64,000 nt of DNA from Nitrosopumilaceae archaeon. Its GTDB lineage: Archaea > Thermoproteota > Nitrososphaeria > Nitrososphaerales > Nitrosopumilaceae. The notes beneath the pieces are model-generated. The model made no database searches. It saw nothing but the letters and a program-made list of their open reading frames with translations, and was not told the origin of the DNA. A program made the position numbers and the translations under genes. Numbering within the stretch: position 1 is the stretch's first letter; each line of letters begins with the position of its first letter. The DNA is taken from the NCBI GenBank assembly GCA_965207375.1, contig CBDBMG010000003.1, forward strand, positions 352,001 through 416,000. The letters are read 5' to 3'. This document shows positions 1-64,000 of the stretch, piece by piece.

Positions 1-229
1 CTTTTAATTACCAACTTTATGATACCTTATCAACTGTAGAACATAACAAGTACTTAGGAACAGTAACCGTCCAGCCCACCTGTGCATTCATTATTATTAT
101 TATTATTAACTAATTGACATAATTATGTACACTCTAGGGATACAAAGAATGGGAGCGAAGGAATCTGATCCCTGAGTCACCTTCAGCCATTCCTCCATTG
201 AGTTCTGTTGTAACTTTAAGTCATTACAT

Positions 230-400
230 GTCATGGGAGAACCCCTGTATGATGAAGCTGAATGTATCCAAATGTCATGCATACATCCCAGGTGATCAGA
301 AGTAAAACTACTTTAACTGCCAACTTCATGTTCAAAACTTATCAACTAGATCATTAAAAGTACGTACTTAGGAGTATCCATCCAATATATCAGAAATTGT
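230..400 (+). mobile_element. Highly degenerate LINE RT remnant
   Basis: MKLNVSKCH and YLGVSI-like translations. Confidence 0.35.
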
Positions 401-1071
401 ATGCATATAGAGTAAACCACTCTCATTCACAGCAGGCAGCAGAATGGGGAGGTACACTGGAGCCATCACAAAATGTGTCTTGCTAGTTTATTGTGTCCCC
501 ATGCACACTCTTGAGTAAATTTACTCCGCCTGTTCTCATAAATATTTTGAAACAACATGCAACATGTGAACAAGTTAGGGAAGAGCTTACTGTAACTAAG
601 GCTACGGTAATTGCTGGAATAATTTTTAGCATAATCGATATCATATAATCATACAAAGCAATTCTAGCATTATGCTTGCACTAATCATGATCAATACTAC
701 AATGTTGCAGGACCTTTGTCACAGAAGATAGATCAATTATACTAATGCCATACAGTATGCATTTCATTAAAGCTACACTGTTCGTTATTCTAATAGAGCA
801 GTCAGATATATCTTGTGTCACTTTAATAGAGCAGTCAGATGTTAGTGTAGTCTTGTAGGCAGAGATCCAGATTTCAATGCCAAACACAGCCAGATATATA
901 TGCACTAAAATAATTAATGCCATGATAATAGTAGGAATCCCTGGAGATGATCAATGAGCTCAGCAAGAAGATATTTCATCTCTACATGTTGTACTATGAT
1001 GCAATAATAAACCACAATGTTTCTGAATATGTATGCTTATTGTTTTGTCTCTTAATATGCATACACATGGA

Positions 1072-1425
1072 TAGGGACCGGCCTATTATGCTGATTTTTT
1101 TACCTATTATGCTATGCTGCAGTGCTCAAATTTTTGACCTATTATGCTCATATTATGCTCATGTGAAAGATTTGTGTTTAGGAATATGGACTGTTTTATT
1201 AGAGTATATTCACTTGTACCATAAAATATTTAACATGGTGACTGTTCTATTAGAATATATCTAAGTTCTACACAGCAATAATTATGATGAGTGTTCTATT
1301 AGAGTATATTGACCATTAATAATGTTTTTAGACAAATAACACTTCCTATTATGCTGGCATTATACTTGATGCTTTTAGCTACCTATTATGCTCAAAATTA
1401 TGTTTGCATAATCGGCTGGTCCCTA
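1072..1425. mobile_element. hAT-type MITE
   Basis: TIR tagggaccggcc / ggctggtcccta; 8-bp TSD cacatgga. Confidence 0.88.
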
Positions 1426-2866
1426 CACATGGAGCTATAAAGACTGTTTTAATAGAGTATAATATAATAGTGACTGTTTTATTAGAGTATTTCATTTTCT
1501 GTGACACTCATGACTGGTATTGAGTCTATTGACTACCAGCTGTGTGTATCACTGCTTGAGATCAAATGTCAACCAGAAATACAGATCTTCAAATCTTGTC
1601 ATTGTAATATTGTTTCAATCATGTATTGCTAATTGCTGCAGTTAGTTTAATGATATATTTGCAGTTATCCCTGCAAAGAAGTTATTTAATTAAGAAATTT
1701 TTACTTTGTAGTCATCCCTGCAAAAGAATATATTGGTTTTTGCTTTGCAGTCTTCCCTGGCTGCTAAATGAACAGCTTTTATATAGTCTATGTGCGTCAA
1801 TATTGCAGGTATTGTAACATACAGTAGACATTTAAGTATCTACTGAAAGGAATATTATCATGCATGCTGGTATTTACGTTTTCACCTAAACTCTGGGCGA
1901 AAGAAACTCAAGCCTAATTCATTTGTAAACTAGTTAGTGGAAGAGCTCACTGCACTATGATGTACCTTGATCAGAGCTAGCAAATTAGAATATGCTGCCT
2001 CTCAGTCTGCTTGGTCTCCTTGGCAGATGAGAGACAAGACAATGTTAGAGAAAATTTGATGCCAAAATTATAGCTACCGTTGTAATCATGATAACACCTA
2101 TGATAGGATCCCTGCAGGAGGAAATTTCATCTCCATGCATCCTGTATTTATAATACTAGCTGTAGTGCTCATGAGTAAGACCTTATATACATACGCGGGG
2201 GTGAACGAGGGGTCCGCCACCTCTGAAAACCACAAATATTCGGCTACCAGAATATTGCAGTAACTAGGTAGCTATCTGTGAATAGGTGTAAATAAAGCAT
2301 AACCGTTGAAAAGTTCACGGGCCTCGAAACGAGTCCAAAGTTCAGCACTGAAACTTGGTAAGGCTGAAGTTTACTTGTGGAGGTGGGGCTAAGCAAGATT
2401 TATTATCGCGCATAAGACTAGTCTCGCGAGCCAGACCGCTTTTATTTGTGGTGGCTTTATTTTTTAAGAGTCCGGCGCGCGAGATAACGTAAACACCGGG
2501 TAAGAACGCTATAAAAGAGAAATGTGACTAATGTATGCCGTATGCGCGTATCTGATACAAGAGTCACGTGGGATTGTGTGGAAAAGAAAGTGATTAAAAA
2601 CGTGCTTATTGCCAAGATGGATGAACAGTGGGCCTTGTTGTGAGAGGTGAGTTTTTAAGAATACGGTCCTTATATATTTTGTATGTGTACGCATGGGAAA
2701 GAAACCACTTGGTTTTGTAGTAAAGATCGGAGTTTTTCATTGCTTTGGGGAGGAAATCTTGTAGCAAGACGTTTCTTTAATTAGAATTGTACAATATAGC
2801 AGCTGATGTGTAATGTAATCATTTTATATATAATTGTGTGTCCATGGCAGATATTGATAGGGGAGG

Positions 2867-3248
2867 CAGGGGCGGATCCAGGGGGGTCTTTGGGATCTCG
2901 AGACCCCCCTCCAGAAATATATCAGGGAAGCCAAAAGAATGATGTATTGGTATAAAACACACTAAAATGTATTATTTCTTGAATTAAGTGAATTTTCAGT
3001 ACTTTATGAGATAAAACAACCTATATCTTCCAAGGGGTTGCACCCACCACGCCCCCTACTCCATATTTGGCTTAAAACTTCTTTGTATTTACTTAAATAT
3101 GCTCTAAATCTTGGATTAGGCATGATTTTGGTGTTATATTACTAAAAAAACCCATAGCGTCTGGGGGGCTGTGCCCCCCAGACCCCCTGCTTCAGAGATC
3201 ACCTCTATTTTCAGACCCCCCTCTCGGAAAATCCTGGATCCGCCCCTG
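2867..3248. mobile_element. hAT-like MITE
   Basis: TIR caggggcggatccagg / cctggatccgcccctg; imperfect G-rich TSD; related remnant at about 17300-17806. Confidence 0.8.
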
Positions 3249-3291
3249 GGGAGGGCTACTGAACAGTAGACCTCTTAGGCAGGGAGTCTGG

Positions 3292-3385
<94 letters not shown>

Positions 3386-6300
3386 ATGTCATAGCCATGG
3401 AGATGGAAGTAAATTCGGTTTGTGTTTAACAGCTATGAGCATGTGTGTAAGTTTTGGTTACTGGTATGGAACACTACATTTTGCAAACTGAAATTTAGAG
3501 AAGTGTAATGGAAATCCTGAAAAGTGCCATTCCATATTCCGCTCTAGATGATGTCCAGTTTCCTGTTCTGTACCAGTCCATGAGTCCAGTCTTCAAAAAT
3601 ACAGTAGGCCACTTTGTACCACAATTTGAATACTTGAAGCCACCATCAAATCTCTAATATGAGCAACACTGATATCCCTGAAATGGTTTTTATAAGAAGG
3701 TGTGTATGTATAATGTGTTAACTGCCTCAATTTTATCACCATCTGAAAGTTATTGGATATCAGTTACACACTTGCAACAGTGCTTTAACTAATACAGATG
3801 GCATAGTTACCAATTTAACATTATAGGCCCCTTGAGGCCTTCCAGCCATTGCAAACCATTTGACTTGGAAAATACAGCACGAGGGGGCATGTCGAGAGAC
3901 CAATTCACCGAGTGCTGTATTTGTCTTGAGATCTCCCAAGTGCTGTATTTTTGTACACACGAGCTTAGGAGGTGCTTTAACTGTTGTATAGTATTTCCAG
4001 CAGTCTTGCCAGGTTCAGCCGCCACAGAGCAGATTATGGAGCACGGTGATTCAAGTTATGGAACCGCTGTTCATCAAACTACCAATCCTGAACTAGGCAC
4101 CAATCCAAAGTATGTAGCTGTAAATTTCTAATGGTAGGGGTGTCAGTGTCGTGATCAACACATAAATCAACAACACAACTGGTAGGCTCACTGAATGACC
4201 ATTAGTGTCAGCTAGCTATCGACACACAAACATAAGGTGGTGCACCATGTGAGCACAAAGAACTTGTTTTTACAGATAAGCACTGAATGGATTTAGTTGA
4301 AATCAGTTATAGTTACTGTGTTCATCATTCTGGCAGAATTTCACACCTACAACAACAACAAATTATGCAAATGGTTTCCATAATAGATTTATTTTCCAAA
4401 TAATATATATTTTCTGCCTTGCAACTTTATGGAAAATATAGCACATCTTTTGTCTTTGATCCTCCCATGCAAAATACTTTTATATCCAGTTAAGAGTTTA
4501 TAATATATACTAATCTGTAGTAGAAATAATGTGTACATACACATGCACATATCAAAGTGTTTGATATATTTGACTGGCACAAAATTTGATAGGGAATTAT
4601 TTGTTTTTTTGGTATGTGTGCTTGATGGTTTGTTTGTGCGCATGTGTACGTGCATGAATCAAAATTAGTTTACGCGAAGAAACTTGCTGTCTAGTTATGA
4701 CTGAAATTAATAAATTGTATGCATGTGAGCACAATTATAAATTATTACATAAAATAGATGATCATGTGAGTTTGTACACTGTTTCTTTTGAGTACTTCAA
4801 CTTCAAGGAGCATGGCTTTAGTTGATGCTATTGTAGTAATGGAACTTTTATGACTGTTGGATGTAGTAAGTTTGGCTTGACGGTGACATTAGAGAAGGAA
4901 AAGGTTGAAGTGAGCTGTACTTTATTAGCTGTACTCAATGTGCTCGTTACACTATATGTTGCACAATGTGCTTGGTATTCTATATGTTGCTCAATAAGTT
5001 CGACATTCTATGGATTACTCAATGGACTTGGGTATCGCTGAAGTTGGGGAAATTGGCTGCAGAGATGCTGCTTGATAAGGTAAACAGACACTTAAGCTTG
5101 TGACATACTGGCCATAGTGACTTATAAAGATCACGATATCATGAAGTAGAATGCTGATGCACTAGCTTGGTCAGGCACTTCACTTAGCCACGTCCTGGGC
5201 TGCCCAATATTCCCCAAATTAAGCCAATCATGCACCCCGGGCTTGGGTAACCCAGCATAATAAGGATGTTAAACATAATTAAGTAGGCACCTGTAACGTT
5301 TTTCAGGCATCTGAAAAGCAAGGACAGGTTGATTTATATTAAATAAACTATATACTTGCGCAAGTAAGCTATAAAAAGCAAACAAACTAGAATAATTAAA
5401 AAGTAAGTAGGGATCGATTTTTCACTGCTACAAAAAGTAAGGAAACAAGGAAAAAGATTTTGGCACAAGAGAACACTAAACATTCTGGCATGATAAAAGT
5501 TTAATCCCTACTTTTGGCTTGATCATACCTATAGTTTGTTCACGTTCACCTGGTGGTTGAGCTAGCAGAAATGAAGCCATTTAAGATCAAAGCATTTTCG
5601 ACATATGTATTCTAACATCACTATTTTAATTATGCGTGACATGTGCGCATAAACGTAAACTGCTCACATTTGCAAAAACACCAAGATGCATACTATACTG
5701 TTTTAAAGGAAGAAAAGTGCTTACACGTATGTTTTAATGAAATATATATCAATAAACCAAGAATGGCAAGGTTAAATAAGTTTTAGTGTGAACGGTAAAA
5801 TTAAAACGAATTGGAAAATTGCTTATTACATATAGCGCTATAGTTGTAATAGATTTACTGTACCTTTAGAGGTATCTTCGAGCGAACAATTCACCATTAG
5901 TGACAAAAATGTATAGAGCTTATTATTATTGACGATACACTGGCAGGACTTTACCACAAATACGTAACGAACATGTATCAACTTGGTAACTTCAAAGGAC
6001 TGTCACGAAATATTTGGTCCGGGTACATAAGTGGTCCGGCTGGACCAATTATGTCGAACATAAATGGTCCCCCCGGACCATTTATGTTGTCAAAAGTGGT
6101 CCGGTCAAAACATAAATGGTCCAGGTGAACAAACAATAAATTCTGCTCACAGTAAATGACAGCAAGCATTAGCTATAGGTATAAATAGTATGCTATGATT
6201 TACAGGATGGTGCTGCTGAGACAACATGACACGAACGCTGCACTGGCGAAAATATAGCTTTCAGTCTGTTCACCAAACCTAATACCGCAAGGTCGCGCGT

Positions 6301-7459
6301 AGCTATACGGAGAGTTTTCCATATATGAAAAAAGCTATCGTTTCAAGCTTTCGTTTCGTAAAAACCCATCGCTTATAAGTCCAGGTAAACCTGCTTACTG
6401 CTAAAGCACACATAAAATCATTTTGAATAAGATTGAAAAGCTGTCAACAATAAAGATTTCCCCAGGCGTCACCATAGATACGAGAAATATTTGATTGTGG
6501 GTTTAAGTTTGTACAAGAGTGTTTGTCACAGTATAATGGCTTGGGACTAAACAGTCTTGATTTTAATATATATAGCCAGAGCTATCAGCGATTTTGTACT
6601 ATTAAGCTAGAAAGGTTAGTTTATAATATACTGAGTATAAGTTAAATAGGGATTGGTAAGAAATTGTACGGCTTCAGGAAAATTTTGCGCTTTAAAAATC
6701 AACCTTGCAATAGGCTTTACCCGAAAAAACCAGCTGGAATGCATTGGTAAGGCTGTAATGATGCTGTACCTTGGTTAAACGAAGCGACAAGTCGAATATT
6801 TCGACCTACAGCCAACTTTGAAAATTTCGAAATTCACCTGTATTTCGTCTGCCAGCCAGCCAGCTGTAAGACCGGGTTGCGCTAGGTGTAGGGCTCCAGA
6901 AATTTCACACAATAAAGGTAATGGCGGCGGATTTACGAAAATGTTATTCCGAAGACGATTTACCACTGTGCCATGGCGATTCCCTTTATCCTTCTTTCCT
7001 TTCCTTGTTCTTCTTTATTCCTTAGCAAGGTGCGAATCTCACCGAAGGTGACGATAGCCTGTAACGGCTTCTGCTTATTATGTCACACAAAAACCTGGCT
7101 TGCACGTGATATAATTAGTTACAGTGGCACGATATTTGTGCATGTACTTTATTACATCGTGAACTTCGAGATTATAGTCTTGGACAAATAGCTTTTGCTG
7201 TTTTTCGAGTGTTATTTGCTATCACACAGCTGCTTTGCCATGTAAGCGTGTTGTTAACAAGCGCCTGTAAACAAGCATAATTATTACGTAAGCGCCTGTA
7301 ACATTTTGTGCCTGCTGAAAGATTATTATGAATGCTTAGCATGTATAAAAAAAGCAAACAAACTAGAATGATAAACAAGTTGACGTATTACCATCTAAAA
7401 ACCAGGCGCTTTGTGTAAGTTAAACCACTGTTAATCTACTGTTATTCAATGTATTGTAA

Positions 7460-10351
7460 TTGTTCGAAAGCACAGAGATAATGCTCCAGCTGATGTCAAT
7501 AACTCTTCCTCTGCTTCTGGGTCTAACAGAAATGGCAGCAGGACTGCCTCCTGATAATTCGCTAAATCCATATAGTGTATTTAAATTATTTGTGATTAAC
7601 TGTAGAGGTCTCAAATCCAAAAAGGATTCATTCGTTCACCTGATCCACTCACAATCACCTCATTTTATAGCTGGCACTGAATCTTGGCTGGATTCTACTA
7701 CCCTTTCTAATGAAATTTTTCCTGTTAATTATCAGGTTTTTCGAAACGATAGATCAGATGGTTATGGTGGGGTATTCTTTGCTTGTCATAACACCATTGA
7801 CTGTAGTCAAGTTACTTTTACAAGCCCTTGTGAGGTTATTATTTGCAAGGTAGAGATGATTAATAGTAAAGTTTTGATCGTTGTTACCGCTTATAGACCA
7901 CCCAACCGAGACCTTGTATATATGCAAAACCTCTGCCAACTTATTTCAGAAATACATAGTAAATACAAAAATGCTGTAATTTGGATCACTGGTGATTTCA
8001 ATTTACCTGATATTAATTGGAGTCTCAATTCCGTTACCAACAATTCTTACCCATTAGATATTAGTACTTTATTAATTGATGAATTTAATTCTGGTGGTTT
8101 TATTCAGATGGTTAGTCAACCAACAAGAGGAAATAACATCTTAGATTTGTTTGCCACTAACAGACCTTCATTAGTTGAGCATACAGAAGTTATCCCAGGA
8201 ATAAGTGACCATGAAATTGTGTCTGTTAAATTAACATTATCGGTAACAGTTAATAAACCTAAAGTGCATAACGTGTACTTGTGGAATAGAGCAGACTTCC
8301 AAGATATTAATGATGTGATAACTCAGTTTTCTAATACCTTCTTATCTGATAATTCTGTTGATACTCCAGTTCAGGAACTATGGGATTCTTTTAAGACTAT
8401 GTGCCAAAAGTGCTTAGAATTGGTTCCACGTAAATCTCTTTCTAGCTCTATTAAATATCCTTGGATAACAACACAAATCAAACGGCTCTCTAATAAAAAG
8501 CGGCGCTTGTACAATCGTGCTCGCTATTCTGGCCTTCAGTCTGATTGGTTGGCATATTACGACTTGAAGAAATTTGTGCAACATGAATGTCGTAAGGCTC
8601 ATGATACATATGTGGCAGATTTGCTAACCTCTAACAATGGTCACATTAATAAACGTTTCTGGACATACATTAAAGGAAAAAGAAATGAGCAATGCGGAGT
8701 TCCATCCTTAGTGAAAAATCATTATACTTTTTCAGATAATACATCAAAGGCTAATATATTAAATAATCAGTTTTCCTCGGTATTCACTACAGATAATGAT
8801 TGCTCCACCATGTTTGATGGTCACCCATATCCAGCCATCCCCACCATTCAAATTGATACACTCGGAGTGACCAGTTTGTTGAGCAATCTGGATCCACACA
8901 AGGCACCCGGCCCTGACGGAATCCCTCCAAGGCTCCTGAAGGAAACATCTAGCAGTATTGCTCCTGTACTTACTCTTATATATAAAGCTTCCTTAAATCA
9001 AGGCAAGCTTCCTAGTGATTGGAAAAGAGCATTTGTCGTACCAATTTTTAAGAAAGGTTCCCGGACTGATCCCTCAAACTATCGACCTATATCCCTGACT
9101 TGTATTTGTTGCAAACTTTTAGAGCATATAATTTCCTCTGCAATATCTACTCAGGCCAACCACCATAACATTATATGCAAACAGCAACATGGATTTAGAA
9201 AAAACCGCTCATGTGAGACTCAACTATTGGAAACTGTCAATGATCTTGCCTTGTCTTTGAATGCTGGTGAACACATAGATTTTATTTAACTCGATTTTTC
9301 AAAGGCGTTTGATAAAGTGTCTCACAATTGCCTGTTGTATAAACTATCTTATTATGGTATTAATGGAGAGCTTTTTGACTGGATAAGTGATTTTTTAACC
9401 AATAGACATCAGGAGGTTATATTAAACAATATCCATAGTGATCCATGCAAAGTCCTGTCTGGAGTTCCTCAGGGTTCGGTTTTAGGCCCATTGCTTTTTC
9501 TGTTGTTTATCAATGATTTACCGGACAATATTTCATCAAGCATAAGATTGTATGCTGACGATGTTATAATCTACAGATCTATTTACTCTAATGAAGATGT
9601 GATACACTTGCAAATGGATCTTGACACTTTATCAAAGTGGGCACTTGATTGGCACATAACATTTAACTTAGATAAATGTGAACATTTGGTCATCACTAAT
9701 ATCCGCTCTCCATTGTGCTCTGAGTATAAAATTAATGACCATAGTATTTGCAAGGTGTCTAATGCAAAATATCTGGGGGTCACAATTAATCATAATCTTT
9801 CCTGGGCTAATCACATTGGAACAATTAGTCGAAAGGCTAATGCAGTACATGGATTCTTGCAGAGGAACTTAAGAAAATGCTCTACATCAATCAAGTCATT
9901 GGCATACTTTACGTACGTGAGGCCCATTTTAGAATATGCATCAGTCGTCTGGGCACCTCATACCAAGTGTCTTATTACAATGTTAGAAAAAATTCAACGC
10001 AGGGCTGCACGTTTTGTGTGTAATAATTATTCCAGATACAACAGTGTTACCGACATGCTCAACTTGTTGAATTGGCAATCTTTAGAACAAAGAAGGAATC
10101 AAGTTAAATCTATTATGTTTTACAAAATTATAAACAACATAGTCTCTGTTAACCTTCACCAATACTTACAACCATCAGTAGCCATCACACGAGGGCATCA
10201 TTTAAGGTTTATTCAATTGCAGGCAAGAGTAGATGTTTACCTTCATTCATTTTTGCCATCAACTATACGTTTGTGGAACTCTCTGCCAGCCAACATGGTA
10301 TCATCACTTACCATTGATAACTTCAAAAACAAACTAACATCAATTAATTAA
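7460..10351 (+). pseudogene. LINE ORF2 (APE endonuclease + reverse transcriptase), CR1/L2-group, single premature stop
   Basis: EN motifs INCRGL, TESWL, YRPP, GDFN, SDH; RT motifs NYRPISL, QHGF, DFSKAFDKV, GVPQGSVLGP, YADD, YLGV. In-frame TAA at 9287-9289 splits the two listed ORFs (same frame). Confidence 0.93.
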
Positions 10352-10455
10352 TACATGCACATTATACTCTGCATAGAGGTCTGTGCATAATTATAAACCA
10401 AGTACTAAGAATAATACAAATTGCGGTTAAAAGTGACGTCAAAACTGGGCGTATA

Positions 10456-10560
10456 TAAGTCTTAGGTAATTATGTCTTAGGTAATTAAGTCTTAGGTAAT
10501 TAAGTCTTAGGTAATTAAGTCTTAGGTAATTAAGTCTTAGGTAATTAAGTATTAGGTAAT
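10456..10560 (+). repeat. 15-bp tandem repeat x7 (taagtcttaggtaat)
   Basis: Directly visible; same unit on the opposite strand at about 34397-34441 (x3) and 35170-35247 (x5). Confidence 0.95.
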
Positions 10561-11102
10561 TAATTATTGGCTAAACTACGCACTCTAGACACACAAACTA
10601 ACCTTTAAATAAATCACCGTTTCGTAGCGATTCATTAATATGTAGGGTTTCATTTAACTCCCTGTACTTAAAAAGTGCTATTTAAACTCTAATAAATGCC
10701 TACCGGTCAAACCCGCCCAGCGTGTACACGGGAGTCGATGGGTGGTGTGGTATGCAAGCCATACAAAAGCTGTAAACAAGTACACGAGGAACGGAATTCT
10801 CCGTGTATTTTATTAATGGAGAGGATTGCCATGTGACGTCGATTGTAAAGTGGCTGGCTAATGGGCGATTAACCATAGAAGCCATGTCGCCTAAGCTTGT
10901 GGTAAGTTTATTATAATAATTATTAAATTATCTGTGGTGTGTATTACTACAGTGTATTTGTTGTTGTAGCTACTGTATGTATGTAATACTGTAGTAGTAG
11001 AGTATGTATCAATGTTCATTAATGCTGTATATACGTGTCAAATGATTGGGCCTTGTATATTCACTAATTATACTTTAGATGTAGGCTACTTGATATTTCA
11101 GT

Positions 11103-11346
11103 GTAACCGGCCTGCGATCTGAGCGCAAATTACACTTAGTTAGATAATCATAATTATAAATATCTTTAGTTGTAAAAGGAGTAGTAGGATGCTGTTAGCT
11201 CTAAAAGATGCTCCATTAAATTCTGCATTTGTGGTAGAAAATCTGTGTGGTTAGTTTAAACATACCATAAATTATGATAAGATAAAGTTGAAAAAATTAG
11301 GCAATTGTTACACGACTACATGGTTGATTTTCGCAGGCCCAGTCAC
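11103..11346. mobile_element. Sola1-like MITE nested in the HINE-like element
   Basis: gtaaccggcctgcga / tcgcaggcccagtcac; homologous to 60389-60606. Confidence 0.7.
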
Positions 11347-11971
11347 ATTTTAGGACTATTGTTGTCCTGTGATTATATGTTGATATAATGACTACCCGCT
11401 TGGTGGTTGATCCGAAATGACTGTACTTGGTTTAGGGTCATCGTTGCTAGTAATAATAATAATAATAATAATAATAATAGCCCTCAATGACGTCACCAGT
11501 AAGTCACGTGAGCAGAGACTCATCACTAAGGAACACATAGCAACGCATGCGAATTTAATTCTTCTGTTTAAACCCGCTTTATACTCCAGTACTTTAGTGA
11601 TAAAACTTTTTGAAAGTAGTATAAAGTTGTTTTATGCCGAAATTCTTACTGTAACACTATAGGCCAGTCTTCTTTTATAAGCTCCGCAACCCGCACGACA
11701 CGCCCACTTATAAAACTAAAGCCCTCCGTCTTGTTAGTAATGTACAACTGGTTAAACGGCTTTTACCGTGTAATGGACGGCAAATACAGCATTACCTTGC
11801 TTTTCTTTGGAAGTAAAACACGACGCGCTACGTTACTAAGGCCCCGCCCATCAACAGTATCGATAGTAAGTGCCGTACAGAGAAACTGAAAGGCAGTAGG
11901 ACTTGTTTGGTTGGTTATTCAGACTTCCTTTCACGTGAATAGTTTTTAATAGCCCGGGGGCGGACACACAG

Positions 11972-12003
<32 letters not shown>

Positions 12004-13022
12004 GCATACCGACGTCCGCACCATATCAATGTTAAGAAACCAGGCGTGCGCCGGCCTGCGGCCGGCGCGCGCCTGAAAAATTAAAAAATTAAAAGGTTAG
12101 TAGGGATTGAATTCAATAGTGCTACAAAAAGTAAGGAAACAAGGAATAGGATTTTGGGATGAGAACATTCTGGCATGAGATAATTTATAAAAGTTTAATC
12201 CGTACTTTTGGGTCACCACTATTGAATTCAATCCCTACTTACCTTTTAATTTTTTAATTTTTTATCATTTAATATATTGAGTATAAGTTAAACTCGAAGC
12301 GAGACTTGAAGTCACTATTCCAGCATCAGTTCAATCTTTTTACATTCGGCGATTATTCCCAGCCTAATAGACACATGCCTGGCAGTATTTTAGGCATTGA
12401 TAATCATTTAGCTTTAGCTATATAGATGTAGCAATTAGCTCTAGCTATAATTTTATACCGACAGTTGCGGCATGCATGCCGGGACCTGGACCATTTATGT
12501 TTTAATAGGACCATTTATGTTTTGGCATAAGTGGTCCGGGGGACCATTTATGACAACATAAGTGGTCCGGCCGGACCAATTATGTTGAACATAAATGGTC
12601 CTCCTGGACCACTTATGGCCAGACCATTTATGTGGTGACAGGACTGTAGTTAAACAGCTTCTTCATAGGAAATATATAGGAAAACTTAACAAGCTCCATA
12701 ACTCCCCAGCACTGGCTCCAGCTGAAGTGCTGCTTATTTCATCCTCTCCAGCATTTGATGGGCTTCATGACAATTATAATTTTTTTATTCTAGCATGTTT
12801 CTACCGGAAGTTATTAAAGAAATAGCGACTGCCAGGTGAATGCGAATGTAAAAGTAGGGATTAAACTTTTATTAATTATCTCATGCCAGAATGTTTAGTG
12901 TTCTCTTGTGCCAAAATCTTATTCCTTGTTTCCTTACTTTTTGTAACTGAAAGATTTATCCCTACTCACTTTTTAAATTTTTAATATTTAGTATTATTTA
13001 CATACACAACATATTCTCTTAC

Positions 13023-21404
<8,382 letters not shown>

Positions 21405-21828
21405 TGCACTTGCGCGCGCTTTTTAAATAATGTCACGTGTAACTTTACATGTTGTGCGTTAGATGGAATAAAGCGGTTGTAAGCCGCCTAAGAAGGTTCA
21501 AAAGGATGTAGCATATTCGGGAATGCCATAGCTGTCACCATCGTCAGTTAAATCAGGAAGCATTTGTATAATATACATGGTACGGGAAACACACTTTCAC
21601 AGCAGTAATAGCTCGAGTAATAGTTAACCACTTGGTTTATGAATATTTTACATGCTTCGAATTATTACTAGCTACGCTGCAATTACATTCCTATAGTTCC
21701 CTCACCTCAACTTGCCCTTTTTAAAGCGCAGGCGCCCCTTCGTTAAGCGCCCATATAGATAGCTATTATTGTATGATCCAAAATAGGTGTGGGCTATTCC
21801 ACTGAACGGAAGGACTAATTGCATAGAT

Positions 21829-22260
21829 TTATTATTATGTTTTTACAGCATAGGCATAAAGCAACAATAAACTCAAGAAAAACCATGGATGCATATAAAA
21901 AAGTAAGCCTATAGCTGAGAGCTGTTGGCAAGTTCTGCCAGCAGCTCAGAAAATTGAAACTAATTACAATAGATTAATTAAATAATTAATCTAATATACT
22001 TATAAAACAGTTTTATTTGGTTCTCTAGGCCTGCGAGAACAACTACTACAAGGGCAGTTCTAATGGAGTGAACACGTGTTATTGTCCTCAAAGAAGTTAT
22101 TCCTGCAGTTTGTATTTAATTGTGTTGACAGAGAGAGAAATATCTATAGTTGAAAGTGAGTTCCATAATCTAGGAAGTCTACAAAAGTAAAAATTATGAG
22201 TAAGATTTGTGGAAGAACCAAGTATGTTGAAGTTTGAAACCTGAACTTGATCTTAAACAA
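21829..22260 (-). mobile_element. Degenerate LINE 3'-end remnant
   Basis: Minus strand NFYFCRLPRLWNSLSTIDISLS; short TAA tail near 21829-21838. Confidence 0.65.
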
Positions 22261-22360
22261 GATCAAGGGATCAACCTTTTATCAATTATCTCATGCCAGT
22301 GTTCTTGATTTATAAACCCTGGGGGGTTATAAATCTATGACTACAGTATAGTATAGATAT

Positions 22361-22602
22361 GTGACCGAGTCTGCGAAAATAGGTCTTATGTGCACAAAAT
22401 ATGCCTATTCATTTTATCATATCTATCTCTTTCTGTGTGGGTTATACAATATCTAAGTTTTATTGAGTTCCTTAGGACATTTTGTGTATATGATAAAATT
22501 TTTGATAAAGTACCATGTTAGGAAAAAGTTATTAAATTTGAAAGGCTCAAAATTAGGTCAAATTTACGTGCAGATAAGACTGGTTTTCGCAGACTCGGTC
22601 AC
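22361..22602. mobile_element. Sola1-like MITE (GTGAC...GTCAC)
   Basis: TIR gtgaccgagtctgcgaaaa / ttttcgcagactcggtcac. Confidence 0.8.
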
Positions 22603-22861
22603 AGATACACTCTGTACTGGGTACGGAGTCGAACCCGTTTGGTGACATCATTATATGATCATGTGAAGGATTTGTTTATAGTGGGGAACAGGAAGACAGA
22701 AATGAGAAATCTGATGAAATGAAGAACACACATGCAAGTTTGGATGCTATCAGCTGATGATAGGCAAACGGTTTTGGTGTGAACTGAAAGTAGGCACTCA
22801 CCTGCCTATGAAATGTTTAGCTAAGTGTTTGGAAATTTAATTAATACCATGTTACTCTAAT

Positions 22862-22898
22862 CATAGATATAGTAACCGTTACGGTTACTATATCTATG
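22862..22898. mobile_element. 37-bp perfect palindrome, TIR-only P-like mini element
   Basis: catagatatagtaaccgt-t-acggttactatatctatg flanked by 7-bp direct repeat ctctaat. Confidence 0.7.
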
Positions 22899-22914
22899 CT
22901 CTAATAGAACAGGG

Positions 22915-23570
22915 AAGCAAGGACAGATTGATTTATATTATACAAACAATATACATACACAAGTATGCTATAAAAAGCAAACAAATTTAAAAAGTGAGTA
23001 GGGATCGATCTTTCACTGCTACAAAAAGTAAGGAAACAAGGATTTTGGCACAAGAGAACACTGGTATGAGATAATTGATAAAAGGTTGATCCCTTGATTG
23101 TAGCTACTATAGTTGGTTCGCGTTCACCGTGCGGTCGCCTTTTCTTTAATAACTTCCGATAGAAACACACCAGGATAAAAAAAATTATATCATCATGAAG
23201 CCCGTCAAATGCCCTACAGCCAAAAGTAGGGATTAAAACTATCTCATGCCAGTGTTCTCTTGTGCCAAAATTACTTTTTGGTACAGTGAAAGATCGATCC
23301 CTACTCACATTTTTTAATTTTAAATTTTAGTACTTATTCACTTGTCCAAAATATTGTTGGTGACTGTTCTGTTAGAGTATATCAACATTTTGAGCCAAAA
23401 GTAGGGATTAAAACTATCTCATGCCAGTGTTCTCTTGTGCCAAAATTACTTTTTGGAACAGTGAAAGATCGATCCCTACTCACTTTTTTTAATTTTAAAT
23501 TTTAGTACTTATTCACTTGTCCAAAGTATTGTTGGTGACTGTTCTGTTAGAGTATATCAACATTTTGGTC
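22915..23570. repeat. Internally deleted 'agtagggat' family copy with about 176-bp tandem duplication of the right arm
   Basis: Inverted arms 22985-23095/23220-23320; 23218-23392 duplicated at 23393-23568. Confidence 0.7.
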
Positions 23571-24144
23571 TTGTATTTATAGACCAAAATACATTACTGA
23601 TTATTATCCAAGAGAAGACTAAATACAGGTAAATTAAATTCCAATACAAATGTCTGGGTAAACTGTTTCACAGTTGTCTTGATTGAGGGGAAAGGAATAG
23701 CTACTTGAATATATTATATTACAAAAAGATAAATAAATTTTTTGATTATGACATAAATTAGAATTGTAATGATGTCACCAAAAGGGTTGGGTGTGATTCC
23801 CATCATTTAACTATAGTATTTTGTTCCGTGGAATAGTGTTCGCACCTCCAAATTGTTCAGTAGGAAAATCATTACATTTGTGTTTATACTTCAGTGCTTG
23901 TGATATCATTACTGTTAACTTTATGACAATGTATGGTAATTATTCATGATAAATCATGATGTGGAAATTTTAAGAATTGTTATACACTAGTGAAATTTCT
24001 AATAGAAAATTTCACAAGTTATGGATGGAGTAGTAGTGGACTAGTGGTTAGGAAAATATGCAACGAGGTGGTTTCAATTTAAGTATCCTTCCTATTGTTA
24101 TGTTGTGACTGCTGGGTGTAAAGTTTTGGTACATTTTATTTTTG

Positions 24145-24178
<34 letters not shown>

Positions 24179-24399
24179 GACCACGTGCAACCTGAGGTGT
24201 GATCTTTCTCATACTTGACTCATAATATCTTTTTAAAGTCAGGCATTACATGAGCACTGGCTTGTGGGTCTTTGACAGACTTCAAAGTAAACATGGAGTA
24301 GAAGTACGTATATATGTATAGACTTTTGGCAATAGTACACAATACATTCAAGGCCTGGACTCACTGTGGAAATATGAAACTATAAAGATCCCATATAAT

Positions 24400-24685
24400 A
24401 CTAGTAAATATAAAAAATTGTTAATTTCAAAAAGGAGAATAGGGATCCTGAAAAAACTACCTAAACAAGGTGAAGATAGTGAGAGTTTGTGATTTTATTT
24501 TATTTGAGATCCCTATTTTGACAATAGCTGAGAGTATGGTCAACTACATATATCATTTCAACAGTCAAAATAGGGATCTCAAATAAAATAAAATCACAAA
24601 CTCTCACTATCTTCACCTTGTTTAGGTAGTTTTTTCAGGATCCCTATTCTCCTTTTTGAAATTAACAATTTTTTATATTTACTAG
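24400..24685. repeat. Perfect about 122-bp inverted repeat with about 40-bp spacer (foldback)
   Basis: 24400-24522 is the reverse complement of 24563-24685. Confidence 0.92.
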
Positions 24686-24849
24686 TTTCTTTAGTTTTTT
24701 CATGTCCATTGCTGGACAGTGACACCTGCATATGAAATGTATGAACAACTATCTTTTACTATTCGCGTAATAAATCTTTCTGACAGCCTCCTTTTTCTTT
24801 TCAGGGTTGCTCTCATAAGCCTCCCTAGCGGCCTCTTTACACGCATTAG

Positions 24850-25210
24850 TGTAACACTATAGGCCAGTCTTGTTTTGTAAGCTTCGCAACCCGCACGGCA
24901 CGCCCACTTTTAAAACTGAAGCGCTCCATCTTGTTAGTAATGTACAGCTGGTTAAACGGCTTTTACCACGTAATGAACAGCAAATACCGCGTAACCTTGC
25001 TCCTCTTTGGCAGTAACTCACGACGCGGTTCGTTACTAAGGCCCCTCCCATCAATAGTATTGATAGCCAGTGCCTTATAAGAAACTGAAAAGCAGGACTT
25101 GTTAAATTGGTTATTCAGGCGTCAATGGCTTTAATAGCCCGAGGGGCGGACACACACATACGCGCGCACACATACCGGCTTCCAGGACAAAAGCACGCGC
25201 AGTGGTTAAA
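24850..25210 (+). repeat. Partial copy of the same family
   Basis: tgtaacactataggccagtctt...taatagccc..ggggcggacacacac shared with 11650-11990. Confidence 0.75.
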
Positions 25211-25992
25211 TACAACAATTAACACAGCACACAATAGCACTTACCTTAGAATGGATAAACCCACTGTGTTATCCTCCACCTTCAACAGTTCTGAACAATA
25301 CTCAGCTGATAACGTGGCGCTTTCTAATTAAAGTGCCTTATCTAGGAAACCTTAGTGTTATATATGACGCGGAAAATAAAGGACTTAGTTATTTTTCTAG
25401 CGATGAAAATAAAGGGTTGAAATCAATAGCTGAAATACGTTGCTCAGTTATAAAATCACTTATTACAGGCAGTATGGCGTCAATAAGATTGGTCACATAA
25501 TGTTGAGGTCGTTTTGGCACATGCACCACGGGCGTTCGTATGGCTTCTCGATCTTTATGGAGGAAGTTTTGGCTCATGTCTTCCAATCCCTTTAGAAAAC
25601 GAACTTTTTAAAATATCACAGACCTGAGTAGGGGCATTTTAAAGATACGCCAACAGTTTTTATTTCTGATTTCGACTTTGTGTGGACTGTAGATGCGCGA
25701 AAGAAGAAGAAAGAAGAAGATGGAGAAATTGGGGTATTTTCAAAAACATGAAAAATATAGATACCATATAGCTAGGCTTTTTATACTTCGGTAATAGTCT
25801 TAGGAGTATTGAAAGAGGATCTGGGCGGTTTTTTCAACAGCATAGGAAGCTTTAAAGATGGTTTTTGGCGTACGTTCTATTAGAGTGTTTACACAATTTT
25901 TCGTTGGATCCCTATTATGAACCACTACCGTGGTTCATGATATCCTTCTAGATGATGACACACATAGAAGTGCAAATTACGAAAATATATGA

Positions 25993-26064
25993 CAGCTGGA
26001 TGTTTACTGCTGTAGCCAGCTGGGTGTTTACTGCTGTAGCCAGCTGGGTGTTTACTGCTATCCC
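25993..26064 (+). repeat. 24-bp tandem repeat x3
   Basis: cagctgggtgtttactgctgtagc. Confidence 0.9.
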
Positions 26065-29000
26065 AGTCTTGGTGTTGCCTGGAAACAGATGTCCTAGTCC
26101 TGCCTTGAACATGTTTATCAAATTGCTGTATAAAGATAGGGAGGACTTTACACATGAACAAATAATAGTACATGTTCTGAGCTATTTTGTAGTTAGTAAT
26201 TGTGCTGTTTTTACACACCAGTGTGTAGTTTGGTCACATAAGTCTGTAAATTTTGTTTGTCTTCACATTACTCACCCATGTTGTTACATAGTTAGCACCA
26301 AGTGTAATTGGTTGATATAGTCCCTCCACATTCCCGTGCATATTGCACACTCATGCATATATATCAACCGATCACAAAATGTGGTAGCTATACAGTAACA
26401 AAGCTATAGTGGAATGTAGCTACGCATAAAATTTTTAGTGTTGGTATGAAGCCTGGAATAAGGCAATATAATAGCACATTGGTAATACATGTGCATGTAG
26501 ATATTTACTGCTATTGCTCTTATGTGTAAGTAAGACTTCTATGTGTTCTTGGCCTGCCCACCACACTTCAATAGGACTGCTAGCTACATAGTCAACTACA
26601 TATGGCTTTGATGACCTCTTAGTATTGCTCCTGAGTACAGGAGAGGCCACAGTGTGTGTGCTTTAGTTGAAGTGTGTGAGGCTGCAGTACACTGATTTAT
26701 TGTAATCTAGAATATCAATTCAAGAGGCTCACTGCTAACCAAGACTAGTTTGTAAACACATAATGTACATATATACAACTACTGAGCTTTGTTTGTTAAT
26801 TGCTATAAGTTTTAGCTGACATGACTATATAATTACGTTCTTCTGATTGATGCTACCACATAAAAATGTGAATGTCGAAGATACAAATAGATACTCTTGA
26901 TGTTGTAAATGTGTGGTAGTGTTCTCTCAATACTGGCTGGGCTAAAAACAGCCCAAGTATTGCTACCTGCATCAAAAACATACACATTAAAGTTAAACAT
27001 GTGACTAAAACACAACATTTCTACATCAGTACCCCAGGTAGCATTTCTAGTCATCCTACTATTATCAATATACTCTTGAACACTATGGACATTAAAGAGT
27101 TCTAAGAAATTAGCATGGCCAGTGCTGTCACGCCCAATTAATAAATTTTCAATAGACAACATGTAGCTTAATATGGCCTCACGTATTTCCATATGCTGAG
27201 CTTCAGTGCCTGTTGTGACATATGACAATGCACGGAAGTAACAATTACCATCTGGCTGAACATTTCTTAAAGAACGGAGGTCAGGTCTGGTTAATACAGT
27301 ATCTGGGCCACCAGGTTGAAATTCAGCTGAACGGACAAATCTTATACCTAACCTAGTACAGGCCTGTCGTTGCCACCTTTCATCAGTTTGGTAATAACGG
27401 TATTCTGGCCATACAGTTCTGTTGGGACCAATGACATTGACTGTGTCTGTGATTATACAATCATCATTGTGTTTGGGTTTTTTAATTGGCTGGTTTACTA
27501 CATTACGTTTTCTTTTTATCCTTTGAGTTGAATAGGTGCTTCCTGTATTCTGGAGTATTGGTTTTTTTTACGTTCTTCCTTTTATATTGTGCAGGCTTGG
27601 CTACTGGATTAGGATATCTAGCTGGTGGGCCATCATAGGGTGGTGACCTTATAACATCAACAGAGTCACACCATTTCAATAGCTGTTTATAGTAAGGGGC
27701 AATCTTAATGGCAGAAGGGGTATAAGTCCACAGTGTAAGATTATGTAATGTACGTACACGACTCAAAGCTACATATGCTTGGCCAGATGCAAAAAAATTT
27801 TGGTTCAATGTTACAATGGCTTTATCTACAGTAAGGCCTTGTACCCTGTGTACTGTTACAGCATAGGCTAGCTGTACTGGGAATTGAGAACGTAGAATAG
27901 AATAAGAAGCACCTTTGATATCAATTTTTGTTTAGTTCTTGGGATAGGATATTTTTCTTTAGGTGACCCAATTTTGCATACCAAAATACAATTGGGTGTC
28001 ATTGCAAGAACTTCACACATTGCTCCATTCACCCACCCCTCAGAAATATGTAAGTTACGTCTTAATACTATGCAACAGCCTTCCTTTAGAATTAGTTTAT
28101 CAGGTAGTCGTATAGTATTTTTGTTAAGCCTTAGCTTGTCAGCTTCTCTAAGGGGTTGTCCATTTGTGTCTGTGTCTATAGCCACATATTCCTGAACTGT
28201 ACCACAAATATAATTCAGACACTCTGCATTGATTTGATCCACTTCTTTACGTCTGGAACAGATAATTACAGTACGACATAAATCTACTGAAGCAATGTCG
28301 ACAGATCTGAGTCTACCCTTCAGTACAGAAGCAACTTCATCATCTACTATACCCTCTCTTATTTTCAATAGTGTGGCACTCAAGGTTGGATCCTTAGCTC
28401 TAACAGGTTCCTTTAGTTGCATAACACTAAAAGAACTTAACCATATTTTTGTGTTAAATATGTCAGTATTTGATACAGGTGGCAGTTGAGCAGGATCACC
28501 AAACAATAATACATGGCGACCACCCCATGGCTTGTATCGATTGTCTTTAGAAGAGAATCTTCGACAAAGATGCTCAATGGTAATAAAAAGGCTACAATCT
28601 ATCATGCTTAGTTCATCAATAATTAATACATCTGTCTTTTTTACAAGGGATGAATCAACAGTGCCATTTTCTAATGAACTTTTGCCATATATATCGATTT
28701 TAAAAAAAATTATGGATCGTGGTCCCTTTTATTAGAGATGCTGCGACACCACTAGGTGCTAGTTTCGTAACCACCAAATTGCATTGTCTCAGGTATTCTA
28801 CCATGGCACCCATCACAAAAGACTTACCACATCCTGCAGCACCAACTAGTGCAACTAGTATCTGAGAGGTATTTTGTTCTACTGAATTTTTTAACCAATC
28901 AAAAGCTCTTTGTTGGGATGCTGTGAATTTATTAGTGTATTCTTCTAATGGTACATGATGAGGAGGGAGTAATGAACCACCATCTTGGTCATCTAATAGC

Positions 29001-29564
29001 TGGTCAGTGACCTCTCTTACTTCTTCCTTGCTTGAGGTGCCTGTGGGTAATGTAGTGAGAAAAGCATCTGCTTTGTCTTCATCTAAAAATTGGTGCTCCA
29101 CATACATTTTAACAATAGACTGTATGTTTTCTAAGCTGAAACCACGATTAACAGCATCCATGAGAGTAGCCATAGCATCATGCTGTTCATCTACCAGGTT
29201 AGCTTCCATAGCTGCTTTTACCCATGATGATGGTGGCTCATTGATAATATTGTTAGTTAAAGTAAGGGGTACTGTGAGCAAATACTTTTGCTCATAGTAT
29301 GACTCCTGGTCATCTATTGTTATAAATCGGTGTCTAGTGATAGCAGCAGTAGCTCTTCTTACCCAGTATGTACCATTACCATCTACTAGCATACTACCTG
29401 GTGGATACCGTTCTAACATGACATACATAGAAGAAGACTGTATTTCATCATTATTGTAGATTTGTAAGAGCTTAGCATGGAGCCAGTGAAGTTTTTCAGG
29501 CCTGTTAGTAGAACTATCAAAAAGACCAGTATCTTTCAGAATATTAGTAGCTTCAGTAATATCA

Positions 29565-29772
29565 TTTTCACTAGGTTCAGGTAGCTCACCCTCACCATTT
29601 TCACTGGGTTCAGGTAGCTCACCCTCACCACTTTCACAAGCTTCAGGTAGCTCACCCTCACCACTTTCACTAGCTTTAGGTAGCTCACCCTCACCACTTA
29701 CACTAGCTTCAGGTAGCTCACCCTCACCACTTTCACTAGCTTCAGGTAGCTCACCCTCACCACTTTCACTAT
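29565..29772 (-). repeat. 30-bp (10-aa) coding tandem repeat, about 6.5 copies, SESGEGELPE
   Basis: Visible in DNA and ORF 28700..31054. Confidence 0.93.
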
Positions 29773-32489
29773 CAGCTTTTAAATCATGGTCCAGACCTAA
29801 GAAAATATTTTTTAAAATAGCTGCTGTATTATCATTTTTAGCAGCAGTGGTTATAACTGTCTGTATGGCAGTGTATAGATGACCTTTAGTTTTTAATTCA
29901 TCACTCAACTTGTTGACTTTGTTGCTGAGATTAATAATGGAAGCCTTTAACTCCTCAAATTCATCAACACCTTTAAAGCCTATTAAGGGTGTTAATCCTT
30001 TTTCTGTGGCCTTCTCACCTTTACATTGTTCACTATAGTTTGATTTACGCCACCATTGAAAGTACATAGGATAAGTTATATCATTTAAGCCACTATTGCG
30101 CAACAAATAAACTTGGTGCTTAGTACTCACATATACATCTTCAGAATCTTGTGGGAGACTTGCTAATTGAACTCTATGTTTAAGGAACTGCCGCTGAGGC
30201 TTCAGCTCTGTAACTAAAAATACAGTACTTCTACTTAGATGAAACTGGTGAAATCCTAATTGAACATCTATTGCCTCACAAGCGCCAATTATTCTAGTAC
30301 GTAAATACTTTTCAGGCTCAGTAGGATTTTGAGAGAGTTTAACATTAAAACTACTTTCTGGCTTTGAAATATATTTAGCAAGATACATTTCAAACCCATG
30401 CCTGGCCACACGTTGTATGTTCATAGATGCTCCCCAAAACAATAAAATCTCTAAATTGTATGGTACAACGAGTTGGTCTTCCTTGCATCTACGAGTATAC
30501 AAAAAACGAATACCATCCTCGTCTAGTTCTTCAGTAAGTTGAGGAACTTTAAAAGGAAAGCCATACTTACATTTTGTAAGTATTTTGCCAGCATAGCCTT
30601 TAAAATATCTTTCTGGGCGGCACTCATGGTGCATTTGATACTTCTGCACCATTCTTCGTGCATATTGAGCTTGCACATTTTCAGTATCATAACTACGGGG
30701 TATTTCGGCTAACACAACATTGTCCGGTGTAGTGCCTGGCACAACCCAAAACAGGATATGCCAGTGCAACCCTCCACGTTTCTGATATTCTTTTTTGACA
30801 GCATAGTCTGTAATGATACCTAAAGGACCTGATTTTTTATCAAGCAAGATGTCCATCATGGCACTAAAACGTTTTTCAGCACCAAGAACAGACTCTAAAG
30901 GATTATGGCCAACTGCCTTTTCATCATTGGGCCTGTACGTTAAATCTTGAAACTCCGAAGGATTTGCACTAGCACCCCATCCTTTCTTAATAGTTGATTG
31001 TATTTGAGGCCAGTTATCATTAGGGGACAAGGTCAAAAAAGTCAGGTATTCCAAGTTGTTCTGTCATGGCAACTAGGTCATAGCTAAAAGACTTCCAATA
31101 CTGCTTAGACCCAGGAATTACACGGGGCACTTCTGTACCATAAGAGGCATAAGGATCAGATGTGATTGCATTAGCTGCAATTACTTTAGCTGCTGTCAAG
31201 CTTTCCTCCAGCTTACTACTTGTCACTACTTTTCTAGCATTATACGATCTTAAACGTATTTTGGTCATATAATCAAACATAAAGAATGGGAAATTAACAT
31301 CATTTGCAAATAGGCCCCTGGAGTCAAGTAGTCTAATTTTGGTAAACTGGGAAAACCCTAATAAACACTTGTAATACCAGCCACCTTGACCATATGGAAA
31401 TAAATGGGGAAAAGCCTTTTCCAATAAGAACTCTTGGCCATATTGTACACTTGTACATTCACGTAACCATTCAATACTGTCCTGCGCTTTATCAACCATG
31501 TGTGCCTGGGGATTCTGGATACCGGCAATATCCAGATTCCCATACAAAGGAGAATACTGGTCAAAATATCGTGAATCAACAGGAAAGGCCATACCTAGGG
31601 CTTCACTTTCAAGTATTTCATCTTGGTTCCCTTTTAAAATGTCAGGATTAACAATATCATTCCGTAAATATCGGTACATTGTTTCAAAACGGGCTAAAAA
31701 TTGTTTATATAGATTATTGTTTTTCTTAAACCAATTCAATGCAACTCTTATACGCTCACATGCATCAGGATATTTGGTAAGCCCCTCCGTTATTTTGTTA
31801 TTTATCATTAGAAAGCCAAACATCCCATAGTAATGCCTGTCTAATTTATGTAATGTATTCACTTCTCCTTGTATGTGCCGCCACTGGTGCTTTTTTGCAT
31901 CTTTTATTGTTGTAGAAAATATGCCACATAAAGCTACTTGGCATTTCTCAGCTTCACTTTTTAAAGATGTTACCTCAGGAGGGTAAACCATATCCCACTT
32001 AGCAGCAGTTAAGTTGTCAGTTTTTCCCACATGGAATGTTAAATTGTATTCTGTTGGATTTTTATAAGAGCTGCATACTGAACATGCATATAATTTACCA
32101 CTTTTATGACGATAGTCAAGATGTCCTTTACCACTGATTACCATGGCACATTGGTAAGCCACTGCTGGTATCATTTCATCCTCTACATCAAGGTTCACTA
32201 ATCGAGTATGAGCATTATCAACCCTTGACCATAAAATGCTACCACAGCAGTAGCACATCCCTATACCTAAAGGTTTAGCATCAAATCTCACCTGTTGTCC
32301 AATTCGTTTTTTAGCTCTAACTAAAAGATCATCATTTAAGGACAAACTATCAGTATTCCATGTTGTAGGCAATTCATACTGTTTCATATACTGAATTAAA
32401 AGGGTCAAATTGTCCTCAATAAACATGTCAGCTTCATCAGTTGAGATGTTGTTACAGTAACTGTCCTCTACTGAGTTACTACTACTATC

Positions 32490-33200
32490 TGGACGACCGG
32501 TTGATGCACTAAATCCTGCATCTCGAGTAGTGCCAACAGGGCGTCCAGTTGGTACATTCATCTCAATGTCAACATCAGATGTGGGGGGTCCGGTTGATGC
32601 ACTAAACCCTGCATCTCGAGTAGTGCCAACAGGGCGTCCAGTTGGTACATTCATCTCAATGTCAACATCAGATGTGGGGGGTCCGGTTGATGCACTAAAC
32701 CCTGCATCTCGAGTAGTGCCAACAGGGCGTCCAGTTGGTACATTCATCTCAATGTCAACATCAGATGTGGGGGGTCCGGTTGATGCACTAAACCCTGCAT
32801 CTCGAGTAGTGCCAACAGGGCGTCCAGTTGGTACATTCATCTCAATGTCAACATCAGATGTGGGGGGTCTGGTTGATGCACTAAACTCTGCATCTCGAGT
32901 AGTGCCAACAGGGCGTCCAGTTGGCACATTCATCTCAATGTCAACATCAGATGTGTGGGGTCCGGTTGATGCACTAAAGCCTGCATCTCGAGTAGTGCCA
33001 ACAGGGCGTCCAGTTGGTACATTCATCTTAATGTCAACATCAGAAGTGGGGGGTCCAGTTGATGCACTAAGGCCTGCATCTCGAGTAGTGCCAACAGTGC
33101 GTCCAGTTGGTACATTCATTTCAATGTCAACATCAGATGTGGGGGGTCCGGTTGATGCACTAAACCCTGCATCTTGAGTTGTACCAATTGGACGTCCAAT
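32490..33200 (-). repeat. 90-bp (30-aa) coding tandem repeat, about 7.7 copies, GRPVGTTRDAGFSASTGPPTSDVDIEMNVPT
   Basis: Visible in DNA and ORF 31020..33629. Confidence 0.95.
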
Positions 33201-34511
33201 TGCCAGCTTTCCATGTTTTCTAAAAAGCTTATAACCACATTCACAAGTTTTTTTCCTGACGTGAACTTGAATATTACAATTGGGACACACTGTATAAAAA
33301 GGTCCAGGATTGACTTCTACATCACCACTGCAAAGTAGTAGCATAGAAACAACATAGATTATGAATACAGGCATATGCAACACAGCAAAATCAAACCAAT
33401 CATTTAATGATGTGTGTAACATGCCTTTTACATGCAACACAGCATCAAACCAGTCATATACTATGTGCAATAAGTTTACATACAACATAGCAATATCAAA
33501 CCAATCATTTACTGCTAACATGCCATTTTCAAATGCATTATTGGTATACTTGTGACCAATGTTACAGTAGCACTTGAATTTCCAGTTAAAAGATCCGATA
33601 ACATTTCTCCATTGTACTATGTCAATCATTTTGTTTCCTTGAAAACTGTAAAAAATATGTATGAGTGTGTTTCTTCATGCAATCTACATAATTACATTAT
33701 TATTGATATTATAAATTATAATTATACAGTGCACATACACCAGTAGCTACACAATTAACACCTTAGCAATCTATTACCACTTGCAGAATTACATAAAACC
33801 ATAGATTATATACGTATATAAATATCTATGAAGCAGTGAGAAATTCCTCGAGAAATTCAAAACGTCTCGCCACTGACAGCTATTGTCTTGGTTAGCCAGA
33901 AAAATTCCCAACCCAACGCGCAAACTGAGGCGCACGCTTGCTGTCTATGCGCCAAAAGCATAATACATTCACACAACTTTGCTAATCAATGACAATACAG
34001 TCATGTCGATCTAAGAAATAATCCTTCGACAAAACCTTCGATGTTTACGAATTACACTACGAGCGCGCAATAAATAGACTAGCACTATACGTACAATACA
34101 ACAACAAAACAACAAAACAACAGGGACAAACAACTAACCTTCAAGAATTTCAAATGTTTACTCGCGTGATCACGCTCGTCAATTGGAGTGACAAAAACAA
34201 ATTTCTGCGGAGTTATCCGAAAAGGCACATGGTCATTTGGAAATGGCGTTTATTAGAATTAACGCTTTTTAAAAGAAAGAGAGTTAAGTAATTTCCTACA
34301 TTTAAAAAGATCGCTGTTGAACAAGGACCCCATTAAAGGTTAGCTTAAGTGTCTAGAGTGCGTAGTTTAGTCGTGGTTTTTAATTACATCATATTTAATT
34401 ACCTAAGACTTAATTACCTAAGACTTAATTACCTAAGACTTATTTACGCCCATTTTTGACGTCACTTTTAACCACAGTTTTTATTATTGTACTTGGTTGT
34501 ATAATTATTTA

Positions 34512-35250
34512 CTAGCAACGATGACCCTAAACCAAGTACAGTCATTTCGGAGCAACCACCCACCGGGTTAATAACTAGACATATTAAAATCACAGCCAGG
34601 ACTACAATCAGCTAGCCAGGTAACTTATATAACAGGGAAATGGGTTGATTGGTTGGTTACTGGCTTCTAATTACTAAGGCAGAATAAGAGGAATAAAAAT
34701 GTACACACCACAAAAATCTACACATTATTAACATAGTTCTAAGCTGTGCAAAGTATACGTAGCTATTAAAACATTTTTATAAAATTAGTTAATACAATCA
34801 AACATACCACTAGTCAGTTAGCTATGGCTTCAATAAATTCATTAGCAAACACCAACCCACTTCGAAATCCATGCCTCGCTGCAACAACAACTGCTATCTT
34901 ATTCACCTGATGTCGCTCGTCAATTGGAACGCGCTCATTAATTGGGTAGTGAGTTACTAAAAATAGATTTGTACGAAGTTATCCTGAGTTATCCGTAATA
35001 TCGCATGGTGAATGTACTAGGCGTTTATTAGAATTTTTATATTGTAAACGAGTAGGAGTTTGGCAAATCGCTACATTTAAAAAGAACGCCATTAAATGAG
35101 GATCCGATTAAAGGTTAGTTTATGTGTCTAAAGTGCGTAGTTTATCCGTGGCTTTTAATTACATCATACTTAATTACCTAAGACTTAAATACCTAATACT
35201 TAATTACCCAATACTTAATTACCTAAGACTTAATTACCTAAGACTTATAT
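34512..35250 (-). mobile_element. Second non-autonomous partner (5'-truncated), head-to-tail with the autonomous copy
   Basis: actagcaacgatgaccctaaaccaagtacagtcatttcgg (34511-34550) is the reverse complement of the 3' end at 11412-11451; 34910-35247 resembles 34170-34441. Confidence 0.75.
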
Positions 35251-35910
35251 GTGGAGTGTGGCTTCCAGCCAGCTAGAGGTTTTATCATACATTGGCAAGG
35301 GGTCTGACACTCGAGAATTTTTGCATGAGGTTTAGTTTACCAACAGTTCATGATATATTATAACTATTATATTATAAACTCTTGACTTTACCAAATTAGG
35401 CTGTAAATATCACGTGATTATAAATATACGGAGAAAAACAAAAATTTACATTCAGCAGTTGTGTAAGAGATTTGGAGCATTGGGCAGCGAATAGGTATTA
35501 ACTTGATAGGAACGAGAACAATACATAATTAATTTTTATGCCACACACAAAATCATACATAAATAAAACTCACACTCGACGACGATGGCTTAAGCTTCGT
35601 GTAGCGAGTCTTTTGATCTTGTATCTTTGCTACTGACGAAGCTACAAAAGCAAAGGACGCACCAATTCCACCACAGCCATAAGGGCGTCTAAAATTATAT
35701 GTCTAGGCGCTAATGGATGTTATGCGGCTTGCGCGTTTAATCTCGGCGTACATGGACTCGCATGGACCAGAAAACAGCGTTTTACCACGGTAGAAAACTG
35801 ATCTGGAAAGAATTTTCCGAGCTGTTTGTATGATGGAAGGTTTAAAGGTACTATAACTATCCGACACTACTTAAGATATGTGTTTGTTTGGCTGTTATTT
35901 AACTTTCATG

Positions 35911-36766
35911 GGTAGCCACTAATTTGCGGACTGGACTGGACCTGCGGACTGGTCCATCTTGCTGTGAAAACACTAATTTGCGGACCGGACTGGACCAGTG
36001 GACCAGGCAATCAATGGCACGTGGCCATGGGCTATAACAAACGATCTACTACCACTGATACCAACGAACCTGTGCAGTGTCCCCACACGCGCTTGGGCGA
36101 CTCTGAAAATGATACATGGGGCGAATTGTTGTAGCTATAATACTCATGTATGCAGAACTGACTACTAAAAGCCACCGTGACTCCGGCCATTAGAAAAAAA
36201 CATTGTCAATCCTGGTCTAGCACAGAAAGGGCTTACTTATATAGCCTCTGGATATATGCAAGGAGTAGTGTATAACTGACTATATGAAGTTATATATAAA
36301 CTGCATGATTTGATCAACAATGCAAATAAAGGTCACAGCAGAGATAGTCGATCGGCTACTGCTGATGACCGGAGGTCTAGATCTACACATTCAGTGTGCT
36401 GCCAGCACTTACATTGTACACACTTGAACTACAAAATGATAAGAACAAACAATCAGTTAAAACTGCTGTGTTGTTTTAGCACACAAATTAGTCATATTTG
36501 GTACCCTCTTTCTGTTTTTCTCTGTGACATGGTACCAAATATGACTCATCTTTTGTTAAAACAACACAGCAGTTTTAACAGTGGCCAGTAGAGTAAATCA
36601 GCTTACTTTGACAAGGAGCGTTTAGCGCCGTGTACGGCAGTCCGTGTTTTTCGCCAATACTAGTCCGCTAATTAGTCAAACTTGCCTAAACTGCGGACTG
36701 GACTGCGTACAATGCGTTAAAGTATTGGTCCACTGGTCCAGTCCAGTCCGCAAATTAGCGACTACC
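35911..36766. mobile_element. Mutator-like non-autonomous element
   Basis: TIR ggtagccactaatttgcggactggactggacc / ggtccagtccagtccgcaaattagcgactacc; 9-bp TSD actttcatg (35902-35910, 36767-36775). Confidence 0.88.
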
Positions 36767-36878
36767 ACTTTCATGGGAGTTCAGGACAATAGTGCGTATG
36801 CGTTTGACGTCACGCGATTATTCACGTGATAAAGTAGCCATTTTAAAGAGGCAAAAGGAGATAAACAGTTTCGTGAGG

Positions 36879-38726
36879 ATGGTGAATTCATGTTGTGTAA
36901 TTGGATGTTCAAACCGGAAAACTAAGGGAACCAAATTAACTTTCCACTGTATACCAAAGGTATAGTAGTTTTCGTTATTTGAGGACGATTTTTAGATACT
37001 TCTTTTTCACACATTACCTTTTTCTGAACGCTATGCTGAGCGTTGCAATGGAATCTCATTACATAGCGGTGGAAGTTATTTATAATGTTAGGAGTATCAA
37101 ATTACAAGCCTTTGGTTGTGAGAACACGTGTTTGTTTGTACTTGATATAAACATTACATGGTTTTGATACAAGAAAACATGTAACAATACAAAACTTGTA
37201 GTTTGCATAAAACCACACATTAAAAAATGTTTCATTATAGGTAATTAAAGACAAAGGAAAGAAGCTGGAACAATTATCTACCAGAAGAAGGGCAGAGTGG
37301 CTTTCAAAAATTAATAGGAAGAATTGGAGTCCTAGTCCTGGTAGTCGTGTATGTTCAGTCTATTTTGCACATGGACAGCCAGCAGATTTGCTAGATGATA
37401 CCAATCCAGACTGGATACCAAGTGTTTTGATGGGTTATGCTACCAAGGAAGGAGATTTTGATTGTTACCATCGTTGCAAGAAAAGAATGGCACACTCTGA
37501 TGATGATGATAACTCTGTGAAAAGTGTTCGAGTAGATAGTAGTGCTGTAAATAATGTTCCTTTAGACAGTAGCATTCCTGTAGGTAGCAGTACTAGTGTT
37601 CCAGTAGAAAGCAGTATTACAGAAAGTTTAGATGTACCTGAACAAGCTAGCACTTTACAGTTGGAGGAAATTGCCACTGCTGAAAGCACTTTGATGGATT
37701 GTGAGGAAAGTGATTTGTATGTAGAATACCTAGGTCTAGAAGATGAACTTGCCCATCTTAGACTGGATAATCAAAAGTTACGAGATGAGAATATTAAACT
37801 GAGAAGTCAAGTAATTGTTTTTACACCACATTTATTTGAAAATGACAAGAATATCCTACAATTTTACACTGCTTTACCAAATTGAACAATACTTAAGGCT
37901 GTTTTTGATTTGGTACTGCCTTCACTTCCCAAGATGCCGAATAGTAAACTTTCCCCTTTTGAAATTATTGTAATGTTTTTTATGAGAATTAGATTGAATC
38001 TGGTGGAAGAAGATATTGGATATCGTTTTGGTGTACATCAAAGCACAGTGTCGAGGAATTTTTATAAAGTGTTGGATGTAATGGATGTTAAATTATCTCA
38101 TCTAATCAAGTGGCCAGAACGTCAAATTCTGCGAGAAACTTTGCCTATGAGGTTTAGACGTTTTTTCAAAAAGTGCTGTGTCATCATAGATTGTACCGAA
38201 GTGTTTGTGGAACGTCCATCAGATTTAATGGCTCGAGCACAAACCTGGAGTAATTATAAACATCACAACACTGTCAAGTTTCTTTTAGGAATCACCCCAC
38301 AAGGAACAATTTCTTACATCTCTCGATCATCGGGTTGCTGGTGGTCGAATGTCTGATAAACAAATTGTTGAAAGTTCTGACCTTATCAGCAAGTTGCTTC
38401 CTGGAGATGTGGTGATAGCAGACAGGGGGTTTACATGTGATGATTATGCCCACATGGTACTTGCTGAAATAAAAATCCCACCATTTACCAAGGGGAAGAA
38501 ACAACTTGAAAAGATTGAATTAGATTGGAGTAGGGAACTGTCTATGGTACGGATACATGTAGAACGCGTTATAGGTGCACTAAAACAGAAATACACAATA
38601 TTACAAAGTGTTCTGCCTATCACAGTAATTGCTGATAAAGATGATGGAGCTGCCACTATTGACAAAATAGTTAGAGTATGCTGTGCTTTGGTAAATTTAT
38701 CACCATCCGTTGTACCACAGGATTGA
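36879..38726 (+). pseudogene. THAP + HTH_Tnp_4 + DDE_Tnp_4 transposase, disrupted
   Basis: Exon 1 36879-36959 MVNSCCVIGCSN...FHCIPK; exon 2 from 37241 ...EWLSKI...RVCSVYF...NPDWIPS; IIDCTE, WSNYKHHNTVK, ADRGF, RIHVERVIG. Stop at 37883-37885, frameshift near 38325-38345. Confidence 0.88.
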
Positions 38727-38760
38727 GTTAAGATGTTAATTATATTACTATATAATATTA

Positions 38761-41513
38761 TTAGTTCTTATACTTTTTCAGTTTTCTGCATGACGGACAG
38801 TACCATTTTCCTACTGGAGCAGAATGCATCTTTAAACAGTCAAAGTGAAACCACTTAATTTTGCATGTCTTGTGATCACACATGATCATCTTTCCATGGC
38901 TAGGTTCTCCACAGTAACACCATGCTGCCTCTGGGTCTTCCTCACTAGCTTCACTAGCTGTACTTTTACTAGCTGCAGCTTGTTCTAAGTTAGGGATCTG
39001 TACAATACCATCTTCATTAGCAATAGGTTTTCTAGTCAGCCATTTGCCAACTATCTCGGGTAGAACAGAGTATATAAAGAAATTTTCCACTTGGCCCATT
39101 AAATTTTCATAAAAACAACGATCTAGATGGATTCGCTCTATGATCACCTCCTCCTTACTCCACACAACAAAATCTCCATGCTTCATATTGTATACATTCA
39201 GTTGTGCTTGCACCTGATAATAATAGCTGTGCTCCCTAGATAGTCTCCATTTCCCTACAGCAATGCACAATAATAATTATTTATAAAACTATTGTTATTA
39301 ATGTTAAAGAGCATACCTTTTTCATCTTTTTCTAGACAAAATTTTTTATCACTCTCCTCTGGAAGCCTCTCTCTGAAACAATATGGACACTTAACTTCAA
39401 TAGTTCCTTTACCACAACAATCACACATAATAATTGCATCAGGTGATGCCCCAATGTATGGTCTCTCTTGGCTAATAAATAGTCCAGTGTCTTTAATGGA
39501 TACATTGCTGTGTGCGGACATCTTTTCTTTATATGTTTTCAAAGCATCTTTTTCATGCAAACAGCCCCACCTATATACAATATATCATAACATTAATACA
39601 TTAATACAATAATACATTCTTTCATACATGGTACTTTCAGTAGTGAATGCATAAGCCTGAGGGTAACAAATTCGCTTTATCAAACTCGTTGAAGGCATAC
39701 ACGGATTTGTTCTGGCTACTGCTTTGAAATTGGAAGCAATAATTCTTCCTTCATGATGGACCTTCCACAGCTTACATTTAGCCTGCTTCCTTGTAGACTG
39801 CTCCAACAGCATTACTTGCTCCAAGGATATCTGAAAAGTATTTTTAAAAATATTAAAAGATTTAGCAAAATATACAACCTTCAGGTTTCTTGCAATCTCC
39901 TCACATCTGCTAAGAAGGGATAAATAATCTAATTGCAGAGCATCCGGGTCGTACAGTTGAGAAACTGGCTGTGGGAGTGATTCGTTCATACCCATGGGAA
40001 TAAACTGCTTTGAATAAGGAGGTGTTATCTTCAATATGGCAGGTTTAACATCTGATGAATTTAAACAGTCATAAAATTTGACAAGTTCATCTTCTGTGGG
40101 AACATCAATGCAATGTTGTTCTTTAGACTGCTTAACTGCTTTTGATGTAAACACTATATCTTCGATGTTGGCAGGTTCTACCTACAAAACAAACCAAAAT
40201 TTATAAGGACTGATTGATTTTTGTCATACATTTCTGGCTGAAGGTAACCAGCCACAGCTTTGTGATGTGCAGGAAGTTGTCCCAGATTGTTCTTGGTACT
40301 GAGCTGCTCTTATTAAACAAGATATTACTGCAGTAATGTGTGAACATGCTTCTCCCAATCTACATAATATTTAAATCAGTCTTAGTCAGTTAAGTACAAC
40401 CCCACTTACCCTGCCATGCAGGTACAGTGTGCACCAAGAACATTCCCAGATTGATGACAAACCACCCAGGGTATTAGTGGAGTAGCTGATAGACTTTGGG
40501 AATGTTTAACCTCCATAAGGTACATATTATCAATTCAAATCATAACTTATGGACTCACTTTTCCCATCACAAGCCAATGTTTATCATTCTGGTGGGTAAA
40601 AATATAGCATCTGAGGTTATGAATCCATCCAGCTTTGACAAAACTGTCTGACCGTAGCATACCTTTCCAAGCCTATATGTGTAGAGTAAAGCAGAATCTA
40701 TTACTGTATAAGTGGTACATTTGATGGTGATTTTAATTTGGCAGTTTGGTGGATTTGTCTTAAATCGCCAAACTAAAGTCACCGCCAATACTATTTTTTA
40801 GATGGCACTGTGGAAGTATCTTATGGCGATCCTTGGCCAATCCGCCAAACTAAATGTTCGCCAATCTGTGTTTATTATCTAATCGCCAAACTTAATGTCC
40901 GCCAAATGTACCACTTATACGGGGTATGTGCTTAACTGACCCAGTAAGAAGGATATTAATATCTTCCTTATAGCTGTTGTGAGCCTGAAGCAATTGTGGT
41001 GATGTTAAAATGTTGTACTCGTGTACTTGTTTACAACAACATGTTATTATATACAAGCTTACAACATTCCTATTCCATGGCTGGGGATACCCTGCATATC
41101 TTTACTTTAATTAATCATTGGTATAAGCCAACAGATAAATTGAGATAATATATGTGCATGGAATAGCTATACATAATATTATAGCCTAAGTTTAAACAAT
41201 GTCGGACCTAAAACAGCCCAGTATTCAATCACCGGGCTGCCCAAACTATATGCTATACTTTCGAAGTTATAAGCATGCATTGTAGATGAAACCAAACCTT
41301 CATTTCTTCCTTAGTATATACACTGGGGGTAGATATCATGTACAAAAACATGTCACTCCATGCAATTTTGGGGACTGAAGGAGGTTCTTCAACCCATAAA
41401 TCGTTAGGTATCGCGTAGGGATCATCCTTCAGACCAACTTTGGCAAGTTTTTGCTTATACCTTGCTTTTGCCTCAGCAAACAAATCGTCAAAATACTCTG
41501 AAGTTCGCTCCAT
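38761..41513 (-). CDS. ISL2EU accessory gene: SWIM zinc finger + YqaJ/lambda-exonuclease + PHD finger (multi-exon)
   Basis: AHCTCMAG/LGEACSH (SWIM, about 40320-40440); ASNF, GASPDA, IEVKCPY, YYYQVQAQL (YqaJ); WCYC...MIMCD...C.IKWFHFDCL...WYCPSC (PHD); short GT-AG introns. Integrity not fully verified. Confidence 0.82.
40704..40922. mobile_element. Tc1/pogo-like MITE in intron of the YqaJ gene
   Basis: ctgtataagtggtacatttg / caaatgtaccacttatacgg. Confidence 0.8.
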
Positions 41514-41972
41514 CAACACATTCGCTCGATGATTTTGCCTCTGAAACATGGTGGGTAGCAACTATTACTAATTACGTAATATTTATGGTGACGTAATGCA
41601 TATCCTCTATAGGCTGCATTACGAAAATCGAGAATTGCCACGGGGAAAGTATCGTATTCTTTCACTTTTACTTCACCATAATTACTTTAAACAGTTTTAA
41701 AACCCTATTCTTTCCGACAAATGTGCCCATGTTTGATGTTTGGCTGGTTTCTCATTCAACCCTGTACATTTGGGCGTGATTAATTTTTGCGAGTTGACCG
41801 CTCAATCTTGGCAATGTTTTCCACCTTTCTTTTACTCATTACGTATATTATGACTACATAAATGAATGTTACTCATGTGCAGTGTAATGCAGATCATGAT
41901 CAGTCAAACTTATCATAACCTCATGATCACATCTTGATGGTTCTACATCTTACATGTGATGAAATGAATATA

Positions 41973-42462
41973 CCGTAAACAACAAAAGTTCCGCGGTACA
42001 AAACTTTCGCGGTTCACTGGATTTTATCAAAATGTAGGGAAAGCTTTCGCGTTTTTGCTTCAATTATAATACCCGCGTATGTTCGCGTATCAGTGCTCCG
42101 CAATTGTGTTTAAGCGGATCTCGCACGTGAATTAAAATGGCAGGCATTAGTTTAATGACACGTGTGTTCGTGGTTTTCATGTTTATAAAGATGTCTGGAG
42201 ACCAGTTATAGGCGAAGAACTGAGATGTCAGAGAGAGGAAGACAACCCAAGATATCCTTATGCTGTAGCTGTGACTCGGTTAAATTCTTGCCAACTTCCT
42301 GGCCTAATGGACCACAGTGATCCGGCCACGTAGCGCCTCCTTCTTACAAAAGTATTACAAGAAGTGCCATAACCCAAAATTAGTAGGGAAAACTTTCGCG
42401 TTTTATTGAAAATCCGCAAAAAACGTGAAAGTTTTGTACCGTGGAACTTTTGTTGTTTACGG
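41973..42462. mobile_element. Tc1/pogo-like MITE carrying a HIRAN-like coding fragment
   Basis: TA|ccgtaaacaacaaaagttcc...ggaacttttgttgtttacgg|TA; internal + strand VRGFHVYKDVWRPVIGEELRCQREEDNPRYPYAVAV (about 42166-42273). Confidence 0.85.
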
Positions 42463-45400
42463 TATGTAATAAACCACAGCAGGAATTTATTATGAGAAAT
42501 ACTTTTGTGAATTTTTGCTCTCAATCTCAGAAGAAATATTTGCGACGTTTTGAATATTGTATCCATACAAGATATGTACCTAGACTGGCTAGACATTCCA
42601 GATAGCAAAATTTGCAAAATTAAAAGACCCACAATATATACATGTGTCTGAGTGAAAACCACCCTTAGCTTACATCCAATTTTGCCAATTTAAATCATTT
42701 TGAATGTTACACAAAGCTCAATTTTCACTGAAAAGTGATGTTTATTCTACTAACCTCAGTTGTAAATACGTACAAACTCTGTATTTTTTTCCCAGCAGAA
42801 GTTATAATAGTTAGCTATAAGGTTAGCATGAGTATCTTAATGTATTTAAAATACTCTAAGATACGTAGCTATTTGGGGTTCATAAGATACGTACTAGCTA
42901 GCTAGCTAGCTATAGATACTGGATTTTCATAAATATGATTGGCTTTTTGTCAATTGACATTTGGCCACCAGTTTGTATTACCCAAGTGACAAGACAATCA
43001 CACTGTTGTGAAAATACCCTATAAACTATTATACATATACTTTTTTGATAAACAATTACAAATGTTGGCCTTATTTACATAATATCATAGTCATTGGTCA
43101 AATAATCGTGCTTTTGCACCTTTTTACAGCCAGGCTGTTTTAATTTAATTATGACCCAAGAAAATGGGTTTGGTTTGCTATAGCAAACACAAGGGAAAAG
43201 CCCAAAGGTTAACTCTGTGTTCACTTACCCCTCCTCTAAGTTATTTGCCTTTTAATTATAATTTTTAGTTGCATACTTACTATGGTTTCCTATTAGGAAT
43301 ACTCTATTGCTTGCTTGCAACTAACATCTCTTTATATGTACGTAGCTACTTACAAAAAATTAGTGATAGTTATATATGTATATGCTAATTGAAGACATGT
43401 AGAAAAGCAAAGAGGAAATAAGTTAATGTGTCTACACAGCAAGGTTCTATGAGTTCCCAAACCCTATACGTATGTCCTCTAGTCCAGTGTTTTATTTAGC
43501 ATTTAGCTACCCAAATACGTAAATATGCATGCAAACCTTGGTAGATAACATGCTTATACTAATTATAGGGAATTTCATTTGTATAGTGACTGTATGCATG
43601 TATAGTTACAAGGTGTTATTTATACATGAATAAGTTTTGTTTTGCTTGAAGCTTTAGTGACTATATTACTCAATTGATAGTTATAAACTAAATTAAACTT
43701 AATTAAAGTGTTCATTCAGTATACAGATTGCTTGTAGGACTTTGGCATCATTTTTCTATTTATTAGATGTTAGTGAATAGACAAAACATTACTGTTAAGT
43801 GGTAAAGAAGTCTTACATACGTAACTACGTATATAGTTGAAGAGATAGCCAAGTTGTTATGAATTAATATGTAGATTCTTGGAAAAATGTTATTCTTGAG
43901 AATTCTTACTGTATACACCGACAGTTGTAGTTGTTGTTTGGTACATGTATAGCATTAACTGCGCATGCATAATATGTTTAGTTACGTATGTATACATATA
44001 CTGTATTTGAATATATAATTATTGTGCTATACCATGTAGCCAGTACTAAAGTCCGACTACATGGAGCAAGGGTTTTGAATTTAATGAAGGAGTAGGGATA
44101 AACAAAGACACATCTTCTATAGCTCATGTAAGAAAGATACCGTAATACAATTTTAATTGACAGTTTAGAACTGGCTTATTATATACGTAGCTATAACCAT
44201 TGATATGATAAAACTATATTATAATACGTAGATATTTTTTATTAAGATAAAATTCTCTACTTTGTCATGGTGTACCAATATACTTTTAATTAGTGTACCT
44301 TTTGTCCTGTAGCTACACATGTATGTACCCTTAGGTATCAGTCACTATGCATACAGGAAAGCTACAATGATCAATTTATGTATCAATACTAAGCCCAGTT
44401 TTCTCATGCCGGGTCACATATGTAAAATATTCTAGTATGGAGGGTTTTCACAAAGCCAGTCACAATTACTACATATGTAAATATACTATCAATAATTATT
44501 CTTTTATCCATATAGCCATACGTATGTATATATCACACATGATAATTACATATATACACATAATTAAGAATGACATACAACCATATATCATATATGGGAA
44601 TCAGTGGGCTTAAGTTACATTTTCATGTAACAGCCAAATCTTATACCAAATAGCTACTGCAACCATATTATATTACGTATGTATGTGCATATACACAATT
44701 TTGAAATCTCATATGTCACAATTTCTTGAAATGCTATGTACGTATGTACATAGCTACATATGTAAATACTTCATAATAATTATATCAATGTAGTTTAATA
44801 AGTATAGCTACTTAAATTTTATGCAAAAAGTGTTTGCAATCTGAGTTATATATAGCAACTGTTAATCTTCTGTGTAAAAGTGGTTTTATCCTAAAAACTG
44901 TTTGACCTGTAGAGTATAATTGTGACCAAGTCTGCAAAACAGGTCTTATCTGCACAAAAACACCTATTCATTTTATCATGTCTATCTCTTTTTCTGTGTG
45001 GGTTATACAATATCTGTAAGTTTTATTGAATTCCTTAGGAAATTTTGTGTATAGAATTTTTGACTTACCCTGATTTTGCTTTGATTTGCTTATTACAAAT
45101 TTGAGTAATTATTTTAGATGGTGCTTATTGATTTGTTTGTGGGTTAAATAATAATTTCAATGGGAAGCTGTAGCACAGATTGGAAGTTGTATGTAGCTAC
45201 CACATGTAGCTACAAGCCACTGGAAAGTTTTAGCACACTTTGTAAGTTGTAGCAAACTGACCTAATGAATGCTACAAGCTACCTATATGTACGTATATAG
45301 CATACATAACTGGAAGATTTGATCTGAGGAGAGAAAGTTTTTGTATTGGGTTAAAATTTTAAGGCCAAACTTTGTTTACGTACGTACCTTTCTTTTACTC

Positions 45401-45674
45401 AGGATGACTGACTTTTACTAATACATACGTAAATACTGCAGAAATATCAGTCACTAAGCCTGGATAAAACACACAATGTGATGGTTCTACATCTTATACA
45501 CGTGATGATTCTGTATCAATGAGTGATTAATGTGGTTATTATAAAGTTGTTGATACACCCCTGACATAGCTTAGCTAGGTAGATTGATGTTAAAAACATG
45601 TTATTACAGCAAAGTATGTAGCTATGTATACTATTACAGACTAAAATCTAAAGTGTTAATTGTTAACCTTATAT

Positions 45675-45925
45675 GTGATCCGGTCTGACAAAACCATTCT
45701 TATTGCCATAAAAATTTTGAGTTAATTTTGAGTCTTTCAAATTTAATAACTCTTTTTCTGAACACAATATTTTAGCACAAACTTCACCATGTACGTAGCT
45801 AAAATCCTAAGCAATTCAATAAAACTTACAGAATTTGAATAGCACCTACAGAACAACAGATAGATACCATTATATGCATGGGTGTATTTTCGGGCAATAA
45901 GACTGGTTTTGTCAGACCGGGTCAC
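45675..45925. mobile_element. Sola1-like MITE
   Basis: TIR gtgatccggtctgacaaaacca / tggttttgtcagaccgggtcac; ATAT TSD. Confidence 0.82.
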
Positions 45926-48900
45926 ATATATATAACTATATACACATATTATGATATCAATGGTTATACGTATGTAAGTCTCTAAATAAATATTTTCACT
46001 TATGTAGCTACGTATATACAAATCTACTATATCCTATTATTCATCTACTACGTATGTAGCTAGCTATAATACAAAAATTATAACTAAATTATTGCATTTC
46101 AATAGGAATGTATGAGCAATGGGAAGTTGCATGTGCTACAGTGGGCCATTGGGTCACACTTTGGAAGTTGCATATACAAAGCAATACATCAAGCCAAAAT
46201 AAGGATTAACTCCTTGATCCCAGAGTTTATCCTGCGAAGCCAGAATTAATTTTCAAACGATTGTGCATTGTATAGCATATTTTAAACCATCTGCTAGGCC
46301 TTCTGTCAAAGCAAATATTAAGGTAAAACTATATATTATGGAACGAAAGCTGATTCCATGACCAACTCGAAAATCTAAACAAATAGCTATATTCTATGAT
46401 AAAGAACTCACTTGTGATGCGGTGAAATGCAGAGCAGCTTCCTTTACCCTCTAAATTCATTGAACTATAATTTGGCTTCAAAGGGTTTAAAAGACAGTCT
46501 CCAATACAGTTACTGCTCGTGCATGTTATTTATGTATCATACCTATTATGTTATGTAACATTGTAATACTTTGAATTCAAACATAATGCCACAATATTTG
46601 TAATGGTTATGTGTAAGTTACTCAACTATAGGCTTAAGTACATTATGCTTTTAAAATTCCCAATTATTCTTGTTTTATTTTTCACCCATTATTCCCAAAA
46701 TTGTATCAGCCTTTTAGCTAGCTATGTACCTTAAATCTATTGGATTTACTTAACCACATAGCTATGTATATCTTACTTATTAAGGCCACAGCATTACATT
46801 TCTTATCTTAAAAATGTGACAAAAGGTCCCCTTCAGCATAAGATGTTGTCATGGACATGAGAAATCATTGATTGTGGGTTTAAGTTAGGTTGCATCTTTA
46901 AATATTTATGCAGCAGCGTTGTTTTTTCACTTATTATCAGATATAGGTATTTACAGGCATTATCACTTCTATTTTGTTGAGCTCATCGATAAAATTTCAC
47001 AACCATGCACTTTCAAAATGTCAATGATATACGTATGTATGTCTGTGGGCAAAGTGTACTTTGTACAAAAAGTTACCTATTAGCTATGCCAGGATTATGC
47101 TCAATGCTATTGCCATCCTACGTATAGTACGTATTATGCTCAAAATTATGCTGGCATGATTGCTCAATTGTAGATATACACGATCATTTCACTTTTTATG
47201 GTAAGAAATTATGGCATTAAATGTTCATTATAAAATTATATGCAGAAAATAAGTTGTTAAGTGTATTTCTTATAGCAAAACAAAAGTGAAACTGTCTACA
47301 CTATAATTATTAGCTATTTAATTTTATTAGCTTTATGCCTATTAAATGTACATATGTAGCTAAGTCAGTTAATTAAATGTTAGGTACTCATGATAGCTAG
47401 CATTAATTAACCAATCATACATAGCAATTTCCTCAACAACAGTAAGGTTTTCATTACTACACCTATGTACGTAGGAAACTAATCATATTGGAACAGTTCA
47501 TAATCAAGAAATGAGACCACTTGTTAGAATTCTCATATTATAGTCATGTATACATGTATGTATATCTATAATCATAGAAGAATTCTTAGAACAGATATAT
47601 TACTCAGAATAATCTGTACAGTTCATCACAATACTATAGTGACCTGTGAGAAGGCTAATGAATCTGTAGCTAGCTATGTACGTAGCTACAGTAGACATAA
47701 AGCTTGAAAATATTTTTGTTATACGTACCAACCATGCACTGTAGCTAACACTATTGTTAATGTTAAATATCATCATTATCATCATTATCACTTTATTGAT
47801 CAACAATAATGGTCGCAGTGCATATGGCAACCATTATACTGATCAATAAGTGCAGTGTTATCTTATGGGGAACTAAGCTACTAATTGAAAGAATAAAGAA
47901 TTGAAATTATTTTTGGATTACAATTTTGTGATTGATTAATATTATACTTGTATTACACTGTAAATGTCCTAATGTATAATTTCAAAATATGCTCATAAAT
48001 TCGAAAATCCTATAATTCTACATAATAATTTTCATAACATCATGACATATGTATAATTATTAGGTTCAGGCCTATAGCTTGATCGGTATTCACTTTTTAT
48101 GGCAATACCTATTTGTTAAGAAAATTTGATATTAGTATTCTTTTGTATATTATATAAAAGTAGCTACATATGTATAGGCATAGCTACGTACATATGTATA
48201 TGCAAAAATATTGAGTCAGTTGAGGTTGTTAAGTGTGTTTCTTATTTATAATAATTATTTATATTATCTCTATGTCAGTTGAGGAATACTATCCTATCGT
48301 TCATATACTTTACCACAAAAGTTAGCACCTGGTATGGATTGCAGCAATTAATCAGTGGGAAGTTGTAGCACAGATTGTAAGTTATATGTACCACAGGCCA
48401 CTAGCACACCTTGGAAGTTACGTATAGCACACATAATGAGTGCTACATAAGCTAACTTACTAGCTATATGTAGCATAGCTAACTACGTATGTAGCATAAC
48501 TGGAACATTTGATCTGAGGAGTGCATTGCATTATATTAAGCCTTGTCTATTTTTCTTTTACTCATGATGACTTCATAAATGCATGTTACTAATAGATACG
48601 TACTGCAGAAATGTCAGTTACTAAACTTACAATGTAATGGTTCTACATCTTATTCATGTGATATGATGATTCTGTATCAATGAGTGATTAATGTGATCAT
48701 TATAAAGATGTTGATACACCCCTGTAGCTTATACATAGATTGATGTAAAAACATGTTATTACAGCAAAGTATGTAGCTAGCTACGTATATGTATGCTATT
48801 GCAGACTAAAATCTAAAGTGTTATTCCTGTTTATCTACGTACATTGCTAGGTATATTATGAAATCATAATTCATAATCAATCATGTATAGTTGTGTACGT

Positions 48901-50951
48901 ACATACCTCAATAGTTTCAGTTTCCATCATAGTAACTGTTGGTTTAGCAGTGGTGGTTACTCACTAATCTCATACAGTAATCAATAGACAATACAGAGGA
49001 AGTCTTCAAAGTAAATTGTCTGATCTTGGGACTAGCTATGTAATAGGTTTCTAGGATACCAGCCTTTCCAAGAAATCCATGTATGTGTAATAAATGTAAA
49101 ACTTGTTCAAAGGTACATACACATTGTAGTTGGCTTAAGCCAATTAAGCCAGATTTTGAGCATAGCAGGACACCAAAAACATCAAGTATAATTGCAGCAA
49201 ATATTTTTAATAATTTGACAAAATAGAAATCTAAATGTAGTTGTATCCGGCTGAGAGCAAAAAGCTCAACATGAATATATATATCGCTTTAGCTATACAT
49301 AAATAAACTATCACAGTGCACAATTATAGTACGTAATTGCTGAGTATATTTTTGAGCGTAATAGGCTTCATTTTGGTGCTGTGCTCAAAAGCATAATATA
49401 GGAGCATAACTGGCTCAAGCCTATATTACAGTCAGCTTGTCAGTGTAATAATCATATTAGCCCTTGTGCATACATACAAAAGATAACTTTGTACTATATA
49501 CATATGTACAGGTAGCATAACTGGAACACTTAATCTGAGCATGAGGAGAAAGTTATATAAAACTCACAATAAATGATGGTTCTGTATCAATGAATACTTG
49601 TGCTTAATGTAGTTATTATAAAAATGTTAAAAGTTTAGCAATCTTGATAAGCATGTTAATTGTAGCAAACTACATTGCAATTACAGACTAAAATCTATGG
49701 ACGACAGTAACAGAATAAAATGTTAATTGTTAATATGATATCATAATTCATAGCTACCCGGTCATGGATAGTTATGTATTTCATGTTAACAGTTGAATTT
49801 AGTTAATACCATAATCAAGACTCACGATAGTGAGTTGCGAGGCCAAGAAGAAGCAGGCCTAATCTCTTAGACTAATACATGCATGCATTAGCTATCAAAC
49901 AAATTGCTCCTACTCATATGCACTTTAAATACATATGTCTATATGCATTAGCTACCTATATACGTACAAAGACAAACAAAAAATCCAGCATAGTATAAAT
50001 TATAGCTACTATTGCTATACGGTATTTGAGTTTTCAGCTGTAGTTAATCTTTACTAAATCTATTTGTTTAGATGCACAAGGGCTAATATTATTTCACAAG
50101 CTGACTACAATACAGGTTTGAGCCAATTGTGCTCCTATTATGCTTTTGAGCACAGCACCAAAATCAAGCTCAAAAATATTCTCAGTAATTATAATTTTAT
50201 AATTGTGCACTGTGATAGTTAATGTGGAATTTAATAGGTAAAGGTACATATATAAAGGGATATTCATGTTGAGCATTTTGCTCTCAGATACAACTATGTA
50301 TACGCACATTTAGATTTCTATTTTATCAACTTTTGTATAACTTTTATCAGTACCTATTATCATCATAATAACCATCCCACTAGTAACCTGTGAAAAGGCT
50401 TACAAATCTGTTGACAGAGAATCAGAAACATTTGCTGGTATTTTCTATCCTTGATGGTGGCTTAATTGACTTAAGCCTACTACAATATGTACCTTCAAAT
50501 AAGTTTTGCATTTATTATACATAATTATGTATATGGATTTCCTGGAAAGGCTGGTATACTTAGAAACCTTTTACAATAGCTAGTCGCAAGATCAGACAAT
50601 TTACTTTGAAGACTTCCTTTGTGCTGATTACTGTATGAGGTTAGTGAGCTGTTGATTATAAAATTTGACAGTTAATAATTATGATAGAAACTTAACTGAA
50701 ACTATTGAGGTACGTACACAACCATGCATGACTTATTATGATATCATAGCTAATATAGCTACCTAGCAACATAGTAATAAATAGGTTAACAATTAATAAC
50801 ACTTTAGATTTTAATCTTAATAGTACACATACGTATAGCTAACTACATACTTTGTTGTAAAAACATGTTTTAAACATCAATCTATCGCCTATACCTAAGC
50901 TACATACAAGGAGAATAAACATCTTTCATTGATCACTTAATATTGATATAT

Positions 50952-51199
50952 GTGATCAGATTTTGGAAAAAAGTTCTAAATCATACATGAAATCCGGTGT
51001 ATTTGTGCATATATTTAATGATATTTCTATTATGTACAAAATATTTCTTAACTACTTTAGTAATAAATTTTGAGCATTGAATTCCATAATAGTATTATGA
51101 AATATCTTTGAATATGTAATATGTGTGGCAGTGATAAATGTAACTAAAATTAATAGCTAAATATGTGTGATTTGGAACTGTTTTCCAAAATCCGGTCAC
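50952..51199. mobile_element. Sola1-like MITE
   Basis: gtgatcagattttggaaaa / ttttccaaaatccggtcac. Confidence 0.75.
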
Positions 51200-52818
51200 A
51201 TAATTTATTATACAGAATCATCACATGTATAAGATGTAGAACCAGCACATTGTAAGTTAATGCCAAGGTTAGTGACTCATTTATGCAGTATCTATTTGTA
51301 ACATTCATTTATTGAGTTATCATGAGTAAAAGAAAGGTATAGAAGCTTAGCTTTAATAAATTTACTGTGCCAATGCAAAAATTTTCCTCAGATCAAATTG
51401 ATGTTCCAGTCATGCTACACAGCTAGTTATCTTATAATAGCACTCATTAGGTGTGCTACAACTTGCCATAATATAATATTGAAGTGTGCTAGTGGGCATG
51501 TGGTACATGAAACCTGCAATCTTTGCTACAACTTCTTTATGTTATATAATATTAATTAATACAGTCCAGGTGCTAACTTTTATGGTAAAGTATTGAATGA
51601 TAGTATAGTATTCTTCAACTGCTCTAAATATAATACTAATTATTAAATAAAAACACGCTTAACAACCTCAAACAACTTTGCATATTATAACTATTACGTA
51701 TTTTTATAAAAAGAGCATGTGATGTATTGGATTCGAACAAACCCTTGAAGATTCCAACCTTTGAATGTTAATATAACATTTGAAATCACTACATAATGGA
51801 GTACATTGATAATTTGTACAGTCCTTGGACTCCTTAACTTGTCCCTTACATGAGCAGCTTATGTATGTACATGTGTGCCTTATGGCTTTAGTATTAGAAG
51901 AAAGTTTGCAGGTAACTACGTACGTAGCTATTTAATACCAAATTTTCTATGCTACATTTATATGCTGTTATATGATTTTCTACGTAAGCTTTACATGCTA
52001 CATTTGACATAACTGTTTGGTTATTTTAAGTTAATCAATTCACAATAATACTCTAGCTAAGTATAGACTTTAAGAGTAAGAATTCTCAACATTAAGTATT
52101 CTTATATGGCATCTGATCATGAAGTCTGTAGGATTAGGTAGGATTTCTTTACCAAAACTAACTTAATGATAATTCTATTCAGTTAAATAGCCTATATCCT
52201 GAAAGTGAAAGTTTGAAATCTACACTGATAATTTAATAAGATTTGATGTCTTAATGAAGTCACTCATCAACTGTGAATAATTAGGTGTATTAACAAATCT
52301 CATTCATGTATAAATAACAATCTTTGCAACTACACCCTTCCATTTTACAGTCAAATGATGTATAAGATACATATGTAACTAAATTACCTACGTAGCTTAG
52401 TGCAAGGAAAGCATGTGACCAATATTGCTTTATATATAAAGTAAAGCAATTTTTACTCGAAAATGTTAGTTTCTAGATCACAAAATTTTCAATTTAGCTA
52501 CTGTGTGTTTAAATTTAGCAAATTTTGTGATTTGGAATACATTAAAACTAGCTTACATTTTTTGAGTAAAATAGCTTGCTTTGATTTATATATGAAGCAA
52601 TCTTGGTTACATGATTTGCTTGCACCAAGGAGCGGTTCGTGGTATTGAAATCAGCACGGCAGAGGTTATACGTACATACTTACAGCTGGGATTAATGTTT
52701 ATGTTAGGAGTGTGTCACGATAGAGTAAATTGCCACTGTACATGTTTAGCTAAGCCATGGAGATACTGTAGATCGTTGATCATATTTTCTTCTTTTATTA
52801 AATCTAGTTAGCATACGT

Positions 52819-53324
52819 ATGTGGAGAATGATATTGACGAAATCTGGTATGTATATGCAGATATTATCAAAGCGTCCTATAGTGATATGATAAAATGATC
52901 AATATAGCTACTGTTTATATGTGGAGAATGATATTGACGAAATCTGGTATGTATATGCAGATATTATCAAAGCGTCCTATAGTGATATGATAAAATGATC
53001 AATATAGCTAGCTACTGTTTATATGTGGAGAATGATATTGACAAAATCTGGTATGTATATGCAGATATTATCAAAGCGTCCTATAGTGATATGATAAAAT
53101 GATCAATATAGCTACTGTTTATATGTGGAGAATGATATTGACGAAATCTGGTATGTATATGCAGATATTATCAAAGCGTCCTATAGTGATATGATAAAAT
53201 GATCAATATAGCTAGCTACTGTTTATATGTGGAGAATGATATTGACAAAATCTGGTATGTATATGCAGATATTATCAAAGTGTCCTATAGTGATATGATA
53301 AAATGATCAATATAGCTACTGTTT
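52819..53324 (+). repeat. Minisatellite, five units alternating 100/104 bp
   Basis: Unit starts 52819, 52919, 53023, 53123, 53227. Confidence 0.95.
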
Positions 53325-54785
53325 TCACTGATTATTCTCATGAACAGTCACTTTGAAAATGTCAATGACAATTATATTACGTATGCAAAGTGTATATAGT
53401 CACATAGTTTGTACCAAAAGTTTACCAATTATCATCATAATAACTATCCCACTAGAGATCTGTGAGAAGGCCTATAAGCCTATTGACAGGGAGTCAAAAA
53501 TACGTATTAGCCTAAGCTAAATATGCTACACTGAATGAAGAAAAATCCCAGAGCAGTGTAGAAGTGAGCCCCAGATCTAGATGTTACACAATCTTAGTGA
53601 GAGCCACAGAAGCCACACAGCTGGGATCCGGAATGCGCTCTGTATTTAATTGCAATGTACATAGCTATACTTAACAGGACTGATTTCTCACTGATAAATA
53701 ATAACTATATCCCACTAGGCCCCTGTGAGAAGGCTTATAAGACTGTACATGTTGACAAGGTCAGAAATATTTGCTGGCATTGTATTATCCTTGATGTTTT
53801 CGCTGTCCTATATTATGCTTGGCTTTAATTAGCTTATAAGTCTACTACAATTATGTACATACTACCTTTGAGCAAAGTTAGCATTTATTATACATATATG
53901 GATTTCTTGGAAAGGCTGGTATACTTAGAAACCTTTTACAATAGCTAGTCGCAAGATCAGACAATTTACTTTGAAGACTTCCTTTGTGCTGATTACTGTA
54001 TGAGGTTAGTGAGTTGTTGATTAAAATTTGACAGTTAATAATTATGATAGAAACTTAACTGAAACTATTGAGGTATGTACACAACCATGCATGACTTATT
54101 ATGATATCATAGCTAATATAGCTACCTAGCAACATAGTAATAAATAGGTTAACAATTAATAACACTTTAGATTTTAATCTTACATAATTTGCTTAGTTTG
54201 CTGTAATAACATCAGTCTATGTACATAGCTAAGCTACAGTGGTATATAAACATCTTTATAATAACCACATTAATCACTCATTATTGATACAGAATCATCA
54301 CATGTATAAGATTATAGAACTTAGTGACATATTTCTGCAGTATCTACGTACCAGTAAAATTCATTTATGAAGACATCATGAGTAAAAGAAAGCTTTGCTT
54401 TAAAAAATTTAACTCAATACAAAAACTTTCTCTCCTCAGATCATTATATTTGCTACATACGTATACGTAGCTACATAGTTAGTGTATGTAGCACTCATTG
54501 GGTGTGCTACAACTTCCAATTATTGGAGTGTGCTAGTGCATAGTAACTTGTGGTACTGATGTACATAAAACTTCCAATCTGTGCTACATCTTTCCATTGA
54601 AATTATGTTATTATTTTAATCCACAATATTTATTGTTGCAGTCTAGGTGCTAAGCTAACTTTTGTGGTAAGGTATATGAATGATAAGATAGTGTTCCTCA
54701 ACTGTGCTAGAAATAATAATTATTATAAATAAGAAACACACTTAAGTTAACTTAACAACCTCAACTGACTCAATATATATAATTT

Positions 54786-55027
54786 GTGACCAAGTCTACG
54801 AAAACAGGTCTTATCTGCACAAATACACCTATTCCTTTTATCATATCTATCTCTTTTTATGTTTGGGTTATACAATATGTGAATTCCTTAGGAAATTTTG
54901 TGTATATGATGAAATTTTTGATGAAGTACAGTAACTATGTTAGGAAAAAGAGTTATTAAATTTGAAAGGCTCAAAATTAAGTCAAATTTTATGTGCAGAC
55001 AAGACTGGTTTTCACAGACTCAGTCAC
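54786..55027. mobile_element. Sola1-like MITE
   Basis: gtgaccaagtct / agactcagtcac; ATTT TSD; absent from paralog near 48205. Confidence 0.82.
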
Positions 55028-55434
55028 ATTTGCATGTACATACGTATGTACGTAGCTACTTTCATAAAGATCAGCTATATATTTAACTAATAGCTAACAA
55101 ATAGCTACGTTACCCTACGTATTACCATAAAGAGTGACTACTGATCAAGTAGCTATAGGCCTGAACCTAGTAATTATATATACAATGTCATGTCATGATG
55201 TTATGAAAATTATACGTATGTAGAATTATAGGATCTTTGAATTCATGAGCATATCTGAATCATACAGTAGAACATTTTACAAGTGCAATCATCATCATAT
55301 ATATAAAGCTGAAAAGCCGTCCGTCCGCATTCCTTTGACGTCCAACGATTTCCTCGCCAACCGCTGCACGCATCGAAGCGATTTCACCTCATTTTCCTTT
55401 CTCATTTGATGACCTATTTACTTTAATTAAACAC

Positions 55435-55686
55435 CAACTCAAGAACTAGGGGGCATAATTTGAAATTATATAAGAAGAGATCCAGATTAAACATTAGTAA
55501 ATATTTTTTCTCCAATCGTGTTGTTAGCTGCTGGAACAGCCTACCAGATTATGTGATTTCTGCAGACTCAATTAATTCCTTTAAAAATCGACTCGACAAT
55601 TTTTGGAATGTCACAGGATATGGATACCAGCAAAGGCCTTTGGTCTAAACAGTTTTTTTACTGTTATTACTGTATCCATTGCAAAT
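55435..55686 (+). mobile_element. LINE 3'-end fragment inside Helitron
   Basis: TRGHNLKLYK...KYFFSNRVVSCWNSLP...FKNRLD; inverted copy at 58070-58321. Confidence 0.85.
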
Positions 55687-56138
55687 AATAATAATAATAA
55701 TAATAATAATTTCGGTGATAAAAGAAGCGCTCATTATCTGGCTTCACGAAGATTGCTGCAAGAAGTTTCTAATCGCTGTCGTTTGCCGTCTACGACGCGT
55801 TGAATGCAACGGTGTTGAGGAAAATTCGCTGAAAAGTTTGCCTGCATTCCTGTCTAAACCACAGCCACACAGCCCTGACGTTAGCGCGTCGAGCTCTCAA
55901 CCCTGAGGTCCAGGGTTCGATTCCTCCCATGACAACCTTTATTTCTTCTCACTGGCACATTTTTGCTAATCAATAAATTAAGTTGTTACAACATGGTACA
56001 GCCTACTTCCAGGCGTTAAATAACAACGAAACCCTACAGTGCTAATATAGGCTAAGTGTTACTAATCAATTTACAAGGTGTTATAAGTAAACTTGGTACT
56101 CATGGCAACTACCTACATATATAGCCATAGGCATCATG
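55679..56138 (+). repeat. 460-bp direct repeat (second copy 58319-58778) containing a tRNA-derived segment
   Basis: Identical by eye at offset 2640; contains ...gagctctcaaccctgaggtccagGGTTCGATTCC (B-box) at about 55880-55930. Confidence 0.9.
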
Positions 56139-57157
56139 CTAAAATTCATGCTAGCCTGCGGACTACATAACCATACGTATATAAAACCAAGGGATGTATA
56201 ATTAAAGATACCTACTTCATCAATTATCACACATTGCAACTGTTGGTATAACTAGCTACTTTACAATTACAAATGTACAATATTTTTGATACATGGTTTT
56301 CCTCAGTTTGCAAATATTCAGGGTAAGGATAGTACCCTTTTAAAAATGAGTAATATAATAAGTCAGTTACCAGTAAAGGATGTAACCGCCTACTTATATG
56401 AAAATCTTAGGATAGTAACCTATATGAATCTTAACATACACACATAACTAGGTATAATTTATAATAATCACATAAATATATTATCTATGCATGTAGTATA
56501 ATTTACCTGAGGACAGGAACTGAAAGCTGTGCAACACGTATCTTCACTTACGAAAACTCTCTAATAAAGTAGTCATCGTTACCTCTAGCTGAATATTCTC
56601 CTGAGATCAAATCTTACTATCCCACTGGCCAACAAGCTATTCAAGGTTATATATTTACTCGGAAGGCTGGAATATTTACTGGGAACGAGCTGTTGCTGTA
56701 TCTCTTTCTTCTCAACGTATGCGTGTTACGCGTGTAACACGGAATTCCGTTTATTAATTATACTTGGAGACGAATCAATACGCCTAGTTAGGCTGTGTTT
56801 ACAGGTAAAAATTTTCGTTTTATAATAAAAGGCTTTGTTTTGTAACCATATGTTGAAGTAGGCAAGCTTTAGCATCTGTTTTTGAGTCGGCTGTTTCGTG
56901 CTCTTTTATAACAGCACGCACACCAATAAAATGGTTCCATACTATTTAAACAAACCCACCGATGCGTTTGAAACACACATCAATCCACTCAGTAGAGCAA
57001 AGCGAATCTTTTAAGCCACATTTCAAGGCCACAGGACACACGAGTTCTTCGTAACGTGTGTTTTTCTTAGTTCTTATCTCGTACACGCAATCCCTTTCAC
57101 AAGCCAGTGAAGACGGGGTCACAATTCCTGTAATGTCGGTTTGTTTAGCTTAATACC

Positions 57158-57830
57158 TACATCAATCGATTCGCTGTAGCATAACAAATCCTTTAAACAT
57201 TATTAGAATTTCATACAAGTAACAGGGAGATCATTATATGGCCATTTGTAATTGTATTTTAATATGGCGTCAAAGAAATTTTGCATGTCAGTAGAAGGCA
57301 GGCCATAACTTCAGAATGCTAGCTTCTATAGATTTTAAACAAAGACCAATCTATTCCATATAGAACAGCGATTCTTTTAAGCTATATTACGTGGCTGTGA
57401 GTTAAATACTTTGCCAGTTACATGGCCTTGTAAAACTGCAACGGACGTTTCTTCTTGACAGTTGTAAATATTTCCATGAAGCTTTCCCAGTTTTCTTCGT
57501 GAATGCCATCTAGAGGAGACCACAGCTACACGAGTTTTGGCTTATTCAGCTTCAAGTCTACATAAATCGATTCGCTGTAGCATAATGAATCCTTTAAACT
57601 TTAATTGAGCTTCATAGAGGAAACACAGAGGTTTTTATAGGGCCATTTGTAATTGTATGTCATCACGGCAATAACAGCCATTTAACTTGTTTTTGCATGT
57701 CAGTAGAAATTACCACATAACTTCTAGATGCCAGCTCCTACAGAATTGAAATAAACACCATTGCATTCTATATAAAACAGCGATTCTTTTAAGCTATATT
57801 ATAAGGCTTTAACTTAAATACTTAGCTAAT
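57158..57830 (+). repeat. Degenerate internal duplication, period about 400 bp
   Basis: aatcgattcgctgtagcataa, gggccatttgtaattgta, agcgattcttttaagctatatta each occur twice. Confidence 0.8.
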
Positions 57831-58041
57831 TGCAGGCTCTTAAAAATGATTTCATTTTTGAAATGAAGAGAAAATGGCGAAATTTTGAAGAAGTTTGGAT
57901 ATCTCAGCAACGAAAAGGTCTTTTAAAAATTCCCTTGTTTTAATTTCCCTTTGTATCAAATGTTTTCACTTGGTAGTGTTATTATAGACCTAGCCCTTCC
58001 CAGTTTGCCACACATTAATTAATTAATTAATTAATTATGAG

Positions 58042-58321
58042 ATTATTATTATTGTATAATGGTTATGTAATTTGCAATGGATACAGTAATAACAGTAAAA
58101 AAACTGTTTAGACCAAAGGCCTTTGCTGGTATCCATATCCTGTGACATTCCAAAAATTGTCGAGTCGATTTTTAAAGGAATTAATTGAGTCTGCAGAAAT
58201 CACATAATCTGGTAGGCTGTTCCAGCAGCTAACAACACGATTGGAGAAAAAATATTTACTAATGTTTAATCTGGATCTCTTCTTATATAATTTCAAATTA
58301 TGCCCCCTAGTTCTTGAGTTG
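58042..58321 (-). mobile_element. LINE 3'-end fragment (inverted copy, with short TAA tail)
   Basis: Reverse complement of 55435-55686; ORF 58108..58374. Confidence 0.85.
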
Positions 58322-58995
58322 CAAATAATAATAATAATAATAATAATAATTTCGGTGATAAAAGAAGCGCTCATTATCTGGCTTCACGAAGATTGCTGCA
58401 AGAAGTTTCTAATCGCTGTCGTTTGCCGTCTACGACGCGTTGAATGCAACGGTGTTGAGGAAAATTCGCTGAAAAGTTTGCCTGCATTCCTGTCTAAACC
58501 ACAGCCACACAGCCCTGACGTTAGCGCGTCGAGCTCTCAACCCTGAGGTCCAGGGTTCGATTCCTCCCATGACAACCTTTATTTCTTCTCACTGGCACAT
58601 TTTTGCTAATCAATAAATTAAGTTGTTACAACATGGTACAGCCTACTTCCAGGCGTTAAATAACAACGAAACCCTACAGTGCTAATATAGGCTAAGTGTT
58701 ACTAATCAATTTACAAGGTGTTATAAGTAAACTTGGTACTCATGGCAACTACCTACATATATAGCCATAGGCATCATGGCACATGCCACAGACTAGGGGA
58801 CTATAGGTAGACATATATATAGGAGACTAGAGGGGCATATAGGAGATCATATAGATAGTGTAATATGATATGTTGCTATCATGCATGCATATAGCCATAG
58901 GCATCATGACACATGCCACAGACTAGGAGACTAGGTAGACATATAGGACTATGTAGACATACAGGAGACTAGAGGGGCATATAGGAGATCATATA

Positions 58996-59414
58996 CCGTA
59001 TGGAGGGAAACTTTGGAGGGTGCTAACATTGGCGAATTTGGCGGAAAATCATCCATTCGCCAATTTTTAAACCACCAATGTTTTCCATACACTAAGCGCC
59101 TTTAAATATTAATTATAAAGCCACGTGATGTGTAAGCGACTTATATATATTGACTTACATATTGACTTATATTCATGATACCCCCTCTGATCATAGACTC
59201 TTAAGGAAAAACGACAACAGCCATCCGACATCATTCAACCGGAATGCAAACACGTGCTACGTCTACTCAAGTTAGGCGCAGCTATATATTCAAATTGTTT
59301 TAATATGCGCTTAATTTAACTTTCGTTATCGATCCGCCAAAGTTTATTCCACCAATGATGTTTTCCTTGTCATTTCGCCAAAGTTTGCACCCTCCAAAGT
59401 TTCCCTCCATACGG
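58996..59414. mobile_element. Tc1/pogo-like MITE inside the Helitron
   Basis: TIR ccgtatggagggaaactttggagg; TA TSD confirmed by empty site ggagatcatatagatagtgtaata in the adjacent repeat unit (about 58842-58865). Confidence 0.9.
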
Positions 59415-59603
59415 TAGATAGTGTAATAACCATGCATGCACATGAGCATGCATTTAGCTACACGCCCTACACCCTGCATGACAGGGCAGGTACACATGCT
59501 AGTACAAGTATAATACAAAAATGGTTTCAATTCTTTATTCTTTCAATTAGTAGCTTGCTCGGTTCCCCATATTAAGATAACACTTCACTTTTGGTCAGTA
59601 TAT

Positions 59604-59853
59604 GTGACCGGATTTGCGAAAACCTTCCTTATGGGCACATTTTACACACTGTTCTTCTTTTGAGCATAACTACTTCATAATTCAACCAATTTTGATTTTT
59701 AAAGTTTTAATGAACTGAGTGATCATTTTGCAAGAGATCTGTGTTATTATAACTCTGATAAAAATGAGAGTTTAGAAGTTTGAAGGGATACAATTTAAAA
59801 TTTCTTGCCAAAATTCTTGTGCCCTTAAGGATGGTTTTCGCAAATCCGGTCAC
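59604..59853. mobile_element. Sola1-like MITE
   Basis: gtgaccggatttgcgaaaacc / ggttttcgcaaatccggtcac; ATAT TSD; absent from paralog near 47835. Confidence 0.85.
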
Positions 59854-59922
59854 ATATAATGGTTGCCAAGTGGACTGCAGCCGTTATTGTCACTGACACA
59901 ATAATATTAAAAAGTCAATAAA

Positions 59923-60036
<114 letters not shown>

Positions 60037-60388
60037 ATTTAATATTGTTATACGTAGTTACAGTGGCTAGAATAAGAAAAAATATTTTATGCTTACTGTA
60101 CAGAAACAAATAAACTAATTAGCCTTCTCACAGGTCACTATAGTATTATGATGAACTGTATAGATTATTCTGAGTAATATATCTGTTCTAAGAATTCTTC
60201 TATGATTATATATACATACGTGTGTACATGACTATAATATGAGAATTCTAACAAGTGGTCTTTGCTGTAATTACATTATAGCTACTAAACATTATTTGTT
60301 TCCTATGTGTAGCAATCTATTGTTAAGGAAACTGCTAAGCATGATCTGTTAATTAATGCTAGCTATTATTAGTACCTAACATTTAATT

Positions 60389-60606
60389 ATGACTGGGTCT
60401 GCGAAAATTAACCATCTGAGCACAAATTACACCTAGTTACATAATAATGAATATCTTCAGTTCTAAATGGAATATCAGCATTCTGTAAGCTTCTCCATTA
60501 AATTCTGCATGTGTGGTAGAAAATCTGTGTTGTTATGAAAAGACAAAATTGAAAAATAAGGTAATTTTTATGTGACCATATGGTTGATTTTTGTAGGCCC
60601 GGTCAC
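60389..60606. mobile_element. Sola1-like MITE
   Basis: AATT TSD; same subfamily as about 11103-11346. Confidence 0.75.
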
Positions 60607-61108
60607 AATTATAGGTGACTTAATAGGCTTAAATTTAAATTAAATAGCTAATGATTGTGACCGGATTTTGGAAAACAGTTCAAAATCGCACATTTTTATT
60701 AGTTATATTTATCACTGCCATGCAAACAGTATTGCATATTCAAAGATATTTCATAATTATTAACTGTCAAATTTTAATCAACAACTCACTAACCTCATAC
60801 AGTAATCAGCACAAAGGAAGTCTTCAAAGTAAGTTGTCTGATCTTATTGTAAAAGGTTTCTAAGTATACCAGCCTTTCCACGAAATCCATATATGTATAA
60901 TAAATGCAAAACTTATTCAATGGTACATATTGTAGTAGGGTTAAGTCAATTAAGTCAGCATCAAGGATATAAAATACCAGCAAATATTTCTGTTCTCTGT
61001 CAACAGGTTTGTAAGCCTTTTCACAGGTTACTAGTGGGATGGTTATTATGATGATAATAGGTACTGATAAAAGTGATGCAAAAGTTGATAAAATAGAAAT
61101 CTATAAAT

Positions 61109-61356
61109 GTGACCCAGGATGAGAAAATACACAAAATACACCTATTCATATTATGGTAGCTATGCTGTATCTCCTTTACTAATTAAGACTTCAACAATCT
61201 GCAAACTGCATGAGATTCCCTATGAATCGCTCCATAAATGGTAAAACTTCTATTAGACTCCTATGATTATTTATAAAGCTATGTACATAAGTTTGAAATT
61301 CAAAATGTAGTTAAATTGTATGTGTATATAAACCCTATTTTCTCATGCCGGGTCAC
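61109..61356. mobile_element. Sola1-like MITE
   Basis: gtgacccaggatgagaaaa / ttttctcatgccgggtcac; AAAT TSD; absent from paralog near 49232. Confidence 0.82.
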
Positions 61357-61397
61357 AAATGTAGTTGTATCTGAGAGCAAAATGCTCAACATGAATA

Positions 61398-61557
61398 CAG
61401 TGGAACCTGTTAATCAGGACACTTGAAAATGTGGACACCTGCATAATCTGGACACCTAGCTATGGTCCCAAATGATTTATTTATTATGTAAACTGACCTG
61501 GAAAATCAGGACACCTTTGGTTGGTCCCAAGGTGTCCATAATACACAGGTTCCACTG
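61398..61557. mobile_element. pogo/Tigger-like MITE
   Basis: TA|cagtggaacctgt...acaggttccactg|TA. Confidence 0.85.
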
Positions 61558-64000
61558 TATCCCTTAATATACATAGAATATAATAGGAGCACAATTGGCT
61601 CAAGCATATTATTGTAGTCAGCTTGTGAAATAATACGTATTAGTCCTTGTGCATCTAAACAAATAGATTTAGTAAAGATTAATTACAACTGAAAACTCAA
61701 AATAATACCGTATATGTAGCTATACTATAATTTCTACTATGCTGGATTTTTGTTTGTATCCACTATAGTCTTTATAGCTGCGTATATAGGTTACATAGTT
61801 GGCTAGGCATTTAATAATTTACGTTTGTATTTAAATGGTATAGCATATGTATTACTGTGCATACGTAGCTATGTGCAGGAGTGATTTGTCTGATAGTCAT
61901 GGCCATGTACACATGTGTTAGAGATTAGGCCATGCACAGGTGACTGCATGGCTAAAGGTAATGCTGACATCAGGCAAATCGTGAATTACTGTATGCATGC
62001 ACATGTTGTACAATTATGTCATGTAATACTTTCAAATTATTATAATGTCACAATACCTGTAATGGTTATATATACGTACGTACATAAGTTAATAAATGCA
62101 TATTTTACTTAATTAATGTATATACATGTACTCAACTATCCTATTGTTCATCTACTATAACATAAAAGCAAATTATTGCATTTCAATAGGAAGTTGTTTG
62201 AACAATGGGAACTTGTAGCACAGATTGGATGTTGCACTGGCCCACTGTTGCATGTGCAACAGTGGGCCATTGAAAAGTTTTAGCACACAATTGATTTGTT
62301 TGGAAGTTATAGCACATGCAACTATAGTAGCTAAGTGCTACATACATAAGATAAGTTTATATCTACATAGTTACTTAGCTATGTATGTAGCATAACTGAA
62401 ACACTTAATCTGAGCCTTAATTAGGAGTTACTGTTAATAAGCACATCTTTGCAAATTCTATTCTAAGTTTCTTTTACTCTTTTGTCTTCATAAATGGATG
62501 TTCTCACAAGCATATATCAGTCACTAAACTTAGCATAAACTCACAGTATGATTATCATGGTTGTTGTGATTCAATCAATACTTGTGCATAATGTGGTTAA
62601 TGTTAACAGTTTAAAGCATGTTATTTGTAGCAATCTTACAGACTAAAATCCTAGAGGATAATAACAGATGTGTATGAATAAAATATCAATTGTTAATAAT
62701 ATGATATCATACGTAATTCAAAGCTACCCAGTCAAGCGTATTTAACTGTCAAATTTGTTAATGCCGTAATTAATACATAGTATTCTGGAAGTCCACAGAG
62801 TAAATTGTCTGATTTCAAAGTATACCAACCTTTCCAAGAAATCTCTACAAGTTTAATGTATCAATGAGAAGCACCAAGGTATAATTGTAGTCAGCTCGCA
62901 TAATTGCATAGCCCTTGGGCATCTATACAAAATGATTCAGTAGCACTGAAAACTCATATAGCTAAAGCTCATAGCTTTATTGTAGCTATAGCTATAATTT
63001 TGGATTTGTATATCTACTGTAGTCATTTAATTGTATCCAATAGTCCACTACTCTTCTCTATGTATTTTGTATCCACTACCATTAGCTAGCTTGAAAAGGA
63101 TTTCCTTTACCAATGAAAACACTCTCCTCTGATTAAATGTGCTAGTTATGCTACATACATATAGCTATAATACGTAATCATAATTATTATTATTATGTAC
63201 GTAGCTATAGCTAGCACAACTTTCTAATGGCAAACTTTCCAATGCATGGCCTTACGTAGCTACATATGATTTCATTCTGTGCTTATAGCTACATATGTAT
63301 TGAAGCTATAGGTATAATAATTATAGTTAACTGTGTTCCAAGTTATATTATTCATATGTATGGGAAGGAGTACGTAATTTGTGTGCATATGTTAGAGACA
63401 AGGGCTATAGGTGGCTGATAGTGTATGTACGTAGGCGACAACTTATAGCCTGATGAAATGACTCTTTTTATCACTTGCTTATGGCATTTACAGGTATGTA
63501 TGGCTGTGGTAGGATTTGACATACATAATGTACGATGTAGCTATCCCAGACTAAGTGCTACATTATAAAAGTACATTTTGCTACTGAGATAGTTGAATGT
63601 ACGGTAATATATATAATTATCAGTAAGTTCATGCAGTATAGCTATTAATAAGGTGTCAGAAATTTCAAAATTGAACTATAGTATTGATCTCACAAGACAC
63701 ATGTACACTTTACACATAAACTTAATTACGTACATAGGTTAATAATTATACTGTACTACAGTAGCTATAAAACAGGGAATATATATATAGCTACTACAAA
63801 TTACTTATGATTATTATAGCAACTAAAACAAAACAAAGAAAGTGAGAATTAACAACGTAGACTTATTACTACTAGCTACTAGCTATATAAATACTATTAT
63901 ATTATTGTTATGTTGTTGGCGACATCACTAAGTAACTGTTTCAATAATAATTATTGATGAATCTAATACAAAATGGTGACTTCTTATAAGTTTTGGGTTA

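Follow-up and report, generated by a model that had tools for sequence, protein, structure and literature searches.

Does an animal-like stretch of DNA that carries a Rep-Hel gene beside short elements with mixed termini hold an intermediate between the two groups of Helitron-like elements, or a variant of one of them? The ends of an element and the dinucleotide into which it inserts decide how Helitron-like elements are classified and annotated, with TC...CTRR in AT on one side and inverted repeats in TT on the other. A preliminary description of the window (the whole 64,000-nt stretch analysed here) had noted features of both and had suggested an undescribed intermediate lineage. The window lies on a eukaryote-like contig, the largest contig of the same assembly is prokaryotic, and the host DNA is probably that of a sponge. 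Altogether, our analyses support, with a probability of about 0.65, that the locus represents an HLE2 rolling-circle family in probable sponge DNA, in which one coding copy is accompanied by multi-copy, HINE-like non-coding derivatives of ~1 kb with like ends.

The ends of the family are seen in P1, a complete non-autonomous, HINE-like element of 1060 bp (10391-11450, plus strand) that reads TTATAAACCAAGTAC... at its 5' end and ...GTACTTGGTTTAGGGTCATCGTTGCTAG at its 3' end; a second full copy, 98% identical, lies at G000:C4:668305-667112. As described previously, P1 starts with TT, finishes with CTAG and has a 12-nt subterminal inverted repeat, which we found to be perfect: the 5' arm TAAACCAAGTAC (10394-10405, plus strand), which begins at nt 4 of the element and thus 3 nt from the 5' end, is 100% complementary to the 3' arm GTACTTGGTTTA (11423-11434, plus strand), located 16 nt before the CTAG end. 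A weak ATGAC/GTCAT hairpin with a 5-bp stem (-3.2 to -5.5 kcal/mol) has the 3' arm in its loop and stops 7 nt before the terminus. This is the only hairpin, with no fold within the 16 nt after the 3' arm, and the 5' 70 nt of the element fold only weakly (-1.3 to -4.2 kcal/mol). P1 also contains 7.2 copies of a 15-bp tandem repeat, TAAGTCTTAGGTAAT (10456-10563, plus strand), which is present in the second short element, P2, and in the coding element as well.

P1 is hosted by the 3' part of a LINE with endonuclease and reverse-transcriptase frames (7460-10390, plus strand) and is inserted at the start of the (TAA)n tail of this LINE. Because that tail belongs to the LINE itself, the (TAA)9.7 microsatellite that follows P1 (11451-11479, plus strand) is flank and not part of the element. 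A paralogue of the LINE at C2:404829-405259 is 96.8% identical to the left flank of P1 over 431 bp and stops at the junction; its P1-free sequence reads ...GCATAA|TAATAATAATAA. Since the LINE 3' end in the paralogue continues directly into TAATAATAATAA, P1 has inserted at A|T without duplicating its target, and a TT target is excluded. The earlier claim of insertion at A|T without target site duplication is therefore backed by one paralogous empty site (n = 1), which fits T|A equally well if the element is shifted by 1 nt (TA...CTAGT).

The preliminary description proposed gathering copies of the termini and comparing their flanks. Eight loci with family ends occur in 2.14 Mb. All 5' ends start with TTATA (5/5) and are preceded by A (5/5), and all 3' ends finish with CTAG (6/6, the candidate end of the coding element included), with T as the following base in four and, contrary to an A|T target, A in two. 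P2 (34512-35247, minus strand) is a 5'-truncated non-autonomous copy: roughly 62 nt of the 5' end are missing, the copy begins inside the 15-bp repeats, and its 28-nt 3' end is the same as that of P1 (34512-34539, minus strand, in P2; two matches versus zero expected from 100 shuffles). Between its 3' end and the 5' end of the coding element lies a 7-bp spacer, TAAATAA (34505-34511, minus strand); the second partner is thus positioned as previously described, but it is incomplete. The repeat arms co-vary at one position. P1 pairs TAAACC... with ...GGTTTA, and the other variant is the 5' arm of the coding element, ACAACCAAGTAC (34489-34500, minus strand), which exactly complements the 3' arm GTACTTGGTTGT of a lone 3' end at G000:C3:518636-518669.

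The coding element spans about 8.6 kb on the minus strand (25948-34504), with a firm 5' end at 34504 (TTATACAACCAAGTAC) and a 3' end at 25948 (...TGCACTTCTATGTGTGTCATCATCTAG) that is a candidate only. Of the earlier proposal that a Rep-Hel element begins with the 5' end of the short partners, the related 5' end at 34504 stands; however, there is no family-type 3' end at 26800, nor is there one within 15 kb downstream. The candidate matches the family loosely (25 of 60 columns invariant, repeat arm paired at 8 of 12 positions) and was found with the pattern CACTT...GTCATC..CTAG, which was shaped after the fact and occurs at seven places on both strands of 4.3 Mb, namely the five known ends, the candidate and one chance hit. 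The coding copy resembles the short elements in its first ~310 bp only (88% identity over 129 bp, then 76%). These ~310 bp (34504-34195) might be a separate short-element fragment that came to lie, in a TAA-rich hot spot, beside an unrelated RepHel remnant without ends. Short-element fragments do appear highly multi-copy: summed contig depth across 34425-35258, although no measure of copy number, exceeds that of the coding body by two to three orders of magnitude in three of four public runs and 14- to 218-fold in the thin fourth run. P2 ending 7 bp away likewise points to repeated insertions at the same spot, and the borders of the coding body cannot be compared between copies, because contig depth in the four runs does not point to additional near-identical copies. 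Against a chance neighborhood, the ATG follows the 5' end by 875 bp in the coding orientation, the candidate 3' end, situated 885 bp past the stop, has the family pattern, and the 5' repeat variant of the coding copy has its matching 3' variant elsewhere. We consider a chance neighborhood very unlikely and favor that the coding copy and the short elements belong to one HLE2 family.

The Rep-Pif1-OTU reading frame (26833-33629, minus strand, ATG at 33629) is split into five pieces, which align colinearly with P0151, an uninterrupted relative of 2251 aa, at 58-83% identity. The assembled copy has four homopolymer frameshifts; in short-read contigs from four public runs (three studies), three of these are gone and one persists. 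Specifically, 1-nt indels relative to the assembly occur at 27562 and 27924 in all four runs, two records have contigs with one nt fewer across 28562-28802, and the read-based corrections combined yield a 1402-aa frame. The sole frameshift that the reads leave in place is a T6 run (31035-31040, minus strand) within Rep motif 1 (GIPDFF / LTLSPNDNW): the run has six T in the assembly and seven in the short-read contigs, where the frame is still broken in 4/4 runs, while the reading of the relatives needs eight (or five). The copy had been described as autonomous-type; given the four frameshifts in the assembly, one of them persisting in reads, and its poor 3' end, this description is not supported. 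Judged from its sequence, the copy has probably lost its activity, as it keeps the frameshift in Rep motif 1 and has a degraded 3' signal. A bolder side reading is that the T run (seven T in reads, eight needed) could serve as a slippage-dependent throttle on transposase output.

The encoded single protein of roughly 2,270 aa comprises, in order, a zinc-ribbon and repeat N-terminus, a diverged DUF6570-like region, an HUH/Y2 Rep domain, a Pif1 helicase and an OTU protease. Based on Pfam, the minus-strand frames at 33674-26833 match Helitron_like_N, PIF1 and OTU, and none of the five frame pieces matches Exo_endo_phos (AP endonuclease), confirming the earlier domain assignment; there is also no endonuclease frame in the 885 bp past the stop. 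On the minus strand, we identified the Rep tyrosine motif YLAKY (30371-30385), which aligns to Y727 and Y731 of Helraiser, the Walker A motif of the helicase, GAAGCGKS (28820-28843), and the OTU catalytic-cysteine motif DGNCYF (27235-27252), in which the cysteine column is at least 90% conserved among 15 relatives. Rep motif 2, put forward earlier as a marker, indeed reads RGGLHWH (30758-30778, minus strand; HUH = H-W-H), but it is not diagnostic. Because the consensus is RGAxHWH in the family and RGLQHFH in the DUF6570-bearing HLE2 set, the S-versus-L rule for this motif does not generalise. The segment ALNWFKKNNNLY (31707-31742, minus strand) is part of the diverged DUF6570-like N-terminal region that the protein shares with HLE2 transposases. 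A DUF6570 domain upstream of Rep is the marker used by HELIANO. Pfam DUF6570 has no match in the piece from the window even at an E value of 1 and gives weak matches in three of the 15 members of the family (best E 0.0027); profile-profile alignment spans the region, ALxWLKxNNxLY included. Using hhalign against DUF6570-bearing HLE2 proteins, the match has a probability of 100 and an E value of 2e-106 over columns 258-1743, and the HLE2-specific N-terminal region is covered.

A tree, as the preliminary description had proposed, was built from 62 rows and 1087 columns, without endonuclease-bearing Helentrons and without curated Helitron2, proto-Helentron or Repbase references. In this tree, the 12 HLE1 (classic Helitron) proteins split from the rest at 100/100, and the transposase from the window falls on the other side, beside DUF6570-bearing proteins and within a 34-row clade at 96/97. 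Public assemblies contain 26 long close relatives (1413-2403 aa), or 27 if a distant tardigrade match is counted, and in the four sets of relatives examined no endonuclease was present (0/27, 0/30, 0/15 and 0/13). By sequence comparison, in a tree with no curated references, the transposase belongs to the HLE2 (Helentron/Helitron2) group. With this placement, the HLE2 N-terminal region and the 26 long close relatives, the undescribed intermediate lineage that had been suggested is not supported; moreover, HLE2 lineages that lack the endonuclease and have varied ends and targets are already described in PMC11417382 and PMC5148889.

The family shares with canonical Helitrons (HLE1) such as Helraiser (PDB 7LCC) a CTRR-type CTAG end, the A|T target, the lack of duplication, an HUH motif with two tyrosines and a Pif1 helicase. 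In contrast, its 5' ends start with TT rather than TC (5/5), it has a subterminal inverted repeat, its weak hairpin stops 7 nt before the terminus rather than 10-12 nt, and, besides the split in the tree, the window protein scores only 22 bits to Helraiser versus 146 and 124 bits for a classic Helitron on C2. It could still be argued that another transposase, for example that of a classic Helitron, moves the short elements, and that their 5' likeness to the Rep-Pif1-OTU copy reflects end capture or chimerism. CTAG and A|T are hallmarks of HLE1; C2 has a P1-type 5' end followed, ~2.5 kb further downstream and on the same strand, by a decayed HLE1 RepHel; P1 is closer to this C2 5' end (92% over 425 bp) than to that of the coding element (88% over 129 bp); and no good family 3' end is present on the coding copy. 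However, several unrelated repeats separate the C2 5' end from the HLE1 frames, and the C2 copy is interrupted by another repeat. Also, HLE1 elements start with TC and lack terminal inverted repeats according to the description in PMC11417382, whereas here the 12-nt repeat co-varies between subfamilies. Mobilization by another transposase is unlikely, and we favor the HLE2 transposase.

Compared with HLE2 elements that have HINE/DINE-1 partners, as described in PMC4067079 and PMC11417382, the family has the same side of the tree, by profile-profile alignment a DUF6570-type N-terminal region, an OTU domain, a 12-nt (sub)terminal inverted repeat that begins within a few nt of the 5' end (short-repeat length class of 11-18 nt), short non-coding partners with tandem repeats, and no target duplication. 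It differs in that the empty site is A|T (or T|A) and not T|T, the CTAG end follows the 3' repeat arm by 16 nt versus 38-60 nt in mite HINEs, the repeat lies inside the weak hairpin and not ahead of it as in textbook HLE2, and the OTU domain is fused to the RepHel C-terminus in one frame. Strict Helentrons (RepHel plus AP endonuclease; HELIANO HLE2 subgroup b) share the broad transposase group and the type of subterminal repeat, but no endonuclease is present in the window or in the relatives examined. FoHeli1-5 of Fusarium oxysporum, as described in PMC5148889, similarly combine asymmetric terminal inverted repeats with ends and targets outside the TT rule, lack an endonuclease and insert within a few bp of one another; they differ in their termini (TCAG...ATTTT; TGCCT...CTCCTGT) and fungal host, and the available text of that source reports no fused OTU.

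The mixed structure noted earlier, with TT/CTAG ends, a 12-nt repeat, A|T at one empty site and Rep-Pif1-OTU without endonuclease, was borne out, as was its likeness to the oomycete proto-Helentron: the structural features agree with the description by Thomas et al. in 2014 (PMC4067079). By description (PMC4067079; PMC11417382), proto-Helentron-Pi of Phytophthora infestans likewise begins with TT, finishes with CTAG, inserts at A|T with no duplication and encodes an HLE2-type RepHel that has no endonuclease; its inverted repeats measure roughly 12 nt according to HELIANO (PMC11417382). That element is about 14 kb long, includes SET and further genes, and has its left repeat about 3.6 kb inward, behind a 5' stem-loop; the family, by contrast, has an animal-like host, a single gene in about 8.6 kb and a left repeat separated from the 5' end by 3 nt. 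HELIANO redraws the proto-Helentron as 'HLE2-reverse'-like (PMC11417382), a layout that the family does not match, with its left repeat at nt 4 and weakly folding 5' 70 nt.

This likeness in ends and target speaks for the idea that the family is a true evolutionary intermediate, i.e., basal within HLE2, from before the divergence of Helentron and Helitron2, with ancestral CTAG and A|T retained and subterminal repeats already acquired, as in an animal counterpart of the proto-Helentron. Because the base of the HLE2 side is a polytomy of four lineages, the 34-row clade could be basal; the weak Pfam DUF6570 signal (3/15) and the report by HELIANO, in the text available, of no proto-Helentron-like elements in 404 eukaryote genomes (PMC11417382) fit as well. 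Nevertheless, the clade has the HLE2-specific N-terminal region and includes P0149, a member with a Pfam DUF6570 match, and the long branch to the classic Helitrons (0.7 + 0.7) does not carry the family. In addition, Heringer and Kuhn regard proto-Helentrons as Helentrons with derived Helitron-like features (PMC8788227), and published HLE2 ends and targets vary widely, as in the FoHeli subgroups of Fusarium (PMC5148889). We judge an intermediate position improbable; rather, the family is an unusual structural variant within the known Helentron/Helitron2 group and not a missing link.

By analogy to Helraiser and the HLE literature, we propose that Rep would nick at the 5' end (A|TT) and the helicase would unwind in the 5' to 3' direction until transfer is halted at the 3' signal, i.e., the subterminal repeat in its weak hairpin followed by CTAG. 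The excised strand may then be joined into TAA-rich sequence, the (TAA)n tail of a LINE for instance, at an A|T position and with no duplication of the target, and the short elements would be mobilized in trans.

The family leaves the picture of how Helitron-like elements arose unchanged. More tentatively, it may be an animal, probably sponge, HLE2 family that combines subterminal repeats with Helitron1-type ends (TT, CTAG, A|T), homes to (TAA)n tracts, LINE tails among them, and is a structural counterpart of the proto-Helentron, a possibility to which we give less than even odds; the proto-Helentron layout would then not be an oomycete oddity. An HLE2 enzyme with the ends and target of classic Helitrons indicates that the classification rules are not tied to transposase phylogeny, and annotation tools that presume TT targets for HLE2 would misplace the borders of such a family. 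With 1-kb partners and a single-gene element, the family offers a compact test case for which part of the end signal sets cleavage and target choice.

The elements in the window belong to a genuine family that is present in multiple copies and has defined ends, a transposase on the side of HLE2 (the Helentron/Helitron2 group), a fused OTU domain, and no endonuclease. The case is built on eight loci, one empty site, a single coding copy in the contigs of the assembly, and a 3' end of that copy that was recognized post hoc. The assembly (G000; 4 contigs, 4.3 Mb) combines a prokaryote-like contig (C1, 2.16 Mb), of which frames of ≥150 aa cover 70%, with three eukaryote-like, repeat-rich contigs (C2-C4; 0.43, 0.78, and 0.93 Mb), of which such frames cover 7 to 14%; the window lies on C4. 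Because long frames cover so little of C2-C4 compared with C1, we consider the window to be eukaryote-like DNA filed under a prokaryote. The mixture of contigs was missed by marker-based completeness (99.95%). The host is likely an animal, probably a sponge. An Atlas look-up returned only generic Helitron clusters, one of which is commonest in Porifera, and another element on the G000 contigs has a relative named from a sponge. Judged by title and abstract, none of the papers listed in a literature search for Helitrons or Helentrons and sponges is about such elements. The tables of the HELIANO study may list sponge genomes.

The short element P1 (10391-11450, plus strand) starts with TTATAAACCAAGTAC and ends with GTACTTGGTTTAGGGTCATCGTTGCTAG. 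The preliminary description had assigned it a 5' TT, a 3' CTAG, and an asymmetric 12-bp subterminal repeat; all were found, and the 12-nt inverted repeat (10394-10405 and 11423-11434), which leaves 3 nt to the 5' end and 16 nt to the 3' end, is perfect. The 28-nt 3' end occurs twice in the window versus zero times expected from 100 shuffles, and near its 5' end P1 carries 7.2 tandem copies of a 15-bp unit (TAAGTCTTAGGTAAT). A second full P1-type copy is present at C4:668305-667112, with 98% identity over the first 556 bp. P2 (35247-34512, minus strand), described as a second partner, shares the P1-type 3' end and the 15-bp repeats, but its 5' end is incomplete and lacks the first ~62 nt. Altogether, the 2.14 Mb of eukaryote-like contigs contain eight loci with family ends, i.e., P1, P2, the coding element, and the copies B, C, G, F, and H. 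All five 5' ends start with TTATA, and all six 3' ends, counting the candidate of the coding element, finish with CTAG. The repeat arm covaries: P1-type ends pair TAAACC... with ...GGTTTA, and the 5' arm of the coding element (ACAACCAAGTAC) is perfectly complementary to GTACTTGGTTGT, the 3' arm carried by a lone 3' end at C3:518636-518669. The sole 3' hairpin is a weak ATGAC/GTCAT stem that encloses the repeat arm (−3.2 to −5.5 kcal/mol). An exact-pattern search for the family 3' end in genome and metagenome contig collections returned no stretches. The inner segment of P1 at 11117-11348 (P1 positions 727-958) is a separate repeat with at least 10 copies of 71 to 87% identity at other places in C2-C4, and represents either captured DNA or an insertion nested within P1.

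Termini and flanks were compared at the eight loci, with one empty site. The base preceding the 5' end is A in five of five cases, and TAA precedes it in four of five; the base following CTAG is T in four of six and A in two of six, with TAATAA or TAAATAA next in four of six. Because every copy starts with TT, the flanks alone cannot distinguish an A|T target with a TT start from a T|T target with a T start. P1 is informative in this respect. Its left flank is the 3' end of a LINE, whose endonuclease and reverse-transcriptase frames span 7460-10351 with one stop between them, and the last 431 bp of this LINE recur at C2:404829-405259 with 96.8% identity. The C2 paralogue without P1 reads ...GTGCATAA|TAATAATAATAAAGTG..., while the window reads ...GTGCATAA|P1|TAATAA(TAA)n, i.e., P1 is inserted exactly at the border between the LINE body (7460-10390) and its (TAA)n tail (11451-11479). 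Based on this empty site, the (TAA)n is the tail of the LINE itself, there is no target duplication, and there is no TT at the site; since the empty C2 site has this tail as well, (TAA)n does not belong to the element. The target of P1 is therefore A|T, supporting the suggested insertion at A|T without a target site duplication at this one locus, and a shift of 1 nt (T|A, element TA...CTAGT) fits equally well. When the flanks were searched for other empty sites, a paralogue extending up to the junction was obtained only for the left side of P1; the repeats matched by the left flank of B end 83 bp before it, and C, G, and F have unique flanks. The family appears to have a taste for TAA tracts, and the 7-bp TAAATAA between P2 and the coding element as well as the (TAA)4 ahead of copy C fit this idea. 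In one of the read runs (X8), two contigs pass at 34509 from CTAG-TAA into sequence resembling a diverged family 5' end, which hints that junctions of a 3' end, a short TAA spacer, and a 5' end recur elsewhere in the host genome.

The coding element starts at 34504 on the minus strand (TTATACAACCAAGTAC) and is 88% identical to P1 over 129 bp and then 76% over ~200 bp. The ATG of the transposase frame is at 33629 (minus strand), and the gene is read in five frame pieces (33674-31020, 31063-28700, 28728-27868, 27931-27503, and 27567-26833, all minus strand), which by Pfam carry a repeat region (DUF5568), Helitron_like_N, PIF1, and OTU; Exo_endo_phos is absent from all five. The pieces are colinear with, and 58 to 83% identical to, the relative P0151, which is uninterrupted over 2251 aa. 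P0151 and P0152, whose gene is likewise uninterrupted, are 79% identical, and one of these two genes is on a 1.9-Mb contig. The catalytic motifs are kept, i.e., HUH as RGGLHWH, YLAKY aligned to Y727 and Y731 of Helraiser, Walker A as GAAGCGKS, and DGNCYF of OTU. Two in-frame tandem repeats are present: one at 29566-29771 (33 bp, 6.2 times) between Rep and helicase, and one in the N-terminal part at 32497-33202 (93 bp, 7.6 times), which matches Pfam DUF5568 and is common to many relatives.

All four frame changes are in homopolymers (T6, T8, A5, and A8 on the coding strand), and were checked in Logan contigs of four runs from three studies aligned to this stretch. None of 12 runs listed for this sequence is an RNA run. 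At 27562, all four runs have one base fewer, and at 27924 one base more; across 28562-28802, two records are 1 nt shorter than the window. These three read-based corrections fuse frames 2 to 5 into 1402 aa, and the three breaks look like assembly errors. In the T6 run at 31035-31040, in Rep motif 1, all four runs have seven T; the frame is still stopped, and the P0151 reading PDFFLTLS needs eight. This break is genuine in the animals sampled, unless the base is provided by slippage; the T run may simply be an inactivating slip, or it may be prone to slippage. We infer that this coding copy is inactive. The proposal of an autonomous-type copy stands as to Rep-Pif1-OTU without an AP endonuclease, but the frame is broken at the T run in all four runs. 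Over 26448-29400, in the 3' half of the gene, the four runs agree with each other and show many single-base differences from the window (e.g., 12 in 974 bp), and over 31173-32133 there are no single-base differences between runs and window; the differences could reflect another haplotype or population, or uneven polishing.

No family-type 3' end was found within 15 kb downstream of the gene (10-mer with ≤2 mismatches and blastn-short). A candidate end at 25948 (TGCACTTCTATGTGTGTCATCATCTAG) lies 885 bp past the stop and 4 bp ahead of a repeat starting at 25943. It matches family ends in 25 of 60 columns, mostly in the last 30, and 8 of the 12 positions in its repeat arm can pair with the 5' arm. 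The pattern [CT]ACTT-N6-10-GTCA[TC]C-N1-5-CTAG occurs at seven places in 4.3 Mb on both strands, comprising five known ends, the candidate, and one chance match; because the pattern was shaped after seeing the candidate, we regard this end as a lead only. The repeat that starts at 25943 with ATATCATGAACCACGGTAGTGGTTCAT is very abundant and unrelated, extends to below 25000 (minus strand), has a terminal hairpin with a 9-bp stem, is present in at least five copies at 93 to 97% identity in 2.1 Mb, and exceeds all other parts of the stretch in summed contig depth. In run X1, summed contig depth, which is not copy number and was taken only to separate multi-copy sequence from sequence with no such sign, is ~360 to 910 over the coding body outside repeat-rich bins, which is similar to the 614 over the unique flank at 35259-35675, and ~296,000 to 331,000 over 34425-35258. 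This points to multiple copies of the short elements and gives no hint of additional gene copies at ≥90% identity. Some contig joints omit parts of 34291-35196; their sides measure 19 to 43 nt and lie inside repeats, and we read these joints as other copies and not as deletions.

A scan of 1.84 billion representatives gave 1533 matches at E ≤0.001; among 30 long matches, Pfam detected OTU in 5, DUF6570 in 1, and an endonuclease in none. A word-indexed search for longer proteins gave 27 matches at E ≤1e-10, several of them on contigs of 1 to 2.9 Mb; by precomputed Pfam, 18 of the 27 have OTU and none has Exo_endo_phos or DUF6570, and when 15 were rescanned, OTU was found in 14, a weak DUF6570 in 3, and an endonuclease in 0. 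Endonuclease-bearing Helentrons sought for a tree were absent from the 30 long matches, the 27 long homologues, and 13 frames of nine loci. Neither the frame pieces of the coding element nor the relatives scanned have an AP endonuclease; for the protein of the coding element, this had been claimed. Protein-guided scans returned only distant relatives, at 36 to 45% identity (L018-L020) and 30% (L097); the 42 pairs of inverted repeats detected in L020 are uninformative with a single copy. L097 (1-18103), titled as a Bdellovibrionales MAG contig, contains two head-to-tail copies, 99% identical, with a period of ~12.5 kb, that carry a gene for a 2370-aa RepHel 30% identical to the family; it is likely a tandemly arrayed Helitron-like element in eukaryotic DNA that ended up in a bacterial bin.

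In a maximum-likelihood tree (62 rows, 1087 columns, LG+G4; ultrafast bootstrap/SH-aLRT), 12 proteins of classic Helitrons (HLE1) are split from the other 50 at 100/100, and a quick tree agrees. The window piece falls in a 12-row family (100/100) within a 34-row clade (96/97), which also has OTU-bearing proteins and one with Pfam DUF6570; four lineages at the base of the nonclassic side form an unresolved fork. The rows were hand-picked from search results, with no curated or endonuclease-bearing reference among them; in this form, the suggested Rep plus helicase phylogeny places the window piece on the HLE2 side. When profiles of 15 family members and of 12 DUF6570-bearing HLE2 proteins were compared, the probability was 100 (E 2e-106) over columns 258-1743, a range that takes in the part of the HLE2 proteins assigned to DUF6570 by Pfam. 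Against Helraiser, the 787-aa piece of the window scores 22 bits, while Rep and Pif1 pieces of a decayed classic Helitron (L016; G000:C2:412000-430500, minus strand) score 124 and 146; the Rep piece on C3 has no score. An HLE2 element on C3 (L017; G000:C3:308000-324000, 4057-11221, plus strand) encodes DUF6570, Rep, Pif1, and UCH, distributed over three neighboring frames. A P1-type 5' end is located ~2.5 kb upstream of the C2 classic Helitron, but the two do not form a single element, because several unrelated repeats separate them.

RGGLHWH had also been taken as a sign of an intermediate state. Thomas et al. (2014, PMC4067079) distinguished RGSPH of Helentrons from RGLPH of Helitrons; however, the family consensus is RGAxHWH and that of the DUF6570-bearing set is RGLQHFH. 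This rule fails across today's data, and RGGLHWH is therefore neither a lineage marker nor informative on such a state.

According to HELIANO (PMC11417382), HLE1 has TC...hairpin-CTRR ends and an A-T target, and HLE2 combines a T-T target with a 3' stem-loop and with terminal inverted repeats of 12 to 16 nt; the endonuclease is almost confined to subgroup b, OTU occurs in both groups, and DUF6570 is an HLE2 marker. The proto-Helentron was described with a 5' TT, a 3' CTAG, an A|T target, and no endonuclease (Thomas et al., PMC4067079); HELIANO re-reads it as an HLE2 with ~12-nt repeats and a 5' stem-loop, found only in Phytophthora among 404 genomes (PMC11417382), and Heringer and Kuhn (PMC8788227) describe proto-Helentrons as Helentrons with derived Helitron-like features. 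Moreover, the ends and targets of Helitron2-like elements vary from family to family (Chellapan et al., PMC5148889). Our family differs from textbook HLE2 in the TT target and the 3' stem-loop after the repeat, and from HLE1 in the TC start and the transposase. Based on these two differences from each group, we file it as a structural variant within HLE2 that works like a proto-Helentron, neither a strict Helentron nor a link between the groups, and the idea of an undescribed intermediate lineage is not borne out, the transposase being on the HLE2 side. We suggest that rolling-circle transfer would proceed from a nick at the 5' end to a stop at the repeat-hairpin-CTAG, that the short elements would be mobilized in trans, and that insertion may favor TAA tracts.
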